Virus record (IMG/VR): IMGVR_UViG_3300031277_000002
Location: 1 to 61,854 of that record
DNA from: a virus
Taxonomy: Duplodnaviria; Caudoviricetes
Length of the DNA stretch: 61,854 bases
Direction: 5' to 3' (one strand)
In this document: positions 1 through 61,854 of the stretch, piece after piece
Layout of the letters: each line of letters opens with the position of its first letter
Position numbering within the stretch: the stretch's first letter is position 1
Notes under the pieces: generated by a model
Seen by the model: only the letters and a program-made list of their open reading frames with translations
The model's database searches: none
What the model was told of the DNA's origin: nothing
Position numbers and translations under genes: made by a program

Positions 1-1261
1 CAGGCCGGGACCAAAACAATTTATTAGTTTGTATGCTGATAGAAAGCATGGAAGAGAAAAAATAAAATATGATCACCCTTTGTTGGAAGATATATTAAAA
101 GAGACAAAAGGAATTATGTGCTACCAAGAAGAAATTATGGAAATATCTCGAACTTTGGCTGGATTTACTTTAGAGGAAGCAAATGTTATAAGAAAAGCTA
201 TGGGTAAAAAAATAGAATCATTGATGATAGAACAGGAGGAAAAATTTAAAAAAGGTTGTAAAAAAAATAATATTGATGAAAAAATTTATAATAAAATATT
301 TGAAGGAATTAAAAAATTTGCTTCTTATTCTTTCAACAAAGCTCACGCTTTAGCTTACGCTATGGTGGCGTATCAATGTGCTTTTTTAAAATCAAAATAT
401 CCTATAGAGTTTTATACAGCTTTGTTAAGAGTTGAAACAAATGATGTTAAAATAGATCATACAATTAAAGAAATGAAAAGTATGGGGATAAAAGTAAAAC
501 CATTAGATATAGAAATAAGTGATAAAAATTTTATAATTAATGATGATGTCGTTTATTATGGTTTTTGTAACATAAAAGGAATAGGAGAAAAGGCAGCGGA
601 AACTATAATAGAGGCTAGAAAGAAAAAACCAATAAAAAATTTTAAAGATTTTTTGTTGAATGAGCATATAAATAGAAGGGTTTGTAATAAAGGTATAGCT
701 GAAAAATTATTAAAAAGTTTTGTTTTTGGTAATAATTTTGAAGATAAACTTGAATTCTTAAAATGGTTTAATGATTCAAAACTTAAAAACAAAAAAGATT
801 CTTTGGAAAAAATATACAAAAACACAAAAAAGGGTTTTATATATTTGAGAGATGCGAATGAATTAAAAATAGAATATTTGACTGATGTAGAAAAAGTAAA
901 ATTAGAAAAAGAAATGTATTCTGCTAATTTAAGGCTTTCTCCGTTTGAGATAAATGGTAGAGAAGAAAAAATAAAAAAACTTGAAAAAAATAAAAAATCA
1001 GGAACATTTAAGAGTGGTTTTGAATATAAAACAGTTTTATTTAAAAACATAATAACAAGAAAAGATAAAAATGGAAACACTATGGCTTTTTTAGATATTG
1101 AGGATTTAAATGGCATTATTAAAAATGCGATAATATTCTCTAGTAATTTTGATAATAAACAATTAAAAGACGGTGTTTTTTGTGTTACCGGATCAGAGAG
1201 TGATAAATTTATTATAGATTCTTATAAAAATATTGATAATTTGTTTAAAAAACAACAATAA
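1..1261 (+). CDS. dnaE: DNA polymerase III alpha subunit, C-terminal part (5' end outside window)
   Basis: Frame is open from the window start (RPGP motif at nt 2-13). Motifs: ETKGIMCYQEE, RKAMGKK, FASYSFNKAHA, IKGIGEK (HhH), C-terminal OB fold (DKNGNTMAF). Confidence 0.93.
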   Translation, partial: RPGPKQFISLYADRKHGREKIKYDHPLLEDILKETKGIMCYQEEIMEISRTLAGFTLEEANVIRKAMGKKIESLMIEQEEKFKKGCKKNNIDEKIYNKIFEGIKKFASYSFNKAHALAYAMVAYQCAFLKSKYPIEFYTALLRVETNDVKIDHTIKEMKSMGIKVKPLDIEISDKNFIINDDVVYYGFCNIKGIGEKAAETIIEARKKKPIKNFKDFLLNEHINRRVCNKGIAEKLLKSFVFGNNFEDKLEFLKWFNDSKLKNKKDSLEKIYKNTKKGFIYLRDANELKIEYLTDVEKVKLEKEMYSANLRLSPFEINGREEKIKKLEKNKKSGTFKSGFEYKTVLFKNIITRKDKNGNTMAFLDIEDLNGIIKNAIIFSSNFDNKQLKDGVFCVTGSESDKFIIDSYKNIDNLFKKQQ

Positions 1262-1272
1262 AATCGTATATT
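1242..1272 (+). promoter_or_regulatory. Recurrent phage promoter, class A (TGTTWA-N15/16-TCGTATAWT)
   Basis: TGTTTA-16-TCGTATATT. The same bipartite motif recurs 14 times upstream of genes. Confidence 0.75.
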
Positions 1273-1287
1273 TAAATATAAAAAAAC

Positions 1288-1422
1288 TATGTATTTAAGA
1301 TACATCATAATTTTTATTTTGATTTAACTGAATGTAATTATTGGAGTAATGGAGATAATGTTTTTGTTAAACTTTTACCTACAGATGAAAAAATAATTGT
1401 AGAATTTTTTAATGAGGAATGA
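1288..1422 (+). pseudogene. Start-less remnant paralogous to the C-terminal half of ORF 24659-24910
   Basis: Reads YVFKIHHNFYFDLTECNYWSNGDNVFVKLLPTDEKIIVEFFNEE*, versus HYVVKISSNCYLDLTDGNCLDHAIYVLVKLLPPCEKVTVEFFNEE*. In-frame stop just upstream and no ATG. Confidence 0.7.
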
Positions 1423-1437
1423 GAATAGGGGTAATAT

Positions 1438-2289
1438 ATGTTTGAAAAAAATTGTTGTGATGGAATTTATAATTCGTTTGACATTCATTTTACAAGCGCT
1501 TGTGACAATAGATGCAAGCATTGTATAGACTCAAAATTTAAAGGGATTGGAATAAAGACCCCAGATATTAAGGCAATAACTAATACAATTATAAAAAATC
1601 AAGATGGATATGATGATGTACTGTTTCTTGGTGGTGAACCATGTCTATATTTAAATGAATTAATTGAATGTGTTGAGGTTTTAAAAGAAAAAACAAATTT
1701 AAAATTATTTGTAACTACAGCAGTTCCTAAAACTTGTTATGATAATTATGAAGAGTTTGAATATTTAATATCAATAATAGATGGAATAAACCTGTCGGTT
1801 CAAAGCCATAATGAAAAAATGGCCGATAATATACGATGTACTAAATCTAAATATGACAGACAAAAATTTTATAGTTGGTTGCCAATGAAAGAAAAAATTC
1901 GTATAAATCTTAATATAGTAAAGCCATATCTATATACTAAAAAAGATATAACAGAGTGTCTTTTGCATTATGATAAAATGGGATTTAATTCAATCAAACT
2001 ATCTGAAATACAACACGGAAAAGATTATTATGTTTCTTTTGAAAAAGTATTCGGATTACATTATGGTTCTGCTTATTTTAATGGGTGCCAAAAATATATA
2101 GATACATCAAAAATAATTCCAGGAATGAAGACACCATTATTATTAAAAAGGTCTTGTTTTTTATGTGAGGAAACATTAAAGGCGAATTTTTTAGACGCGG
2201 TAAAGGTTGTTCAAAAAATATGGAATCAGCCTAAAAATAAATATGCTGTTGTATACAGTAATGGATTATTAAGTAAAGGATGGATATAA
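1438..2289 (+). CDS. Radical SAM enzyme (candidate peptide maturase)
   Basis: CxxxCxxC (CDNRCKHC) and LGGEP motifs; extra Cys residues at the N terminus (NCCDG) and C terminus (GCQ...SCFLC). Confidence 0.9.
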   Translation: MFEKNCCDGIYNSFDIHFTSACDNRCKHCIDSKFKGIGIKTPDIKAITNTIIKNQDGYDDVLFLGGEPCLYLNELIECVEVLKEKTNLKLFVTTAVPKTCYDNYEEFEYLISIIDGINLSVQSHNEKMADNIRCTKSKYDRQKFYSWLPMKEKIRINLNIVKPYLYTKKDITECLLHYDKMGFNSIKLSEIQHGKDYYVSFEKVFGLHYGSAYFNGCQKYIDTSKIIPGMKTPLLLKRSCFLCEETLKANFLDAVKVVQKIWNQPKNKYAVVYSNGLLSKGWI

Positions 2290-2290
2290 T

Positions 2291-2401
2291 ATGTTTACAA
2301 AAATGTTGAGAAAAATTGTTGCGAAAATTAACAGAGAAAGACATCATAGTGGGCATTGTGATAGTGACGATAGTGGTAGTGGACATTGTGATTATTATTA
2401 A
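2291..2401 (+). CDS. 36-aa candidate RiPP precursor MFTKMLRKIVAKINRERHHSGHCDSDDSGSGHCDYY
   Basis: ATG lies 1 nt after the rSAM stop, with AAGGA upstream. Basic amphipathic leader plus duplicated SGHCD; the two copies differ by a synonymous Gly codon (GGG/GGA). Confidence 0.75.
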   Translation: MFTKMLRKIVAKINRERHHSGHCDSDDSGSGHCDYY

Positions 2402-2457
2402 ATAACAGGAAAATAATATGCCAAAAAAATATATAAGGAATAAAAAAAGAGGAAAAT

Positions 2458-2979
2458 ATGAAAAAAAAATTGTCTGATAAAAAAGGAAAAGTTGTAGTAA
2501 CTTCAGAAATTCCAGATGAATATAAAATTTTAAACATTATAGTAAACGGAAGAAATATTGTATTGAATATTGATAATATTCTTACTATAGCCAATTTGCA
2601 TAACGAATCTGAAGTTTTAAATTCTATGAATAAAGCATGCAGTTACTATCATTCTTTTTCCAGGATTGAATCAGATCTACAAACTTTGATTATTGATTGT
2701 GAGAAAAAGTTCAAAATTTGGATGTCTATTAAGAAAAGTGAATATAATTCAAAAGATTTTAATTCTGAATCTGCAAAAGAAAGAGCCGTAATAACTGATT
2801 ATGAAGAAGATTATTTAAAAAAGACAAACAAAATTGAAAAATTAAAAAGTTATGAAAAACAATGTTCCATTGCTAAAAAAGCTATGGAAAAACATGTTGA
2901 TATGATTAGGTCAATCGGTAAGATTGTCCATGATCAGAAATCAGATCCAAAAAACACATCTGATTCTGACGAAATTTAA
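2458..2979 (+). CDS. Helical protein, possibly a UvsY-like recombination mediator
   Basis: Coiled-coil-like protein of UvsY size, directly upstream of SSB and RecA; the call is mostly positional. Confidence 0.45.
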   Translation: MKKKLSDKKGKVVVTSEIPDEYKILNIIVNGRNIVLNIDNILTIANLHNESEVLNSMNKACSYYHSFSRIESDLQTLIIDCEKKFKIWMSIKKSEYNSKDFNSESAKERAVITDYEEDYLKKTNKIEKLKSYEKQCSIAKKAMEKHVDMIRSIGKIVHDQKSDPKNTSDSDEI

Positions 2980-2994
2980 AAGAAAGGAGAAGTT

Positions 2995-4026
2995 ATGCCA
3001 AAAAAATCATTAGCAAATGAGAATGATACCGCAGAAGTTAATAGAGTGATAGAGAGAAATTCTAACTCTAAAAAAATTATCAAAATTGAAAACAAAGCTT
3101 ATATAAGAATTATGTCAATTGAGTATAATACAGAGTTTGTTCATTTTATAGACAAAAAGCCTTATGTTTGTCTTGGTGACTTTTCAAAGGATGAAGGATA
3201 TGCTCCTAAAAAATGTCCAGCTTGCGCAAGTGTAGAAAAAAAATGGAATCAGTACAATGAAGCCAAAAAAGAAAAAAAAGAAAATTTAATGAAGAAAATA
3301 CTAGATGAGATAAATGATATTCAAACTCAACATCAAACAGCTATGGGGGCCGTTAAAGGGAATATAACAACAGAAGAGAACGAAGATGGAGAATTAGAAT
3401 CTAGGATTGTGTGGGAAAAAGAGGCTAAATGTTTACTTTTATCTTCAGCTCAGTGGAGAAAATTAACATCATCTATTTTTGAAGATTATGAATATATGAA
3501 ATCTTCAAAAGATATCATTAATAGAAGTTTGTTGTTTGTGAAAAAATCAAAAACAAACAAAAAAACAAACAATAAATATTCAGAAATAGAAATCAAACCT
3601 TCAAAGAAAAAAAGTGATCCTCCAGAAATTGAAAACGAATTGCCCGATTTAGAAGAGTTTTTTAATCATGTTTCAAGAGAAGAAATGGAAGATTTATTGA
3701 ACGAAGGTTCTGAAGAAAGTAAAAACCTGAAAGAAATTGACGAAGATCTCGAACTTGACCAAGAAGAAGAAAAACCAAAAAAGAAAAAATCAGGTTCCAA
3801 AAAAACAACAACTAAATCAAAAAAGAAAACCACGAAGAAAAAGGAAGAAAAGTACGAAGATTTAGAGGATGAAGATGAGGACGATGACGTTCCTGATTTT
3901 GTAAAAGACTCTGACGAAGATTTAGAAAAAACAACTGAAGAAGAAGATGATGATGACGATGATTTCGATGATGATCTTGATTTTGAAGACGATGAAGATT
4001 ATGACGATTTCGATGACGAAGATTAA
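2995..4026 (+). CDS. Putative ssDNA-binding protein (gp32-like) with long acidic tail
   Basis: H...C...CPAC Zn ligands; Lys-rich then Asp/Glu-rich C terminus; upstream of RecA. Confidence 0.65.
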   Translation: MPKKSLANENDTAEVNRVIERNSNSKKIIKIENKAYIRIMSIEYNTEFVHFIDKKPYVCLGDFSKDEGYAPKKCPACASVEKKWNQYNEAKKEKKENLMKKILDEINDIQTQHQTAMGAVKGNITTEENEDGELESRIVWEKEAKCLLLSSAQWRKLTSSIFEDYEYMKSSKDIINRSLLFVKKSKTNKKTNNKYSEIEIKPSKKKSDPPEIENELPDLEEFFNHVSREEMEDLLNEGSEESKNLKEIDEDLELDQEEEKPKKKKSGSKKTTTKSKKKTTKKKEEKYEDLEDEDEDDDVPDFVKDSDEDLEKTTEEEDDDDDDFDDDLDFEDDEDYDDFDDED

Positions 4027-4044
4027 AATCGAAAAGTATTTTTT

Positions 4045-4072
4045 AAAGCCCACTTTAATTAGTGGGCTTTTT
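4045..4072 (+). terminator. Intrinsic terminator
   Basis: AAAGCCCACT-ttaatt-AGTGGGCTTT followed by TT. Confidence 0.8.
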
Positions 4073-4088
4073 GTTATAAGGAAAAAAT

Positions 4089-5378
4089 ATGGGAAGACCT
4101 AAAAAAAATAAAACATCAGAAGATGTAAAAAAAAGTTTTAAGAATGACAGTTCCAATAATTCAAACATATCTCAGAATATGGGTTATGATCCCGGCAATG
4201 CTCCAGAAATGTTTGTTAATAAAAATAAGCCAAAAAAAACAAATAACAAAACTACAAAAACAAAAAAACAAGACCCTTTTGAATATATTAAAAAAAAGTA
4301 TGGAGAAGGTAAAATTTTTTCTTTGCCTGAAAAAAATGAAGGATATAATCCAAAAGATTTTATAAATTCTGGCAGCATGTGTCTTAATTATATAATGACT
4401 GGTGACTATAGATGTGGATTTCCAAAAAATAGGCCCATAGAGCTTTCAGGAAGAGAAGGGGTATGTAAAAGTACTTTGGCGTTAACTGCATCTAAATATG
4501 CAACCAGGAATAAAAAAATGGTTTTATATTCGGACGCAGAGAATGGGTTAAACGAACATTATGCAAAACAGTTAAAAATAAATAGAGATTATTTTCATTT
4601 CTTCATATCTGATAACATGGAAGAAGCTTTTGAAATATCCGAAGATCTTCTTTCTAACTTTGATTATGATATGTTTGTTTTTGATTCTATAGGCGGGTCA
4701 AGACCAAAATCATACATGGAAGGTGATTATTCTGATAAAAATATAGGATCACACGCAAAATTAACAGGAAAAGGTGTTTTAAGGTTAGGAAAAATTTGTA
4801 TTCATAAAAACACAGCAATGGTTTTAATCAACCAAATAGGTGATTCTAATTTTGGAGGATTTGGACCAACTTCTGACACAAAGGGCGGAAAAACTCTTAA
4901 ATTTCAATTGTGGATTAGAGTTGAGTTAACAGCACCTAGGGGAGGAAAAGTAGAAGAAAAAATAAAACAAAAAGGAACGTTAGATGATGTAATTGATGTT
5001 GAAAAAAATAAAGAAGAGGACGCAGAAGATGGTAAAAAGAAAAAGTCTATTTCTAATACTATAGAAACAGGAACTATAATAAGAGCAAAAACAATTAAAA
5101 ATAAATTTTTTGTTCCTTATAGAACATGCAGGCTTAAATTAATATATGGGAAAGGTTTTGATAAAAAATTTGATTTTCTTGAATATTTAGACATGCATGG
5201 GTTGGCAAAGAGGGATGGAAAAAAGAAAATTATTTACAATAAAAAAGGCATGCTTAATTCTTCTTTTTGGAAAAAATATAAAGAAGATGATGTTTTTAAA
5301 AAGGAAATTTGGGAGAAAATAGAAAATCATAGAAAATCACTTCAAATGATTGAAGAGGATGAAAGTTTTTTAGATTAG
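4089..5378 (+). CDS. recA: RecA/UvsX-like recombinase
   Basis: INSGS..L, GFP..R.IEL.G, Walker A GREGVCKST, DAEN, Walker B VFDSI, INQ, GGKTLKF, KNK. Confidence 0.9.
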   Translation: MGRPKKNKTSEDVKKSFKNDSSNNSNISQNMGYDPGNAPEMFVNKNKPKKTNNKTTKTKKQDPFEYIKKKYGEGKIFSLPEKNEGYNPKDFINSGSMCLNYIMTGDYRCGFPKNRPIELSGREGVCKSTLALTASKYATRNKKMVLYSDAENGLNEHYAKQLKINRDYFHFFISDNMEEAFEISEDLLSNFDYDMFVFDSIGGSRPKSYMEGDYSDKNIGSHAKLTGKGVLRLGKICIHKNTAMVLINQIGDSNFGGFGPTSDTKGGKTLKFQLWIRVELTAPRGGKVEEKIKQKGTLDDVIDVEKNKEEDAEDGKKKKSISNTIETGTIIRAKTIKNKFFVPYRTCRLKLIYGKGFDKKFDFLEYLDMHGLAKRDGKKKIIYNKKGMLNSSFWKKYKEDDVFKKEIWEKIENHRKSLQMIEEDESFLD

Positions 5379-5399
5379 TTTTTAAAACTGGAGAAAAAC

Positions 5400-5678
5400 A
5401 TGTGTAAATATAAATTTAAGATTCCAGAGAAAATAAAAGAATTTAATGATAAATTTTTATACCCAGATAAAGATAAATTAATAAATAAAGTGTTATTAAA
5501 ATATTATAAAAAACATCCAATAAAGTTTAAAAATATGTTAAAAAATGCAAGGGTTGAATTAAAAAGAAATAAAAATGGAATGTTTGTTGAAAATTATTAT
5601 TATAAAAATGAATTAATATGTTCATGGAATTATAATCTGGATTATATAAGAAATCATGGAGATTTGTATATTTTTTAA
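5400..5678 (+). CDS. Hypothetical protein
   Basis: ORF with GGAG RBS. Confidence 0.6.
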   Translation: MCKYKFKIPEKIKEFNDKFLYPDKDKLINKVLLKYYKKHPIKFKNMLKNARVELKRNKNGMFVENYYYKNELICSWNYNLDYIRNHGDLYIF

Positions 5679-5693
5679 ATAAGGGGCAAAACA

Positions 5694-6839
5694 ATGAAAG
5701 AAATAATTACGGCTGATTGGCATATTGGACAAACTTCTGATAGTTTTGTTGAAGATAATGGACAAGAAAGATCTATCAATGAAACAGAAAAACAAATGTA
5801 CTGTATTTTGGATTATGCAATAGAAAATAAAATAAAAAAAATAAATATACTTGGTGACATATTTGAAACTCAAAATCCAATAGCTAAACATAATGAAATT
5901 TTTAATAAATTTTTAAAAAAATGTAACAGTTTAGGGATAGAGGTTATTTTAGTTGCTGGAAATCATTGCCAAAATAATTCAGGAGGAGTTTCTTCTATAT
6001 CTCCTGTAAAAAAAATGAATTTTGAAAATATATCTGTTTTCGATGAAAAGATAGATAGTTATACATTTGGTGACATTAATTATATAATAATACCACATTT
6101 AACAAAAAAACAAATGGGAATAGAGAATATAAAAAACTATGAATCTGGTCAAAAAAAATATATAAAAGATGAGGTTTTGAAAAAGATAAAAAAAGATAAA
6201 AAAAATATTATTTTTACTCACATTCATATAAAAGGCGGAGTTATAGGGTCAGAACAAAAAAGATTGAGGGGTGGAATAAATATATTTCCAAAAATATCTT
6301 CAGGTAAAATAGATTTTATTTTTTCAGGACATCTTCATTCTTATCAAACAATTAAAATGGAAAATATAAATTGTTTTTATCCTGGATCAATAACCAGAAA
6401 TGATTTTTCTGAATGCAAAGAGGATAAAGGTTTTATAGTATTTAATAATGAAAAATTGAGCGTTGATTTTGTTAAATTAAAAACAACTGATTATAAAGTT
6501 GTAAGAATAAATTTGATAGAAAAAGGAAATATAAACCTTAACGAAGAAAAAGTAAAAAAATCTGTAAATAAAAAAATAGTTAAAATTGTAATAGATATTT
6601 CTGAAGATAATAAAAAAAGAATAAACTTAGAAGATATAATTAATATTTTTTCTAAATACTGTTTTGTAGCAAAAACCGAAGTAAATGTTATAAAAAAAGA
6701 AATTAAAATTTCAGAGATAAAGTCATATAATCCAATAAATGTTTTTAAATCTCATATAAAAAACAATGTAGAAAACAAAGAGCAAAGAATTTTTGTTTTA
6801 AACAAAGGTGTAGAAATTTTGACGGAGTTGTATAAATGA
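5694..6839 (+). CDS. sbcD: SbcD/Mre11-family metallophosphoesterase nuclease
   Basis: ADWHIG, GDIFE, GNH, SGHLH, YPGS motifs. Confidence 0.9.
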   Translation: MKEIITADWHIGQTSDSFVEDNGQERSINETEKQMYCILDYAIENKIKKINILGDIFETQNPIAKHNEIFNKFLKKCNSLGIEVILVAGNHCQNNSGGVSSISPVKKMNFENISVFDEKIDSYTFGDINYIIIPHLTKKQMGIENIKNYESGQKKYIKDEVLKKIKKDKKNIIFTHIHIKGGVIGSEQKRLRGGINIFPKISSGKIDFIFSGHLHSYQTIKMENINCFYPGSITRNDFSECKEDKGFIVFNNEKLSVDFVKLKTTDYKVVRINLIEKGNINLNEEKVKKSVNKKIVKIVIDISEDNKKRINLEDIINIFSKYCFVAKTEVNVIKKEIKISEIKSYNPINVFKSHIKNNVENKEQRIFVLNKGVEILTELYK

Positions 6840-6846
6840 AAATAGA
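6812..6846 (+). repeat. 35-bp direct repeat, copy 1
   Basis: AGAAATTTTGACGGAGTTGTATAAATGAAAATAGA, identical at 7976-8010. Confidence 0.95.
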
Positions 6847-7963
6847 TAACTTCATTAAAATGAATTTATTTTCAAATCAAATAATTAATGGTGATGCAAA
6901 ATTGGTTCTTACTAAATTAAAAGATTACTATTTAAATGAAATAAAATGTATTTACATCGATCCACCCTATAATAATGGTGATATATATAACCATTATAAT
7001 GATAAAAAATCTCATGAGGATTGGATTAATGAATTAGAAATTATATTAATAAATTTAAAAGAATTATTAACAAAAGATGGAAGTTTATGGATTTCTATTG
7101 ATGATAAAAACATGCATTATTTGAAAGTTCTTGCAAATAAAATTTTTGGTTTTAATAATTTTATTCACACAATTGTCTGGCAACATAGAACAACAAGAGA
7201 GAACAGAAATATATTTTCAAATAATCATGAATATATTCTTATTTATTCAAAATGTCGTGATTCATTTAAAAAAAGTAGAAACAAAATAATTAACAAAAAT
7301 AACAACTTATCAAGATTTAAAAATTATGACAATGATCCAAGAGGTCCATGGCAATCTGTAACAGCTCATGTACAAGATGGACATGCTGTAAGTTCACAAT
7401 TTTATGAAATTACAGCTCCTAATGGTAAAATTCATCAATTACCTAAAGGTCGTTGTTGGGTCTATTCAAAAGAAAAAATGAAAAAAGAAATTCAAAACAA
7501 TAATATATGGTTTGGAAAAAATGGTACTGGAGTACCTCGTATTAAGTATTTTAAGAAAAAAGATTCTCATTTAGTTACGCCAGAAACTCTTTGGCTTTCA
7601 GAAGATGTTGGAACGACAACAAAAGCAAAAAAACATATTTTAAAATTATTGGGGAAAGATGATATTGTGTTTGATACTCCAAAGCCTGAAGAATTACTTA
7701 ATAGAATTTTAAATATAGCAACTAATGAAGGAGATATTATTCTTGATTGTTTTCTTGGATCAGGAACAACAGCGGCAACTGCGCATAAAATGAATAGAAA
7801 ATATATTGGTATAGAAAAGAATAAAAATGCAGCCCAATACGCTTCTTCTAGGATAACTAAAGTAATTAATGGTGAAGATGGAGGAATATCTAAACTAGTA
7901 AAATGGAAAGGTGGTAATAGTTTTTCATCATTTATTCCATTTGAAAACTTGAATAAAAAATAG
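6836..7963 (+). CDS. Beta-class amino-DNA methyltransferase (Mod-like, probably N6-adenine), orphan
   Basis: YIDPPY, FDTPKPE and LDCFLGSGTT motifs. Confidence 0.9.
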   Translation: MKIDNFIKMNLFSNQIINGDAKLVLTKLKDYYLNEIKCIYIDPPYNNGDIYNHYNDKKSHEDWINELEIILINLKELLTKDGSLWISIDDKNMHYLKVLANKIFGFNNFIHTIVWQHRTTRENRNIFSNNHEYILIYSKCRDSFKKSRNKIINKNNNLSRFKNYDNDPRGPWQSVTAHVQDGHAVSSQFYEITAPNGKIHQLPKGRCWVYSKEKMKKEIQNNNIWFGKNGTGVPRIKYFKKKDSHLVTPETLWLSEDVGTTTKAKKHILKLLGKDDIVFDTPKPEELLNRILNIATNEGDIILDCFLGSGTTAATAHKMNRKYIGIEKNKNAAQYASSRITKVINGEDGGISKLVKWKGGNSFSSFIPFENLNKK

Positions 7964-7975
7964 AATTTAAAAAAA

Positions 7976-8010
7976 AGAAATTTTGACGGAGTTGTATAAA
8001 TGAAAATAGA
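7976..8010 (+). repeat. 35-bp direct repeat, copy 2
   Basis: Identical to 6812-6846; includes the RBS and start of sbcC. Confidence 0.95.
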
Positions 8011-10090
8011 AAAAATAATTTTAAAAAATTTTCAATCATTTAAAGAATCTGATGTTGAATTATCAGGAATGAATGTGATTTCTATAGTTGGAAAATATAA
8101 AGGGGAAGAAAGAAGAAGTAATGGATCAGGAAAGAGTACTGTTTTAGACGCTATTTCTTATTCTTTATATGGAAAATCGAGAACAAAAAGAGAAGATGAT
8201 CTTATTAGAGAAAATCAGGATAACATGGAGGTTGAATTATTTATAGAATTAAACAAAAATGAAAAAATGAGAATTGTTAGAGGCAAATTAAAAAACAAAG
8301 GTTATCTTAATTTGTTCATAAATGATATAGATAAAACTTCTGGAAAAATCGAAACTCAAAAAATAATAGAGAACAAAATAGGAATGGATTTTGATTTATT
8401 TGCTGCCACGGTTTTTTTTCAGCAACATGAGTCTGATCAGTTTTCCGGGTCTACACCAACAGAAAGAAAAAATTATTTAAAAAAATTATTAAATCTTTCA
8501 ATTTATGATAAGGCTTATAGAAAAAACTCAGAAGAGATGAAAAAAATTGATGAAGAAATTTCAAAAATAAAAGGTACTATTGATTATTTAAAAGACCAAG
8601 TAGAAAAAATAAATATTAAAGATATCAGTAATCAACTTCTTATTCTTAAAAAAGAATATGATGAATCAATAGGATTTATTAAAAAATTAAATATAAAAAA
8701 AGAAAAGATTCAAAAAGAAAACCAGGAAAGGGTCCAGGTATACGAAAAATATAAAGAAACTAAAGAATCTGTTGAAGAGATTATTGATGAAATTGAAGAT
8801 ATAGATAATGATATAGATAGTTATGATTCGTCTCTTAAAGAATCAGAAGGCGCGTTAAAAATAATTAAAATTTCTTTGGCGACTTACAGCGAAATAGATG
8901 AAAATCAATTAGAGAAAATAAAACTATCAGGTGAAGAAAATAAAATTAAAATTGGAAAATTAGAATCTTGTATAGATAATAATAAAAAAGAAATAAATAA
9001 ACTAAATAAACAAAAAGAAGATATTGCTAATGAAGCAATATGTTCCAGGTGTAATACTAAACTTTCTTTTGAAAAAAAGAAGGAATTTTCAGATGAAAAA
9101 GACAAAGAAATAAGTAAACTAATTTTAGAAAATGATAAAGCGTTGGTGGAGATAAAAAGTATAGAAAAAGTTTTAGAATGTGATAGAGAAAAATATAAAA
9201 AATTAAAAAATCAACTAAATCAAAAAGCAAGCCTTGAAATTGAAGAAAAATCAAAACAAACAGAGATTAAAAGCGTTAAAGAAAATATAAAACAGTTAAA
9301 AACTTCTTTAGAAAAATATAGAGATAAATTATCAAAAAGTGAAGAAAAGTTAAAACAACTAGAAACCAAATTAAAAGATTTTGGAGAAAATAATAATTAT
9401 GAAAAAACAATTAATGATTTAAAAAGACAAATAGAAGATAATGAAAACGACAAAAACACCCTTTTAGGAAAAATAAAAGAACATGAAAGTTTGATTAATA
9501 ATTATGAATCTCAAAAAAAATCATATAAAAACAAAAAATTAAAATATAAAAAATTAAAGTGGGAATATAATTGTCTAAATATTTTGAAAAACGCATTCGG
9601 CAAGAACGGGGTTTCTTCGGATGTAATAAAAGAATCTTTAGAAGAGATATCCAGGGAGGCCAACTTAATACTAAAAGAAATAAATAATGGAGAATATAAA
9701 ATAGTTTTTGAAACAATAAAGGAAAACAAAGATAAAAGTGTATCAGATTCTCTGGATATTTATGTTGAAAATAACCGGGCGTTAAGACTTTATGAGTCTT
9801 ATTCCGGGGGCCAAAAATCAATTATAAATTTTTCAATAAGAATGGCTTTGTCTAAAATTTTAAGTAAATTGAACAATGTAGCATTCGGAATGGTTTGTTT
9901 GGATGAAGTTTTTGGACAACTTGATAGTTTCAATAAAGATAAAATGATTGATGTAATTAATTATTTAAAGCCAACATTTTTCCAAATATTAGTTATATCA
10001 CATTCTGATTTGAAAGAAAGTTTTGAAAATAATTTAGTTATAGAATTTGATAAAAAAAACGGAATAAGTGAGTTTAAGGGGTTTGTATAA
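8000..10090 (+). CDS. sbcC: SbcC/Rad50-family ATPase
   Basis: NGSGKST Walker A, coiled coil with CSRC hook, YSGGQ signature, LDEVF Walker B, ISH. Confidence 0.92.
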   Translation: MKIEKIILKNFQSFKESDVELSGMNVISIVGKYKGEERRSNGSGKSTVLDAISYSLYGKSRTKREDDLIRENQDNMEVELFIELNKNEKMRIVRGKLKNKGYLNLFINDIDKTSGKIETQKIIENKIGMDFDLFAATVFFQQHESDQFSGSTPTERKNYLKKLLNLSIYDKAYRKNSEEMKKIDEEISKIKGTIDYLKDQVEKINIKDISNQLLILKKEYDESIGFIKKLNIKKEKIQKENQERVQVYEKYKETKESVEEIIDEIEDIDNDIDSYDSSLKESEGALKIIKISLATYSEIDENQLEKIKLSGEENKIKIGKLESCIDNNKKEINKLNKQKEDIANEAICSRCNTKLSFEKKKEFSDEKDKEISKLILENDKALVEIKSIEKVLECDREKYKKLKNQLNQKASLEIEEKSKQTEIKSVKENIKQLKTSLEKYRDKLSKSEEKLKQLETKLKDFGENNNYEKTINDLKRQIEDNENDKNTLLGKIKEHESLINNYESQKKSYKNKKLKYKKLKWEYNCLNILKNAFGKNGVSSDVIKESLEEISREANLILKEINNGEYKIVFETIKENKDKSVSDSLDIYVENNRALRLYESYSGGQKSIINFSIRMALSKILSKLNNVAFGMVCLDEVFGQLDSFNKDKMIDVINYLKPTFFQILVISHSDLKESFENNLVIEFDKKNGISEFKGFV

Positions 10091-10716
10091 TGATAAAATA
10101 TATTAAGTATTTTTTTTATATTATTGAACACAAGTTTAATGTAGGAATTGAGTGTTTTAATATGGGTTTATATTGGCATGCATTTACTCATGATTTAAGT
10201 AAATTTTTACCAGATGAATTTTTCCCTTATGCTAATTGGTTTTATAGTGAATATGGATTAAATTGGAAAAAAAATAGTAAACAAAATAGTAAACAAAGTA
10301 TAACTCATCATTTAGATAATAATTCTTTTTTTTTATCAAAATTAGTAAAAAGAAATTGGATAAGAATTTTAAAATTAAACTCTAAACTAGAAAGTGATTT
10401 TAATAAAGCTTGGGAAAAACATAAAAAAAGAAACAAACATCATCCAGGATGCCCAAGTCATTTAATGCTTTCTTTTGGTCAAAAAGAAGATATTCTTAGC
10501 CATAATGGAGGAATTTGCGAAGGAGTAAGGAATATTTTAAATTCTGATAAAGCTATTTTTGATATGTCAGAAAAATATATAAAACAAATGGTATGTGATT
10601 TGAAAGGAATGTCTCGAAAATTTGGCGGTACAGCAAAAGAGTATTATGATAAAAACAAGAATGATTTTAAATTATCAAAACAATCAAGAAAAAAACTAGA
10701 AGAGTTGTTACAGTGA
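10090..10716 (+). CDS. HD-like phage protein (DUF5662-like)
   Basis: HDLSKF..DEF, H...NKHH and MVCD motifs. Confidence 0.6.
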   Translation: MIKYIKYFFYIIEHKFNVGIECFNMGLYWHAFTHDLSKFLPDEFFPYANWFYSEYGLNWKKNSKQNSKQSITHHLDNNSFFLSKLVKRNWIRILKLNSKLESDFNKAWEKHKKRNKHHPGCPSHLMLSFGQKEDILSHNGGICEGVRNILNSDKAIFDMSEKYIKQMVCDLKGMSRKFGGTAKEYYDKNKNDFKLSKQSRKKLEELLQ

Positions 10717-11024
10717 TAGATAAAAAAAGAGATTCTAGGTGGTCAGTTGCAGTAAGAAAAAAATATTTTAAAAGGTGTCCTCATTGTGGAAAATTTCCTG
10801 ATGGTGGAGTTCATCATATAATTTCAAGAAGCAACACAAATACAAGATATGTTTTAGAAAACGGTATTTTAACCTGTTTTAAATTTCATAGAGATTTTGA
10901 AAATATAAACAAAAAAGATAAGTTGATAAAAATGTATATTGGGGAAGAAATTTATAAAAAGCTTAAAGATTTATCAAGAGGAAAGATTTCTTTAGAAGAG
11001 TCTGGATTTACGGAGATAGAATGA
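10713..11024 (+). CDS. Small HNH/NinG-like nuclease
   Basis: CPHCG, HHIISR, N...C..FH. Confidence 0.7.
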   Translation: MIDKKRDSRWSVAVRKKYFKRCPHCGKFPDGGVHHIISRSNTNTRYVLENGILTCFKFHRDFENINKKDKLIKMYIGEEIYKKLKDLSRGKISLEESGFTEIE

Positions 11025-11896
11025 AAAATACAATAAAAATAGAAGATAAGTTAAAATTTGACATATGTATAATAGATGCTATGAATTATTGTTTTAAGTA
11101 TTTTTTTTCATATAAAAACTTATTTGATAAAAAAAATAGATGGACTGGCCTTTATTATGGGTATTTTAATTTATTATTTAGGTTAAAAAAAGAACATCCT
11201 GCAGCAAAGATAATAATAGCCTGGGACAGAACTCCCTCAGTAAGGTTAAAACTTGATGAATTTTACAAAGCAAACAGAGAAGATAAAAAAGATAAAATGG
11301 CTAAAGAAATGATACATCTTAGAGTAATGTTATCTATGTATGGAATAACGCAATTATATGCAAACGGATACGAGGCTGATGATGTTATATGCAAGGTTGT
11401 AAAGGAAAATAAAAATAAAAAAATATTAATATATTCTTCTGATAAAGATTTATTTCAATTGTTAACAGATAATGTTTTTATATCCAGGAAAAAGGGTCCA
11501 AAATTTCCAGAAAGAATTTATTCAAAAGATGAAATAGAAGAGGATTTTAATATAATAATAGAAAATTATACTCTATACAAAGCAATAATTGGAGATATGG
11601 GAGATAATGTTGTTGGAGTTTATGGAATAAATAAAAAAGAAACAAAAAGGTTCGTTGATTTTGTAGATGGTGAAGTTTCCAGAATTTATTCCATAAAAAA
11701 TTTAAATAAATTTAATAAAATAAAAAGAAAAATTATATTAAATTTTGCTCACATAGAAAATAATTACGATTTGGTAAAACTTTATGATGATTTTGAATTT
11801 CAGGAAATAGAAGTAAAAAAAGATTTAAACAGGCTTAAGAAAAAGTTTGAAGATTATGGATTAAAACAAGCTTTAAAAAAATTAGAAAAGGAATAG
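11021..11896 (+). CDS. 5'-3' exonuclease/flap endonuclease (PolI N-terminal/T4 RNase H-like)
   Basis: IDA, YKANR, EADD, SSDKDL.QL, GD.GDN..GV.GI. Confidence 0.9.
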   Translation: MKNTIKIEDKLKFDICIIDAMNYCFKYFFSYKNLFDKKNRWTGLYYGYFNLLFRLKKEHPAAKIIIAWDRTPSVRLKLDEFYKANREDKKDKMAKEMIHLRVMLSMYGITQLYANGYEADDVICKVVKENKNKKILIYSSDKDLFQLLTDNVFISRKKGPKFPERIYSKDEIEEDFNIIIENYTLYKAIIGDMGDNVVGVYGINKKETKRFVDFVDGEVSRIYSIKNLNKFNKIKRKIILNFAHIENNYDLVKLYDDFEFQEIEVKKDLNRLKKKFEDYGLKQALKKLEKE

Positions 11897-11898
11897 CA

Positions 11899-13371
11899 AT
11901 GCCGAAAGACATAAAAATAATTAAGTCTGAAAAAGATAATTATACTGAAGAACAAAGATTAATAATTAATCAAAAATACAAAAGAGGAGATATTATTAGG
12001 GTAAATGCAGGGCCGGGAGTTGGTAAAAGTTTTTCTTTGAAAGAGTTTTCTAAAAAAAGACAAAAAAGAAGAATTTTGTATTTAGCTTTTAACAAGTCAA
12101 TTCAAACGGAGGCTAGTAAAAAATTTCCAAGAAATGTAACGGTTAAAACATCACATTCTTTAGCTTATAAAAAATACGGGTTTAGTTTACAACACAAGTT
12201 ATCTTTTTCAGATTTAAAGCCATTAATGATTTCTAATTATTTTAATATTGGTAATAATTTTAAAGCTATGCTGGCTTATGAACTAGTAAAGGGGTTTATT
12301 CATTCTAAAGATTTTGAAATTAGTATTGATCATTTGCCTGAAAATTTAAAAAGTTTTATTGAAAAAAAGAATATTTCTTCAGAAGAAATTTTTGATTATT
12401 CTGTAAAGTTATGGGATTGCATGATAAACCCAAATAATGAAGATATACAGTGTACTCATGATACGTATTTAAAATTATATCAATTATCAAAACCACGTTT
12501 AGATTATGATTATATATTGATAGATGAATGCCAGGATACAGATTTATGTGTGTTTGATATAATAATGAGACAAGAAAGAGCCGTCAAAGTTTTTGTTGGT
12601 GACGAAAATCAGAGCTTGTACTCGTGGAGAGGCGCAAAAAATTCTATGAATTTTATTCAACCTGATTACGATTTCAATTTAACCAAGTCTTTTAGGTTTA
12701 AGCAAGATATAGCTGATATGGCTAATCAAATAATAAAATTAAAAAACGCAAAAATAAAAATAAAAGGAAATGAAAAAGTAGAAGAAAGTCAATGTAAAAA
12801 TATAGCTTATATAGCAAGAACAAATTCAGGAGTTTTTTCTATGGCTATAGAAACTCCAGGAAAATTGTATTTTGTTGGTGGACTTCAGGGGTATACTTTT
12901 AATAAAATTTTTGATGCTTATTATTTATGGACAAATGAAAAGCACAAAATAAAAAACCCTTTTGTTAAGGAATTTGAAGATTTTTCTGAATATATAGAGT
13001 ACGGAGAAGAGGTTATGGACGTAGAAGTAATGTCAACCTCAAGGTTAATAAGAAATTACGGAAGAAGGCTTCCTGGATTGCTGTTTGATATAAAAAATAG
13101 AACAACTAAAAAAGAAAAAGAAGCTGATTTGATTTTAACTACCGCTCATAAAGCAAAAGGGTCAGAGTGGGACCAAGTATTAATTGCAGAAGATTATTAT
13201 CCTATTTTTGATGAATCGGGAGAAGAGTTAAATCAAGATTTAATAAAAAATCATGAAGAAATAAATTTGTTTTATGTAACAATAACCAGGGCAAAAACAG
13301 ATATTTCTTTAAATAAAGAATTATTTAAATTTTTTAATATATTTAATAAAAAAAAGGAGTGTTTAATATGA
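11899..13371 (+). CDS. UvrD/Rep-like SF1 helicase
   Basis: AGPGVGKS, LAFN, DECQD, VGD.NQSLY, SFRF, TAHKAKGSEW, YVTITRA. Confidence 0.9.
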   Translation: MPKDIKIIKSEKDNYTEEQRLIINQKYKRGDIIRVNAGPGVGKSFSLKEFSKKRQKRRILYLAFNKSIQTEASKKFPRNVTVKTSHSLAYKKYGFSLQHKLSFSDLKPLMISNYFNIGNNFKAMLAYELVKGFIHSKDFEISIDHLPENLKSFIEKKNISSEEIFDYSVKLWDCMINPNNEDIQCTHDTYLKLYQLSKPRLDYDYILIDECQDTDLCVFDIIMRQERAVKVFVGDENQSLYSWRGAKNSMNFIQPDYDFNLTKSFRFKQDIADMANQIIKLKNAKIKIKGNEKVEESQCKNIAYIARTNSGVFSMAIETPGKLYFVGGLQGYTFNKIFDAYYLWTNEKHKIKNPFVKEFEDFSEYIEYGEEVMDVEVMSTSRLIRNYGRRLPGLLFDIKNRTTKKEKEADLILTTAHKAKGSEWDQVLIAEDYYPIFDESGEELNQDLIKNHEEINLFYVTITRAKTDISLNKELFKFFNIFNKKKECLI

Positions 13372-13802
13372 TTATTTTTCCAAAAGATTTTAGTTCGGAA
13401 GAAGGAAGAAAAAAAGTTGATATTATGAAAATAATAGCTACAGCAAAGGGTATTCCAGTAGAAACTATTGAAAAAGATAGGAATCAGCATTTAAATTTTA
13501 AGGATGGAAGTCCGTTTTATTTAGCTGCTTCCATGCTTTTAGAAAACTTTGATATTAGTTATAAAAAAATGGAAAAAGCTGAAGATAAGCAAGAGGGAAG
13601 CGACACAGAAGATTTGGTAAAAAGTTTGTCTCATTTGTGTGATACGTGTAAAAATGATCCTAAAGAGTGTTGCTCTGAAACCAGAAGTGTTGCTTCAGGT
13701 GTTATACCGGAAATAACAGAAAAATATAAGGATTATGTTGTTGAGTGTGAAGATTATTCAAAAAAATCAAAAAGAGGTAGGAAAAAGAATGGATCAAAAT
13801 AA
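13359..13802 (+). CDS. Hypothetical protein with C-terminal Cys cluster
   Basis: HLCDTC...C...C. Confidence 0.55.
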   Translation: MFNMIIFPKDFSSEEGRKKVDIMKIIATAKGIPVETIEKDRNQHLNFKDGSPFYLAASMLLENFDISYKKMEKAEDKQEGSDTEDLVKSLSHLCDTCKNDPKECCSETRSVASGVIPEITEKYKDYVVECEDYSKKSKRGRKKNGSK

Positions 13803-14019
13803 TTATCCAGGGGTAGGAGAATTTTGTAGAGTTTGTGGGAAAATAATAACCCAAGAGGATTGTGAAGAACATAAAAATAATAGACCGATGAAGATGTTTC
13901 CTATTCCTGGATACATTCATAGAAAATGTAAAATACAAACAGAAAGTAATTTAATTAACAATTCTTTTAATCATGAAAGTTTAAACGATCAGGTAAATAG
14001 GATAAAAAATGAAAGATGA
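13789..14019 (+). CDS. Hypothetical Zn-finger-like protein
   Basis: ATG with GAGG RBS overlapping the previous stop; CRVC...H..C. Confidence 0.5.
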   Translation: MDQNNYPGVGEFCRVCGKIITQEDCEEHKNNRPMKMFPIPGYIHRKCKIQTESNLINNSFNHESLNDQVNRIKNER

Positions 14020-14269
14020 TTTGAAAAAATTAAAAGAAATATTATCATCTAAAATTATATATGCCATAGATAAAACAGAAGATAACAAAAAGTATAATTT
14101 TATAATTTTATTTATTAATCCAGAGAAAAGGGTTCCGGGTCATATAGTTTTAGAAGTTGACAAAAACGACAAAGTGTTTAAAAAAGAATTTAAAAAAATA
14201 TTAATAAAAAAATTTAATACAATAAAAAAAGGATATAACAATTGGAAAAAAATTATTAAAAGTTATTAA
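14009..14269 (+). CDS. Hypothetical protein
   Basis: Coupled ORF with AGGA RBS. Confidence 0.5.
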   Translation: MKDDLKKLKEILSSKIIYAIDKTEDNKKYNFIILFINPEKRVPGHIVLEVDKNDKVFKKEFKKILIKKFNTIKKGYNNWKKIIKSY

Positions 14270-14273
14270 AAAT

Positions 14274-14304
14274 TGTTTATTTTGTATATTTTTTGTCGTA
14301 TATT
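14274..14304 (+). promoter_or_regulatory. Class A promoter
   Basis: TGTTTA-16-TCGTATATT. Confidence 0.75.
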
Positions 14305-14322
14305 TAAAATAAAGGATAAAAA

Positions 14323-14469
14323 ATGGAATTTTATTGTAAAAAATGCAAAAAGTCTTTTAAGAAAAAAGTTAAAAATTATTTAAATTACAACTGCCCTTTT
14401 TGCGGGTCAATAAGTCCAAAGAAAAATTTTTCTATTTTTTTTAAAAATTTACCTACTATTAAAAATTGA
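14323..14469 (+). CDS. 48-aa Zn-ribbon protein (not in ORF track)
   Basis: MEFYCKKC...CPFCGS; AAGGA RBS after a class A promoter. Confidence 0.65.
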   Translation: MEFYCKKCKKSFKKKVKNYLNYNCPFCGSISPKKNFSIFFKNLPTIKN

Positions 14470-14484
14470 CCAATGGAATAAAAA

Positions 14485-14976
14485 ATGCCATATACTTTAG
14501 ATTTTAAAAATAAAAATGAGTTAAATGTTTTGTTTGATTCGTTAAAAAATATAAAAGATAACAAAACTATAAATATAATAAAAAAAAGAATAGAAAAAAG
14601 AATAAACAGAAAAAAAATAAAATCATCCAGTGCAAAAAATAAAGGTAGGAATTTACAATATTATATTTGTGAAAAAATATCAGAAATTTTTAATATAAAA
14701 TTTGATCAAAATAATGATCAGTGTGATATAAGATCCAGGGAAGGAGGTCAACACGGAACAGATATTATATTAAGGGGAGAAGTTTATAAAAAATTTCCAT
14801 TTGATATAGAGTGTAAAAATAACGAATCACCATCTGTTAAAAGTTGGATTTCTCAGGCTAAAAAAAATAACAAAAACAAAAACAGACATTGGTTATTATT
14901 CTGGAAATGTAAAAAATTTAAACGACCTGTTGTTATAATGGATAGTGATATTTTTTTTAATTTTTTTAAGGATTAA
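14485..14976 (+). CDS. Holliday junction resolvase (PD-(D/E)xK)
   Basis: SAKNKGR..Q, GTDI, IECKN motifs. Confidence 0.75.
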   Translation: MPYTLDFKNKNELNVLFDSLKNIKDNKTINIIKKRIEKRINRKKIKSSSAKNKGRNLQYYICEKISEIFNIKFDQNNDQCDIRSREGGQHGTDIILRGEVYKKFPFDIECKNNESPSVKSWISQAKKNNKNKNRHWLLFWKCKKFKRPVVIMDSDIFFNFFKD

Positions 14977-15499
14977 CTATTTGAATATAAAAGAAATAAA
15001 AAAAACAAATAAATTTAACAAAAAACAAATAAATTATTTAGAAAAAAACAAATTAGTCATAGTAAAAGAAAAAGATTATAATAAGTTTAAATCTATTAAT
15101 TATAAAAGGCCTATCCAAATTATTTCAGAAAAAATATGTTCTTTCATATATTCAGAGATGGAAGAAAAATTGAAAGTATACAAAAAAGAAGAAGTAGAAA
15201 ATTTATTAGAAAAGACGAAAAAAGAAATAATTTATTACATAGAGTCTTTTATGGATATGGTTTATGTTTACGATCCACAAATAAAAAAATCTAAATTAAG
15301 TAGAAAAGAAGATAGAAGAAAAATATTAGAAAGGGTAAAAAGATATAAAATATGGGAAGTATTTTACGAACATCACGGTAAAAAAATAATATCTGAATCT
15401 GATTTGGTTTTAAACAAACTAAAAGCTAGAAAAATAATTAAAGACCTTTCAGAAAAAAACAAGAAAGATTATAAAATTATGGAAAGAAAAATAATATAA
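14945..15499 (+). CDS. Hypothetical protein (start uncertain)
   Basis: Long ORF directly before the terminase. Confidence 0.5.
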   Translation: MIFFLIFLRINYLNIKEIKKTNKFNKKQINYLEKNKLVIVKEKDYNKFKSINYKRPIQIISEKICSFIYSEMEEKLKVYKKEEVENLLEKTKKEIIYYIESFMDMVYVYDPQIKKSKLSRKEDRRKILERVKRYKIWEVFYEHHGKKIISESDLVLNKLKARKIIKDLSEKNKKDYKIMERKII

Positions 15500-15502
15500 T
15501 TA

Positions 15503-17878
15503 ATGGATTTAGATAAATTTACTGGGAACATAATAGATTTAATTCAATCTGATGATGATATAATCAAAAAAGAATCTCAAGACATATTCTTTTCAATGAA
15601 AAACAGAATAAAGGATTTCATAGAATTTTCTAAAGGATCTGGAGATATGAAAACCTTTGTTGAAGAAAATCGGGTAATTTATGGCAGAAATTTTTCATAT
15701 GAAGATGCAAAAATAAGCATGATGCTTGGGGATGAAGATAAAAAAAATTTAAAATTAAACAAAGATAGCCAATTAGTTAAGGCTCCTAGAATATATTTAA
15801 ACCAATATCAAAATGACAAAACAAAAGACAAATCTACGATTAAATGTAGGCAATGTCTTCCTGGATTCACGTTTGTTATCGTTATTAACGATAGACAAGA
15901 AAGGGAATTTAAAACAATCAAATCCTTGTATTTAAAGAATTATAGAGGAAAAATTCTTTATAATAAAGATGGAGAATATGCAGTTGCGAGAGTTTTAGAT
16001 GTTTGGAATTCTGGAAAAAAAGATATATTAGAGATAGAAACGGTTACTGGACAAAAATTAAAATGCTCTACTTTACATAAAGTGTGGCTACCTCAAAAAA
16101 AAATGTTTATTTGTGCCAACCTTTTAAAAAATGATGATTTTTTAAATGTATATTATGAAAAAAATAGCATAAACAGTAAAATTAAAAAAATTAAAAAATC
16201 TAAAAAAGAAAATACTTATGATTTGTCAATATCAGATAAAGATTATCATAATTTTTATGCGAATGGAATTTTAGTTAGCAATTCAGAAATGACAGAAAAT
16301 GAAATAAATGAAAATATTTATTTGTCAGTATCAAGGCCATATACAAATGTTAGGCACATTTTTCCAACTTCAGGAATGGCTCAAAAAATATCAAAAGAGA
16401 AAATAAGCGTAGCTATAGAAAAATCTCCAAATTTAGCAATTCATCTAAAGAGGCCTTATAACTTATTAAGTAAGGCTTTCAAAAATGGGAGTTTTTACAC
16501 AATTGATTCTTCGTGGACAGATTATCAAGGAAGGGGTCCAAGCTCAGATAAATTAACTTTTGATGAATATGAAAGTCAAAATCCTCAAATAGAGGATATT
16601 TTTTCTGAGTCAACTTCTCATAGTGAATTAGGTAAAAAAACTAGAATATCAACTCCTGTTTTTCCGAATTCTGGCATTGACCTTATGTTTCAAAAAGGGT
16701 GTGGATATACTTGGCATATTACTTGCCCTAACCCAAAATGTAAAAAAGAACAAATTTTAGAATTTCCTGATAATATAATTAATTTTTTTGAAATAGGTGG
16801 AGGTATAAGTACAGTAAGTGAAAATTATTTAAAAAAATTAAATAAAGTTTATCTCGGTTGTAAATTTTGTGGAGCATATATAGATAGAACAACGCAGGTT
16901 TATATAAAAAATTCAAGATGGATACCAGAAAGACCTCATTTGATTCACGATAGAGCTTCTTATAGAATAACTTATATGATGTTACCATGGAAAACAGGAA
17001 AAGAAATATTGTATAAGTACCACACTTTTAGATTTGTTCATCAGTTTTGGAATGAAATAATGGGATATGCTTATTTGGATAAAGAATCTCAAATAACAAG
17101 AGAAATATTTGAACAATGTATTGACCCGAGTTTTGTCAATACATACCAAAGACTCGGAAATGCAAAAAACGTAAGTGTTGGGATAGATTGGGGTACAGTT
17201 TCATGGGTAACAGTTGTGGCAAACAATTTTCTTCCCGAGCAAAAAAATCCAAAAGTGATATATGTGGAAAAAATAGATGATGAAAGTTTGAAAAAAAATG
17301 GATATTCCGCTGCTCAACAAACAGATCATGCAAAAAGAGTATGTGACATAATAAAATTTTTTAAGGCCAGGATTGTTGTTAATGATGCAAACGGAATAGG
17401 GGTTGATAGGAATTCTTATTTGGTTAGAAAATTTCCTACTAGAGCTTATGGATGTTTTTACGATACAGACGAAAGAAAAAAACAAAAGGCAAAAAAGAAT
17501 TTAATTAAACCAATGTGGAACGAAGGACAAAAAACAGTAACTGTTTCACGGGTTGGGTCCTTTAAAAATTTACTTCAGAGATTTGAAGAAAAACAGTTGA
17601 AAATACCAAAGCTTGATCCATCTGTAGAAGAGTTTATTCAACATTTGGCAAATCTTGTTGTTGAAAGATATGAGGACGAAAACACTGGAGCTTTATATGA
17701 AGTGATAGGGAAAACCGGACCAGATCACCTGGGTCACTCAACAAATTATGCATTAATTGGGTTTGAGAAGATAGTCAACATTGATAGAGAAAATTCAGGG
17801 TCCGGAATAATAACAAATCCAAATAAAATAAATGAAGATATTTTAAAGCAATTAAAAAAAGTACAACAACCTTATTAA
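15503..17878 (+). CDS. terL: Terminase large subunit containing a mini-intein
   Basis: KCRQ^SEMTE Walker A-like motif split by the intein; Walker B TFDEYE, ISTP, Zn CPNPKC/CKFC; nuclease GIDWG and C-terminal PDH. Confidence 0.88.
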   Translation: MDLDKFTGNIIDLIQSDDDIIKKESQDIFFSMKNRIKDFIEFSKGSGDMKTFVEENRVIYGRNFSYEDAKISMMLGDEDKKNLKLNKDSQLVKAPRIYLNQYQNDKTKDKSTIKCRQCLPGFTFVIVINDRQEREFKTIKSLYLKNYRGKILYNKDGEYAVARVLDVWNSGKKDILEIETVTGQKLKCSTLHKVWLPQKKMFICANLLKNDDFLNVYYEKNSINSKIKKIKKSKKENTYDLSISDKDYHNFYANGILVSNSEMTENEINENIYLSVSRPYTNVRHIFPTSGMAQKISKEKISVAIEKSPNLAIHLKRPYNLLSKAFKNGSFYTIDSSWTDYQGRGPSSDKLTFDEYESQNPQIEDIFSESTSHSELGKKTRISTPVFPNSGIDLMFQKGCGYTWHITCPNPKCKKEQILEFPDNIINFFEIGGGISTVSENYLKKLNKVYLGCKFCGAYIDRTTQVYIKNSRWIPERPHLIHDRASYRITYMMLPWKTGKEILYKYHTFRFVHQFWNEIMGYAYLDKESQITREIFEQCIDPSFVNTYQRLGNAKNVSVGIDWGTVSWVTVVANNFLPEQKNPKVIYVEKIDDESLKKNGYSAAQQTDHAKRVCDIIKFFKARIVVNDANGIGVDRNSYLVRKFPTRAYGCFYDTDERKKQKAKKNLIKPMWNEGQKTVTVSRVGSFKNLLQRFEEKQLKIPKLDPSVEEFIQHLANLVVERYEDENTGALYEVIGKTGPDHLGHSTNYALIGFEKIVNIDRENSGSGIITNPNKINEDILKQLKKVQQPY
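15854..16282 (+). mobile_element. Mini-intein (143 aa, no homing endonuclease) in terL
   Basis: Starts CLPGFT; block B CSTLHKV; block F TYDLSI...HNFYANG; ends ILVSN followed by Ser+1. Confidence 0.88.
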
Positions 17879-17882
17879 AAGT

Positions 17883-17913
17883 TGTTAAAAATAAACAAAA
17901 TAAATCGTATATT
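17883..17913 (+). promoter_or_regulatory. Class A promoter
   Basis: TGTTAA-16-TCGTATATT. Confidence 0.7.
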
Positions 17914-17999
17914 TAAATAAGAATTAAACTTAAGCAAAGAAGATATTAAAAAATATTGGAAATCGAACACAAAATTGTTAAAAAATGATATTAGATTGA

Positions 18000-18338
18000 T
18001 TGATTGGAGCAAAGATGAAAATTAAAATACCCGAAAATTTTAATGAAATAACAATTAATGAAGATGTTATCAAATATTGGATAAATCGTTCAAAAAACGC
18101 TAAATATTTGTTTATCGGTTACTTTCTTTTTGGTTGGAAAATTAAATTTAATAAAAATTTAGATAAAGAGTACCTGAGAGAAGTTAAAAGATTTTTTTAT
18201 TTTTGGCTAAACTGCTATACGTTATCATTAGAAGAAAAAAGTAATTTATGTAGTTATATTTTAAGTTTTATAGTTTTGCCAGGGAAGATAAATAAAAGAA
18301 TTTTTAATAAAATAAAAGGAATTGTTGATGATAATTAA
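18000..18338 (+). CDS. Hypothetical protein
   Basis: ORF; probable start is the ATG at 18015 after GGAG. Confidence 0.5.
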   Translation: MIGAKMKIKIPENFNEITINEDVIKYWINRSKNAKYLFIGYFLFGWKIKFNKNLDKEYLREVKRFFYFWLNCYTLSLEEKSNLCSYILSFIVLPGKINKRIFNKIKGIVDDN

Positions 18339-18939
18339 AAATATTTGTGTTTATAATATGTATCCTGCAATTTTAGGGATAAGAAACGCTTTGAAAAGTA
18401 AAGATAAAAGTGATAGTATTAGAATGATTGATTCTAATTATGTTAATTGTGTATCTTATAATCATTGTATAATTGGTTCGGAAGATGAAAAACTAATAAA
18501 AAAATTATTAAAAGGGAAGATTGCTCATCAAGAACGAAAGTTTATGAGACAAATTTTAATATCAATGGATATTAAAGGGCCTTTATATTGGTGGAAACAT
18601 TTTGATACTTATAAGGTAGGTATAGTTGCAAATAGTGAAAGCACAATGCATACTTTATTAAAAAGAACTTTATGTAAAAATGATTTTGTAGAAGGGGTTG
18701 ATTTCCAGAATATAATACGTGTTAATAAATATATAATAAATAAAGATTTTATAAACGCAAATAGAAATTTGCCTCATTCTTATTTACAAGAAAGACATAT
18801 AACTTGTAATTATGAAAATATTTTAAATATATATACAAGTAGAAAATATCATAAATTAGAAGAATGGAAAGAGTTTTGTCGTGTGATTAGAAGCCTTCCT
18901 TATTTTGGTTTATTAATAGAAAAAGAGGTAGATAAGTGA
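18322..18939 (+). CDS. ThyX-like (flavin-dependent thymidylate synthase-related) phage protein
   Basis: RKFMRQI, PLYWWKHFDTYKVG..NSESTMH, LP.SYLQ.R, R..HKL.EW. Confidence 0.6.
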   Translation: MLMIIKNICVYNMYPAILGIRNALKSKDKSDSIRMIDSNYVNCVSYNHCIIGSEDEKLIKKLLKGKIAHQERKFMRQILISMDIKGPLYWWKHFDTYKVGIVANSESTMHTLLKRTLCKNDFVEGVDFQNIIRVNKYIINKDFINANRNLPHSYLQERHITCNYENILNIYTSRKYHKLEEWKEFCRVIRSLPYFGLLIEKEVDK

Positions 18940-19481
18940 AAGAAATATGGAAAGATATTCCTGGATATGAAGGATGTTATCAAGCAAGTAATTTGGGAAA
19001 TATTAAATCATTAAATTATAATAAAACTAAATTTTCAAAAAATTTAGTTTTAAATAAACAACATGATGGGTATGTAAGAGTAACATTAAATAATAAATCT
19101 TATCCTGTTCATAGATTAATAGGAATTACTTTTATACCTAATATTTTTAATTATCACGAGATTAATCATATAAATGGCATAAAAAATGATAATAAAGTTG
19201 TAAATTTAGAATGGTGTACTAGAAGTATGAATACAATTCATGCTATAAAAACAGGTTTACAAAGACCTATAAAATATACCGATTCTATACGAAAAAAGTT
19301 ATCTATAGGTAAAATAGGATCTAAAAATCCAGCATCAAAATTAAAAAAAGAAGATATTATATTTATATTAAAAAATAAAAAAAATTATACTGCCAAAGAA
19401 ATTGCTAAAATGTTTAATATTTCTTCATATTATGTATATGATTTGTGGAGAAAAAAAAGAAAAACTTGGAAACATATTTAG
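18936..19481 (+). CDS. Free-standing NUMOD4-HNH homing endonuclease
   Basis: EIWKDIPGYEG.YQASNLG, VHRL, INHINGIKNDN..NLEW, C-terminal HTH. Confidence 0.9.
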   Translation: MKEIWKDIPGYEGCYQASNLGNIKSLNYNKTKFSKNLVLNKQHDGYVRVTLNNKSYPVHRLIGITFIPNIFNYHEINHINGIKNDNKVVNLEWCTRSMNTIHAIKTGLQRPIKYTDSIRKKLSIGKIGSKNPASKLKKEDIIFILKNKKNYTAKEIAKMFNISSYYVYDLWRKKRKTWKHI

Positions 19482-19524
19482 AAACATTACCTTATTTTGA
19501 TCTTTTGATCAAAGGAGAATAGTA

Positions 19525-19896
19525 GTGATAACTTTACAAGAATTTTATAGTAATGCTTGGAAATGGAAAATAGGACAAAAAGAAACAATTTTTAAAAGAA
19601 CTAATAAGTTAACAATACAAGAATTATATGAGACTCAATGGGATACTTTTTTTGAACAAGCTATGAGAAATAGATTAGTAATGGGTGGATTAAGATATGG
19701 AGATATTAGAGATCAAAATAATTGGGATTATACAGGATATCTTTTATTCAAATTAGGAATGTATAAAAAAACAGGAAATACTGAATTTTTAGTGGATGTA
19801 GCTAATTTAGCTTTGCTGGAGTTTAAAAATGGGAGACACTCAAATAAACATTGGAGTCCAGTAGATACAGATAAACATAACGTTAAGAAAAAATAA
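19525..19896 (+). CDS. Conserved phage protein (helical nucleotide-hydrolase-like)
   Basis: RLVMG..RYG and GNTEFLVDVAN..LLEF motifs. Confidence 0.5.
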   Translation: MITLQEFYSNAWKWKIGQKETIFKRTNKLTIQELYETQWDTFFEQAMRNRLVMGGLRYGDIRDQNNWDYTGYLLFKLGMYKKTGNTEFLVDVANLALLEFKNGRHSNKHWSPVDTDKHNVKKK

Positions 19897-20398
19897 AATA
19901 AACATTTTTTATATATTAAATTACACCTATAACTTTTAATGGAAATAACGAAAATAAAAAGATGTCAATTTATGAACAAAAATTATTTGATTTGGTTGAA
20001 AAGGCTATTTCTCCGGATCCTTCTTTGGTTATGAATCCAGGTCATATTAATCAAGAAATAAATAATCAAAATAAAGAAGTTTTAAAAAATAATAGTTTTC
20101 CAAAACAAAATTTAAATGGGAATTAGGTTAATTATGATAATATTTTAGATGGTCTCACTGAGGGGGGGGTTAAAAGAATGAGTATTTTAAAAAATTTTGT
20201 TGCGATTGAATGGGTTACACTATGTTAATTGGAGAAACTTTTAAATGTAAAGACGGTTGTATTTATACTAAAGTTAACAACTTGGAACGTTAGAAAAGCT
20301 GGGGAAACTTCCCTGGAGAATAAGGTTATATTTAGAAATAAGAAATGGAATTTTAAAACCATTATCTTTGAAAGAATTAAGAAGTTATAGGGAAAAAT

Positions 20399-21682
20399 AT
20401 GCAAAAGATAATTGAAATAATAAATGAATTAAATAAAACCACTAGCTCAAACAGAAAAAAAGAAATATTAAAAGAAAATAAAAACAATGAAGAGTTTAAA
20501 AAAATTCTTTATTGGACATATAATCCTTTTATAAAGTTTTTTGTATCATCTAAAAATTTAATAAAAAATAAAGATTTAAACAATGTTTTTGAAATATATA
20601 ATGTTTCTTTGGATGAACTATTAACAAAAATGTCTAATAGGGAAATAACCGGGCATGAAGCTATAAAAAAATGTTTATGTTTTTTGAATAATAAAAGTAA
20701 AGAATATAAAGAATTGTTTTATAAAATTATAGATAAAAATTTAAAATGCAGAATTGATTCAAAATTAATAAATAAAGTAATTCCTGGGTTTATTCCTGAG
20801 TTTTCAGTTGCTTTGGCCATATCTTTAGAGAAATACAATAAATTTCAAATAAGTGAAAAATATTATGTATCGAGAAAAATGGATGGCCTAAGGTGCGTAT
20901 CGATTATAGATGAGGATGGAAATGTTGATTTGTATTCAAGAACTGGTCAAAAATTTAACACGATGGATGTTTTAAAAAAAGAAATAGAAAAATTAAATTT
21001 AAAAAACATTGTTTTAGATGGAGAATGCTGCTTAGTTGATGAAAAAGGAAAAGAAGATTTTTCTGGAATGATGAGGGTGTGGAACAGAAAAAACTATATC
21101 ATAAAAAATCCAAAATATTTAATTTTTGATTACTTATCTTTAGATGATTTTAACAACAAAAAATCAAAAGAAATATTCTCAGAAAGAATAGAAAAATTAA
21201 ACAAAATAGATTTAAAATCAAATAATTTAAAAGTTATTAAACAAATTTTTTTGAAAGATGAAAAACATCTTTATGTATTAAAAGAGCAGGCAAGAAAAAG
21301 AAAGTGGGAAGGTCTCATATTAAGAAAAGATACAATTTATAAAGGCAAAAGGTCAAATGATATATTAAAACATAAATTATTTAAAGACGGCGAATTTAAA
21401 GTATTAGATATTAAAACTGGAAACATAAGACATATTGTTAGTGGAAAAGACACAGAAGAAAAAATGGTATCTGATTTAATTATAAATTATAATGGAGAAG
21501 AAGTAAAAGTTGGTTCCGGATTATCTATGGAACAAAGGGTTGATTGGTTTTTTCATCCAGAAAAAATTATAAACAAAATTATAACTGTAAAATATTTTGA
21601 AGTAACTGATAACATTAAGGGGACAAGTTCTTTAAGGTTTCCTACATTAAAGGCCGTTCATGGTGAAAAAAGAACTGTTTAA
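20399..21682 (+). CDS. lig: ATP-dependent DNA ligase
   Basis: KMDGLR, LDGE, FD, EGLILR, VGSG, SLRFP motifs. Confidence 0.93.
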   Translation: MQKIIEIINELNKTTSSNRKKEILKENKNNEEFKKILYWTYNPFIKFFVSSKNLIKNKDLNNVFEIYNVSLDELLTKMSNREITGHEAIKKCLCFLNNKSKEYKELFYKIIDKNLKCRIDSKLINKVIPGFIPEFSVALAISLEKYNKFQISEKYYVSRKMDGLRCVSIIDEDGNVDLYSRTGQKFNTMDVLKKEIEKLNLKNIVLDGECCLVDEKGKEDFSGMMRVWNRKNYIIKNPKYLIFDYLSLDDFNNKKSKEIFSERIEKLNKIDLKSNNLKVIKQIFLKDEKHLYVLKEQARKRKWEGLILRKDTIYKGKRSNDILKHKLFKDGEFKVLDIKTGNIRHIVSGKDTEEKMVSDLIINYNGEEVKVGSGLSMEQRVDWFFHPEKIINKIITVKYFEVTDNIKGTSSLRFPTLKAVHGEKRTV

Positions 21683-21705
21683 AAATCAATAAAAAATCGT
21701 ATAAT
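21676..21705 (+). promoter_or_regulatory. Class A promoter
   Basis: TGTTTA-15-TCGTATAAT. Confidence 0.75.
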
Positions 21706-21721
21706 TAATAAAGGATAAAAT

Positions 21722-21922
21722 ATGAGAGAAATAAAAATAGTGTTTGAAAATAATAACCCTTGTTCGTATCAAGAGTGTGAAAATAGCTTATCTAATCCGT
21801 GTCCATGTTGTAAAAGATACGCATCAAAAGGAAGAGTTATTTTAAATTTGTTTGAATATGCAAATGATTTATTATATTTTACTAAAAAATGGAGAAAAAA
21901 CTATGACAAGAGTAATTCTTGA
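21722..21922 (+). CDS. Small Cys-rich hypothetical protein
   Basis: PC...C...PCPCCKR; AAGGA RBS. Confidence 0.55.
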   Translation: MREIKIVFENNNPCSYQECENSLSNPCPCCKRYASKGRVILNLFEYANDLLYFTKKWRKNYDKSNS

Positions 21923-22232
21923 ATCACCTTATGCTGGAGATATAGAAAGAAATATCAAATATGCAAGGATGTGCGTTAGGGATTCTTTAATGCGTGGAGA
22001 GTCGCCAATAGCTTCTCATTTATTGTATACACAGGAAGGTATTTTAAATGATGATTTTCCGGAAGAAAGACAAATTGGGATAGATGCAGGTTTAGCGTGG
22101 AAAGGTGTAGCTGAAAAACATATTTTTTATATCGATTATGGTATGAGTTCTGGAATGAAATATGGATTACATTATGCTACTAAAAACAAAATTTCTGTTG
22201 AATATAGGAGAATTTTACAATTAAAGAGATAA
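21903..22232 (+). CDS. Conserved phage protein (ESPYAGD family)
   Basis: VILESPYAGD, GESPIASHLLY, G.SSGM; ATG at 21903 after GGAG. Confidence 0.65.
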   Translation: MTRVILESPYAGDIERNIKYARMCVRDSLMRGESPIASHLLYTQEGILNDDFPEERQIGIDAGLAWKGVAEKHIFYIDYGMSSGMKYGLHYATKNKISVEYRRILQLKR

Positions 22233-22234
22233 AA

Positions 22235-23065
22235 ATGAAAAAAGAATTGTCGATTTATTTTAAAGAAATAAATAAAAACAAAACATTAACCAATAATGAA
22301 ATAAAAAATCTTTTCATAAAATTAGAAAAAGAAAAAAATGAAAATAAAATATTAAATATAAAAAATAAAATAATAAAATCTAATTTAAAGTTAGTTGTTT
22401 TTTTTGCAAAAGCTTATAAATCAAAAAGGGTAGATTTTTTTGATTTAATTCAAGAGGGAAATCTTGGATTAATTCATGCTGTAGATAAATTTGATTATAG
22501 AAAAAATATAAAATTTTCAACGTATTGTTTTTATTGGATAAGACAAAAAATTTTAAGATATATAAAAAAAGATTTAAATGTAATTAAAATTCCTATTTGG
22601 GTTATTGAAAAAATTGACACAATTATAAAAAAAGAAAAAGAATTTTTTGATATATTTGGCAGGGAGCCAAGTATTAATGAATTATCTGATTTTTCTAATT
22701 TAGATGAGGGTTTAATAGTAAAAACAAAAGACACAATAAAAGGAAAAAGAGAAATTTCAAGTTTAGATTATTCAGAAAAAGATTGCGGCAGAGCTGTTAT
22801 AGAAACAATTATTGATGAAAAAGAGACTGTTTATGACGTTTTAGAAAAAAAAGAGTTGGGTGATATTTTAAAAAAATCAATAAATGAATTACCAAAAAGA
22901 GAAAAAAGAATTATTCAGTTAAGGTATAATAAGCTAAATGAAAAAATAAATTTCGGTGAAATAGGAGAAATTTTAGGTTTATCTTATGAAAGAATAAGAC
23001 AAATCGAAAGTAAGGCTTTAAATATATTAAAAAACAAAAAAAGAATAAAAGAATTTTGGAGTTAA
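22235..23065 (+). CDS. Sigma70-family RNA polymerase sigma factor (RpoD/RpoS-like)
   Basis: NLKLVV..AK, DLIQEGNLGL..AVDKFD, KFSTY..YWIRQ, ERIRQIE.KAL. Confidence 0.92.
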   Translation: MKKELSIYFKEINKNKTLTNNEIKNLFIKLEKEKNENKILNIKNKIIKSNLKLVVFFAKAYKSKRVDFFDLIQEGNLGLIHAVDKFDYRKNIKFSTYCFYWIRQKILRYIKKDLNVIKIPIWVIEKIDTIIKKEKEFFDIFGREPSINELSDFSNLDEGLIVKTKDTIKGKREISSLDYSEKDCGRAVIETIIDEKETVYDVLEKKELGDILKKSINELPKREKRIIQLRYNKLNEKINFGEIGEILGLSYERIRQIESKALNILKNKKRIKEFWS

Positions 23066-23275
23066 AATGAAAGTATTGTTTAAAATTTTACAGACAATAG
23101 GAGCTATTTTTTTAGCAGTAGTAATTTCAGTTATTTTACAAATAGTTGGATTTAAATTTATGTGGGAGCAGGTTATTGTGATATTCCTTCTATTCATGTT
23201 TATTTATAGAAGTGACACAAAATAATAGAAAAAGTTGTATCATAGTTAAAAAAATTTATTAAGGAATAAATTATT

Positions 23276-24440
23276 ATGAGTTTTATAACAAAGTATGCAA
23301 AAGAAGATGAAGATAATTTTAATTCTCATATATCTGAAGAAATAAAAGATAAAATAAACAAAAAACAAGTAATTTCTTTAGAAGAATATAAAGAAATGAG
23401 AATTAACGGTTATGAGCAAAAAAGAATTTTACCTTTATTATCAGATGATGCATTTATATGGCATATTAAAAATGCGATAAAAAATAGAGGATATAATGTA
23501 AGTAGTTTACAACTACCAGATCATTATGACCATTATTTATCTACTGATGGTATTGATGAACTATTGAAAAGATTTGTGTTTGCAACTGGAGGGAAATAAA
23601 AATGGATAAAGAAAAACCAACCTATAAACAAATTAAATTTTTAATGGCTATTGAAAAAGAATTAGATATAAGGTGTGAAGGAACAACAAAAGAAGAAGTA
23701 AGTAAATTTATATCTAAGCATATAGATGAATTCAATCACAGTAAAGCTGACCATAAAGAAGAATATAATTATTGGAGAGATAAATGAAAATGGGAACAAT
23801 TACAAAAATTAATACAAAAAAAGAATTTATTGAAAGTGTATATTCTATGGAAAATCCAATTTTAATACGTGGTTCTTGTGATACAGGCTTATTAGGTTCT
23901 TGGTATATGGTGAAAGATGAGAAAAAAAAATGTTCAGTGATATTACCTGGAACAAAATTATCAAACAAAGAATATCAATTAGGACAAACTGAAAAATTTT
24001 TTGAACGAGAAATAAAATTATGTATAAAATATAAAAATTGGATGTATGAAGTTTTTGGAGATCATTATAGGGTAGAATATAGAGAGTAAATTAAAAGGAA
24101 TGAGGAAAAAATGAAAACATATATTTCAAATAGCATGATAAAAGATTTAGAAAAATGTATAAGTATTAAAAAAACAAAAAATAGATTCGGATTTCAATCA
24201 AGATCATATTTTATAGATAAAGAAAAATTAGAAAAATTAGATTGGTGTGGTTTAGACTTTGAAAAAACATATTTAGAAAATTACAAGAATAACTTAGCCG
24301 AAAAATTTTTTGATTCAATAATACAATTATTTCAGGGAAACGATAAATTATGTGAGTTATTAAATATCAATTGGGGGAATAGTATAACAGACGGTATAAT
24401 TAAATATTTTAAAAAAATAACAAAGGAGTCAAATAAATGA
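23276..24440 (+). CDS. Cluster of four small hypothetical proteins (23276-23599, 23602-23787, 23784-24089, 24111-24440)
   Basis: Tightly packed co-directional ORFs with RBSs. Confidence 0.6.
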
Positions 24441-24658
24441 AATTGACTGAATGTGAATATTGGGAACCAAGACAAAAAGAAAATTTGGAAATGGAGTAGA
24501 ATAAAAATAAATAGTGAACTATTAGAATGAATTTAATAAAAAATTAAAATAAGTATTGAGGTATAGAAAATTAAAGTATGGACAATTGACCAAGTTTTTA
24601 AGATTTTATTAAATTTGTCAGTGTAAAAACTTATATAAAACAATAAAGGAGTATATTT

Positions 24659-24910
24659 GTGTTTAGAATTAGAATTACAGATAAAACAGAAGATCAAGAA
24701 ATTATTAAAATGACTGACATTCCTTATAATTCAGTGGCTATAGTTGTAAATAACGAAGATGGTTTTAACGGCCATTATGTAGTTAAGATAAGTAGTAATT
24801 GTTATTTGGATTTAACTGATGGTAATTGTTTGGATCATGCGATTTATGTTTTAGTTAAGCTTTTACCTCCATGTGAAAAAGTAACTGTAGAATTTTTTAA
24901 TGAGGAATGA
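24659..24910 (+). CDS. Hypothetical protein; intact paralogue of the remnant at 1288-1422
   Basis: AAGGAG RBS; shared C terminus. Confidence 0.65.
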   Translation: MFRIRITDKTEDQEIIKMTDIPYNSVAIVVNNEDGFNGHYVVKISSNCYLDLTDGNCLDHAIYVLVKLLPPCEKVTVEFFNEE

Positions 24911-24968
24911 AGGCAATGGAACAAACAATAAAAAATAGTTTATAATCATAATAGATAAGGAACAAAAA

Positions 24969-25163
24969 ATGAAAGTAACGTATTTTGAACCAAACCATTT
25001 ATTGAGAAATTATTATAAACAGAAAATAAATAAACTTATAGATTTTTATTACAAAACATATAAAACTAAAGTAAAGATATTATCTGTAGATGAAATTGGA
25101 AATGTAACTTATATAATAAATAACAAAGACATTCCTAACATAAAACAAGGAAAATTAAAATGA
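24969..25163 (+). CDS. Hypothetical protein
   Basis: AAGGA RBS. Confidence 0.5.
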   Translation: MKVTYFEPNHLLRNYYKQKINKLIDFYYKTYKTKVKILSVDEIGNVTYIINNKDIPNIKQGKLK

Positions 25164-25903
25164 AGCTTGACAAAGAGGGAAAAAAGAGAGCTCTGAAGGC
25201 TGCCAGGGAAGAAAAAAAAGAGCTACAAAGTATAGTATCTAAAGAAATGCTTTTTGATAAACTAATAAAAAAACAAAGAAAAAATTCAGTGTTGGTCGCT
25301 AATCAATCAATAGAAGGTTGGAAAAAATTATTAATCAAAAACAATGGGACTGCGGTTATAAGGTGTCAAGCAAAAATTAAGAAAAATGGAAAAGTCCTTC
25401 AGTGTGGAAGGTTCGCGATGTCTGGGCAAATTGCGTGTAAAACTCATACAGGTGGAGAAAAAATTGCCAAAAAAGAAATAAGAAAAATAAAAGAAAGCCT
25501 GGGTATATATTCAGGTGCTGGTATACAAACATTACAGAAAGAATTAAAAGAGATAGAAAATTTAGAACCGGAACAATTCCAGGATACAACAGAGGAGCTG
25601 AAACTTGGAATAGCTTTACTCAGGAATTATTTAAAAATGAATGATGATGAAAAAGTGGCAAAGGCCCCCGGTACTCTTATGTTTTTAATTGGAGAAATAG
25701 CAAGGTTGAAAAAAGAACATTGGGAAATTAAACACGCAAAAAACGTATCATTTACGAAAGAACAGGTTATGTTTTTGTTTAATCAATTTTACCTCATCTT
25801 AGTAAAGCTGGTAAAAGATATGGATTTGTTGAAAGATATTTCATTAGAAATGGATAAGGTTGCAAGGCTTGTGGGAAAAGAAGGATTCAAAGAAATAAGT
25901 TAG
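25160..25903 (+). CDS. Possible terminase small subunit (HGG-type Zn motif)
   Basis: RCQAK...QC...ACKTHTGG followed by a helical region. Confidence 0.45.
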   Translation: MKLDKEGKKRALKAAREEKKELQSIVSKEMLFDKLIKKQRKNSVLVANQSIEGWKKLLIKNNGTAVIRCQAKIKKNGKVLQCGRFAMSGQIACKTHTGGEKIAKKEIRKIKESLGIYSGAGIQTLQKELKEIENLEPEQFQDTTEELKLGIALLRNYLKMNDDEKVAKAPGTLMFLIGEIARLKKEHWEIKHAKNVSFTKEQVMFLFNQFYLILVKLVKDMDLLKDISLEMDKVARLVGKEGFKEIS

Positions 25904-25933
25904 TGTTTATTTATTTAGAAAATGTCGTATAAT
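25904..25933 (+). promoter_or_regulatory. Class A promoter
   Basis: TGTTTA-15-TCGTATAAT. Confidence 0.75.
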
Positions 25934-25960
25934 TAATAAACAAAACACGGGAGTAAAACA

Positions 25961-26212
25961 ATGATTATATTTAAAAATAATGGAAATGATTTTTCTGCTT
26001 ATAATGAAGCTATTAAATGGTGTGACGAAAATGGATATTCTTACGGCAGTATGTGCGGAGATTTTCCAATTGGTATAATAAAAGGAGATTATTATATAGG
26101 AAAGTGGAGAAATTTAAACAATAAAGCAAAAAAACGACTAGATGGAGAAATGAAATCAAAAGATTTCAGAAAAGGTGATGTTTATATTGGTTTAAGAATT
26201 AAGAGAATTTAA
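25961..26212 (+). CDS. Conserved small phage protein
   Basis: GYSYGSMC...PIG...IGKWRNL; GGGAG RBS. Confidence 0.65.
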   Translation: MIIFKNNGNDFSAYNEAIKWCDENGYSYGSMCGDFPIGIIKGDYYIGKWRNLNNKAKKRLDGEMKSKDFRKGDVYIGLRIKRI

Positions 26213-26230
26213 AAATAAAAAGGATAAAAT

Positions 26231-26515
26231 ATGTCAAATTTAAAAATTGACAAAGAAACAGACAAGCTGTTAGATATTTTAGCTAAAGAATTAAAATTTA
26301 CAAAAAAGAATATAATTTTAAACGCTCTTGTTGTTTTTGCCACTATTTATAGCGAAAATAAAAAAGGGAATAATGTTTTGTTTGAAAAAGATAAAATAAT
26401 TAATGTATTTGATAATTTTGGAAACTTAGGTAAAAGTTTGCTAACAAATAGTGATATTTTAAAAATTTTAAATATTGACAAAAAGGAGATAAAAAATGTT
26501 AAATTTAAAAATTGA
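26231..26515 (+). CDS. Ribbon-helix-helix-like protein, paralogue 1
   Basis: NLKIDKE..KLLD.L pattern, shared with the next ORF. Confidence 0.55.
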   Translation: MSNLKIDKETDKLLDILAKELKFTKKNIILNALVVFATIYSENKKGNNVLFEKDKIINVFDNFGNLGKSLLTNSDILKILNIDKKEIKNVKFKN

Positions 26516-26723
26516 TAAAGAAATAAAAGAATTATTAGATTGTCTTGGTGAAGAGATTGATTTGCCAAGATTAGAAATAACAAAGAATGCAATTAAAATT
26601 TTTGCTTTTCTTTATGGGAAATATAAAGATGGAGAAAAAACTATATTTAGAGATAAAAAAGGAAATGAGGGTATATTAAAATTTGATGACTTTTTATTTA
26701 GGAGCAAAAAATTAAAGAATTAA
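26496..26723 (+). CDS. Ribbon-helix-helix-like protein, paralogue 2
   Basis: MLNLKIDKEIKELLD; tandem paralogue. Confidence 0.55.
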   Translation: MLNLKIDKEIKELLDCLGEEIDLPRLEITKNAIKIFAFLYGKYKDGEKTIFRDKKGNEGILKFDDFLFRSKKLKN

Positions 26724-26869
26724 AAAAAGCACTTGATTCGCATAACGGAATTAATCAAAATTATATAAAAACAACACCGGAATCGTTAGATTTTCTTCCC
26801 CAATCTTTAGAAAATAATTTAGGAAAAATAACTTTTGATTTTGAACAACTTTTAAAAACAAAAGAGATT

Positions 26870-27598
26870 GTGTATAGGGATTTAAAAAATAAAAAAGGAA
26901 GATATGGATATTTTTTGGTATCTAAATCTTTTTTAAAATTAAAACCAGACGTTAGATTTTTGTTAAAGAATATAAAAATTTTAAGAACTTATGAGAATTG
27001 GAATAGGGAAGAGTGGGTTGTATTTTTTAAATTTAGATTATTTTCAAAGTATTATTTAAAATTAAAAAAAGTTTATTTAAGGGATGCTCCAGTGGTTATA
27101 TTTAAATTAGGGAAACAAAAATTAAAAAATTCTGAAAAACAATTATTAAGGAGGTTATAATATGAAAGTATCTTATTTTAAATGTGATAGGTGTGGAAAA
27201 AAAATGAATGAAAGAATATGTACTATAGATATTTTTAATCATTCTGTAAAATCTGATCCTGATGTTGATTTGTGTGAAAGATGTTTGAAACTTTTAAAAA
27301 GGTTTTTTAATAACAAAGATGTAAAAGGGACAGGAAATTAGAAATGAGTAATAATAGATTAACCTACAGACAATTAAGAAGAAGAAAAGAATTTCATAAA
27401 ATAAATGAAATACGCGAGAATTTAGAGTGGGCGGATGTTTTAGAAAATAATCCTGACTGGAAGCCAATTCACCATTGTGACTGTTTTGGTAATTTAATAA
27501 AAATAGAAACTGGGTGGACCAAAAGAACATATTTCCCAGACATTTGGTATTTATTTGAATTATTAGAATGGGCAAGAATGAAAAGATACACATTATAG
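26870..27598 (+). CDS. Small hypothetical proteins (26870-27160, 27344-27598, plus a Zn-finger ORF starting at 27162)
   Basis: Co-directional ORFs with RBSs. Confidence 0.5.
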
Positions 27599-27603
27599 AA
27601 ATT

Positions 27604-27633
27604 TGTTTATAAAACAAAAAAACATCGTATAAT
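27604..27633 (+). promoter_or_regulatory. Class A promoter
   Basis: TGTTTA-15-TCGTATAAT. Confidence 0.75.
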
Positions 27634-27945
27634 TAATAAATATTTAGGAGCGGAATATTGAAAATAAAATATAAAACAGATGGTAGATTGTGTAAAACTT
27701 TTTGCCCAGACAAAAAAAATAAGGCAAAAGTAAGCAGTTTTTCTTGTCATAATTGTGATTATTTTGTATCTGATGATGCAGAAAAGAAAATAGTTGAATG
27801 TAGTTTTAAAGATAATAAATAATGAATAAAAAACAAGACGGGCAAAAGAAAAACAAGCACTAAGAAATGGTTTTGATGTTCCAATGTTTAAGAAAACAGA
27901 CGTTTGGGATTGTAATTAAATATTTAAAAAACAATTAAATAAAAA

Positions 27946-27975
27946 TGTTTAAAATAAATAAAAAAGTCGTATATT
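27946..27975 (+). promoter_or_regulatory. Class A promoter driving the tRNA cluster
   Basis: TGTTTA-15-TCGTATATT, ending 12 nt before the tRNA. Confidence 0.75.
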
Positions 27976-27987
27976 AGTAATAATGGT

Positions 27988-28070
27988 GGTGCAGTCACCT
28001 AGCGGCGAGGGTAGCGGTCTGTAAAACCGTGACGTAAGATACATCGATAGTTCGAGTCTATCCTGCACCA
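27988..28070 (+). tRNA. tRNA-Tyr(GTA)
   Basis: Acceptor GGTGCAG/CTGCACC; anticodon arm GCGGT-CTGTAAA-ACCGT; long variable arm; T arm GATAG-TTCGAGT-CTATC. CCA is not separately encoded. Confidence 0.92.
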
Positions 28071-28090
28071 ATTTTTTATAATTACTATAT

Positions 28091-28189
28091 GGCTTATAGT
28101 GTAAGAGCTGAGTAGCAATCATTCTTATGCGGAGTGACATGCCGTACGGAATAGCCTCTTACAAAATGGAAATGGTATCGCTATAAGTT
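28091..28189 (+). ncRNA. Structured RNA candidate, possibly tRNA-derived
   Basis: Closing stem GGCTTATAGTG/CGCTATAAGTT; inner stem TGTAAGAG/CTCTTACA; no ORF. Confidence 0.45.
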
Positions 28190-28241
28190 TAATATTTTGA
28201 AGTGTCAAAAATATTATCTCTATAGTAATTATTTTATTTAT

Positions 28242-28375
28242 AGTTGCTATGTGGCGGATAGGAAGCGCTAGGGAAAAGGGTTATAGTGAAAATAATATTT
28301 AAGTACCTATAATTTGAGCTCATCCCGACTCGTAACGCATGAGGCAATGTAAGTTCGAATCTTACCATAGCAACT
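28242..28375 (+). ncRNA. tRNA-like RNA with ~50-nt expanded anticodon loop
   Basis: AGTTGCTATG/CATAGCAACT stem; D-like GCG/CGC; GGGA/TCCC enclosing the insert; T arm GTAAG-TTCGAAT-CTTAC. Confidence 0.65.
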
Positions 28376-28414
28376 GTTTTTTATAATTTTTATGTAAATC
28401 GGTGGAGTAAAATA

Positions 28415-29311
28415 ATGACATTTAAAAATAATGGAAATGATTTTATTGATACGAAATACCCAACAAATAAAAATGCTATTATATATAATGGCTCCTGTTT
28501 AGATTTTGTCAAACAAATACCGGGCAAAGCAGTGAAATTAATAATAACATCGCCGCCTTATAATATTGGTAAAGAATATGAAAAAAAAGTAAATTTAGAT
28601 AATTATTATAATGAACAAGAAAAAATTATTGATGAGTGTGTGAGAATTCTTGATGATAATGGGAGTATTTGCTGGCAAACAGGGAATTATGTCAATAAAT
28701 CAGAAATTATTCCATTAGATATTTTATTATATCCAATATTTAAAAAAAACGAACTGAAATTACGTAATAGAGTAATATGGCATTTTGGACATGGTCTACA
28801 TTGTTCAAAAAGATTTTCAGGTCGATATGAAACAATCATGTGGTTTACAAAAAATGATGAATACACATTTAACTTAGATGCAGTAAGAGTTCCACAAAAA
28901 TATCCCAATAAAAAATATTTTAAAGGTCCAAATGCAGGAAAATTATCTTGTAATCCATTAGGGAAAAATCCTAGTGATGTATGGGAGATTCCAAATGTGA
29001 AAAATAATCATGTAGAAAAAACAATTCATCCCTGCCAATTTCCTGTTGAACTAGTAGAAAGATTTGTATTAGCATTAACAAATGAAGAAGACTGGATTTT
29101 TGATCCATATTTAGGAGTAGGAACCTCAATTATAGCGGCAGTTTTAAATAGCAGGAAAGGAATGGGTGCTGAAATAATGGAAGAATATATCAATATAGCT
29201 ATCAAAAGAGTTGACCTTGCTATAAATGGAAATTTAAAAACACGTCCCATTAATAAACCCGTTTATGATCCTCATGATCCAAAAAATAATCTTAATTTTG
29301 AAAAATGGTAA
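28415..29311 (+). CDS. Beta-class N4-cytosine-type DNA methyltransferase (M.BglII-like), orphan
   Basis: TSPPYN, HFGHGLHC..RFSGRYE, HPCQFP, DPYLGVGTS. Confidence 0.88.
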   Translation: MTFKNNGNDFIDTKYPTNKNAIIYNGSCLDFVKQIPGKAVKLIITSPPYNIGKEYEKKVNLDNYYNEQEKIIDECVRILDDNGSICWQTGNYVNKSEIIPLDILLYPIFKKNELKLRNRVIWHFGHGLHCSKRFSGRYETIMWFTKNDEYTFNLDAVRVPQKYPNKKYFKGPNAGKLSCNPLGKNPSDVWEIPNVKNNHVEKTIHPCQFPVELVERFVLALTNEEDWIFDPYLGVGTSIIAAVLNSRKGMGAEIMEEYINIAIKRVDLAINGNLKTRPINKPVYDPHDPKNNLNFEKW

Positions 29312-29349
29312 TATTATAAATTTAAGAAAAATTAAAAGGAGCATTATAG

Positions 29350-31694
29350 ATGATGACAAATTGTTTTTATTGCGGAAAAGAAATATTAAGCGAATGTGAT
29401 GAAGTTGTAATTGGAGCCGGAAAAAACAAAAAAGGAGAAACTGATTATTTGTTATATTGCGTTGACTGCACTGAAACGGTTAAAAAATTGAAAAAAGAAA
29501 ACGAACAATTAAAGCAACAAATTATCGATTTAAAAAAATGTTCTATTTGTATTCATGATGAAGGCTTTGATAATGAATGTGAACATTTTCAAAATAATAC
29601 TTGTGAAAATAAAGAAAAATGGGAGTTAGATGAATGAAAACAATAAAATATTTAGAATCAGAAAACGAAAAGCTTCTTGAAGCTTTAACTCAAACAACAA
29701 AAACAATTGAAAAAGTTTTAGGTGATAGTAAATCAATTGTTGATATGAGGCTTTATCAGCAATTTAATAAAAATTTAGTTTTAATTAAACAAATAAAGAA
29801 TGGAAAATAATTTATAATAAATAATTAAAGGAGCAAATAAATAATGAGTTACACAAAGAAACAAAAAAAATGGATTAAAAAACACGATGTAAGAGTCGGT
29901 GATTTTGTAATGCATGCAAGTAAAGGTATAGTAGAAATAAAAAAAATAAATGATTATATAATAGTAATTAATAATGAGTCTAAATTACCAAATTATCCAT
30001 ATTATCACGCTAATTATATGTTATGTAAAAAAGTCACAGACTTAAAAGAACTCGCTCCGTTTTATATAGAAATTGAAAACGGAGAACAATCCAGAAAAGC
30101 CCAAGAAATTTGTTTCAGTCATGGAATTGAAAAAGATGAATTTCATTCAGGAACACTTTTTATAAGAAATAGAAATTGTAAGATATATTGTTTACAGTTT
30201 AGCGGAACGTATTATAATTTCTATGAAAGAGAAGAATCAAGACAGTTAACATACGAACAATTACTAAGATTTGAAAAGAAACCAGAAGAAAAAGAACCAA
30301 AATATGGATTATATAATGAAAATGCTTTTAAAGATGTTATAAATATTGCAATGAATTCTACATATTTTACAGCCGATTGTTTAAAAAAAGAAACCTGTGG
30401 TGATTGGATACCAAATAAAGAAAATATTCAATTTTCTGAATTATTAAAAGAACAGGATAAAGTAAATAATGATTTATATAAAAATTGTAGAGTTCCTGTT
30501 ACTTATGGAGAATGGTTAAACAAAATAGGGAAAAGGGTTGAGGTATAAAGTGGAAAATATTATAGATAAGAAATGGAAAAATTTAATAATTTATAAATAA
30601 ATGTTTATTTTAGTAAATAAAGTCGTATATTTATATAAGGTATTCTTGTAAAAGAATAATAAATAAAACTTTGGAGTAATTATGAATAATATTAAATTAC
30701 AGAGAAGAAGAAAAAACGCATTAAATAGGCTTGAAAATCAGTTAGTATCAAACAAAAAGTCTACAAAAGCTGGGACGGTCCAGTTAACTGATCATGATAA
30801 AAAAAGAATCAAATCTGAAATTAAAATTCTAAAAGAAAAGTTAAATATAAGTTAGGTCGGAAAATTTTGAATAATAATAAAAAGTTTGTTTTATTTTATT
30901 TAATAATTTTTTTATTTGTTGGGGAATTGTTATGGCAAATTAACACGGCTTAATTGCCGTGTTTTTTTATTTATTAATAAAGGAGATTTAAATGAAAAAA
31001 ATAATTTTAGAAAAAATATTTAATAAGCTTAAAAGTTTAAATTATGAGTTTGTAAATAACGTTTCAATACCATACATAAAGGTTGCCGATTTACAAATAA
31101 GCGGATTTATTATAACAGAAAATGAATTAAAATATAATTATGATTTTATATTTCCTGTAAAGGCGCAAACAGGAAAAATATTAAAAATGACTTTAAATGA
31201 ATTGTTGATGTATCTTGAAAAATGGAGTGAAATAATATGAAAATAATAAATGACAACAATGAGGAAATAAAAATAGAAGATGTTGAAATATTAAAAGGTG
31301 AAAAAAATAATATGAATAAAAGAGATATAAATATATCAATTATATTATTAAAAGATTGCTACAGGAATTATCATTATTATCCGGTATCTCACATAATATC
31401 TTTTGAACGATATTATGAAGAAGAGTTAAAGATGTTGGAAAAACATACAGGTAAAACCAGAGAAGAAATATTAAGGGAGGTTGTTGGATGAATTTAGAAG
31501 AAATAAAAAAACGTATCAATGAAATAGAGGTTATAGGGGATGATTATACTGGAGATTCTCATAGAATGGAAGATGATTTATATAAAGATTTTATTATTTA
31601 TGTTTCTAAAAATAAAAAATATCCAGAATTGCAAAAAATGGCAAAAGAAATATTAAAAACAGAAAATATAAATTTTCCTAGATGGTATGAGTAA
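29350..31694 (+). CDS. Series of hypothetical proteins (29350-29637, 29844-30548, 30682-30855, 30992-31240, 31237-31491, 31488-31694)
   Basis: Co-directional ORFs with GGAG-type RBSs; 30682-30855 was read manually. Confidence 0.55.
30602..30631 (+). promoter_or_regulatory. Class A promoter
   Basis: TGTTTA-15-TCGTATATT. Confidence 0.75.
30942..30968 (+). terminator. Intrinsic terminator
   Basis: AACACGGC-ttaatt-GCCGTGTT followed by TTTTT. Confidence 0.8.
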
Positions 31695-31706
31695 TAAAGT
31701 AATAAA

Positions 31707-32555
31707 ATGAAGTGTCCTATATGCAGTAAACAAACAAAGAAATTTGTATTTGAAAAACCAAAGGAAAAGTTATTTCAGTGTAGTGATTGTAATTTTAACT
31801 TCCGTTTGACTTTTCAAAAGATTGAGATAAGCATATCAGGGAAAAAATACATTTTTGATTATTTAGAAAGAAATTATAACAAAAAAAAATTAAAAGAAAA
31901 ATTAAAAAAAATACAAGTATCTATAAACTCATTAAGAGTTTTATCAGGGAAAAATAAAATAAAATATAAACCAATTCTTAAAAAAAGATGTAGCGAATGT
32001 GGAAAGATAAAATTTATAAACAGGTTTTACAACGCTAGAAATAAAATAAAAAGACCTATTTGTAAAATATGCACCAGGAAAGAATATAAGAAAAAGTATT
32101 ATAAATATAATAATTTAATTAAAAACAAATACTATGGAATAAATAAAAAACAAGAAGAACAATTTGATGCACGGCTGTCATTTTCTTTAGAAGAATTTAA
32201 AAAATGGTTAGAAGAAAATAATTATAAAACGTTTTACAAAACTTCTTTGGTTAACATTAATGACAAAAGATATAAAATATGTATTTTAAGAAAAAATCTT
32301 AACAATAGATATTGTCTTGATAACATGGAAATTGTTTTTCAAAAAGATATTCCCAAAAAAATACATCTTGGTAAAATATCACAAAAAAAATTTCAAAAAT
32401 CAGTAATTCAAATGAAAGATGGGAAAATAGTCCAAATATGGGACTCAGCTTCAAAAGCTGCTAGGAGTGTTGAAAGGTTTAGACAGTCTGGTATAAATTT
32501 AGCATGCAATGGAAAAAGAAAAATTCATGCTGGATATGAATGGAAATATTTTTAG
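31707..32555 (+). CDS. Homing-endonuclease-like protein with Zn motifs and C-terminal NUMOD1
   Basis: Four CxxC pairs; C-terminal WDSASKAAR...INLACNGKRK.HAGYEWKY. Confidence 0.6.
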   Translation: MKCPICSKQTKKFVFEKPKEKLFQCSDCNFNFRLTFQKIEISISGKKYIFDYLERNYNKKKLKEKLKKIQVSINSLRVLSGKNKIKYKPILKKRCSECGKIKFINRFYNARNKIKRPICKICTRKEYKKKYYKYNNLIKNKYYGINKKQEEQFDARLSFSLEEFKKWLEENNYKTFYKTSLVNINDKRYKICILRKNLNNRYCLDNMEIVFQKDIPKKIHLGKISQKKFQKSVIQMKDGKIVQIWDSASKAARSVERFRQSGINLACNGKRKIHAGYEWKYF

Positions 32556-32584
32556 TTTATTAATAAGTAATAATGTCGTATATT
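32554..32584 (+). promoter_or_regulatory. Class A promoter
   Basis: AGTTTA-16-TCGTATATT; implies the next ORF starts at 32603 (AAGGAG RBS). Confidence 0.65.
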
Positions 32585-32602
32585 TATTTAAAGGAGTTAA
32601 AA

Positions 32603-33019
32603 ATGACAGTAACAAGATTAGCAGTAGAATTAGTAATAGAAATACACAATAAATATTTAAAAGTATTTTCAAAAATAAAAGAATATTTAGAAAATAACAG
32701 TTTTGGTGAATTTTATTTTGACGTTTGTTATGATCAAATATATTTACAAACTGATTTTAGTAAATATTATAATTATAATGACGATTCGCATTATGAAATA
32801 TTACCATTCTCCATGCTTTATGGATTGTTGGAAGATTTTTTTTACAAAAAAGAAATTGAAATAACATACCATTATTCTATTCAAAGAAATAAATATAAAT
32901 ATTTTATATATTCAAAAAAAGAAAATAAAGAATATTATGATATTGTTTGGTATAAAAGAAATGAAGCAAAATATCAGGCGATTTTAAAGGCTTGTGAAAT
33001 ATTGGAAGGAAGATTATGA
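32603..33019 (+). CDS. Hypothetical protein
   Basis: AAGGAG RBS. Confidence 0.55.
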   Translation: MTVTRLAVELVIEIHNKYLKVFSKIKEYLENNSFGEFYFDVCYDQIYLQTDFSKYYNYNDDSHYEILPFSMLYGLLEDFFYKKEIEITYHYSIQRNKYKYFIYSKKENKEYYDIVWYKRNEAKYQAILKACEILEGRL

Positions 33020-33855
33020 AACAAGACAAATTGGATGTATTAGAAAAAGCATTTATTTGCAGTGATGTATATGAAAATTCTATTGATGAGTATTTAGAGT
33101 CAATAGAAGAAAAAAAATATATTATTCATCATTCAGAATTATATATTTTTAACAACATAACGTTTGGTGGTATGGGGTCTTATATATTAAAATTACCATA
33201 TAATTATATTAAGGAAAAATGGAATTTAAATAAAAATTATTTTATCAACGAAGACAATGGATTTTATTCTGCTTTGTATTTCAATAATAGAACAAAAAAA
33301 TACATTATTGCTTTTAGAGGAACTGAGGGAAAGAAAAGGCTAAACGGAAAAATAAATGAAGAAGCTGTTAAGGATTGGAATAAAGGAAATATTCCCCAGA
33401 TATTTGGATTAACGTCTAGTCAATATTTAAGTGCTTTAAGTTTGGTAACAGAAATGGAAAAAAGAAATATTGATTTTGAAATGACCGGGCACTCACTCGG
33501 AGGAGGGTTAGCGGCAGCAGCTACAATGTTAACAAAAACAAAAGGAACAATTACGTTTAATTCTGCAGGACTCCACAAAAATACAGTAAATAAATATTTA
33601 AACAAAAAACTAAATTATAAAAAAGGTAAAAAGTTAATTACTAATTATTTTGTCCAGGGGGAGGCAGTAACAATGGCTCAAAGGTTTGGTAAATTATTTT
33701 TAACAATTTTGGCTCCTATTTTTGGGCCATTGGCTTATTTTATCTTGCCGAACGCTATAGGAAGGTTTGTTAAAATAAAATGTTATAATAAAAAGAAAAC
33801 ACCTATCCAGAGGCATCAAATGTCCCAGGTAATAGAAAATTTAATAATTAGTTAA
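33016..33855 (+). CDS. Alpha/beta-hydrolase (lipase class 3/DUF2974-like)
   Basis: IAFRGTE, TGHSLGGGLA, TFNSAG, C-terminal His. Confidence 0.85.
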   Translation: MKQDKLDVLEKAFICSDVYENSIDEYLESIEEKKYIIHHSELYIFNNITFGGMGSYILKLPYNYIKEKWNLNKNYFINEDNGFYSALYFNNRTKKYIIAFRGTEGKKRLNGKINEEAVKDWNKGNIPQIFGLTSSQYLSALSLVTEMEKRNIDFEMTGHSLGGGLAAAATMLTKTKGTITFNSAGLHKNTVNKYLNKKLNYKKGKKLITNYFVQGEAVTMAQRFGKLFLTILAPIFGPLAYFILPNAIGRFVKIKCYNKKKTPIQRHQMSQVIENLIIS

Positions 33856-34013
33856 GGAATAAATAATGTTAAGTAAAATTAAAACATCTATTGGATTATA
33901 CAAAAAAGATATTAAACGTTTTAAAAACGGATCAGAAAAAGAAAAGAAAGATATTTTAAAACAAAGGTTTAGAACGAACTTTGTTGGATAATTATAATAA
34001 AGGAGTAAAATAA

Positions 34014-35078
34014 ATGACTAGTAAAGAAAAAATAAAAGAATTAAAAAATAGTATTATAAATGCTGAAGAAAATATTAAACAAGCAAAAGAACAGATTGAG
34101 CAATTAAAAAAAGAAAATGATTTTGAATTTCCTAAATATTTAAAAAGTTATGAAGAATGGATAAAAATGATTAATGATACGGGTAGATATTTACCTTGGC
34201 GTTTATATGGTATTTTAAAATTTAAAAAACAATATGCATCATTAAAGATTCAATATATTGCTGATAAACTTAATGGTGATTGGAAAGTTGATTTTAATGA
34301 CTATGATCAAGAAGTATGGTCTATCTATTATGATATAGAGATTAAAAAATATCAATTTTATTCAACGTGGAATAAATTTATAGGTGAAATATATTTCAAA
34401 TCTGAAGAATTAGCTAAAAAAGTATTAGAAATAATGGGCCAAGAAATGGAATATTTGAAAGGATAGTATATGAAAAAACAAAGAAAAGCACATTGGATTG
34501 AGATTAGTTTAAAACATACTGATTATTATTGGGAAAAAAGAATAGCTGTTGATTTAGAGTGTAATCCAATTTTATGTGTTCATCCAGACTATGAAAAAGA
34601 ATATTTAAATTGGGAAAGTTATTGTACTATAAGGTGGCACCACCAATGGCGTGAAATAAAAGAACCAGAATATGTTCCATATGAAACAATGGAGGAGTGT
34701 TTTGAAGACCTTAAAGATGTTTGGGTTAGGTATAAAAACACACCTGGCTCCGTGAATAAAATAATCCAGTTTCATTCTTTAACCAATACGTGTAAACTTA
34801 ATGATTGGAATTATGGTATGGTAAGTTTATTTCACAATTTTGAAAAATTAGATGGCACACCGTGCGGAAAATTAAAGGAATAAGAGGTATAAAAAATGCA
34901 TACAGTTGAAAAAAATATTATAAAAAATTGTCAAAAAGATTTAAAAGAAATTCAAAATGTTTTAGATTATTTTCCAGAAAATTTAACAAAAGAGCAAAAA
35001 ACAAGTATGGCTTATGATTTAATAAAAGTTTGTGAAAATATAATGTATTTGTGTAAATTATTAAGAAAAGAATTATAA
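34014..35078 (+). CDS. Three hypothetical proteins (34014-34466, 34470-34883, 34896-35078)
   Basis: Packed ORFs with RBSs. Confidence 0.55.
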
Positions 35079-35088
35079 AGGTTTTAAA

Positions 35089-35583
35089 GTGAAAATAACA
35101 AGTGATTTATTAAAATGTGCGGTAATGTCTTATTATAGATTTAATAGAGGTTATATTTCCGCTGAAGAGGTTTTTATTGATTACGGAAGAGCTGATGTTT
35201 TGGTTGATACCGGGAAATCTATTAATGAAATAGAGATAAAAATATCAAAACATGATTTAATGGTAAAAGAATTAGAAAAGCTGAAACATAAATATGAACT
35301 TAAAAGAAAAATAAATAAATTTTATATTTGCGTTCCAGATTATTTAAAAGATTGTGCAACTGAATTTATACAAAAAGTAAATAATAAATACGGATTGATT
35401 ATTTTTAATGTAGATATTTTTGAAAAAAGTAAAACATACTGGAGAATAAAGGAAAGTTTGGAAATAGTAAAAAGAGCAAAAAATTTAAATGACAAGTATA
35501 ATGAAAAATATAAAGAAGATATAGTAAAAAGATTATCATCAAAAGTAATTAATGATTTACAAACTAAAATACTGGGGCTATAA
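35089..35583 (+). CDS. PD-(D/E)xK nuclease-like protein (MmcB-like)
   Basis: E...GRADV...EIEIKISK.D, FYICVP, YGLI. Confidence 0.65.
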   Translation: MKITSDLLKCAVMSYYRFNRGYISAEEVFIDYGRADVLVDTGKSINEIEIKISKHDLMVKELEKLKHKYELKRKINKFYICVPDYLKDCATEFIQKVNNKYGLIIFNVDIFEKSKTYWRIKESLEIVKRAKNLNDKYNEKYKEDIVKRLSSKVINDLQTKILGL

Positions 35584-35600
35584 ATGATTAAATCAAATTA

Positions 35601-35631
35601 TGTTTAATTTAGTTTAATAACGTCGTATATT
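35601..35631 (+). promoter_or_regulatory. Class A promoter
   Basis: TGTTTA-16-TCGTATATT. Confidence 0.75.
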
Positions 35632-35653
35632 TAAACAAATACGGAGGTAAAAT

Positions 35654-35905
35654 ATGAAACTAAATGTTCCACTAGATTTGTATAAAGGTCAAATTATATT
35701 CTATATTCAAAATGAAGATGTATTTGAAGTAATGAATGAAACAAAGTGTAATAATTCTGGCAATATAATACCAAAAGGAAAATTTTTAACAATAAAAAAA
35801 GCAAATCAGGATTTCGTTGGCGCTAATGTTATATTAACTGATAGTTATAACAAAGAATATAGATTAACTGATTGTAATTTCATAAACTTGAGGAAAGTTG
35901 TATGA
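35654..35905 (+). CDS. Hypothetical protein
   Basis: GGAGG RBS. Confidence 0.6.
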   Translation: MKLNVPLDLYKGQIIFYIQNEDVFEVMNETKCNNSGNIIPKGKFLTIKKANQDFVGANVILTDSYNKEYRLTDCNFINLRKVV

Positions 35906-36555
35906 GTAATTTATTTATTACAGATTTTAATATAGTTAAATCGGCTGAGAATCTTGACAGGCAGAGACTTTTTTCATGTATATACGAAAACATACACGGA
36001 TTAGCTTCTATGTTAGGGTGTGTTGATGACCTTAAATTATCTGATGCGGCTAAAAAGAAGGCTTATAATTTAAAAAACAAGGTACAATTTAAGTTATGGG
36101 TTGATTATGAACAATTTTTGCTTTATTATATTGTTGTTTATTACTCTATTTGGCATAAAAAGTACTCAAAAAAAGAAAAATTTGAGGAAACGGTAAATTA
36201 TTACAATATTTTAAAAATTGTTGAAAAAATGGAAAATTTAGGAATAATAAGCGGGAAACGTGCGCATCGTGATGGATTTTTTATTTCAGATATAAGAAAG
36301 TATGTTTCCTGGATAACACATGATTTATTGAATACTCATAAATCAAATTTAATCAGAAAAGAGATTGAAAGAGAAAATAAACTAAAAAAAGATGCATTGA
36401 CAATTTCATGTATGTATTTAAACGGTAATTTTAATAAAGATATTTATAATAAAAAATGCAATAATCTAACTAAAAAACTTTCTTTTCACTACCGTGATAT
36501 ATGGCCTTGGTGTAATCCAGATATAAAAATGCATTTTAACTGGAGAGATAAATGA
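35902..36555 (+). CDS. Pyrimidine-dimer glycosylase (DenV)-like protein
   Basis: N-terminal F....SA..LD.QRL....E; HKSNLIRK; HYR. Confidence 0.5.
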   Translation: MSNLFITDFNIVKSAENLDRQRLFSCIYENIHGLASMLGCVDDLKLSDAAKKKAYNLKNKVQFKLWVDYEQFLLYYIVVYYSIWHKKYSKKEKFEETVNYYNILKIVEKMENLGIISGKRAHRDGFFISDIRKYVSWITHDLLNTHKSNLIRKEIERENKLKKDALTISCMYLNGNFNKDIYNKKCNNLTKKLSFHYRDIWPWCNPDIKMHFNWRDK

Positions 36556-36674
36556 GTTTATATAGAATAATAATGGCAATATTTGTTTCATTTTTAGTTT
36601 TATTATCTAAAATTATTTTATATTTATTGGTTAGTATTTTTTTCATATTTAAAATTACAAAAAGGGAAAAATAA

Positions 36675-37358
36675 ATGGAAAAAAAAGGAAAAGATTTTAC
36701 TTCAGCAAGTAAAGAGGATAATGTATATACTCCATATTCTATGGTTGCACAATTATTATTAAATGAAAAATTTGATTATAATAAAAGATTTTTAGAGCCG
36801 TGTTGTGGAAAAAATATTCACCCTGTAGTTGATGTTTTAACAAAACAAAAAAGTAATATTGATATTGATTATTTTGATATTAACTTTGTTGGAGAAAAGT
36901 GTAAAAAAATAGATTTTTTAAAAACAAAAATGTTTGGAAATATAGATTATATAATAACAAATCCTCCTTATTCAAAATTAGATAAATTTATAACAAATGC
37001 AAAGGAAGTGGCAAAAGAAAAATTTGCATTCCTTTGTAAACTAACTCATTTAGGCGGGGTTAATAGATTTAGAGTTGAAACATTTACGGATGAAAATTAT
37101 CCATTAACAAAAATATATTTATTTACCAGGCAAGCTAACATTAAATTCACAAATGATGAGCAAGAAAGACGCGGATATATGCCATATATAAAATTAAGAA
37201 AAGATGGGAAATACCCCGCAGGTATGTATTATTTTGTTTGGTTAATTTTTGAAAAAAATAATACAAATAAACACTTATTAGATGGCCCAATATTTAATTG
37301 GATTAATAATGATGATTATATTTTAAGGAAAGATAAAAGTGGCAAAAAGAAAAAGTAA
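36675..37358 (+). CDS. Gamma-class N6-adenine DNA methyltransferase, orphan
   Basis: YTP, LEPCCG, DFL, IITNPPY. Confidence 0.8.
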   Translation: MEKKGKDFTSASKEDNVYTPYSMVAQLLLNEKFDYNKRFLEPCCGKNIHPVVDVLTKQKSNIDIDYFDINFVGEKCKKIDFLKTKMFGNIDYIITNPPYSKLDKFITNAKEVAKEKFAFLCKLTHLGGVNRFRVETFTDENYPLTKIYLFTRQANIKFTNDEQERRGYMPYIKLRKDGKYPAGMYYFVWLIFEKNNTNKHLLDGPIFNWINNDDYILRKDKSGKKKK

Positions 37359-37717
37359 TCAAAAAAAAGAATTAACAATGCCAACATTCATAAAAAAAGG
37401 AGATAAAATTAAATGTCCTTATAAAACTTGTGATGCTGGGGAGGGGTTAACTCTTAGACAGGTTTGTTACCTCGGAGGAAATACTAAAAATAAAGAATGT
37501 AAAAATAAAATAAAGAATGTAAAAATAAAGAAAAGAAATGGAAAATAAGATTATGAGAAAGAGCCACTTTCTTATTTCTGTACCGTGTTGTGAAAATTGT
37601 ATAAATTCAAAAGAGTATGTAAGAAACAAAATAAAGTGTGAAATGAAAAAATATAAAATCTTAGATAAATGTTTCTATTGTAAGAATCATAAATTTAAAT
37701 ATTAAAATGGAGTAAAA

Positions 37718-38308
37718 ATGGGGAAAGTATTAATTGCTTGTGAAGAGTCTCAAGCAGTAACAATTGAAATGAGAAAAATAGGAATAGATGCTTATTCGTG
37801 CGATATATTACCCTGCAGTGGTGGACATCCAGAATGGCATATTCAGCAAAATGTGATTAAATTATTAAAAGAAAAGTGGGATATGGTTATTGCCTTTCCT
37901 CCATGTACTGATCTTGCAGTTTCGGGAGCTAGATGGTTTGTGGAAAAAAGAGCAGACGGAAGACAACAAAAATCAATTGATTTTTTTCTAAAATTTACAA
38001 ACCTTACTTGTAAATGGGCTATAGAAAATCCGATCGGTATAATGTCTAATAATTATAGAAAACCAGATCAAATAATCCAACCTTGGCAGTTTGGGCATGG
38101 AGAAACAAAAGCTACGTGCTTGTGGCTAAACGGATTGCCGCTATTACAACCAACAAAAATAGTGTCTGGAAGAGAACAGCGGATCTGGAAAATGCCTCCG
38201 GGACAAGAAAGGTCAAAATTAAGATCAAAAACATACCGGGGGATTGCGGAAGCAATGGCGGTTCAGTGGGGAAAATTAATATTAGAAAATGGAGTAAAAA
38301 ATGGTTAA
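37718..38308 (+). CDS. Phage C5-cytosine methyltransferase-like protein
   Basis: LIACEES, AFPPCT, IENP, QPWQFGH, KATCLWL, RSKTY. Confidence 0.78.
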   Translation: MGKVLIACEESQAVTIEMRKIGIDAYSCDILPCSGGHPEWHIQQNVIKLLKEKWDMVIAFPPCTDLAVSGARWFVEKRADGRQQKSIDFFLKFTNLTCKWAIENPIGIMSNNYRKPDQIIQPWQFGHGETKATCLWLNGLPLLQPTKIVSGREQRIWKMPPGQERSKLRSKTYRGIAEAMAVQWGKLILENGVKNG

Positions 38309-38484
38309 CAAAAGAACTGAAGAGTTATATAATAATATTTTAAAAGCATATCCAGGAGGAATTTCAAAAATAGATGAGAATGAAATATTAGATAGATATC
38401 TTCCTGATTATTTTGAGCACGAAATAAGAACAGCTTTGTTTAAAGCAAAAGAAGATTTGTGTGATTTTGATTTATTAAAATAAT

Positions 38485-38514
38485 TGTTTATTTTTAAATA
38501 AAAGATCGTATATT
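38485..38514 (+). promoter_or_regulatory. Class A promoter
   Basis: TGTTTA-15-TCGTATATT. Confidence 0.75.
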
Positions 38515-38532
38515 TTTTATTTAGGAGTGTAA

Positions 38533-38859
38533 ATGAAAAAAACTTATAAAGCTGACCTTATAAACAAAATAGTTTTTGAATATGATTTTGTAGAAGAAAC
38601 TAAAAATATAATAACTTATATTAAAGATAAAACCCCTTTTATGAAATTTATATGTACTGAAGAAAAAAGACATCCGACATATTGTCATTTTGATAACTAT
38701 GAGGATGCTATTCAATGTTTAATTGATAATGAGAAATTAAACATAACTTTTTATAAAGAAAGATTAAAAAGCGCAAAAATTAACCTTGATAAAATTTATG
38801 AAAATAAAAGAAATTATTTAAAAAAGAAAGGGGAAATTAATGATACAAAAACTTCCTGA
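38533..38859 (+). CDS. Hypothetical protein
   Basis: AGGAG RBS. Confidence 0.55.
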   Translation: MKKTYKADLINKIVFEYDFVEETKNIITYIKDKTPFMKFICTEEKRHPTYCHFDNYEDAIQCLIDNEKLNITFYKERLKSAKINLDKIYENKRNYLKKKGEINDTKTS

Positions 38860-39346
38860 TTTTACTTATGTTACTTATGAAGATTTATGTAACAAAATAA
38901 ACGAAATAATCGAAAGAGATAACCTGTTAGTAAAGGTAAAGTTGGAAAAAGACGCAATTCTTCCAGAAAGAAAATCAGAAGGGGCAGTTGGTTATGATAT
39001 TTGCAGCAATGAAGACGTTTGGATCAGCCCAGGAAATTGTTGGCCTATAAAAACAGGAGTTTATTTAGGGCTTCCTGAAGGTTATGAGTGTCAAATAAGA
39101 CCAAGAAGCGGGCTATCACTTAAAAAAATAACAGTAAACAATTCTCCAGGGAGTATAGATTGTGATTTTAGAGGAGAATTGAAAGTTATTTTGATAAATC
39201 ACTCACTAGAAAACTTTCATGTAGAAAAAGGAATGAGAATTGCCCAACTAGTATTTAGTAGAGTATTGAACACTGTTTTAATAAAAGTAAAAAAACTTAA
39301 CAAAACAAAAAGAGGGAATAAAGGATTTGGGAGTACGGGATTATGA
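38840..39346 (+). CDS. dut: Trimeric dUTPase
   Basis: GYDI, RPRSGL, PGSIDCDFRGE, RIAQLV, RGNKGFGSTG. Confidence 0.95.
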   Translation: MIQKLPDFTYVTYEDLCNKINEIIERDNLLVKVKLEKDAILPERKSEGAVGYDICSNEDVWISPGNCWPIKTGVYLGLPEGYECQIRPRSGLSLKKITVNNSPGSIDCDFRGELKVILINHSLENFHVEKGMRIAQLVFSRVLNTVLIKVKKLNKTKRGNKGFGSTGL

Positions 39347-39624
39347 AAATAAAATATTTAAACGAAAACGGAACAATTGGAACAAAATGTCCTCATGGAG
39401 TTAAAGTTTCAAAAGTTTTGCCTGTTACTGTATATACTGGAAGTACTCATTGCATTAAAAAATGTAATAAATTTCAAAAAATTGAAAATGGATATGTATT
39501 TTGTAAAGATAATAAAAAAGTAAATAATAATAACGAAGAACAAAAGTATGAAAAAATTTTTAATAACAAAGAAAGTAAAGTAATAACAGATAGTGACATT
39601 GTTTTTTTAACAGATAATTTTTAA
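39343..39624 (+). CDS. Cys-rich hypothetical protein
   Basis: CP...C..C...C. Confidence 0.5.
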   Translation: MKIKYLNENGTIGTKCPHGVKVSKVLPVTVYTGSTHCIKKCNKFQKIENGYVFCKDNKKVNNNNEEQKYEKIFNNKESKVITDSDIVFLTDNF

Positions 39625-39638
39625 TTTTTTTAAAAAAG

Positions 39639-39668
39639 TGTTTATTTTTTTAAAAACCGTCGTATATT
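39639..39668 (+). promoter_or_regulatory. Class A promoter heading the non-coding island
   Basis: TGTTTA-15-TCGTATATT, followed by boxA-like GCTTTTTGACAT (39687-39698). Confidence 0.7.
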
Positions 39669-39707
39669 TAAAGTGTAAGTTAAAAAGCTTTTTGACATAT
39701 TTAAACC

Positions 39708-39933
39708 AAAGCAGGCTTTATATTCCTGCTTGTTTCCTGCAGCCAATCAGGTTGACCTAATGCCATGGTAATCCGAGAAAAGATCATAAAATGCGGATTA
39801 CTATAATGTTCCCAGATTAGGTAACAATAAAACACAGTATATGCCCATTCTGGGTAACAATCCTACAAAAATAGGTTGGTCCCTATACCAATACACTACT
39901 GAGCCGGACTGTAAAAACCAGTAGTGTTTTTTT
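39708..39933 (+). ncRNA. Multi-hairpin ncRNA candidate of unknown class
   Basis: Stems AAGCAGG/CCTGCTT, GTAATCCG/CGGATTAC, CCCAGA/TCTGGG, and ACACTACTG/CAGTAGTGT plus T-run; GC-enriched and ORF-free. Confidence 0.55.
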
Positions 39934-40132
39934 AAAAATTTAAAATATAAAAAAAGAAGGGTGGTGGTTATGTTTATCAATTAAACAAATAATATAATAA
40001 AAATAATACCAGCAGAGATTAATAGTAGATAAAAAGTTTAATTTTGGGGATATTAAAAAAGTACAACCCTGCTTAATCGAAGTCCTAAGTTCCTACTTGG
40101 GAGGTTATTAGAGATGGTGGGGTTGTTTAAAA

Positions 40133-40216
40133 TGTTGCTATGGTAAGATACCGGACCGCATTCCTCACCCCCCTTTCATATCCGGTGAGGAATAAACCTG
40201 TAATGCCATAGCAACA
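40133..40216. ncRNA. GTTGCTATG...CATAGCAAC-closed RNA, unit 2
   Basis: 13-bp closing stem; inner stem ATTCCTCACC/GGTGAGGAAT. Confidence 0.55.
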
Positions 40217-40222
40217 ACTTTT

Positions 40223-40335
40223 ATAGTTGCTATGTGTCAGCACCAATGCGCAAGGGATAGCTTAAGAAGTATAACGCCTGAACAACGGGGAGGTCGTGAA
40301 GCTCACGACTTGTAGGGTTATACCATAGCAACTAT
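40223..40335 (+). ncRNA. GTTGCTATG...CATAGCAAC-closed RNA, unit 3
   Basis: 12-bp closing stem; inner stems GTATAAC/GTTATAC and GTCGTGA/TCACGAC; ends match those of 28242-28375. Confidence 0.55.
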
Positions 40336-40535
40336 TTTTGATAGTAATTATTTAGGGAATTAAAAAACCATGTAAGTGTGATTTTATAATTAGCCAAATT
40401 ACCAGTTATTTGCGCCGTATTTATAATAGCCCTACACTAGTTTTTATTATCCTTTTCTTTATTCATGTTATATAACTTAAACGGGGCACAGTACGTTGTA
40501 TTTTTGTCCCGTTATTTTTTTAAACGGAATATAAA

Positions 40536-40871
40536 ATGAAAACAACAATTGAAGTAATAGAAGAATATAATCAAGATTGGTTCGTATATACAAAAAAAAT
40601 AAAACACAAAAAAGAAATTTTTAATATAGATCAATCAATAAAAGGTTTTATAAATAGATTTGGATTGTTAAATAAAAAATTATTAATATCAGACAAAGAA
40701 ACTAAAAATTATGACTTTGTTTTAGAATATACTAATAAAAATGATATTGATTTTTCAAATGTTTATTATTGTTGTAATTATTTAGAACTAGTTTTCTGCA
40801 AAGAAGATTTTTATAAAATATTTAAAAATGAACCAAAAGAAATTTTTATTAAAGTATTGGAGCAAAAATGA
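40536..40871 (+). CDS. Hypothetical protein
   Basis: ORF after the non-coding island. Confidence 0.55.
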   Translation: MKTTIEVIEEYNQDWFVYTKKIKHKKEIFNIDQSIKGFINRFGLLNKKLLISDKETKNYDFVLEYTNKNDIDFSNVYYCCNYLELVFCKEDFYKIFKNEPKEIFIKVLEQK

Positions 40872-41140
40872 AAAGAAAAGATGTTTTTGAGTTAATTAAT
40901 GAAGAAAGGGAGTATCAGAAAGAAAGATATCCTAAAACAGTCAAAACTGATCCAACCCTTTCTACTTCAGATTGGTTGATAATAATTAAAAATTATATTA
41001 GAGAGGCTGAAAATCATATTCACCTTTTAGATAAGCCTTCTGCTAGGGAAAGTATTAGAAAAATTGCTGCAATATGTGTAGCTTGTATGGAACATAAAGA
41101 AACAAAAAGTAGAAAAATAAAAACTATTGAGGAGAAATAA
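40868..41140 (+). CDS. MazG-like helical protein
   Basis: I.EEREYQ...W......E...RKIAAICVACME. Confidence 0.6.
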   Translation: MKRKDVFELINEEREYQKERYPKTVKTDPTLSTSDWLIIIKNYIREAENHIHLLDKPSARESIRKIAAICVACMEHKETKSRKIKTIEEK

Positions 41141-41320
41141 TGTTAAAAAATAAAGAAATTTTAAAATTGTTAGAAAAAAATACAGAAGCGATTAGAAACT
41201 TTTATGAAGACGCAAAACAAAGGTTGTCGTTTGAAGAAATGGAACAGCTTGACGGAATTATATATGATTGTCAAAAAATAATGGAAATTGTTGAAAAAAA
41301 TTAAATTTTTTTATAATTTT

Positions 41321-41405
41321 CTGGATTAATTAAACAACATGCACTATAATTATTAATGTAAGGCATTTAATACCTTAACATAAAAAGCTTGGGAGGCTTA
41401 ATATG
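41321..41405 (+). repeat. Class B promoter/leader repeat, copy 1
   Basis: TGGATT-17-TATAAT, a TAAGG/CCTTA hairpin and CTTGGGAG RBS; near-identical at 44854 and 45933. Confidence 0.88.
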
Positions 41406-41630
41406 AGTATAAATGGTATAGTAAAGGGTAAAAAAATAAATTATAGGTTTCATAACATGAGTGGAGAACCTATAGTTATAGATGTAAAAAATAATGGTAA
41501 TGTATTAATAATTAGAGACACGCGAGTTTTTCTTGTGGGAGATGTAATCAGAGTTAAATTATTGCCTGAAGATAAATTTTATCAGGTAATGGAACAAAAG
41601 GGATGTTATATTACTTTATGGTCGAATTAA
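41403..41630 (+). CDS. Hypothetical protein behind class B promoter
   Basis: GGGAGG RBS. Confidence 0.65.
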   Translation: MSINGIVKGKKINYRFHNMSGEPIVIDVKNNGNVLIIRDTRVFLVGDVIRVKLLPEDKFYQVMEQKGCYITLWSN

Positions 41631-41759
41631 AATGATAGAAAATGAATCTTTAAATCGTCTTCATTTAGTTGAAGATATAATGTATTTAGTTAATACATAT
41701 CCAGAAATAAAAAAAGTAAAAAGATTTTTATCACAACTTGGAATAAAGGATAAGAAATT

Positions 41760-42626
41760 ATGAAAACAGAAACAAAAAAACACATATTAATGCTTTATAT
41801 GATAGTCGCCGGGTTAACTCTTCAGTTAATTATCACGAATATATGTTTTATTCCAAACATATTAAAACTTGAAAAAGAAAACAAAGAGTTGAAAGTAGAA
41901 AACGAAAAACTATCAAGAAATGTAACAAGATTTGAAATTGATCAAAAGTTAAAAATAAATCTTATTCAAAGGCGTGTTACCTGGATTCACAAATTTTTAA
42001 AATCAATGTATCCAGGGTATGATTATCAACAAAAATTTGATGCTGCAGTTGACTCTATGGACAAAGAAGATTTTAATAAAAAATTAAAAGAAATGCCTAT
42101 AGATTTGTTGTCAGCATATGTAGATAATTATTTGATTAAAGAGCATGGTATAAAAAATTATAAACTTATTTCACCTGAGTTTATATACCCAATAGAGCCT
42201 GATAATGCTTATGTCACCCATAAAAATTATGAGTTTGGGATGTGGCATCCTTTAGAAGGAATTCATTCTGGAACAGATATTAACAATAAAGAAAAATCAC
42301 AAGTTTATTCCATTCATGAGGGGGTTATATGGAAAAGTTATTATGATAAATATGGAGGTAATACCATTGAATTAAAATTCGAAATAAAAAATGAAAATGA
42401 AAAAGAATATTATTTTGCAAGATATAGACATGTTACTAATATTTACGTAAAAAAAGGACAATTTGTATCGAAAAAAGACATAATAGCTAGTATCGGAAAT
42501 ACTGGACAATGGTCATTTGGTAGTCATTTACATTTCGAGTTATGGAAATATGAAAATGGAAAATGGATAAACATTAACCCGTTTATGAATGGTACTTATG
42601 GAAACAAGTGGAAAGAAAGAAATTAA
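41760..42626 (+). CDS. Membrane-anchored M23-family peptidase
   Basis: N-terminal TM helix and coiled coil; HSGTD, GGN.I, YRH, GNTG...HLHFE. Confidence 0.88.
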   Translation: MKTETKKHILMLYMIVAGLTLQLIITNICFIPNILKLEKENKELKVENEKLSRNVTRFEIDQKLKINLIQRRVTWIHKFLKSMYPGYDYQQKFDAAVDSMDKEDFNKKLKEMPIDLLSAYVDNYLIKEHGIKNYKLISPEFIYPIEPDNAYVTHKNYEFGMWHPLEGIHSGTDINNKEKSQVYSIHEGVIWKSYYDKYGGNTIELKFEIKNENEKEYYFARYRHVTNIYVKKGQFVSKKDIIASIGNTGQWSFGSHLHFELWKYENGKWININPFMNGTYGNKWKERN

Positions 42627-42820
42627 ATTAAAACGAAAACAATATCATATTATGAGTTAATGGAATATAAAAAGTAAGGAATGACTAATAAAGAAATAGG
42701 TGAAATTGTCGGTGTTACAGCATGTTGTATTAGTCAGCGGGTTAGTTATAATAACAACATAGAAGCAGCAAAGTATATAGTTTATCATAGAAAAAATTAG
42801 AAACCTTATGATGAAAAAGT

Positions 42821-42851
42821 ATTTTATTTTTTATTGTTTTTGTCGTATATT
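42821..42851 (+). promoter_or_regulatory. Class A promoter (variant -35)
   Basis: ATTTTA-16-TCGTATATT. Confidence 0.6.
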
Positions 42852-42870
42852 TATTTAAAGGAAAAAAATT

Positions 42871-43401
42871 ATGATACTATCAGGAAAAGAAATTTATAAA
42901 AGGTTAGGTAATGATATAATAATTTACCCATTTAACAAAGAACAATTGAATCCAAATAGTTATAATTTAAAGCTTCATAACGAATTATTAATTTATAAAA
43001 ACCGCGATTTAGATATGAAAAAGAAAAACAAGCTTTTTTCAACAAAAATTACAGAAAAAGGACTTCGTCTTAGGCCTGGAATTTTATATTTAGGAAGAAC
43101 TGAAGAATATACAAGAACTAATAATTTAGTTCCTGTTTTGTCTGGAAGAAGTTCTATAGGAAGGCTTGGGGTTTGTATACACATAACAGCGGCTTTTGGA
43201 GATATTGGATTTAAAGGATATTGGACCTTGGAAATAACTTGTGTTCAACCTATATGGATTTATCCAAATATTGAAATTTGCCAAATTTATTATCATCAAA
43301 TACTCGGAGAGTTTGAAAAATATTCAGGAAAATATCAGGATAATAAAGAAATACAAGGAAGCATGTTATATAAAGATTTTAAAAAGGGGAGCAATTTATG
43401 A
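42871..43401 (+). CDS. dcd: dCTP deaminase
   Basis: MILS, QLNPNSYNL, GRSSIGRLG, D.GF.G..TLEI, ICQI, KYQ. Confidence 0.92.
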   Translation: MILSGKEIYKRLGNDIIIYPFNKEQLNPNSYNLKLHNELLIYKNRDLDMKKKNKLFSTKITEKGLRLRPGILYLGRTEEYTRTNNLVPVLSGRSSIGRLGVCIHITAAFGDIGFKGYWTLEITCVQPIWIYPNIEICQIYYHQILGEFEKYSGKYQDNKEIQGSMLYKDFKKGSNL

Positions 43402-43917
43402 TAAACATTTTTTTAAATTTGTTTTACCAATTTGTTTATTTTTACAATTTTAATAACGATAACATGTTTTTTAAATTTATTATAGTATTAATAATTTGGA
43501 CTTTTTATTTATTTCTTTATGTTGTTTTTTGGGCTCATTCACGTAACGAATGCAATAAACAACTAGAAAAATTTTATTTTATAAAAAAAGTAATTAAGGA
43601 CGAAATAAAAAAAGTTAAAAATTCTCAAGGAAAATCAGTACATTATAAAACAAAAAAAGAAGTTAAAATTAATACTTTAGAATGGTTGTTAAAACAAATA
43701 AATGAAAAATGATTTAAAAGAAGAAATAAAAAGTTTAAAGCCAATCATAAAACTTGCAATGAAATATAAAGCATTGCAAGTTTCTTTTTTTATAAACAAA
43801 AACATGTTTAATCGGGTAAAAAAATATTTTGAATTTAATGGTTTTTCAACAAATACAAATAAATATGGTGAATTAGTTATTAACTGGAAACACAGAAATT
43901 TGTTAAAAAACAAATAA
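43398..43917 (+). CDS. Two hypothetical proteins (43398-43712 membrane-associated; 43702-43917)
   Basis: Coupled ORFs. Confidence 0.5.
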
Positions 43918-43931
43918 AATAATCGTATAAT
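43901..43931 (+). promoter_or_regulatory. Class A promoter upstream of the second sigma factor
   Basis: TGTTAA-16-TCGTATAAT. Confidence 0.7.
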
Positions 43932-43934
43932 TAA

Positions 43935-44849
43935 TTGTATTATTTTTGTGGAGAAAAAATTATTTTGAAAAAAGAAAAAAACATAATTGATATATATAGA
44001 GACTCAATAACAAAATATGAAAAATCAAATAAAAAAATAACAGAAGATGAAGAAAAAAAGTTAATAGTTTTGGCCCAAAATGGATCAAAAAAAGCTTTAA
44101 ACATAGTTGTAAAAAATAATTTAAAATTAGTAATTTTTTTTGCAAATAAATATAGTTATAGAAATAATATAAAAATATATTTTGATGATTTAGTTCAGGA
44201 GGGAAACCTCGGGCTGATAAAATCAATAAAAAGGTTTGACGCAACAAAAAATATAAAATTTTCAACCTATTCTTCTTTTTGGATAAAACAAAAAATTTTA
44301 AGATATATAAAAAATCAACCATTTAATAATTGCCCATTTAGGATTCCTGTTCACGTTGTAGAAAAAATTATTAAATTTAAAAAAATAAAAAACGAACTTT
44401 TTGTAAAACTTGGGAAAGAACCAACTATACAAGATTTGGCTGATCATACAGGGAAAGACGTATCTTATGTTACAAAAATTTTTGATTATTTATATTCAAC
44501 ACTGTCAATTGATCAAGACAATTCTAATGATTGCGCATTACAAGAAATATTGAATTTGAAATCTGAATCTATAATAGAAGATGAAAAAAACGAAGATGTT
44601 AATGATATAATATATAAAAACCAATTATTGGAAATAATTAATAACGATTTTCCAAAAATATTAAGCGAAAAACAAATAGAAATAATAAAAATGAAATTTG
44701 GAATTTATTATGGGAAAAGTTATACACTTGACGAAATTGGACACCATTTTAAAAACACTAAAGAAGGAATAAGAATGATATTAAAATTTTCTTTTGAAAA
44801 GATAAGAAAAAATAAAAAATTATCAGAAAAACTTAAAGATTTTTTATAA
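43935..44849 (+). CDS. Second sigma70-family sigma factor (start possibly TTG at 43965)
   Basis: NLKLVI, DLVQEGNLGLIK...FD, KFSTYSSFWIKQ, RIPVH, TLDEIG. Confidence 0.9.
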   Translation: MYYFCGEKIILKKEKNIIDIYRDSITKYEKSNKKITEDEEKKLIVLAQNGSKKALNIVVKNNLKLVIFFANKYSYRNNIKIYFDDLVQEGNLGLIKSIKRFDATKNIKFSTYSSFWIKQKILRYIKNQPFNNCPFRIPVHVVEKIIKFKKIKNELFVKLGKEPTIQDLADHTGKDVSYVTKIFDYLYSTLSIDQDNSNDCALQEILNLKSESIIEDEKNEDVNDIIYKNQLLEIINNDFPKILSEKQIEIIKMKFGIYYGKSYTLDEIGHHFKNTKEGIRMILKFSFEKIRKNKKLSEKLKDFL

Positions 44850-44853
44850 AAAA

Positions 44854-44935
44854 CTGGATTAATTAAACACAATGCACTATAATTATTAATGTAAGGTATT
44901 TAATGCCTTAACAAAAACTTGGGAGATATAATATG
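44854..44935 (+). repeat. Class B promoter/leader repeat, copy 2
   Basis: See copy 1. Confidence 0.88.
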
Positions 44936-45163
44936 ATAGTAGTAACAAAAAAAGAACTTATAAGAATAGTAAGAGATGTAATGTCTGGTAGATCAGGTCA
45001 TACTATTGGTAACTTCAGAAGAATTAAAAGAGGCGAATGGGAAGTTGAAACATCAATAGGAAATCAATATCCTTTTGATTCTAATTCTTCAAACTGGGCT
45101 AATTTTAGACATGATAGAAACGAAATGACATTGAAAGAAGCAAAAGAATATATAGATGCATAA
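44933..45163 (+). CDS. Hypothetical protein, cassette 1 ORF a
   Basis: GGGAG RBS. Confidence 0.65.
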   Translation: MIVVTKKELIRIVRDVMSGRSGHTIGNFRRIKRGEWEVETSIGNQYPFDSNSSNWANFRHDRNEMTLKEAKEYIDA

Positions 45164-45211
45164 TAACCCTCCCAGGTTGCTTAGGGCCTTCGGGTCCCTG
45201 GCTACCTGGGT

Positions 45212-45271
45212 AAGTAATGCAGCCAACGGAGTGTCGCAAGCCCTCGTATAATGCAGAGCGTAATTTAACTT
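45212..45271 (+). ncRNA. Twister ribozyme (type P1-like), preceded by a GC-rich UUCG hairpin at 45171-45210
   Basis: UAA-UGCA-GC...GUCGCAAGC...UGCA-GAG-CG core; predicted cut at 45215/45216; P1 is short. Confidence 0.72.
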
Positions 45272-45283
45272 GGGAGTAAAAAT

Positions 45284-45457
45284 ATGACTAGATATTTTAA
45301 TAACTATAAAGAAGCGTTAGAGTTTGCTAAAGAATTAAAAATTGATGAGCCTGAATACGCTGACGATGTTCAGGTTTCAGAAACATGTTCTATATCTTTT
45401 GGAATATGGTCAAGAAAAGATTTAGGAAATTATGTAGTAACTAATGAAACAGAATAA
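45284..45457 (+). CDS. 57-aa hypothetical protein, cassette 1 ORF b (not in track)
   Basis: CTTGGGAG RBS; MTRYFNNYKEALEFAKEL... Confidence 0.7.
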   Translation: MTRYFNNYKEALEFAKELKIDEPEYADDVQVSETCSISFGIWSRKDLGNYVVTNETE

Positions 45458-45470
45458 TAAGGGTTGAATT

Positions 45471-45734
45471 ATGAATGCTAATATTATTTATGATGTCATT
45501 AATTATAAAGATGGTTTTGGTAAAGTAATATGCTTAGAATTCATTAATAAAGACAGAAAAGTTGTAAAAAAAATTACTGATGATTATTATGAGGAATATA
45601 AAAGAGATACAAACGGAATAGTTTCTGAATATAAAGATTCAACTGGGTATAGATATAAAATAAAAAAATCTATAAAAGATATAAATAAAGAGTTTTCTAA
45701 CAACATTAAATCTTTTTTGAGAGATTTAAAATGA
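45471..45734 (+). CDS. Hypothetical protein
   Basis: ORF. Confidence 0.55.
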   Translation: MNANIIYDVINYKDGFGKVICLEFINKDRKVVKKITDDYYEEYKRDTNGIVSEYKDSTGYRYKIKKSIKDINKEFSNNIKSFLRDLK

Positions 45735-45928
45735 CAGATATTCAAATAAAAAACTGGAAACATTTTATGAATGATCAAATAGAAGAAATAAAAAAACACA
45801 ATTGGATAGAATCTGAAAAGGCAGGACGAGATGTAAGTTGTGTTTCAAATTATGAATGGATAAACAAGTATGCAAAAAAATTCAAAGATGAATGGTTGTT
45901 AAATCATCCAGATGAAAATTTTTTATAA
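45731..45928 (+). CDS. DUF4032-like small protein
   Basis: EIKKH.WIESEKAGRD...EWI.KYA..F; paralogue at 56594. Confidence 0.6.
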   Translation: MTDIQIKNWKHFMNDQIEEIKKHNWIESEKAGRDVSCVSNYEWINKYAKKFKDEWLLNHPDENFL

Positions 45929-45932
45929 TTTT

Positions 45933-46017
45933 CTGGATTAATTAAACAACATGCACTATAATTATTAATGTAAGGTATTTAATACTTTAACATCAAAAGC
46001 TTGGGAGGCTTAATATG
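45933..46017 (+). repeat. Class B promoter/leader repeat, copy 3
   Basis: See copy 1. Confidence 0.88.
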
Positions 46018-46428
46018 AAATTTTATAAGATTGATGGACATTATACTACATATGTATCAATTGATGATACAATACAAGCGACCGTTGAAGATGCAATTAA
46101 TGCAGATTGGTCATTAGATGATATATATGGGTCATCATTGTACGAATATCTTGATGAAAACGGTGAGTTATTAAAATCAGAACTTGATGAAAATCTTGGT
46201 GATTATATTATTGTTTCATATTGGGATGGTAATAATTGGCAACATGATTTTTATGACAGATGTGAGCTTAAAATAGTAGAAGGCGAAGTAATTTCATTAT
46301 CACATCCTTCACCAGCATATTATTTTAATTATGAAATAGCACTAGAAGATGGTGAAAAAATAAAAGTAACCCAATCAAACATGTCTGGATCATTATCACC
46401 TTATTATAGAGAAGATACAGAAGAATAA
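46015..46428 (+). CDS. Acidic hypothetical protein, cassette 2 ORF a
   Basis: GGGAGG RBS. Confidence 0.7.
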   Translation: MKFYKIDGHYTTYVSIDDTIQATVEDAINADWSLDDIYGSSLYEYLDENGELLKSELDENLGDYIIVSYWDGNNWQHDFYDRCELKIVEGEVISLSHPSPAYYFNYEIALEDGEKIKVTQSNMSGSLSPYYREDTEE

Positions 46429-46476
46429 CAACCCTCCCAGGTTGCCTAGGGCTTTCGAGCCCCGGGCTATCTGGGT

Positions 46477-46535
46477 GAGTAATGCAGCCGACGGCGGTCA
46501 CAAGCCCGCGCGTAATGCAGAGTGAAAAATAACTT
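46477..46535 (+). ncRNA. Twister ribozyme (type P1-like), preceded by a GC-rich hairpin at 46436-46475
   Basis: UAA-UGCA-GC-C...GCGG-UCACAAGC-CCGC...UGCA-GAG-UGA; pseudoknot UCAC/GUGA; predicted cut at 46480/46481. Confidence 0.8.
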
Positions 46536-46547
46536 GGGAGATATAGA

Positions 46548-46703
46548 ATGGAACAATTAAATGAATTAAATGAAAAATATACAAATAATCGTATTGTTGC
46601 ATATCGAATTATTGATTCTATTGATAAATCAGATTTACTTGATTTATCATATGATGAATTATTGTGTCTTGCAAAATCAATTGTTGATGAAATTTATAAT
46701 TAA
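46548..46703 (+). CDS. 51-aa hypothetical protein, cassette 2 ORF b (not in track)
   Basis: CTTGGGAG RBS; MEQLNELNEKYTNNRIVAYRII...; its stop TAA is part of hammerhead stem I. Confidence 0.7.
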   Translation: MEQLNELNEKYTNNRIVAYRIIDSIDKSDLLDLSYDELLCLAKSIVDEIYN

Positions 46704-46761
46704 CCCTGATGAGTCTTTGAAAATTAAGACGAAACACGCTTTTAACCAAGCGTGTCGGTTA
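46701..46761 (+). ncRNA. Hammerhead ribozyme, type I
   Basis: TAACC | CTGATGA | GTCTT..AAGAC | GAAA | CACGCTT..AAGCGTG | TC | GGTTA; GUC cleavage after 46756. Confidence 0.92.
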
Positions 46762-47092
46762 TATAAATTAAAAGTTTGGGAATTAATTTTTGGAGAAAAT
46801 TAACCTCTAATGATTTTAGTTTCATTAGATAATAAAACAAAATACGGGAGTAAAATAATGTCAAACAAAAAAGGACAATTAAATTTAACATTAAAAGAGA
46901 AAGCAAAATGTGACGCAATTAGAGATATGCTGGATGATGGTTTTATTAACCTGCCAGAATTAAGTATAGAAACTTTATTAAAAATAATTAAAAAATAAGT
47001 TTTAAAATTATTAAAAATGTATTAGGATTAAAATAAGTAAAAAGTTTAAATCCTTCCTTTAATGATTTTAAAACAAAAAAAGGAGTAAATTT

Positions 47093-47584
47093 TTGGAAAC
47101 TACTGTACAAAAAATGATAGAAATGTCTTCTGTTTTTGAAATAATTGAAAACGAAAGTTATAGCCAAAATGAAGGAAAAATTGATCCAAATATAGGTTAT
47201 GCTATTTCAAAAAACAAAAGGCTGTTTTTTCAATCAATCACAAAAAATAAAAAATTTGTTGAAAATCTGGAGCAATTTAACAAGTTTGTTGTAAAAAAAC
47301 AAAAGGTTGAAAAACAAATTAAAGAATTAGAAGGCAAAAATTCAAATCTTAAAAACAAAAAAGAGATAGAAAGTAATAATATTTTAATCTCAGAAAAGAA
47401 AAACCAAATTGAAAAATTAGAAAATGAAAACAAAAATGTTATTGAAACAAACACAAAAGGGTTGACAAAAAAAGAAACCATAGATGGGGATCTTTATAAA
47501 TTTAATTTAAAAAACCTACCAAAACTTAAACAATCTGTAATTGATTACTTGATTGATAACAACCTAATAAATAGTAAATATTAA
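47093..47584 (+). CDS. Coiled-coil hypothetical protein
   Basis: AGGAG RBS, TTG start. Confidence 0.6.
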   Translation: METTVQKMIEMSSVFEIIENESYSQNEGKIDPNIGYAISKNKRLFFQSITKNKKFVENLEQFNKFVVKKQKVEKQIKELEGKNSNLKNKKEIESNNILISEKKNQIEKLENENKNVIETNTKGLTKKETIDGDLYKFNLKNLPKLKQSVIDYLIDNNLINSKY

Positions 47585-47594
47585 TTAAAGTCAT

Positions 47595-47625
47595 AAAAGA
47601 TACCAACCTTCTCGGTATCTTTTTT
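47595..47625 (+). terminator. Intrinsic terminator
   Basis: AAAAGATACC...GGTATCTTTT followed by TTT. Confidence 0.75.
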
Positions 47626-47655
47626 TATTTTTATATTTTTTATTTTGTTGTAAAA

Positions 47656-47665
47656 TGTTATAATA
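47656..47665 (+). promoter_or_regulatory. Putative late promoter TGTTATAATA
   Basis: Same element with downstream GTATAAAG before the protease gene; resembles the TGTTATATTA late motif of Twort-like phages. Confidence 0.5.
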
Positions 47666-47696
47666 TAAAAGTATAAAGCTTTTCGGAGAAATTTCA

Positions 47697-49268
47697 ATGG
47701 ATTATACCAAAACAAATAGTTTTGAAGGATATATAAAAAATAGGAACATTATAACTAATTATCAAGATGTAAATAGGTTAATAAAATCTATGAATAAAAA
47801 CAATTCTCTTGGTTCTATAAACCCACCTAAAGGTATTTTTGAGCCGGACCCTATGTATAACCATCATTCTGTAGATCCAAGGGGGTTAAGGCAAAAATAT
47901 TACAAATTAACATATAGAATATTAAGAGATATTGCTTCGAAAGTTGCTCCTGTTATAGCAGTTCACACATTAAGAACAATGCAAATAAGACCGTTTAGTT
48001 TTAGGTCATATAATTCTGATGAAACAGGATTTTGTGTAAAACTCAAAGATAAAAAAGCTACTCCAGATAAACAAGAAAAAAAAGAAATAGAAGAAATAGA
48101 GGAATTCTTTCTAAATACGGGATTCAAAGATTTTCAAGGAGCGGGAGAAAGAGAAGATACGATTCAGGAAATCAATGAAGCTCTTACTAGAGAATTATAC
48201 ACTATAGACCAAATTGGGATATCATTAAGAAGAAATAGAAAAGGAAAATTACTTGATTTCTGGCTATTAGATGGCGCAACAATAGTGAGAACAATGAAAA
48301 ATGTAGGATTTGATGGGGATAAAAAGATAAAATTTGTTCAGGAAATAGAAGGTCATATTGTAGAAACTTTTACTGATGATGATATAATTTTTTATTATTC
48401 AAACAGATTGACAGATATTTACAGAAAAGGGTATGGGTTTTCATATCTTGAACAATGTGTTGATGTTATTACATCTTGGGTATTTGGAATGTCTTATAAT
48501 AAAGAATTTTTCAATACTTCAGCACAACCAAAGGGAATTCTTTCTTTTGAAGACGAAGATGCAGATCAATTAGATATAGAAGAGTTACAAAGGCAGTGGA
48601 TATCCATGTTTCAGGGCATTAAGGGAATGTGGAAAACGCCATTTCTTACTCACAAGGCAAAATGGCAAAATATTTCACCATCTAATAGAGATATGGAGTA
48701 TAATGAATATCTTCAGGTTCTTTCTTCGTGGATTTTTGCAATTCATGGAACAGATGCTCAAGAAATAGGATTAAGATTAAATCAAGCTCAAAATGTATTA
48801 AATGAGAATCAAGAATCAAAAATTGCTTTTTCTAAATCAAGAGCCTTAAGAGATTTATTATTTTCTTTATCAACTATTTATAATAAAATATTACAAAGAG
48901 TTCCAGAGTGGGATAAATACCAATTAGTGTTTACCGGATTAGAAGCTAAAGATCAAGCAGCTGAAGAAGATGTAAAATCAAAAGCAGTTAAAACAAGAAA
49001 AACAGTAAATGAAATAAGAGCAGAAGAGGATGACCCACCTTTAGAATATGGTGATATTATATTAGACCCTCAATATATTCAATATATTCAATATGCTCAA
49101 TCTCAACAACAAATGAAACAACAATCAGAACAGGGAATTAATGACCAAACACAAACACAAGAAAATAATAATACAGATAACCAGGAACCAGATTTTGAAA
49201 TAAACGAAGGCGACTTGGAAGAAATAAATAAATCAAAAAATGATGATTTTATAGAAATAATTTTATAA
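47697..49268 (+). CDS. Portal protein
   Basis: Size and position; DGATI, GYGFSYLE, FF...QPKGIL, DMEY, TVNEIRAE.D.PPL..GDIIL. Confidence 0.88.
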   Translation: MDYTKTNSFEGYIKNRNIITNYQDVNRLIKSMNKNNSLGSINPPKGIFEPDPMYNHHSVDPRGLRQKYYKLTYRILRDIASKVAPVIAVHTLRTMQIRPFSFRSYNSDETGFCVKLKDKKATPDKQEKKEIEEIEEFFLNTGFKDFQGAGEREDTIQEINEALTRELYTIDQIGISLRRNRKGKLLDFWLLDGATIVRTMKNVGFDGDKKIKFVQEIEGHIVETFTDDDIIFYYSNRLTDIYRKGYGFSYLEQCVDVITSWVFGMSYNKEFFNTSAQPKGILSFEDEDADQLDIEELQRQWISMFQGIKGMWKTPFLTHKAKWQNISPSNRDMEYNEYLQVLSSWIFAIHGTDAQEIGLRLNQAQNVLNENQESKIAFSKSRALRDLLFSLSTIYNKILQRVPEWDKYQLVFTGLEAKDQAAEEDVKSKAVKTRKTVNEIRAEEDDPPLEYGDIILDPQYIQYIQYAQSQQQMKQQSEQGINDQTQTQENNNTDNQEPDFEINEGDLEEINKSKNDDFIEIIL

Positions 49269-49281
49269 AGGTTAATTAATT

Positions 49282-52200
49282 ATGACTAAATTAGTGTTTT
49301 TTAAATCAGCTAGAGATTTTCCTATAGGCCATATAAGTGTAACAAAAACAGGACAAAAGATTAAAAAGGTTGCTCCCGGAAAATGGGTTCAAATTTCTGA
49401 AAAAAGAGAAAACAAAAACGTACAGGGCTTAACCATAAAAAACGGTTTTTATTTTGACGGAAAAACAAAAATAACAAACGATTATGAGAAAGCAAAAAAA
49501 TATATACAAAAAAAAGAAGAAAATAAACCAGCTTTCCAAAAAAAAGAAAATAAAAATATATCAATAGGTGATACCATAAGAGTCAAAGCTAATGCAAAAA
49601 AAGACGGAATAAGGGAAACCAAAGGGAGGGGGATAGTTGCAAAAGTTAAAGAAATTAAGGATGGAATTGTAAAAATAATAGATGATACAGGAAGAATGTT
49701 TCAGGTCCAGCAATCTTCATTAGAGTTTGCAAAATCTGGAATAATAGTCAATTATTTTGATTTAATTAAATCTGAAGAATTAAAAATTGGAATTAAAGTA
49801 GAAAAAGAACATGCAAACACGGTTAAAAAAATAAAAGATAAAAATTTAAACGAGCATGAATCAGCTAAACTAATTGCAAAAGATCATATTAAAGAAGCAA
49901 AAGATAAAGGATATGATTATTATAAACGATTATTAGTTATGGAAAATTTAGAAGATTATAAAGGTATAGATAAAAAAATAATTGAATATATCAAATCTAA
50001 TAATTTTATAAAAGACGAAAAAGGAATTCATGAATTTGCGAAAAAACTAAAAATTAACCAGCATAAACTAGAAGAGAGAATTTATGCAATATTAAAAGAC
50101 GTAGTTGGAAACAAAATAAAAAAATCATCTAATTTTGTTTTCAGTTTATTTAAATCAAGAGACGATAAACTTGAAAAATTGAAAAAATTTTTAATTAAAA
50201 TTTTAGAAAATAATGTTGAAAAATCTTTAGTTTTTGGTTTTTTTGATTTGATAAAGGCAGGAAAAGGCTATTCAGTTGGGACTATAAGAAGTTGGAAGGA
50301 AAAAAAATTCATAAAAGTGTCTCCCGGGAAATGGAGAAGGTTTTATGAAGGAGAGAGTAGAGGACAAAAACAGTCAATATCTTATATAAAAAAACAAATT
50401 GAAAAAGCAGACTCTATCTCAGAATTGGCAAAAATAGTTTTTGAAAATAGAAAAAGATTCACAAATTTAGATGGGTCTTATCATAAAATTGTGAACCAAT
50501 TACTTGAATTAGCAAAAAACAAAAAAAAGGACAAAAAAAATGGTAAAATTAGAACAACAAATAACACAGGCAGAAGCTATGTTGATGGGGGTAAAAAAAA
50601 TGGAAAAGAACAAAAAACTTTATCAAAATCAGAAATTAAAACAGTTAGATCCGATATTACACAAAGAGCTAAAAGTAATGAGATACCCGAAGATATTGGA
50701 AGAAATTTAAACAAACATCAAAAAGATGCAATTAATTTAATATTAGAAAATTATAAAAAAAATAAAGGATTTTTGCTAGCAGACGGGACCGGAGTTGGAA
50801 AAACCAGACAAGAAATAGCTTTAGCAAAAATACAATTGGATAAAAATAAAAAAACATTAATTGTAACTGAAAATAAAAGAATAATAGAAGATGCGTTTAA
50901 AAAAGACGCAAAGCCATTTAATATTGATTTAAATTATATTGAAAATAAAGAAAATATAAATGATAAAAAAATAAATATTACAACATACGACAAATTAAAA
51001 AACATTTCAGAAGAATCTTTTGACCAAATAATATTTGACGAGTCTCATAACTTAAAAAATTATACATCACAAAAAACAAAAAATGGATTAAATTTAATAA
51101 AAAAATCTAAAAATGTATTGTTAGCAACAGCTACTCCTCTTGATAAACCTGAGCATGTTGGATATATAGCTTCTGGATTAGGGTTAAATTATTTTAAAGT
51201 AATGAAAGATTTAGGACAAAAAGAAAAAGAGGTAAATATAGGATACGGAAAAACAATAAAAGTTTTTGAAAGAGAAGTTTCTAAATTAGAAGAATTATAT
51301 AGAATAGGTAATTTTTTTGATAAATTAACAAATTATGGAAATATGATTAAAAGAGAAGTATCTATGGACAACGTTAATTTAAACATTATTGACATAGATG
51401 TTTCAAAAAAAGAAAAAGAAATTTTTGACAATTTATATGAAAAATTCGAAAATCATATAAGCAGCGTTCCAAAAAAAGAAAAAGGGATAGCGACCGCTAC
51501 AGGTTTAATGGCTTTAAGAAGGGTAAATGAGGATTTTAAAATAAATAAAGCATTAAACGAAATAGAAAATGATATAAAAAACGGGAAAAAAGTTGTATTG
51601 TTTGCCACCAGGGTCAACAAATCAGATATTTCCTTTGGTGGTGAAAAAAAAGTTAATTCTTTTGAAAGTGAAGGAGTATTAAATAAAATAAACGAAGAAT
51701 TAGAAAAAAAAGGAATAAAGGTATCAAAATTATATAAACATGACAACAAATCAAAAGAAGTTAGAGAAAAAAAATCAAAAGAAGCAATAGACAAATTTCA
51801 AAACGGGGATAATCAGGTAATAATAACGACTCCTCAGTCTGGAGGAACTGGATTAAATTTAGATGATAGCAAGGGTAATAGTCCAAGATCTGTTATTGTA
51901 TTAACTCCCCCATTTTCTGCAAATGATGTTGTACAAATGTTGGGTAGAGTTAATAGATTAACAACAAAAAGCAAAGTAGATGCAAAATTAATTTATATAA
52001 AAAATAATCCTGTAGAAGATTGGAATAAAGGTATAATAAATACAAAATTAAAAAGACTTGGAGCGTCTTCAAAAGGAGATTACGAAAATATAATTTTAGA
52101 CAATAAAATTGATAATGGGTTGATAGACAATTTAAGCGACAGTGAAATTAAAAATATTACAAAAAATAATATAGCTTTGCCAGAAAATCAAGATTTTGTA

Positions 52201-52917
52201 ATGGAGTCTTTAAATAAAATAAACCCAAATTATAAAGAAAAAAAAGAAAAAGTTGAATATATAAAAAATATTGATCATTTTATTTCAATATTGCCAAAAA
52301 AAGAAAACGGAAAAATAGATTTTTCCAAACCATTACCTAACCCTAAATATAATTTTGGTAAAAACAAAGGAAAGACAATTAATAGTGATTTATCTTATTT
52401 AAAATGGGTTTTTAGTACCGCCGGGTATTATAATATAGATTTTAATAAAATAAATTTTTTAAAATCATTTAAAATAATTTTTCGTGTAAATAAAAATTTA
52501 TTATTAAAAACCGTAGCTGGTATTGAAAAATATTATAATAAAATTTATGGACCGGGTTCTTATTCTAAAATTCCTGTTAGCAAAAAAACAAAAGAAAGTG
52601 AAAAAAAATTTGATATAAACGTAAGCCCTAAAGAAAGGTCAGAATATTTATCATCAGAAGATCATGAAAGATATGTTAAAGCCAAAAAAAAACTTGCTAA
52701 TTATGCAGGAACAAATACCCATTATGGAAAAGGTATAGTTTCTCAAGTTAAAAAAAAATTAAAAAATAAAAAAGAATATATGAAAAATCAAAAAGATAAA
52801 AAATTTGAAAAAGTAATGAGAGAATTTTATGATGGAAAATTAAAAGATAGTTCCGGAAAGCTAGTAACTGATAAAAAGAGAGCTATAGCAATAGCATTTT
52901 CAGAAAGTGGAAAATAA
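49282..52917 (+). CDS. Polyvalent head-associated protein with strawberry-notch-like SF2 helicase
   Basis: LADGTGVGKT, FDESH, ATATP, GGTGLNL, QMLGRVNR. Also a DUF5661-like segment (GIKVEKEH..IAKDH.KE..YY) and a DUF6496-like C terminus (KVMREF..GKL..SSGK.VT..K.AIAIAFSE). Confidence 0.8.
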   Translation: MTKLVFFKSARDFPIGHISVTKTGQKIKKVAPGKWVQISEKRENKNVQGLTIKNGFYFDGKTKITNDYEKAKKYIQKKEENKPAFQKKENKNISIGDTIRVKANAKKDGIRETKGRGIVAKVKEIKDGIVKIIDDTGRMFQVQQSSLEFAKSGIIVNYFDLIKSEELKIGIKVEKEHANTVKKIKDKNLNEHESAKLIAKDHIKEAKDKGYDYYKRLLVMENLEDYKGIDKKIIEYIKSNNFIKDEKGIHEFAKKLKINQHKLEERIYAILKDVVGNKIKKSSNFVFSLFKSRDDKLEKLKKFLIKILENNVEKSLVFGFFDLIKAGKGYSVGTIRSWKEKKFIKVSPGKWRRFYEGESRGQKQSISYIKKQIEKADSISELAKIVFENRKRFTNLDGSYHKIVNQLLELAKNKKKDKKNGKIRTTNNTGRSYVDGGKKNGKEQKTLSKSEIKTVRSDITQRAKSNEIPEDIGRNLNKHQKDAINLILENYKKNKGFLLADGTGVGKTRQEIALAKIQLDKNKKTLIVTENKRIIEDAFKKDAKPFNIDLNYIENKENINDKKINITTYDKLKNISEESFDQIIFDESHNLKNYTSQKTKNGLNLIKKSKNVLLATATPLDKPEHVGYIASGLGLNYFKVMKDLGQKEKEVNIGYGKTIKVFEREVSKLEELYRIGNFFDKLTNYGNMIKREVSMDNVNLNIIDIDVSKKEKEIFDNLYEKFENHISSVPKKEKGIATATGLMALRRVNEDFKINKALNEIENDIKNGKKVVLFATRVNKSDISFGGEKKVNSFESEGVLNKINEELEKKGIKVSKLYKHDNKSKEVREKKSKEAIDKFQNGDNQVIITTPQSGGTGLNLDDSKGNSPRSVIVLTPPFSANDVVQMLGRVNRLTTKSKVDAKLIYIKNNPVEDWNKGIINTKLKRLGASSKGDYENIILDNKIDNGLIDNLSDSEIKNITKNNIALPENQDFVMESLNKINPNYKEKKEKVEYIKNIDHFISILPKKENGKIDFSKPLPNPKYNFGKNKGKTINSDLSYLKWVFSTAGYYNIDFNKINFLKSFKIIFRVNKNLLLKTVAGIEKYYNKIYGPGSYSKIPVSKKTKESEKKFDINVSPKERSEYLSSEDHERYVKAKKKLANYAGTNTHYGKGIVSQVKKKLKNKKEYMKNQKDKKFEKVMREFYDGKLKDSSGKLVTDKKRAIAIAFSESGK

Positions 52918-52965
52918 TTGATTAATAATTAATAAAAAAGAAGTATATTTAATAAAGGATTTTGT

Positions 52966-54231
52966 ATGGATTATAATATTTTTGAAGAAGATTTTTTTAA
53001 ATCTAATGTTTTAGGTGAAAATGGATTACTTTTAAAGTCTGAAAATAATTATTCAAAATTAGATCAGATAAAAAAATTTTTAATTTCAATTTTAAATGAT
53101 AAATTAAAAAAATCATTTGAAAATTTATTTTTTGGTATGAATGAAGAGTTGTTAATTAAAGGTAAATCATATCCAGTTGGAACAATTAGAGAATGGCAAG
53201 GAAAAAGATTCAAAAAAATTTCTAAAGGTAAGTGGATGCGTTCATACTCTGAAGGTGAAAAAAGCACTGGAGAAAATATTGCAATAGCAAAAACAATTAA
53301 AAAGATTCAAAATGCAAAATCTATTTCAGAATTGGCTCAGATCGTCAGAGATAACAAAAGCAGATTTGAAGGAAAAGATGGTAAAATTCACCCAACCGTA
53401 AAACAAATTTTAGGTATTGCAAAAGAAAAAAAATTAGCTAAACAAGGTGAAACGAAAGAAAATATTGAAAAAGAAGCAGTAGAAAATACATTAAACAGTT
53501 TAAAGAAAAAAGGCTATACAAAAGCAATAATAAATGATAAAAATGAAATATTTCTTATAAACAAAAACAAAAATGATTCAATGTTAATGCCAGATGTATA
53601 TAAAACAAAACATAGAGATTTGGTAGAAAAAATTTTCGGTAAAATAGAAAAAGGAGAAATAAAAGAAAACAAACCTAATTTATCAATTAATGAACGTGCC
53701 CAAAAGATAAAAGAAAAAAAAGAAGACTTTAAAACAAAAGAAGAACTTTCTAAAAAAGTTAGAGATAAAAATGGCAACGTTGTTACTATAAAGCAGTTTA
53801 TTGAAAACATTTTTGATAAAGGATATGATAAATATTCAGAAAAAAAAGTTGGAATTAACATTGTTGGAAGGCTGGAAAATAAAGATGGTATGTTTTATGA
53901 TTTTAAAAAGAAAAGCGAAAAGGAATATGCTAAAAATATAGCAAGTCAAAAAAATAAGGAGGAAGGATCGTTAAATTCTTTTGAAAAAAGATGGAAAGAT
54001 TTGACAAAAAACAATTTACCAATGGAACTTAATCCTTTTGTAAGAGTAATAAAAGAATCAAAAAGTAAAGAAGAAGCGCTTTATAAAATAAAAAACATGA
54101 AAAACGTTCCTTTTCATACATCGAAAATGTTTAGAGAAAAATATGGCATAAAAAACGGCAAAAAAGTAGCAACAGTAGAAGAGGCTTTTGATGGTCTTTA
54201 TAAAGACGTTAAAAATAGAGAAAAGAATTGA
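52966..54231 (+). CDS. Head-region protein sharing an ~120-aa module with 49282-52917
   Basis: YPVGTIREW..K..KISKGKW...SISELAQIV.DN..RF matches YSVGTIRSW..K..KVSPGKW...SISELAKIV.EN..RF. Confidence 0.7.
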   Translation: MDYNIFEEDFFKSNVLGENGLLLKSENNYSKLDQIKKFLISILNDKLKKSFENLFFGMNEELLIKGKSYPVGTIREWQGKRFKKISKGKWMRSYSEGEKSTGENIAIAKTIKKIQNAKSISELAQIVRDNKSRFEGKDGKIHPTVKQILGIAKEKKLAKQGETKENIEKEAVENTLNSLKKKGYTKAIINDKNEIFLINKNKNDSMLMPDVYKTKHRDLVEKIFGKIEKGEIKENKPNLSINERAQKIKEKKEDFKTKEELSKKVRDKNGNVVTIKQFIENIFDKGYDKYSEKKVGINIVGRLENKDGMFYDFKKKSEKEYAKNIASQKNKEEGSLNSFEKRWKDLTKNNLPMELNPFVRVIKESKSKEEALYKIKNMKNVPFHTSKMFREKYGIKNGKKVATVEEAFDGLYKDVKNREKN

Positions 54232-55874
54232 AAATAAAATTTAAAGAGAATAAATTATTATCTAAAGAAAACTTCAAAGAAACATTATTAAAAGCTTTAA
54301 AAAATCTTTCAGACTACGAGATGTCTGAATTTTTATTTGAAAAAGAATTTCAAAAAGCTTATATAAAATTTATGGAAGAGGTTGTCGATTCTATAATCCA
54401 GGGAATAGCGTTAAAAATAAATGTTGAACCTAAAAATATAAAAAAATCTTACAAATTTAAAAATTTAACCCTTTTAAAAGCCTCTAATGGAATGATTGAT
54501 GAAGATTCACTATTGCTTAAAAGTTTGTGGGAAAAACTAAAAGAAAAATATACAAAAGCAATTAATATATTTAAAAAATTCTTTTTTAATAACGGAAAAC
54601 CTTTGGAACCAATGAAAATTAAAGATAATGTGAATTATAATCCAGAAACAATGAATATATTAAAAGATAAACAGTGGAATAATATTGAAAACGGAATAGT
54701 TGATTATCTTAAAGATACAATAAAAAATCCTGAAGAAGAATTTACGATAAGAGCCGGAATGTTTGGGTTATTAAGAAAGAAAATGGATGATGAAGGAATA
54801 TCCATAGATGATCAGAAAAAAATGTCTTATGATGATTTAGTTGAAAAATTTGGAACCAAAATAAATGATACTGAAAAAATAAAAAAAGAATTAATAAAAG
54901 AGAAACAGTTAAAAGAATCTATAGAATACGCAAAAAATCATGCAGCAGAATATTTATCTATAAAAGACGGAGAGTTAAAAAATAAACTAGTTAAAATGAT
55001 GAGAAAACAAATAGTTGGTGGGTTAGAGGATGGAATATCCAAAGAAGAAATGATAAGTCGTTTGTATTGGATTGACCCTGAAGATGAGTTAGGAAAAAGA
55101 TTTAATGACGATACGATTGCTGCATGGAACAGAGACCTTAGGCGGATTGTTATATCAGAATTTTCTTATGCATCTAACAATGGTTATTTAGCTGCAAACA
55201 AAGATGATGTAAAAGACGGAGGAAAAGTATATTTTGTTTTTAATGGTCAATATAATCCACAAGAAAAACCAAACAGGCCTTGCAATTTATATCTAGGGAA
55301 AATAGGCGTATTGGTTGATAATCCTCAATCAACAGAAGATACGAATGATACTTTTGCTGATTATGCAATATGGTATGGCAAAAATAATGTAGGAAGAAAA
55401 GAAAAAGAATGGTGGTTTTGTATCCCGGTCCACTGCCACTGTACTCATTATTGGGAAAGAATTAATCCAGAAACGCAAAAATATAACGAAGAAATAGGAA
55501 AAATAGAGTATAAAACCGATGAAGTAAAAAAATCAACAGAAATATCCATCGATAATATTGACTGGAAACAAATAAAAGCAAAACCAATTGAAGAACAATT
55601 GCCAGAACTGATTAAAAAAGTAAAAACAGAATTAAAAATAAATTTTCCAATTATCGTGAGGTTATATAAAGAACACGAAGAAGGGAAAGAAATTAGAAGT
55701 CTTCATGATGAAGGAATTATTATTATATATGAAAATAGTCCAGATCCAATTTTGGATTTTTATCACGAATTGGGGCACTTGTATTATCATATTTCAGAAG
55801 TTGAAAAAAATAAAAGTTTAATAAGTTTATTAAATAATATTAAAAACAAAATAGAACAGGAAAATAAAAAATGA
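54228..55874 (+). CDS. MuF/gpF-like head morphogenesis protein with C-terminal HExxH metallopeptidase start
   Basis: RDLRRIVISE..A.NNG, C...PVHCHCTH.W, HELGH. Confidence 0.7.
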   Translation: MKIKFKENKLLSKENFKETLLKALKNLSDYEMSEFLFEKEFQKAYIKFMEEVVDSIIQGIALKINVEPKNIKKSYKFKNLTLLKASNGMIDEDSLLLKSLWEKLKEKYTKAINIFKKFFFNNGKPLEPMKIKDNVNYNPETMNILKDKQWNNIENGIVDYLKDTIKNPEEEFTIRAGMFGLLRKKMDDEGISIDDQKKMSYDDLVEKFGTKINDTEKIKKELIKEKQLKESIEYAKNHAAEYLSIKDGELKNKLVKMMRKQIVGGLEDGISKEEMISRLYWIDPEDELGKRFNDDTIAAWNRDLRRIVISEFSYASNNGYLAANKDDVKDGGKVYFVFNGQYNPQEKPNRPCNLYLGKIGVLVDNPQSTEDTNDTFADYAIWYGKNNVGRKEKEWWFCIPVHCHCTHYWERINPETQKYNEEIGKIEYKTDEVKKSTEISIDNIDWKQIKAKPIEEQLPELIKKVKTELKINFPIIVRLYKEHEEGKEIRSLHDEGIIIIYENSPDPILDFYHELGHLYYHISEVEKNKSLISLLNNIKNKIEQENKK

Positions 55875-55970
55875 TTAATTGTTTAATATGCAAAAAAGAA
55901 GATATTAATAAATTTGACTTTAAAATTTTTGGATTATTTTTAAATAATATTAAAAATCAGGAATTATTAA

Positions 55971-56597
55971 ATGTATAAACAACTTTTTAACAATTCTCAT
56001 ACTTATTCAGATATTAAAGAAATATTTGCAACTATTTTTAAATGGTATTTTGCTGGAAAAACTATAAATAATGCATATATGGAAGCATTAAAAAAAGAAT
56101 GCCCAGAAGGGATTGAAATAATAAAAATTATAGAAAAAAATAATTTAAAAAAATCAGAATTAAAAGATTTTGATTTATTAAAAAATGATAAAACTAAATT
56201 GAGAATGGAATATGAAGGAATTCCGATAAATATAGAGTGGTTAAAAGGAGAAGTTAGAACTTATCCAGGAAGCCCATATAAAAATCTAATGAATAAACAT
56301 CATTATGGATATGTTAGAAATACTGATAGCCCGGACGGGGAGGACATAGATGTTTATGTTCATATTCCAATTAAAAAAAATGCACCAATTTATATGTTAA
56401 ATCAATTACATGCAAATGACGAATTTGAAGGAGAATTTGACGAACATAAATTTATGATCGGATATCCATCTAAAAAAGCAGCGGAAAACGCATATATAGA
56501 AACTATGCAAAAAAATATGTGCGGTTCGTTAACCAAAATATCTTTAAAAAATTTTAAAGAAAATATATTGCCGTTTTATAAAAAGGCTAAAAGATGA
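55971..56597 (+). CDS. Inorganic-pyrophosphatase-like (InPase) domain protein
   Basis: IEW.KG..R, HYGYVRNT.SPDGEDIDVYV, FDEHKFMIGY.S...A..AY. Confidence 0.75.
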   Translation: MYKQLFNNSHTYSDIKEIFATIFKWYFAGKTINNAYMEALKKECPEGIEIIKIIEKNNLKKSELKDFDLLKNDKTKLRMEYEGIPINIEWLKGEVRTYPGSPYKNLMNKHHYGYVRNTDSPDGEDIDVYVHIPIKKNAPIYMLNQLHANDEFEGEFDEHKFMIGYPSKKAAENAYIETMQKNMCGSLTKISLKNFKENILPFYKKAKR

Positions 56598-56758
56598 ACG
56601 AAAAAGAATTTCATTGTTTTATGCATGATCAGGAAATTGAAATTCTTAAATATATAAAAAATAAAAAAGATAAACAAAAGTTTTTAAACGTTTGGATAAA
56701 AAAATATGCAAAAAAATTTAGAAATAAGTGGACAAAAAAACACAAAACTATAGATTAA
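56594..56758 (+). CDS. 54-aa paralogue of 45731-45928 (not in track)
   Basis: FMHDQEIEI.K...WIKKYAKKFR..W. Confidence 0.6.
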   Translation: MNEKEFHCFMHDQEIEILKYIKNKKDKQKFLNVWIKKYAKKFRNKWTKKHKTID

Positions 56759-56812
56759 TAAAATTAATGTACTATAATTAATAATATATTAATTTTATTT
56801 AAAGAGGTAAAT

Positions 56813-57298
56813 ATGAAAAGATTTTTATTAACTATTTTAATTATTTTTGTTTCTTTTAATTTATTTTCTGAAGTTATTATTTTTTCTGTTTGGGATCAGG
56901 AAAATCAAGTTTTTAGATTAACCCCTGCTTATTTGGATTGTAAAGTTTATTTTTATGATAATTCTTATTTAATTAATTGTGAATTTGCGGTACAAAATGA
57001 AAACGATATAAATTATTTTAGCGTTCCCTATCCTTTATTAAAAAATGCTATAACAAATTATGAAAAATTAGGAATTGATGAGGAGAATAAGGCATACGAA
57101 TTAGTTAAACCTTTTCCTTTTTCAAATGATAATGTAGTTGGATTTTTTTCAAACAATATTAATTCCCAGTCTTATTTGTTTATAATGGGCTTTTACAAAA
57201 ATTTAAAACAACTGTCATTGTTTCCAGATGATGTTCAAAAATTAAAAAAATTTATAGATAATAGTGCAAAAAAAATAATAGAGGATCAAAATGGATAA
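56813..57298 (+). CDS. Secreted hypothetical protein
   Basis: Signal peptide MKRFLLTILIIFVSFNLFS; class B-like promoter TAGATT-16-TATAAT at 56751-56778. Confidence 0.65.
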   Translation: MKRFLLTILIIFVSFNLFSEVIIFSVWDQENQVFRLTPAYLDCKVYFYDNSYLINCEFAVQNENDINYFSVPYPLLKNAITNYEKLGIDEENKAYELVKPFPFSNDNVVGFFSNNINSQSYLFIMGFYKNLKQLSLFPDDVQKLKKFIDNSAKKIIEDQNG

Positions 57299-57635
57299 TC
57301 TAAATGCGAAAATGGTGGAATACCAATCTGCCGCAATGAAAGTAAATAAATTAGAAAGTTTGATAAATGATTTTTTTATTTCTCTATCTAAGAGAGAAGA
57401 TGCAAAAATCGATAGATGCTCAGATTATGGAGAAAGGTCTATTAATATAATTATTCCGTTTGATGAAATTAATCTTAATCTTATTGACAAAGAAAAATTT
57501 GAAAAAATAAGAGAGATAATAAAGGAACACAGAAAATTAAGAAATATGCAAAAAAAGATAGAAAGAGAAATAAACGAACTAAATTCAGTAACAAATGTTT
57601 TAAAAAGCGACATAGATAATTATGATTTTTATTAA
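57291..57635 (+). CDS. Hypothetical protein
   Basis: GAGG RBS. Confidence 0.55.
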   Translation: MDNLNAKMVEYQSAAMKVNKLESLINDFFISLSKREDAKIDRCSDYGERSINIIIPFDEINLNLIDKEKFEKIREIIKEHRKLRNMQKKIEREINELNSVTNVLKSDIDNYDFY

Positions 57636-57996
57636 AGAAAATATTTATAAAAAAATAATTAATCTTAAAAAAGAATCTTGTGGTTTTATTTTTGGAAAAA
57701 ATTGTGTTGATAATTTTTATTTAATGAAAAATAAATCATCAAAAAAAGATGAATTTAAAATAGGACCACTTGGTTTTTTATTATTTATTTTTAAAAATTT
57801 TTTTAAATTATTAAAGTGTAATCACTTTATTGTTTTCCATGTTCATAGTTTATCAAAAAATTTATCACAAAAAGATAAAAAAAATATGATATCTGGAATA
57901 TTATACGCAATAGTTTTTAAAAATAATATTAATTTATATATAAAAAACAAAAAAATATATTATCTTGGAACAGTTAAAGTAAAATGCAAAAAATGA
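57622..57996 (+). CDS. JAB/MPN-like metalloprotease domain protein
   Basis: ESCGFIFG...FHVH.....LSQKD (E...HxH...SxxD). Confidence 0.6.
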   Translation: MIFIKENIYKKIINLKKESCGFIFGKNCVDNFYLMKNKSSKKDEFKIGPLGFLLFIFKNFFKLLKCNHFIVFHVHSLSKNLSQKDKKNMISGILYAIVFKNNINLYIKNKKIYYLGTVKVKCKK

Positions 57997-58184
57997 AAAA
58001 TATAAAATTTGATTGCCCTTTTTGTGGTAAAACTCTTATAGAAAGCAATCAAAAAAGCTTTTCACCTAGAGACCTTATTATAAAATCAAAATTAGTTTTT
58101 TTAAACGAAGACGGAAAAATTCTTTGTAAATGTGTATGTAAAAAAGTAGTATCCCTTCCTTTAAACTTCAACAAAAAAAAATAA
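57984..58184 (+). CDS. Zn-ribbon protein
   Basis: CPFCG...CKC.C. Confidence 0.6.
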   Translation: MQKMKNIKFDCPFCGKTLIESNQKSFSPRDLIIKSKLVFLNEDGKILCKCVCKKVVSLPLNFNKKK

Positions 58185-58211
58185 AAATATAATTTATTTT
58201 TTAAAAAAATA

Positions 58212-58221
58212 TGTTATATTT
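58212..58221 (+). promoter_or_regulatory. Putative late promoter TGTTATATTT
   Basis: Matches the element before the portal gene. Confidence 0.5.
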
Positions 58222-58296
58222 TAGGTATAAAGACAGATAAGTCTAATTATTTATAATTACGTTTATAAATTTTTAGACATATCTGTCTTTTTTTGT

Positions 58297-59184
58297 TTGG
58301 AGAAAAAGCAAATGAATATAAATTATAATTACCCAGCAACGTTAATCAAATCTGGCAAAGAAAGCAACGGAAGAATACCTATTGAAATAGTACCTTCTCA
58401 GCCGTCTATAGATAGGGTAAATGACAAAATAGTATTAAAAGCATTTGAGGACGCTAGAGATTCTTTTTTAGATGAAGGAATTATTGATTATGACCATCAA
58501 TCAGTGTTAGGAAAATCAAAATTAGAAAAAGCTCAAGCAATAATAGGAGAACCTGAAGATTTATATATTAATTTAAATAAAAAAATTCCAATATGTAAAG
58601 CAGCTTTATTCAAAGGAAATGTTTATGTTGACACTGTAATAATGCCAGCTTTGGAAAATGATGGAAAAGTTTTTGGAGCCTCTGTAGGTGGAAAAGTATT
58701 AAGAAAATCTTTTGAAACCGACCCAGAAACAAAAAAAGAAATAAATAAAATTTCTAAAATATTGTTAAAACATATAGCAATCACACCCAGGCAAAATGCT
58801 GTACATCCAGAAACTTCTGTAAAATTATTAAAATCATTTGGAGAAGATTTTGAATTAATTTTAGATAATTTTGATGGTTTTTTAAAATCATTTTCTGATA
58901 AAGATTTTTTAGCAAAAACGCTAATGGCGGGGTCAGCAACAAATATTTCTAATATGTCAGGCGGACAAGTAATACAAAAGCAATCTTTAGAGGGTGTAAA
59001 TTACGGAAAAATAAAATCAGCTTTGCCATTTATTTTGGACGGATTAGGCAATATTTTTGAAAAAAACAAATCTTTTGATGATTGGGAAAAATATCTTATT
59101 TTTAGAGGATTTTCTAAAAAAGAAGCTATGGAAATTATTCGGCTTTTAGCTGAAAATAAAGCTAAAATTGTTGAATTAATATAA
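58297..59184 (+). CDS. Prohead protease
   Basis: S...DRVNDKI, IDYDH, IIGEP, GASVGG, IAITP..AV.PET; position. Confidence 0.82.
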   Translation: MEKKQMNINYNYPATLIKSGKESNGRIPIEIVPSQPSIDRVNDKIVLKAFEDARDSFLDEGIIDYDHQSVLGKSKLEKAQAIIGEPEDLYINLNKKIPICKAALFKGNVYVDTVIMPALENDGKVFGASVGGKVLRKSFETDPETKKEINKISKILLKHIAITPRQNAVHPETSVKLLKSFGEDFELILDNFDGFLKSFSDKDFLAKTLMAGSATNISNMSGGQVIQKQSLEGVNYGKIKSALPFILDGLGNIFEKNKSFDDWEKYLIFRGFSKKEAMEIIRLLAENKAKIVELI

Positions 59185-59205
59185 ATAAAAAATGGAGGAC
59201 ATTAT

Positions 59206-59919
59206 ATGAATAATGATCAAAATAACAATACTAATCCTGGAGATGATGTTCAGGATGTAGATCTTCAAAAATCTCTTGATGAAAATTTAGAGGCTATGAA
59301 TACATTGTTAAAAGCAAAAAACAAAAAAGAATACTCTGAAGAAGAAATTAAAGAAATGATGAAAAACAAAAAAGCAAAAGAGTATATGAAAAAAGAACTT
59401 AAAAATGAAGATGATAACGAAGATGAAGATGATGACGTTAACAAATCTTTTTCTGACGATGGGGCTGAAGTTTTTGAAGCTGATGAATTTTTAAAATCTA
59501 TTGAAAAAAAACTTAATTCTTTAATAAAAAGTGTTAAAGAAATTTCTGAAACAGTTGAAGACCTTCAAAAATCTTTTAACGAAAATCAAGATCTTCAAAA
59601 ATCTTTTGGCGGAGTTTTGAGTTCTCAGTCAGAATTAATCAAATCAATTAATGAAGAAGTTGAAAAAATTGGATCGGCCCCAACTCCAGTAAAAGGTGTT
59701 GTAAATAAATCAGACCTTTTTAAATCAGCTCTTGGTGATAATTTTGAAGAAGAGTCAAAATTACTTAAATCTTCAGTAGGTAAAGTAAAACAAGTTCTTT
59801 TGAAGTCTTTTCAAGATGGAGAAATAAACGGCACTTCAATTTCAAGATGGGAACAATCAGGTTATGATTTAAGCGTTTTTTCAAAAGAAGAAATTGAAAA
59901 AATTGAATCAAAACTTTAA
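59206..59919 (+). CDS. Capsid scaffold-like protein
   Basis: Acidic coiled coil with many LxKS motifs, between protease and capsid. Confidence 0.7.
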   Translation: MNNDQNNNTNPGDDVQDVDLQKSLDENLEAMNTLLKAKNKKEYSEEEIKEMMKNKKAKEYMKKELKNEDDNEDEDDDVNKSFSDDGAEVFEADEFLKSIEKKLNSLIKSVKEISETVEDLQKSFNENQDLQKSFGGVLSSQSELIKSINEEVEKIGSAPTPVKGVVNKSDLFKSALGDNFEEESKLLKSSVGKVKQVLLKSFQDGEINGTSISRWEQSGYDLSVFSKEEIEKIESKL

Positions 59920-59955
59920 TAAATTTTTTAATTAAATTAAAAAGGGAGAAATTAT

Positions 59956-61434
59956 ATGAATAATATTTTTAATAACCACGAAGATGCTTTTAGTGGCTAT
60001 GGAGAAAGTTCACAAAAAGAGGTTCAAGATTTAATCAAAGCTCTACAGGCTCAAGAAGGCGTAACAGATATAGCAAACCTAAAGCAAGGTGGAGCTTTAC
60101 AACCACAAAATTTAGAAACAGAGTTGGTGATGTTAACTTTTCAGGACAAACATTTGAAGTTTTACAAAGATATTGGAGTTAACAGAGCTTTTTCTACTTT
60201 GGAAGAATATTCTTCTCAAGATGGTTACGGAACAGAGGGCGGATTTGTTGGACAATTAGAAAACCCAGAAAGTGGAGATCCAGATTTCAAAAGAGAATAC
60301 GCTGTAATAAAATATGTAAGGGAATCATGGCAGGTTTCTGATGTTCTCGCTTATACAAAAACTATAGCAGACGCAGAGATAAAATCTGTTCAAGCTGCAA
60401 TGATGAGAGCGTTAAGAACTATTGAAAGGACTCTGTTTTTTGGAAATTCTTCAACCATTCCTACAAGTTTTGATGGACTTGAATACACAATTACTTCAAA
60501 AGGTGATTCTTATCAGGTTATAGACCTTAGAGGAGCTACAATTTCAGAAGCTAACATGAAACAAGGAGCGGAAATTATTACTGCTAATTACGGTACGCCA
60601 ACTTCCATGTATACATCATTAAGTGTACAAACTACAATTGATCAAATTCTTGGAAACACAACTAATCAAAGGCTTAATATTGAGCAACTTGGCGGAAACG
60701 GTAAAATGGCTCTTGGAAGTTCTGTTTCGTTAATGAGAACAGCATTTGGTAACTTCGATTTAAAACCGGACATTTTTGTTAACCCAGAAGCTGCAGGCGT
60801 TCCTAAAATAAAAAATTCTTCAGGAACAATAGTAGAAGGTGCAACTTCGGCAAAAGCACCAGCAACGCCCTCTTTTGCTTTAGCTGCATCAGGTGTAGCA
60901 GCTACAGGGTCACTTTGGGCCGCATCAGGATCAGGTGGAGCGATTGCAGGAGCATATCAATATAGAGTTTGTGCAATTAACCAATATGGAAAATCAGCAG
61001 CAGCGGTAGCACAATCAGAAACATCAGTAGCCGGACAAAAAATTACAATCACTATTACTCCAGGAGTAGGAGCTTATGCAGCTACAGGTTATGAAATATA
61101 CAGAGAAACAACCCCAGGAAGCGGTGTAATAAAATTAATGAAAGTTGTTGCGGATTCAGGAGCAGCCACTACGGCTCATGACGACTTAAACCTTGATTTG
61201 CCCGGAACATCAAAAGCTTTTCTTATCGATAATACAACTATAGGTGCAGAAAGAACTATGACTCTTTCTCAATTAGCTCCTATGCATAAAGTTCAATATG
61301 CAAAAATCGGTCCTTACAGATGGGGTACTGTAAACATGTATTGTGTGCCAAAATGGTACGCCCCAAAACGTTACGTTATGTTCAAAAACGTTGGTGTTCA
61401 GAAAATAATTCAAAACGAACTAATCAATCTGTAA
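59956..61434 (+). CDS. Major capsid protein (Twort/SPO1-like) with Ala-rich Ig/Fn3-like insertion
   Basis: DLIKAL, GGALQ.Q.LE, LTF, S..EEY, LFFG.S.....FDGL; insert YQYRVCAINQYGKS...GYEIYR. Confidence 0.88.
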   Translation: MNNIFNNHEDAFSGYGESSQKEVQDLIKALQAQEGVTDIANLKQGGALQPQNLETELVMLTFQDKHLKFYKDIGVNRAFSTLEEYSSQDGYGTEGGFVGQLENPESGDPDFKREYAVIKYVRESWQVSDVLAYTKTIADAEIKSVQAAMMRALRTIERTLFFGNSSTIPTSFDGLEYTITSKGDSYQVIDLRGATISEANMKQGAEIITANYGTPTSMYTSLSVQTTIDQILGNTTNQRLNIEQLGGNGKMALGSSVSLMRTAFGNFDLKPDIFVNPEAAGVPKIKNSSGTIVEGATSAKAPATPSFALAASGVAATGSLWAASGSGGAIAGAYQYRVCAINQYGKSAAAVAQSETSVAGQKITITITPGVGAYAATGYEIYRETTPGSGVIKLMKVVADSGAATTAHDDLNLDLPGTSKAFLIDNTTIGAERTMTLSQLAPMHKVQYAKIGPYRWGTVNMYCVPKWYAPKRYVMFKNVGVQKIIQNELINL

Positions 61435-61450
61435 AAGATTCAAAAAATAA

Positions 61451-61482
61451 AAACAGGGAAGTTTTTTCTTCCCTGTTTCTTT
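61451..61482 (+). terminator. Intrinsic terminator after the capsid gene
   Basis: AAACAGGGAAG/CTTCCCTGTTT followed by a T-rich tail. Confidence 0.75.
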
Positions 61483-61495
61483 ATAAGGAAATAAA

Positions 61496-61774
61496 ATGAA
61501 AATTCCAGTATTAACAAAAAATGATTATTATGATTGGGGCCAAAACAAACAAGATTATTTAGTAGGTGATGGAGAGGTAAAAAGTGAAAAAAGTGTATAT
61601 TTTATTTCTGATGTATTAGGAACAGATGTAACTATATCAGATAAAGATAGTAACGCTTTGTTTACTGTTTCTAATTATTCTTTTTCAAAACCTCTTAGGT
61701 TGGAAGGTGGATTTGAAGCTTCAGGAACTAACACTTTTGTAGTTTATCACACTGTATTAAAAGGTGCTATTTGA
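61496..61774 (+). CDS. Hypothetical virion-region protein
   Basis: AAGGA RBS. Confidence 0.6.
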   Translation: MKIPVLTKNDYYDWGQNKQDYLVGDGEVKSEKSVYFISDVLGTDVTISDKDSNALFTVSNYSFSKPLRLEGGFEASGTNTFVVYHTVLKGAI

Positions 61775-61854
61775 TAATGGAAATTAAAAAATATTTATTT
61801 ACATCAGAAGAGCTTTCCAAATATACTTTTGACTCAGATAAAATAAATGTAATT

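Follow-up and report, generated by a model that had tools for sequence, protein, structure and literature searches.

A small radical SAM enzyme of phages and its cysteine-motif peptide: a probable peptide-modifying pair

A radical SAM (rSAM) enzyme of 283 residues and, immediately downstream, a peptide of 36 residues in which Gly-His-Cys occurs twice are encoded together in the phage DNA analysed here, and a peptide or tail of this kind was found with almost every relative of the enzyme. Given this recurrent pairing, the two genes probably make up a peptide-modifying, virus-borne system that has escaped description. We consider it probable that they form a self-contained enzyme-substrate pair, in which modification would be guided by the leader of the peptide and centred on its Cys residues. 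A preliminary description of this DNA had proposed a two-gene, RiPP-like unit of an rSAM enzyme and a peptide. This proposal gains support from the co-occurrence of the genes across loci, from natural fusions, from selection on the motif, from the lack of a third conserved partner and from a model of the complex. Should the reading be correct, the pair would represent a new class of peptides modified by radical SAM enzymes, whose minimal maturase of 283 residues would recognize its leader without an RRE domain and make use of a second site of three Cys residues, properties of interest to enzymologists and peptide engineers. Phage biology would likewise gain a clear example of post-translational modification by a conserved system that the virus itself encodes. 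A test of the reading takes two small genes or, for the fused forms, a single one.

The enzyme and its peptide

The enzyme gene occupies positions 1438-2289 on the plus strand, with its stop codon (TAA) at 2287-2289, and belongs to an unnamed phage-borne subfamily. The CX3CX2C motif of the radical SAM [4Fe-4S] cluster (C22, C26 and C29, in CDNRCKHC; 1501-1524) and the GGEP motif for SAM binding (G65-P68; 1630-1641) are both invariant in an alignment of the enzyme family (50/50 members). The Pfam profiles Radical_SAM (PF04055; 42 bits, cut-off 29.5) and Fer4_12 (32.3 bits, cut-off 22) match residues 17-141 only. Used in a fold search, the AF2 model of the enzyme (pLDDT 95.8) gave 74 PDB matches at E≤0.001; among the matches listed, all are radical SAM enzymes, and CteB and SuiB, both of them peptide maturases, rank among the best. 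Cluster motif, Pfam score, GGE motif and partial TIM-barrel fold together place the protein in the radical SAM superfamily.

No NCBIfam model reaches its cut-off with this protein, those of the SPASM family scoring 11-22 bits against cut-offs of 340-400. Among Pfam profiles, SPASM gives no match at E≤0.1, a twitch domain is not detectable and no RRE (PqqD-like) domain is matched, only 21 residues being present ahead of the cluster motif. QueE has no NCBIfam model listed at E≤1 for the enzyme and is reached by a PDB profile match of E 8e-4 only. None of QueE, NrdG and MoaA, the families that the preliminary description had named as ones that would refute its proposal, attains a curated cut-off. 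The family carries no name beyond "radical SAM" in Pfam, NCBIfam, PHROGs or PADLOC. Judged by these profiles, the enzyme is a member of no curated family and its core is nearest to viperin, in agreement with the earlier view of an uncharacterised subfamily devoid of SPASM and RRE domains.

Additional Cys residues had been pointed out in NCCD, GCQ and SCFLC. All are present, and one in each of these short motifs is invariant: C7 (the second Cys of NCCD; codon at 1456-1458), C217 (GCQ; 2086-2088) and C240 (SCFLC; 2155-2157) are kept in the 50 aligned members as well as in the fused subfamily described below. In the C-terminal half of the enzyme, C217 and C240 are the only positions invariant as Cys. 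We infer that C7, a candidate auxiliary ligand, holds a second Fe-S cluster jointly with C217 and C240.

A single base (2290) separates the rSAM stop codon from the ATG of the peptide gene (2291-2401, plus strand), whose product, MFTKMLRKIVAKINRERHHSGHCDSDDSGSGHCDYY, can be divided into a leader (residues 1-20; 2291-2350) and a core (residues 21-36; 2351-2398). A purine-rich, Shine-Dalgarno-like stretch within the end of the enzyme gene (2275-2283, plus strand) stands 7-15 nt ahead of the peptide ATG, and relatives carry GGAG-type stretches at the equivalent site; this arrangement suggests that translation of the peptide is coupled to that of the enzyme. The two Gly-His-Cys motifs, apparent both in the sequence and in the alignment, lie at 2351-2359 (GGG CAT TGT) and 2381-2389 (GGA CAT TGT), the second one three residues before the C-terminus. 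In six frames of the window (the whole stretch of 61,854 bases analysed here), the peptide is the sole stop-to-stop segment of 15 residues or longer in which [GAS][HG]C or [GAS]CH motifs occur at least twice.

In an alignment of 22 distinct relatives of the peptide, M1, H22, C23, G31, H32 and C33 are invariant, T3 and G21 are conserved at 90% or more, and a peptide most often contains two Cys. Since GHC is spelled in 14 of its 16 possible synonymous ways (53 motifs in 26 peptides), selection acts on the motif at the amino-acid level. The preliminary reading of the sequence (a 283-residue rSAM enzyme with CDNRCKHC and GGEP, then a 36-residue ORF 1 nt further on) is thereby confirmed, together with its suggestion of peptide-level selection; between the two SGHCD copies on which the latter was based, only GGG versus GGA differs. 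Across separate partners and tails, the number of motifs ranges from 1 to 7 and their spacing from 2 to about 20 residues, and in several of them the Gly is replaced by Ala, Ser, Asp, Glu or Asn. On the sequences compared, the Cys is the sole invariant residue of the core, with a His (on either side) or a Gly as its neighbor. As in RiPP precursors in general, leader residues (M1 and T3) and motif residues are kept, the spacing within the core is variable and the enzyme is encoded next door. A homologue search with a natural 62-residue peptide of four motifs returned six unnamed proteins.

The pair in other genomes

A scan of viral sequences gave 70 loci, from which 3 partial matches (L072-L074) were left out. 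The preliminary description had advised looking for short GHC-containing ORFs downstream of homologues. Such a partner, defined as an ORF with at least two [GAS][HG]C motifs, on the same strand and no more than 510 nt downstream, is present at 52 of the remaining 67 loci. The same search was positive at none of 67 loci on the antisense strand and at one of 65 upstream, and that single upstream control proved to be a genuine partner located on the other side of the enzyme. When CH motifs are admitted, the number rises to 62/67; four further loci have Gly/Cys-rich tails directly downstream, which brings it to 66/67 and leaves L068 (27% identity) as the only one of the 67 where no partner was seen. 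The peptide is present at all 10 close viral loci, and a partner is also found at 2/2 loci from metagenome-assembled genomes (MAGs) and at 2/2 loci of Lak phages. Some phages possess two peptides in tandem, as at L005. The long partners made by Lak phages and by a clade of 37-42% identity have N-terminal domains that match no Pfam family.

Nothing else travels with the pair. No other gene of the window was found near the enzyme in the other loci, and neither shared clusters of neighbor genes beyond lineage synteny nor a conserved exporter or protease were detected among the loci compared.

In some distant members of the family, the Cys motif resides on the C-terminus of the enzyme itself. This is the case for 11 of the 58 collected proteins that have 295 residues or more, and for the enzymes of 7/7 further viral loci; in many lineages a short linker joins the tail to the enzyme. 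Fused members of the L080 type carry a single motif at their end. Since fused forms exist, the modified product may remain attached to the enzyme in some lineages. Several tails end in G-G-C-x-Y or G-H-C-Y. A viral scan with one fused protein (P0125) found no relative.

Enzyme clade and core flavor go together. In one clade of partners the His is replaced wholly by Gly, and the enzymes accompanied by Gly/Cys tails form one branch (support 100/100), none of 500 shuffles being equally clustered. Ten enzyme columns that separate the His type from the Gly type were considered as evidence of co-evolution and rejected, because the Gly-type group is a single branch to which all ten can be traced.

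At E≤1e-5 the enzyme family comprises 950 protein clusters (90% identity), reduced to 276 representatives at 50% identity, on contigs ranging from a few kb to the Lak megaphages of about 540-550 kb. From the GenBank phage collection came 15 Lak records and, apart from them, just two entries for an unrelated enzyme of 194 residues; a single-protein scan of cellular genomes, which finds close relatives only, gave 2 MAG contigs, and the plasmid collection gave no match to the enzyme. As far as these sequence collections reach, the unit is widespread in large uncultured phages. No description of this rSAM-peptide pair was found in the titles and abstracts of open literature sources.

Docking model and proposed chemistry

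The model of the enzyme-peptide complex obtained a score of 0.75, as compared with 0.02 for the best of three controls. The mark used for this score is reached by 58/80 solved complexes and by 2/110 mismatched pairs, counts that apply only roughly here, where our own alignments were used and small molecules rode along. At least 37% of contacts are shared between separate runs, and the partner pLDDT is no lower than 53. In the model, residues 2-13 of the leader touch enzyme residues 241-261, and the interface as a whole involves residues 240-243, 247-249, 253-254, 257, 260-261 and 264; the peptide leader is thus modelled as docking on the C-terminal helix of the enzyme, in a stretch (240-264) that opens with C240. 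The first GHC motif comes to lie near C7 and residue 243, the second near residue 192, with an expected error of about 6 Å in both cases. C7 is part of the predicted interface, beside peptide residues 22-23, and so is C217. Solved complexes of radical SAM enzymes with peptides exist (for instance SuiB with SuiA, among the fold matches), so the score may in part reflect recall; identity to those complexes is at most 17%, and the docking site differs there.

One could envision the following course of events. The amphipathic N-terminal leader (MFTKMLRK...) would dock on the C-terminal helix and strand of the enzyme (about 240-264), a surface that would substitute for the RRE domain of classical RiPP maturases, and docking would deliver the Cys-centred core motifs to the active site. 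There, the radical SAM cluster on C22, C26 and C29 would split SAM to yield the 5'-deoxyadenosyl radical, while a second Fe-S cluster on C7, C217 and C240, having one open iron site because it is held by three Cys, would bind the substrate thiolate. As with sactipeptide and ranthipeptide synthases, the outcome would be a local carbon-sulfur bond, either inside each motif or adjoining it. Since neither an exporter nor a protease consistently accompanies the two genes, the modified peptide (or, in other lineages, the modified tail of the enzyme) would either exert its effect within the infected cell or be freed at lysis. We judge it fairly likely that the second cluster exists and that a modification of some sort occurs; a local C-S link, that is, thioether chemistry, is a guess drawn from analogy, and a rather doubtful one.

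The analogy is with systems such as CteB with CteA ("SCIFF"), PapB with PapA, AlbA and SkfB, in which an rSAM enzyme is likewise encoded beside a small leader-plus-core peptide and Cys is reactive. CteB is the top fold match of the enzyme (5why; E 2.9e-10, TMq 0.61), and its second cluster has an open site that binds a substrate Cys. The comparison rests on this logic and not on homology, since the enzyme, in contrast to the synthases of that group, gives no detectable sign of a SPASM, twitch or RRE domain. The enzyme does share with SPASM/twitch maturases an adjacent precursor peptide bearing Cys. However, the PapB model gives 14.6 bits against a cut-off of 340, the extra Cys residues number three (one of them N-terminal) and not about seven, the enzyme has only 283 residues, and in the model it is a C-terminal helix that receives the leader. 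The cores also differ, being of the G-H-C, G-C-H or G-G-C type, and the system is phage-borne with fused forms in addition.

Three-Cys logic of the same sort is found in MoaA, whose second cluster is held by three Cys and has an open site for its substrate, GTP. The fold search did retrieve MoaA (2fb2, TMq 0.62), but with the MoaA models the enzyme reaches 15.9 bits where the cut-off is 284, and the Cys positions of MoaA differ from those of the present enzyme, where one is N-terminal. In the mycofactocin (MftC, MftA, MftB) and PQQ (PqqE, PqqA, PqqD) pathways, the C-terminus of a tiny peptide is the site at which an rSAM enzyme works, and tails ending in G-G-C-x-Y or G-H-C-Y recall such a reactive end. 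Enzymes of the MftC/PqqE type have SPASM domains, need an RRE protein and are accompanied by further pathway genes, whereas no further pathway genes are conserved here and the PqqE model gives 14.4 bits against 381. Borosins offer a parallel in architecture only: their core peptide is either fused to the C-terminus of the enzyme (OphMA) or encoded by a separate small gene (the split bacterial type), and split and fused forms coexist here as well, but borosin enzymes are SAM-dependent N-methyltransferases and not radical SAM enzymes.

By sequence, viperin and its prokaryotic counterpart pVip are the closest named relatives of the rSAM core. A PDB profile matches at E 2e-17 over positions 15-187, viperin_w_prok of NCBIfam gives E 1e-8 and the PADLOC pVip model 39 bits (E 1e-10; fused members reach values as low as 6e-16); the alignment reveals a similar stretch around the cluster motif. 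Yet scores with NF038283 and TIGR04278 stay far below their cut-offs (34.7 against 180 bits and 16.5 against 450), and viperin's C-terminal nucleotide-binding part has no counterpart in the enzyme, the PDB match ending at position 187. Conversely, viperin lacks the three-Cys second site proposed here and is not known to have a peptide partner. A bolder version of the pair's function, which we regard as unlikely, would make it a viperin-related radical enzyme that sets a new Cys-centred link on a docked mini-peptide or on its own tail. This link could connect the Cys with an adjacent His or Gly residue, or else with a radical derived from a nucleotide. The modified tail would then not be an exported, antibiotic-like peptide but would function in stoichiometric amounts within the host cell during infection, be it as a protein-derived cofactor, as a redox or metal center or as a peptide-nucleotide conjugate, and would aid host takeover or evasion of defense.

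Alternative readings and the surrounding locus

The kinship with viperin also inspires a different view, in which the Cys peptide or tail is not modified as a substrate but is a stoichiometric working part of an enzyme that acts on something else, for example a nucleotide. Such a tail could be a swinging redox or hydrogen-atom donor arm (class I ribonucleotide reductase has a C-terminal Cys tail), could supply the second cluster with its fourth ligand or could be sacrificed as a source of sulfur. Besides the viperins being nearest to the enzyme core, the frequent fusions through a short linker would suit a working tail as well as they suit a substrate; the usual number of Cys in a peptide is two, and three enzyme Cys plus one from the peptide would complete a cluster. 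Nevertheless, we find this view to have only a small chance of being right: the viperin match concerns the common radical SAM core, at 34.7 bits against 180, and leaves the nucleotide-binding C-terminal part unmatched, while the range of motif numbers (1-7) and spacings (2 to about 20), like the tandem peptides at L005, points to repeated substrate cores and not to a fixed cofactor arm. The pair does lie within a replication and recombination module in the window, but this neighborhood carries no weight because the genomic context is not conserved.

An unmodified peptide has also to be considered, namely a metal-binding mini-protein with two His and two Cys that would serve as a metal or Fe-S chaperone or in some unrelated role. 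Metals are classically bound by His/Cys and Gly/Cys motifs, and modification of the peptide is itself inferential. A defined metal site is nonetheless hard to reconcile with highly variable motif spacing, with the change of His to Gly in a whole clade and with single-motif tails, and the conserved leader-like helix and the fusions indicate a direct relation between enzyme and tail, all of which makes the mini-protein improbable. We attach still less credence to a glycyl-radical activase of the PflA/NrdG type, which would turn the Gly of GHC into a stable radical. It is true that relatives are annotated as "organic radical activating enzyme" in the source databases, that the Fer4_12 domain is present and that PFL-AE is among the fold matches; but the NrdG/PflA models score 17.1-22.3 bits against cut-offs of 126-232, the Gly of the motif is not invariant, a glycyl-radical-enzyme-like domain is absent and activases have no need of three extra Cys. 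As for the small ORF being a chance reading frame with a coincidental position, its mere 36 codons, the 26% G+C content of the DNA and its omission from the annotation might invite this thought. Co-occurrence with clean controls, the synonymous variation of GHC, the natural fusions and the uniqueness of the ORF in the window refute it, and we give it next to no credence.

Upstream of the pair lies the C-terminal part of DNA polymerase III alpha, and downstream lie RecA and an SbcD-like phosphoesterase, so that the flanks are those given in the preliminary description (dnaE and recombination genes). The promoter that it ascribed to the pair was not confirmed: a generic sigma-70 scan of positions 1100-3100 gave 23 sites versus 16.4 ± 4.0 in shuffles, an outcome judged no better than that of the shuffled sequences, and the sole candidate ahead of the enzyme (1244-1272) is weak, at 9/12. 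No terminator-like site was found in the scanned region. A search for sequencing runs listed two of DNA and none of RNA. The 176-nt spacer at this locus corresponds in part to a decayed copy of the 3' end of another gene.

A cysteine-motif peptide gene paired with the enzyme gene

The radical SAM (rSAM) ORF at 1438-2289 encodes 283 aa; its CX3CX2C motif comprises C22, C26 and C29, and GGEP occupies residues 65-68. One base past its TAA stop begins a 36-aa ORF, MFTKMLRKIVAKINRERHHSGHCDSDDSGSGHCDYY (2291-2401), with a purine-rich stretch (2275-2283) ahead of its ATG and two Gly-His-Cys (GHC) motifs, spelled GGG CAT TGT and then GGA CAT TGT. Among stop-to-stop segments of at least 15 aa in all six frames of the window, this ORF alone carries more than one [GAS][HG]C or [GAS]CH motif. 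The enzyme and its adjoining peptide, read here with the coordinates, motifs and GGG/GGA difference of the preliminary description, are thus confirmed, with the exception of the "own promoter" that it had assigned to the pair: a consensus scan gave 23 sites, where shuffles gave 16.4 +/- 4.0, and turned up nothing resembling a terminator.

All ten close viral loci (63-70% identity) carry a small ORF at the enzyme stop, each with two GHC motifs behind a leader of the form M-[FYW]-T-[KR]-x-L-R-K. A profile-guided scan yielded 70 loci; L072-L074, with 29% identity across at most 132 residues and unrelated C-terminal parts, were removed before counting. The expectation that homologues would be followed by GHC-type ORFs was borne out. 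An ORF with at least two [GAS][HG]C motifs, on the same strand and no more than 510 nt downstream, accompanies the enzyme in 52 of the 67 remaining loci, many of them near-duplicates (the clade of at least 53% identity holds 26 distinct peptides), as against 0/67 in the antisense control and 1/65 upstream; the one upstream hit, in L067, is a real partner that precedes its enzyme. When [GAS]CH is also counted, 62 of 67 loci have a partner: 59 downstream (two of them about 750 nt off, behind an inserted gene), one upstream and two joined to the enzyme frame. Four of the remaining five loci (L039, L041, L042 and L066) have Gly/Cys-rich tails directly 3' of the enzyme, and L068 (27% identity) is the sole locus lacking a partner within its 6.9 kb. 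Partners were likewise found in 2/2 MAG contigs and, with TAG read as Q, in 2/2 Lak megaphages. Among 53 motifs, 14 of the 16 possible synonymous GHC spellings occur, showing that selection acts at the amino-acid level.

The window's other genes are all absent from the vicinity of the enzyme in other loci, and all-against-all clustering of flanking ORFs returned shared clusters that reflect lineage-level synteny only. With no third gene shared, the conserved unit consists of exactly two genes. In the T4-like clade whose partners have Gly/Cys tails (L039:1301-2996), genes for a NadR-like protein (cytidylyltransferase plus AAA_28) and a PnuC NMN transporter lie 5' of the enzyme and baseplate gp25 follows it; these flanks are lineage synteny, not conserved partners. 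A 136-kb phage contig (L005:3858-4050) bears tandem peptides of 27 and 33 aa behind one enzyme gene, each preceded by a separate ribosome-binding site and each bearing two GHC motifs. Upstream of the enzyme in Lak-C1, a 462-aa reading frame (L011:914-2302, minus strand) stays open only when Gln is assigned to its 12 TAG codons.

The cores come in three forms. G-H-C cores, in two or four copies, characterize the 53-70% identity clade and some distant members, and G-C-H cores several distant lineages; single peptides of four loci (L054, L060, L033 and L034) combine both orders. Gly/Cys-rich tails, GGCG-like with Cys at the end, are found in the 37-42% identity clade and in Lak phages, on proteins of 90-166 aa whose N-domain is helical and matches no Pfam family. 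On the enzyme tree (63 rows) the Gly/Cys group forms one branch with support 100/100, and HC and CH orders were exchanged three or four times. Cys is the sole residue invariant across all core forms; the motifs number one to seven and are spaced by 2 to about 20 residues.

The enzyme family and its fused members

Pfam matches on the enzyme are confined to Radical_SAM and Fer4_12 (residues 17-141), with no SPASM or PqqD/RRE domain found, in agreement with the initial view that it lacks an obvious SPASM or RRE domain. No NCBIfam model came near its cut-off, the best scores being 39.6 bits (cut-off 129.7) for TatD-linked rSAM, 36.9 (262) for TIGR04100 and 34.7 (180) for prokaryotic viperin; ten distant family members likewise fell below every curated cut-off. 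The MoaA, NrdG, PflA, PapB and PqqE models each gave at most 22 bits, so that MoaA and NrdG, both named beforehand as assignments that would speak against a peptide maturase, were not reached. The closest solved proteins by sequence profile are viperin-like enzymes (E 2e-17), over positions 15-187 only; the C-terminal 95 residues had no match in that search. PADLOC returned pVip alone (39 bits), and the viperin-like affinity of the core is consistent. AF2 modelled the enzyme confidently (pLDDT 95.8, pTM 0.91), and Foldseek against the PDB gave generic rSAM-core matches: CteB (5why, E 2.9e-10, TMq 0.61), viperin, SuiB (TMq up to 0.63), MoaA, PFL-AE, anSME and EpeE.

The family comprises 950 clusters at E<=1e-5 in a 5.8-billion collection, with names no more specific than the generic "organic radical activating enzyme", and 276 representatives when 1.84 billion sequences are clustered at 50% identity; the closest ESM Atlas clusters are 100% viral. 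Across 50 full-length members (27-65% identity) the invariant residues are N5, C7, D8, C22, C26, C29, G65, G66, E67, P68, P97, S120, E190, C217, C240 and K256. The three Cys outside the SAM cluster, C7, C217 and C240, are invariant in the divergent fused subfamily too. Three such Cys suggest a second Fe-S cluster, which would leave one site open.

Among 270 stored family proteins, 58 have at least 295 aa, and 12 of these carry a motif within the C-terminal 45 residues. In P0168 it lies inside the enzyme domain, leaving 11/58 true enzyme-tail fusions, most with G-C-H-type tails on a short linker beyond the conserved C-terminal Trp. Eight of these proteins, used as queries against viral sequences, gave seven family loci, all fused: one with a CH-type tail and six whose helical linker leads to one terminal G-G-C-x-Y. 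Borosins, too, occur in both fused and split architectures. The coexistence of split and fused forms within one family is strong evidence for a direct physical relation between enzyme and tail. Two viral loci have the peptide continuous with the enzyme frame, L021 through a change of frame close to the end of the enzyme and L063 through loss of the enzyme's C-terminal half; these joins could represent sequencing error, decay or real fusion. Two stored proteins have additional domains: P0161 (695 aa) has a second radical SAM domain joined to its N-terminus, and P0165 (361 aa) has an HTH_17 DNA-binding domain at its end, followed by a single Q-C-H-G.

Candidate substrate and competing explanations

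The complex was modelled with alignments for both chains and with SAM and two 4Fe-4S clusters included. The peptide scored 0.75 and the best of three controls 0.02, although part of this score may be recall, since solved rSAM-peptide complexes exist; the score mark is passed by 58/80 solved complexes and 2/110 mismatched pairs, counts that apply only approximately to a model with its own alignments and small molecules. Model runs agreed in at least 37% of contacts, with peptide pLDDT of at least 53. Leader residues 2, 3, 6, 7, 9, 10 and 13 are predicted to contact enzyme residues 241-243, 247-249, 253-254, 257 and 260-261. The first GHC is placed close to C7 and residue 243, the second close to residue 192 (expected error about 6 A), and residues 5-7, 217 and 240 all fall within the modelled interface. 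The model lends support to binding of the peptide to the enzyme but is no demonstration of it.

A minimal, leader-guided rSAM system that modifies the peptide at Cys is the most economical explanation, and we consider it probable that the peptide is the enzyme's substrate. Single-motif tails and variable motif spacing argue that the reaction, whatever its kind, is local to each motif. In the course judged likeliest, the second cluster would hold the substrate thiolate and a C-S bond would form locally; thioether-type chemistry is a tentative assignment. The main rival, to which we give a rather low probability, sees in the tail a stoichiometric arm, serving as redox group, ligand or sulfur donor, of a viperin-related enzyme that acts on some other substrate. 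The fusions leave room for it, as the tail could contribute to the enzyme's function instead of being released as a product. A role of the enzyme as glycyl-radical activase is unlikely; the position before the motif may be Gly, Ala, Ser or others, and this replaceable Gly argues against it. It is also unlikely that the peptide binds metal without being modified, or that enzyme and peptide are paired by chance. In the abstract openings surveyed we found no description of an rSAM enzyme paired with a Cys-motif peptide; the pair would fall among the rSAM-modified ribosomal peptides.

Surroundings of the pair in the window

The window spans one whole linear viral record of 61,854 bases and 26% G+C, with a completeness of about 68% (CheckV). 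The C-terminal portion of a DNA polymerase III alpha subunit extends as far as 1261, and a 176-nt spacer separates it from the rSAM ORF. Within this spacer, 1290-1423 is a decayed copy (86% identity) of the 3' end of an 83-aa gene at 24659-24910 (matching part 24778-24910); the copied 135 nt, directly 5' of the enzyme gene, include the last codons and stop of that gene. This decayed gene end bordering the enzyme gene suggests that the cassette came in by recombination together with the paralogue fragment.

On the 3' side lie a 173-aa protein and an acidic 343-aa protein (neither with a family), RecA and an SbcD-like phosphoesterase, and further downstream DNA methylase, SbcC, DUF5662, HNH, 5'-3' exonuclease, UvrD-type helicase, PDDEXK nuclease and an intein-bearing large terminase. 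As first noted, there is no sign of a protease or transporter: testing of ORFs up to 17.9 kb revealed neither. The methylase (6836-7963), of N6/N4 type, is situated between the SbcD-like and SbcC genes, and the HNH endonuclease (10713-11024) belongs to the same replication/recombination module. The 791-aa terminase ORF (15503-17878) joins a large-terminase ATPase domain (GpA_ATPase) to an intein splicing domain.

What the first reader, a model, noticed from the sequence alone, without database searches (positions are those of the whole stretch)
46436..46761. Small ORF bracketed by a twister and a hammerhead ribozyme: self-excising, potentially circularisable mRNA
Seen: a twister core (predicted cut 46480/46481) lies just upstream of the RBS of the 51-aa ORF 46548-46703. 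A canonical type I hammerhead (cut after 46756) begins at that ORF's stop codon. Known: both ribozyme classes leave 5'-OH and 2',3'-cyclic-phosphate ends, which are RtcB ligase substrates, and 5'-OH ends slow decay by RNase E/J. Inference: a ~276-nt RNA containing the RBS and the full ORF would be excised and could be stabilised or circularised, giving a phage-made mini-mRNA or circular RNA.
Basis: partly seen in the sequence, partly recalled or inferred. Interest (0 to 1): 0.85.

Follow-up and report, generated by a model that had tools for sequence, protein, structure and literature searches.

The report
Phage gene flanked by two ribozymes
A tiny phage gene really is flanked by a twister and a hammerhead self-cutting RNA, but this looks like the already known habit of phages of cutting long messages into single-gene pieces, with no support for an RNA circle.

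Summary
A twister core lies at 46473-46531, with its predicted cut at 46480/46481. A type I hammerhead lies at 46698-46764, with its cut at 46756/46757. Together they bracket the RBS and the 51-codon ORF 46548-46703. Both score below Rfam's gathering thresholds (35.2 and 36.4 bits). Both still belong to large, covarying phage subfamilies fetched from IMG/VR: at least 114 twister loci and at least 118 hammerhead loci.

- **Second twister:** another copy sits at 45208-45267. It differs from the first by two compensatory double changes, one in P4 and one in the T1 pseudoknot.
- **Missing P1:** both window twisters lack P1 and instead carry a very stable UUCG hairpin just 5' of the cut.
- **Genomic position:** both families sit between an upstream stop codon and a downstream SD and start codon far more often than control positions do.
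- **Conserved bracket:** a related phage keeps the order 137-aa ORF, twister, small ORF, hammerhead, but with a different 22-codon ORF inside.

Excision of a linear 276-nt single-gene RNA that keeps both ribozyme bodies at its ends is therefore the best reading. Circularisation is unsupported: no helix joins the two ends, no RtcB is found in the record, and no RNA run was listed. Ribozyme-flanked phage genes and twister-hammerhead clustering are already in print, so this is a new member of a known kind.

The parts
45951..45983 (+). 33-nt promoter-like repeat, the likely start of the transcription unit that holds ORF137, twister B, ORF51 and the hammerhead
   Evidence: Three copies in the window (41339, 44872, 45951) with at most 1 mismatch; 0 of 100 shuffles give any match. 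Each is followed about 12 nt later by the leader/RBS A(A/G)CTTGGGAG. Its promoter function is inferred, not shown.
46015..46428 (+). Upstream 137-aa ORF; it would end up on the twister's 5' cleavage product
   Evidence: ORF list. No PHROG match, and only a sub-threshold Pfam DUF7456 match. A 91% identical homologue lies upstream of a twister in L238/L239.
46431..46480 (+). Stable hairpin with a UUCG loop that ends 5 nt before the cleavage site; it would be the 3' end of the upstream fragment and may stand in for the missing P1
   Evidence: Minimum free energy -28.6 kcal/mol for the 56 nt ending at U46480. It also forms in the fold of the 136-nt context. It is conserved in 6 copies: window x2, L017 x2, L237, L238.
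46473..46531 (+). Twister ribozyme B (type-P1 connectivity, no P1 helix); predicted cut between U46480 and A46481
   Evidence: RF03160 gives 35.2 bits and R2 gives 54.6 bits. P2 is UGCA/UGCA, P4 is GCG/CGC and T1 is CAC/GUG.
46536..46703 (+). RBS GGGAG (46536-46540) and 51-codon ORF (46548-46703) of unknown function
   Evidence: ORF list. No Pfam or PHROG family. One 94% identical 51-aa protein among 5.8 billion clusters. No relative in viral contigs.
46691..46769 (+). Type I hammerhead ribozyme (core 46698-46764; stem I may extend over 46691-46705 / 46757-46769); predicted cut after C46756
   Evidence: The minimum-free-energy fold of 46680-46790 is the three-way hammerhead junction. The stop codon 46701-46703 lies in the 5' strand of stem I.
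46481..46756 (+). Predicted excised 276-nt RNA: twister body, RBS, ORF51, hammerhead body
   Evidence: Follows from the two predicted cleavage sites. In its predicted fold both ribozyme bodies stay folded and the two ends are not paired with each other.
45166..45267 (+). Second copy: UUCG hairpin plus twister A (45208-45267), predicted cut at 45215/45216, between the 76-aa ORF and the 57-aa ORF
   Evidence: R2 gives 38.1 bits and RF03160 gives 23.4 bits. T1 is CGC/GCG and P4 is GAG/CUC, both compensatory relative to copy B. The hairpin folds at -26.4 kcal/mol.
46858..46998 (+). First ORF downstream of the hammerhead (46 codons from ATG 46858, with SD GGGAG; an in-frame ATG lies at 46810)
   Evidence: no family match.

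Best explanation
Three self-cleaving ribozymes sit in successive gaps between small genes of a phage operon that lies between a sigma-factor gene and the portal gene. They are two P1-less twisters and one type I hammerhead. As the long message is made, each ribozyme cuts it between the stop codon of one gene and the ribosome-binding site of the next.

Around ORF51 the cuts would give three linear pieces:

1. The ORF137 message, ending in a very stable UUCG hairpin with a 2',3'-cyclic phosphate.
2. A 276-nt single-gene RNA that begins with the folded twister body (5'-OH) and ends with the folded hammerhead body (2',3'-cyclic phosphate).
3. The downstream message, starting with a 5'-OH.

The likely purpose is to uncouple the stability and translation of neighbouring genes. 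The bracket around ORF51 is a consequence of ribozyme density, not a device built for that ORF.

**Shown here:** the motifs, their covariation, their position between cistrons, and conservation of the bracket in one relative.

**Inferred:** cleavage itself, co-transcription, the fate of the pieces, and any effect on expression.
For: **(1) The twisters look constrained.**
- In 122 unique phage twisters fetched with a pattern that left T1, P4 and P1 free, both free T1 pairs are standard in 118 of 122. Ten or more triplet types occur.
- P4 is fully paired in 113 of 122.
- On alignment A2 (57 rows), 91.9% of cells pair and 199 cells carry changes on both sides, against 61 in shuffles (0 of 500 shuffles reach the observed value).
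- The two window copies differ by two compensatory double changes (P4 C-G to A-U; T1 A-U to G-C). Neither change breaks a helix.

**(2) The hammerhead looks constrained.**
- 107 of 128 hits parse as type I.
- On alignment A1 (66 rows), 97% of cells pair and 261 cells are changed on both sides, against 65 in shuffles (0 of 500).
- The two stem II pairs that the pattern left free are standard in 66 of 66 rows.
- The minimum-free-energy fold is the hammerhead junction.

**(3) Both families sit between cistrons.**

| Set | Upstream ORF end within 60 nt and SD + start within 80 nt |
|---|---|
| Twisters | 65 of 132 |
| Twisters, opposite strand | 4 of 132 |
| Hammerheads | 47 of 115 |
| Hammerheads, opposite strand | 1 of 115 |
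| Random places | 81 of 2000 |

- The median distance from the stop codon to stem I is 0.

**(4) The bracket is conserved but its content is not.**
- In L238 the order is 137-aa ORF homologue, twister (37.8 bits), 22-codon ORF, hammerhead (63.4 bits, not in R1's training set), then the next ORF.

**(5) Other mixed brackets exist.**
- L184: Twister-P5, 83-aa ORF, hammerhead.
- L164: pistol, 85-aa ORF, hammerhead.

**(6) Co-transcription is plausible.** No terminator-like site lies on the + strand of 43800-47800.

**(7) Loss of P1 is tolerated.** P1 imperfections do not reduce cleavage and P1 is called dispensable in PMC11662667 (passages).

**(8) The idea is already in print.** Processing of polycistronic phage RNA into single-gene mRNAs by flanking ribozymes was proposed, and cleavage shown in vitro, for hammerhead clusters (PMC3088659, passages).
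Against: - No cleavage or expression data exist for this locus.
- Neither ribozyme reaches Rfam's gathering score.
- The twisters lack P1, and their strong 5' hairpin could compete with folding.
- Twister A has an extra U between P4 and L4.
- The R1 and R2 scores are partly circular. The patterns came from the window, and R1's training set includes the window hammerhead.
- The type I parse required stems, so the 97% pairing in stems I and III is partly built in.
- Promoter-like hits are no more frequent than in shuffles (33 against 28.5), so the transcription unit is inferred from a repeat only.
- The stability arguments depend on an unknown host. In Bacillota a 5'-OH attracts RNase J1.
- Only about 11 of 230 fetched loci carry both a twister and a hammerhead detectable with my models. 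Brackets are therefore a minority arrangement.
Confidence: 0.62

Rival explanations
1. The excised 276-nt RNA is joined end to end by a host RtcB-type ligase into a covalently closed coding circle, a natural counterpart of the engineered twister-flanked 'Tornado' cassettes.
For: - Both predicted ends have the chemistry RtcB needs: a 5'-OH and a 2',3'-cyclic phosphate. This is a general property of these ribozyme classes (PMC11662667 and PMC8782182 introductions).
- The bracket of twister, small ORF and hammerhead recurs in L238 with a different ORF. That is what one would expect if the ends matter more than the content.
- RtcB is common in bacteria: 10 of the 14 control genomes have it.
Against: - The predicted fold shows no helix that brings the two ends together.
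- The 5' end of the twister 3' fragment is described as buried and poorly ligatable (PMC8782182).
- The phage record has no RtcB or RNA ligase, although it is only 68% complete.
- Perreault et al. looked for circular or spliced products from ribozyme-flanked phage genes and detected none (PMC3088659).
- The ORF has its own stop codon, so a circle would bring no endless reading frame.
- Both orders, twister before hammerhead and hammerhead before twister, occur in other loci.
Confidence: 0.07
2. The hammerhead is active, but one or both twisters are crippled relics. Loss of P1, competition from the 5' hairpin, or the extra U in copy A would prevent cleavage. In that case nothing is excised, and only one cut is made, after ORF51.
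For: - P1 is not paired in either copy.
- The Rfam scores are far below the gathering score: 35.2 and 23.4 against 67.2.
- The hairpin is much more stable (-26 to -29 kcal/mol) than the twister helices.
- 16 of 122 family members have no P1 base pair at the junction, so this is a minority state.
Against: - Compensatory changes between copies A and B in P4 and T1 argue for continued selection on the fold.
- The predicted fold of the context forms the hairpin and P2/P4 together, without conflict.
- P1 imperfections did not lower cleavage in a test of more than a thousand natural twisters (PMC11662667).
- The same P1-less form with a hairpin is kept in 6 copies across 3 contigs.
Confidence: 0.12
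3. Twister cleavage acts as a translational switch. The 5' strand of the hairpin (CUCCCAGGUU, 46435-46444) can pair with the leader/RBS AACUUGGGAG (46531-46540). Cleavage would remove this anti-SD strand and free the RBS of ORF51.
For: - A 10-bp complementarity with one G-U pair is present in both window copies and in L238.
- In the predicted fold of the uncut context, CCC at 46432-46434 pairs with GGG of the RBS.
- In eukaryotic RNA viruses, ribozyme self-cleavage upstream of an ORF has been shown to be needed for translation (PMC13725137, abstract and passages).
Against: - The complementarity drops to about 4 bp in the L017 and L237 copies, whose RBS is GAGGAG.
- The local hairpin forms first and uses the same nucleotides.
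- The leader AACTTGGGAG is a general feature of this phage's gene starts, so the match may be a by-product of a G-rich hairpin strand.
Confidence: 0.08
4. The ribozymes are mainly repeated module borders. These conserved sequences would promote recombination and gene shuffling between related phages, or spread selfishly, with cleavage being incidental.
For: - Different ORFs follow near-identical twisters in the window, L017, L237 and L238.
- L238 joins an A-type twister and the first 15 codons of the window's 57-aa ORF directly to a hammerhead.
- A hammerhead core with an identical stem II occurs in unrelated phages, including three Crassvirales.
Against: - Recombination sites would not need compensatory base changes in pseudoknots and stems.
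- The strong sense-strand, between-cistron placement points to a function at the RNA level.
- The two roles do not exclude each other.
Confidence: 0.08

Closest known systems
Clustered hammerhead ribozymes flanking single genes or short gene blocks in prophages (Perreault et al. 2011, PMC3088659; passages read)
   Same: - Ribozymes lie in successive gaps between genes of phage operons.
- The bracketed genes vary.
- The proposed role is processing into single-gene mRNAs.
- Circular products were considered there as well.
   Different: - Here the pair is mixed: a twister upstream and a type I hammerhead downstream.
- The bracketed ORF is only 51 codons.
- The host genome is an uncultured virus record.
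- Cleavage has not been tested here, whereas it was shown in vitro and in E. coli for three of the 2011 clusters.
Co-localisation of twister, hammerhead, pistol and other self-cleaving ribozymes near phage genes (reviewed in PMC6765202 and PMC10085705; passages read; the original Roth 2014 and Weinberg 2015 papers are recalled, not read)
   Same: - Two unrelated ribozyme classes sit within 200 nt of each other in a phage.
- The function is still unknown.
- L164 shows twister, pistol and hammerhead on one strand.
   Different: - The strongest published associations are with genes of Mu-like phages.
- This record has a portal only 29-33% identical to those of Herelleviridae.
Type-P1 twister ribozyme (Rfam RF03160)
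   Same: - The order of elements is the same: U^AA, P2, GCC, P4/L4, AA, P2', GAG plus T1.
- The conserved letters are the same.
- Both pseudoknots are possible.
   Different: - There is no P1 helix and no P3.
- A long UUCG hairpin lies 5 nt upstream of the cut.
- The score is half of Rfam's gathering score.
RAGATH-1 hammerhead (Rfam RF03152), the best-scoring Rfam hammerhead model
   Same: - Type I topology.
- The same CUGAUGAG and CGAAAC core.
- A long stem III.
   Different: - Stem II here is a regular 5-bp helix with an 8-nt loop, UGAAAAUU, not the minimal stem II of the RAGATH-1 model.
- The model's upstream hairpin is poorly matched.
- 36.4 bits against a gathering score of 56.3.
Engineered twister-flanked 'Tornado' circular-RNA cassettes
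   Same: An RNA flanked by two self-cleaving ribozymes that leave a 5'-OH and a 2',3'-cyclic phosphate, which are RtcB substrates.
   Different: - As recalled, Tornado places complementary stems at the two ends to hold them together. No such helix is predicted here.
- The 3' ribozyme here is a hammerhead.
glmS ribozyme and RNase J1 in Bacillus subtilis (PMC3328962, passage read)
   Same: Ribozyme cleavage in a 5' leader creates a 5'-OH message whose fate is set by host RNases.
   Different: - glmS is metabolite-controlled, and its 5'-OH product is destabilised.
- Here no ligand is known, and the twister body may shield the 5' end.

Membership tests
Twister ribozyme (type P1) | Score at or above Rfam's gathering threshold for RF03160 (67.2 bits) | tested here: not met
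   35.2 bits (46476-46528) and 23.4 bits (45211-45264). None of the 13 P1-type phage twisters in the 10 loci reached it either, so the threshold excludes this whole short, P3-less subfamily.
Twister ribozyme (type P1) | Conserved core letters: U^AA at the cleavage site, GCC after P2, GU...AAGCC in L4, AA before P2', GAG | tested here: met
   All are present in both copies in the alignments to RF03160 and to R2.
Twister ribozyme (type P1) | P2 and P4 helices | tested here: met
   P2 is UGCA/UGCA in both copies. P4 is GCG/CGC in copy B and GAG/CUC in copy A, which is compensatory. In the family, 97.6% of P4 cells pair.
Twister ribozyme (type P1) | T1 pseudoknot between L4 and the strand 3' of P2' | tested here: met
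   CAC/GUG in copy B and CGC/GCG in copy A. In the family, 118 of 122 have both free pairs standard and 99.4% of cells pair.
Twister ribozyme (type P1) | T2 pseudoknot (GC after P2 with GC of AAGCC; this assignment is recalled, not taken from a call) | tested here: inconclusive
   The letters are present and could pair, but my search pattern fixed them. They carry no covariation information.
Twister ribozyme (type P1) | P1 helix closing the ribozyme | tested here: not met
   There are no base pairs at the junction in either copy. P1 is reported to be dispensable for cleavage (PMC11662667), so this lowers membership in the canonical form, not the likelihood of activity.
Twister ribozyme (type P1) | Site-specific self-cleavage | not testable with these tools
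   This needs in vitro transcription or RNA end mapping.
Hammerhead ribozyme, type I | Catalytic core: CUGANGA, GAAA and a UH cleavage triplet in the right places | tested here: met
   CUGAUGA at 46706-46712, GAAA at 46731-46734, GUC at 46754-46756.
Hammerhead ribozyme, type I | Three helices around the core, with stem I open and stems II and III closed by loops | tested here: met
   Stem I is 5 bp, extendable to 13 bp with a bulge. Stem II is 5 bp and stem III is 8 bp. The minimum-free-energy fold reproduces them. The family shows covariation in all three stems.
Hammerhead ribozyme, type I | Score at or above the gathering threshold of an Rfam hammerhead family | tested here: not met
   RAGATH-1-hammerhead gives 36.4 bits against 56.3, and Hammerhead_3 gives 21.4 against 48.5. 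None of the 7 hammerheads of this subfamily reached a threshold either.
Hammerhead ribozyme, type I | Site-specific self-cleavage | not testable with these tools
   This needs in vitro transcription or RNA end mapping.
RAGATH-1 hammerhead variant (RF03152) | Minimal stem II and a conserved upstream hairpin, as in the Rfam model | tested here: not met
   In the alignment, a 12-nt insertion sits where the model has 3, because a regular stem II is present, and the upstream hairpin is gapped. I do not file it under this variant.
Ribozyme-derived circular RNA (viroid-like, retrozyme or Tornado-like) | A helix or ribozyme fold that brings the 5'-OH and 2',3'-cyclic-phosphate ends together | tested here: not met
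   In both the minimum-free-energy and centroid folds of 46481-46756, the 5' end sits in twister P2 and the 3' end in hammerhead stem III. The ends do not pair with each other.
Ribozyme-derived circular RNA (viroid-like, retrozyme or Tornado-like) | A ligase is available | tested here: inconclusive
   No RtcB (PF01139) or RNA_ligase (PF09414) match in the virus record. The record is incomplete and the host is unknown.
Ribozyme-derived circular RNA (viroid-like, retrozyme or Tornado-like) | Back-junction reads or an exonuclease-resistant species | not testable with these tools
   No RNA run was listed for this stretch.

The most novel reading that the evidence does not exclude
The phage makes a covalently closed, 276-nt protein-coding RNA circle. 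Twister and hammerhead cleavage leave RtcB-ready ends, and a host ligase closes them. The result would be an exonuclease-proof mini-message, a natural forerunner of the engineered ribozyme-flanked circular-RNA cassettes. The conserved bracket with swappable content in a related phage would then be a general 'circularise whatever lies between' device.
Probability: 0.07. Interest if true: 0.85.

Novelty: new member of a known kind. Interest (0 to 1): 0.36.

Why it matters
What bacterial and phage twister and hammerhead ribozymes are for is still an open question. The 2019 and 2023 papers I read say the reason for their shared neighbourhoods is unknown.

This locus is a compact test case. In about 400 nt, two different ribozymes frame one tiny gene. 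The geometry leaves both folded ribozyme bodies on the excised piece. A relative keeps the frame but swaps the gene.

That makes three ideas cheap to test on one construct:
- stabilising end-caps;
- uncoupling the decay of neighbouring cistrons;
- unmasking of the RBS.

There is also a practical point. All three ribozymes, and every tested member of their two large phage subfamilies, fall below Rfam's curated cut-offs. Routine annotation of phage genomes will therefore miss them.

Tried and rejected
- **RNA evidence:** The look-up of sequencing runs was unreachable twice. When it answered, no RNA holder was listed. Read laying was therefore not used, and expression, ends and junctions remain untested.
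- **Homologues of ORF51:** no relative in viral contigs. Only one 94% identical protein turned up in the large protein collection, so the ORF gives no functional lead.
- **Protein families:** Pfam and PHROGs gave nothing for ORF51 or for five of the other small ORFs scanned. ORF137 gave only a sub-threshold DUF7456 match.
- **Promoter and terminator scan:** the promoter-like count was not above shuffles, so it cannot define the transcription unit.
- **Similarity to known phages:** a blastn search of the 2.3-kb region against GenBank phages found only the 32-35-nt hammerhead core in three Crassvirales.
- **Type-P5 twister reading, rejected:** I considered the window elements as type-P5 twisters with the hairpin as P1. 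No P2'/T1 strand lies upstream of the hairpin.
- **Non-circular permutation, unproven:** I also considered them as a new non-circular permutation, with the P1 3' strand moved upstream. The simpler view is loss of P1 plus an upstream hairpin that many family members carry beside a normal P1. Of 127 members, 90 have such a hairpin, against 50 for shuffled sequence and 36 for a control window further upstream.
- **RAGATH-1 hammerhead membership, rejected:** see the membership test.
- **Order preference:** I looked for a preference for twister before hammerhead. Both orders occur in the few loci that have both, so nothing can be concluded.
Full report
**What is in the sequence**

The window is a linear IMG/VR virus record of 61,854 bases, and CheckV estimates it at 68% complete. 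The region of interest lies between a sigma-factor gene (43935-44849) and a portal gene (47697-49268). It is a run of small + strand ORFs with no family assignment.

GC content is 15-33% here, apart from two islands of 53-54% at about 45150-45250 and 46400-46550.

At Rfam's gathering thresholds the whole window yields only a DUF3800-VIII RNA (40063-40126) and a tRNA. With E-value reporting, two further matches appear:

| Family | Position | Bits | Gathering score | E-value, whole window |
|---|---|---|---|---|
| twister-P1 | 46476-46528 | 35.2 | 67.2 | 6.2e-4 |
| RAGATH-1-hammerhead | 46679-46761 | 36.4 | 56.3 | 0.022 |

The twister alignment puts the U^AA cleavage site at 46480/46481. The hammerhead has CUGAUGAG, a 5-bp stem II, CGAAAC, an 8-bp stem III, GUC ending at 46756, and stem I.

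**A second twister**

About 1.3 kb upstream, at 45208-45267, lies a second copy between a 76-aa and a 57-aa ORF. It scores 23.4 bits with RF03160 and 38.1 bits with my model R2.

The two copies differ in P4 (GCG/CGC against GAG/CUC) and in the T1 pseudoknot (CAC/GUG against CGC/GCG). These are two double changes that keep pairing, and neither breaks a helix. That is what selection on the twister fold predicts, not neutral decay.

Neither copy has a P1 helix. Instead, both are preceded by a 45-nt hairpin with a UUCG loop that ends 5 nt before the cleavage site. It folds at -26.4 and -28.6 kcal/mol.

**The twister family**

That gave 122 unique twisters including the two window copies.

- At positions the pattern left free, both T1 pairs are standard in 118 of 122, with ten or more triplet types.
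- P4 is fully paired in 113 of 122.
- P1 has no base pair at the junction in 16 of 122, which includes the window and L017 copies.
- On a 57-row alignment without window or L017 sequences, 91.9% of cells pair and 199 cells carry changes on both sides, against 61 in shuffles (0 of 500 shuffles reach this). Sliding the partners drops pairing to 19-48%.

**The hammerhead family**

A blastn search against GenBank phages matched only the hammerhead core and stem II, at 100% identity, in three Crassvirales. A pattern with the two inner stem II pairs left free found at least 118 viral loci.

- Of 128 hits including the window, 107 parse as type I. Others are type III permutations of the same core.
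- On 66 rows, 97% of cells pair and 261 cells are changed on both sides, against 65 in shuffles (0 of 500). The free stem II pairs are standard in 66 of 66 rows.
- My parse required stems I and III to exist, so their pairing percentage is partly built in. The covariation and the stem II result are not.

**Model scores**

R2 was built without window sequence. It gives 54.6 and 38.1 bits for the two window twisters, and the next match scores 10 bits. R1 includes the window hammerhead as one of 66 training rows. It gives 69.7 bits, with the next match at 14.8.

Both models descend from patterns taken from the window, so these scores are supporting evidence, not independent evidence.

None of the 7 hammerheads of this subfamily, and none of the 13 P1-type twisters, in ten loci I gave to Rfam passed a gathering threshold. 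The sub-threshold Rfam scores therefore reflect the models, not decay of these copies.

**Where the families sit**

I asked how often an ORF of at least 40 codons ends within 60 nt upstream while an SD plus start codon opens an ORF within 80 nt downstream, on the same strand.

| Set | Both conditions met |
|---|---|
| Twisters | 65 of 132 |
| Same twister places, opposite strand | 4 of 132 |
| Hammerheads | 47 of 115 |
| Same hammerhead places, opposite strand | 1 of 115 |
| Random places | 81 of 2000 |

For the hammerheads, the median distance from the stop codon to stem I is 0. Both families are thus elements that lie between cistrons and act in the sense orientation. The window's three copies fit this exactly.

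A stable hairpin (-8 kcal/mol or stronger) ending within 8 nt of the twister cleavage site is found in 90 of 127 unique twisters. The figure is 50 for shuffled versions and 36 for a control window further upstream. This is a moderate enrichment.

**Is the bracket special?**

A related contig, read as L017, L238 and L239, carries this order: the same promoter-like repeat, a 91% identical 137-aa ORF, an A-type twister (37.8 bits), a 22-codon ORF, a type I hammerhead (63.4 bits, not in R1's training set), and the next ORF. The first 15 residues of that 22-codon ORF match the window's 57-aa ORF. The frame is therefore conserved while the framed ORF is swapped. The excised piece there would be 186 nt.

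Mixed brackets exist in other loci:
- **L184:** Twister-P5 (56.4 bits, above Rfam's threshold), an 83-aa ORF, then a hammerhead. A TTGACA/TATACT promoter-like site lies before the hammerhead.
- **L164:** pistol (62.6 bits), an 85-aa ORF, then a hammerhead. Five further twisters lie on the same strand.
- **L097:** Twister-P5, then a twister, then a hammerhead.
- **L021 and L039:** a twister and a hammerhead only 84-88 nt apart with no ORF between them.
- **L007, L056, L065, L134:** the reverse order, hammerhead before twister.

Only about 11 of the 230 fetched loci showed both classes with my models. Brackets recur, but they look like a by-product of ribozyme density.

**How it most likely works**

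A 33-nt repeat occurs three times (41339, 44872, 45951). Each copy is followed by the same leader/RBS, A(A/G)CTTGGGAG. The same leader follows both twisters. I read the repeats as promoters, possibly for the phage's own sigma factor. This is an inference.

No terminator-like site lies on the + strand of 43800-47800. A transcript from about 45980 would therefore carry ORF137, twister B, ORF51, the hammerhead and the following ORFs.

Cleavage would leave three pieces:
- ORF137 with a terminal UUCG hairpin and a 2',3'-cyclic phosphate.
- A 276-nt ORF51 RNA whose 5' end is the folded twister body and whose 3' end is the folded hammerhead body.
- A downstream RNA with a 5'-OH that is first held in a stem I of up to 13 bp.

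A type-P1 twister stays on its 3' product and a type I hammerhead stays on its 5' product. With this order, both bodies stay on the middle piece, where they could act as end-caps. That is an inference from geometry.

Which RNases matter depends on the host. The portal is 29-33% identical to those of Herelleviridae, which hints at a Bacillota host. In Bacillota, a naked 5'-OH is a substrate of RNase J1 (PMC3328962).

**Circularisation**

- The predicted fold of the excised RNA gives no helix joining the two ends.
- The record has no RtcB or RNA ligase.
- The 5' end of a cleaved twister is reported as buried and poorly ligatable (PMC8782182).
- Perreault et al. did not detect circular or spliced products from ribozyme-flanked phage genes (PMC3088659).

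None of this excludes a host ligase acting on some molecules. I put the probability at about 7%.

**Comparison with what is known**

- Ribozymes flanking single genes in prophages, and the idea that they cut long phage transcripts into single-gene mRNAs, are in Perreault et al. 2011 (passages).
- The shared neighbourhoods of twister and hammerhead ribozymes, and their clustering with each other, are summarised in PMC6765202 and PMC10085705 (passages). Both papers call the biological reason unknown.
- P1 is reported as dispensable in PMC11662667.
- Four full-text searches listed no paper that describes a natural twister-ORF-hammerhead cassette in a phage as a circular RNA, or this UGAAAAUU-loop hammerhead subfamily in Crassvirales. 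I read only listings and selected passages, and supplements were closed.

My verdict is a genuine, well-supported new instance of a known kind of arrangement. It has two modest twists, the P1-less twister with a 5' hairpin and the conserved frame with a swapped ORF.

Noticed in passing
window 40063-40126 (+): A DUF3800-VIII RNA (RF03075) matches at 57.3 bits, above its gathering score of 40.2. It is the only structured RNA in the window besides the tRNA that passes Rfam's cut-off.
   Followed up: no
window 41339-41371, 44872-44904, 45951-45983 (+): A 33-nt repeat is present three times with at most 1 mismatch. Each copy is followed about 12 nt later by the leader/RBS A(A/G)CTTGGGAG, and the same leader follows both twisters (45267, 46531). 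These may be promoters for the phage-encoded sigma factor at 43935-44849.
   Followed up: partly
window 46435-46444 versus 46531-46540 (also 45170-45179 versus 45267-45276): The 5' strand of the hairpin, CUCCCAGGUU, is complementary over 10 bp (one G-U pair) to the RBS leader AACUUGGGAG downstream of the twister. Cleavage would physically separate the two. The complementarity is weak in the L017 and L237 copies.
   Followed up: partly
L164 6113-12239 (- strand): One strand carries seven ribozymes of three classes in about 6 kb: five twisters (R2), one pistol (RF02679, 62.6 bits) and one hammerhead. An 85-aa ORF (11457-11714) is bracketed by the pistol and the hammerhead.
   Followed up: partly
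L001 1495-1551, L002 1495-1566, L003 about 1480-1535 (Crassvirales records NC_055903, NC_055902, NC_055889): The same hammerhead core, with an identical stem II and UGAAAAUU loop, occurs in crAss-like phages. It is type I in L001 and L002 and a type III permutation in L003. L001 also has a RAGATH-1 hammerhead at 126-198.
   Followed up: partly
L009 42-106 (+): Rfam's Twister-P5 model matches at 39.7 bits (gathering score 37.6), overlapping a P1-type twister at 68-116. An upstream AUGCAAAGUG strand plus the hairpin could offer a second, P5-type way to complete the same core.
   Followed up: no
L184 2660-2730 (+): A TTGACA, 17 nt, TATACT promoter-like site lies directly upstream of a type I hammerhead. 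That ribozyme may trim the 5' end of a primary transcript and not split a polycistronic one.
   Followed up: no
Ten loci given to Rfam: Rfam's gathering thresholds miss all 7 hammerheads of the UGAAAAUU-loop subfamily and all 13 short P1-type twisters in those loci. Standard annotation will under-report phage ribozymes.
   Followed up: partly
window 27987-28071 (+): A tRNA-Tyr (anticodon GTA) with a long variable arm.
   Followed up: no
window 49282-52917 (+): A 1211-aa protein next to the portal gene has SNF2-related, AAA_34 and Strawberry-notch-type helicase C-terminal domains.
   Followed up: no
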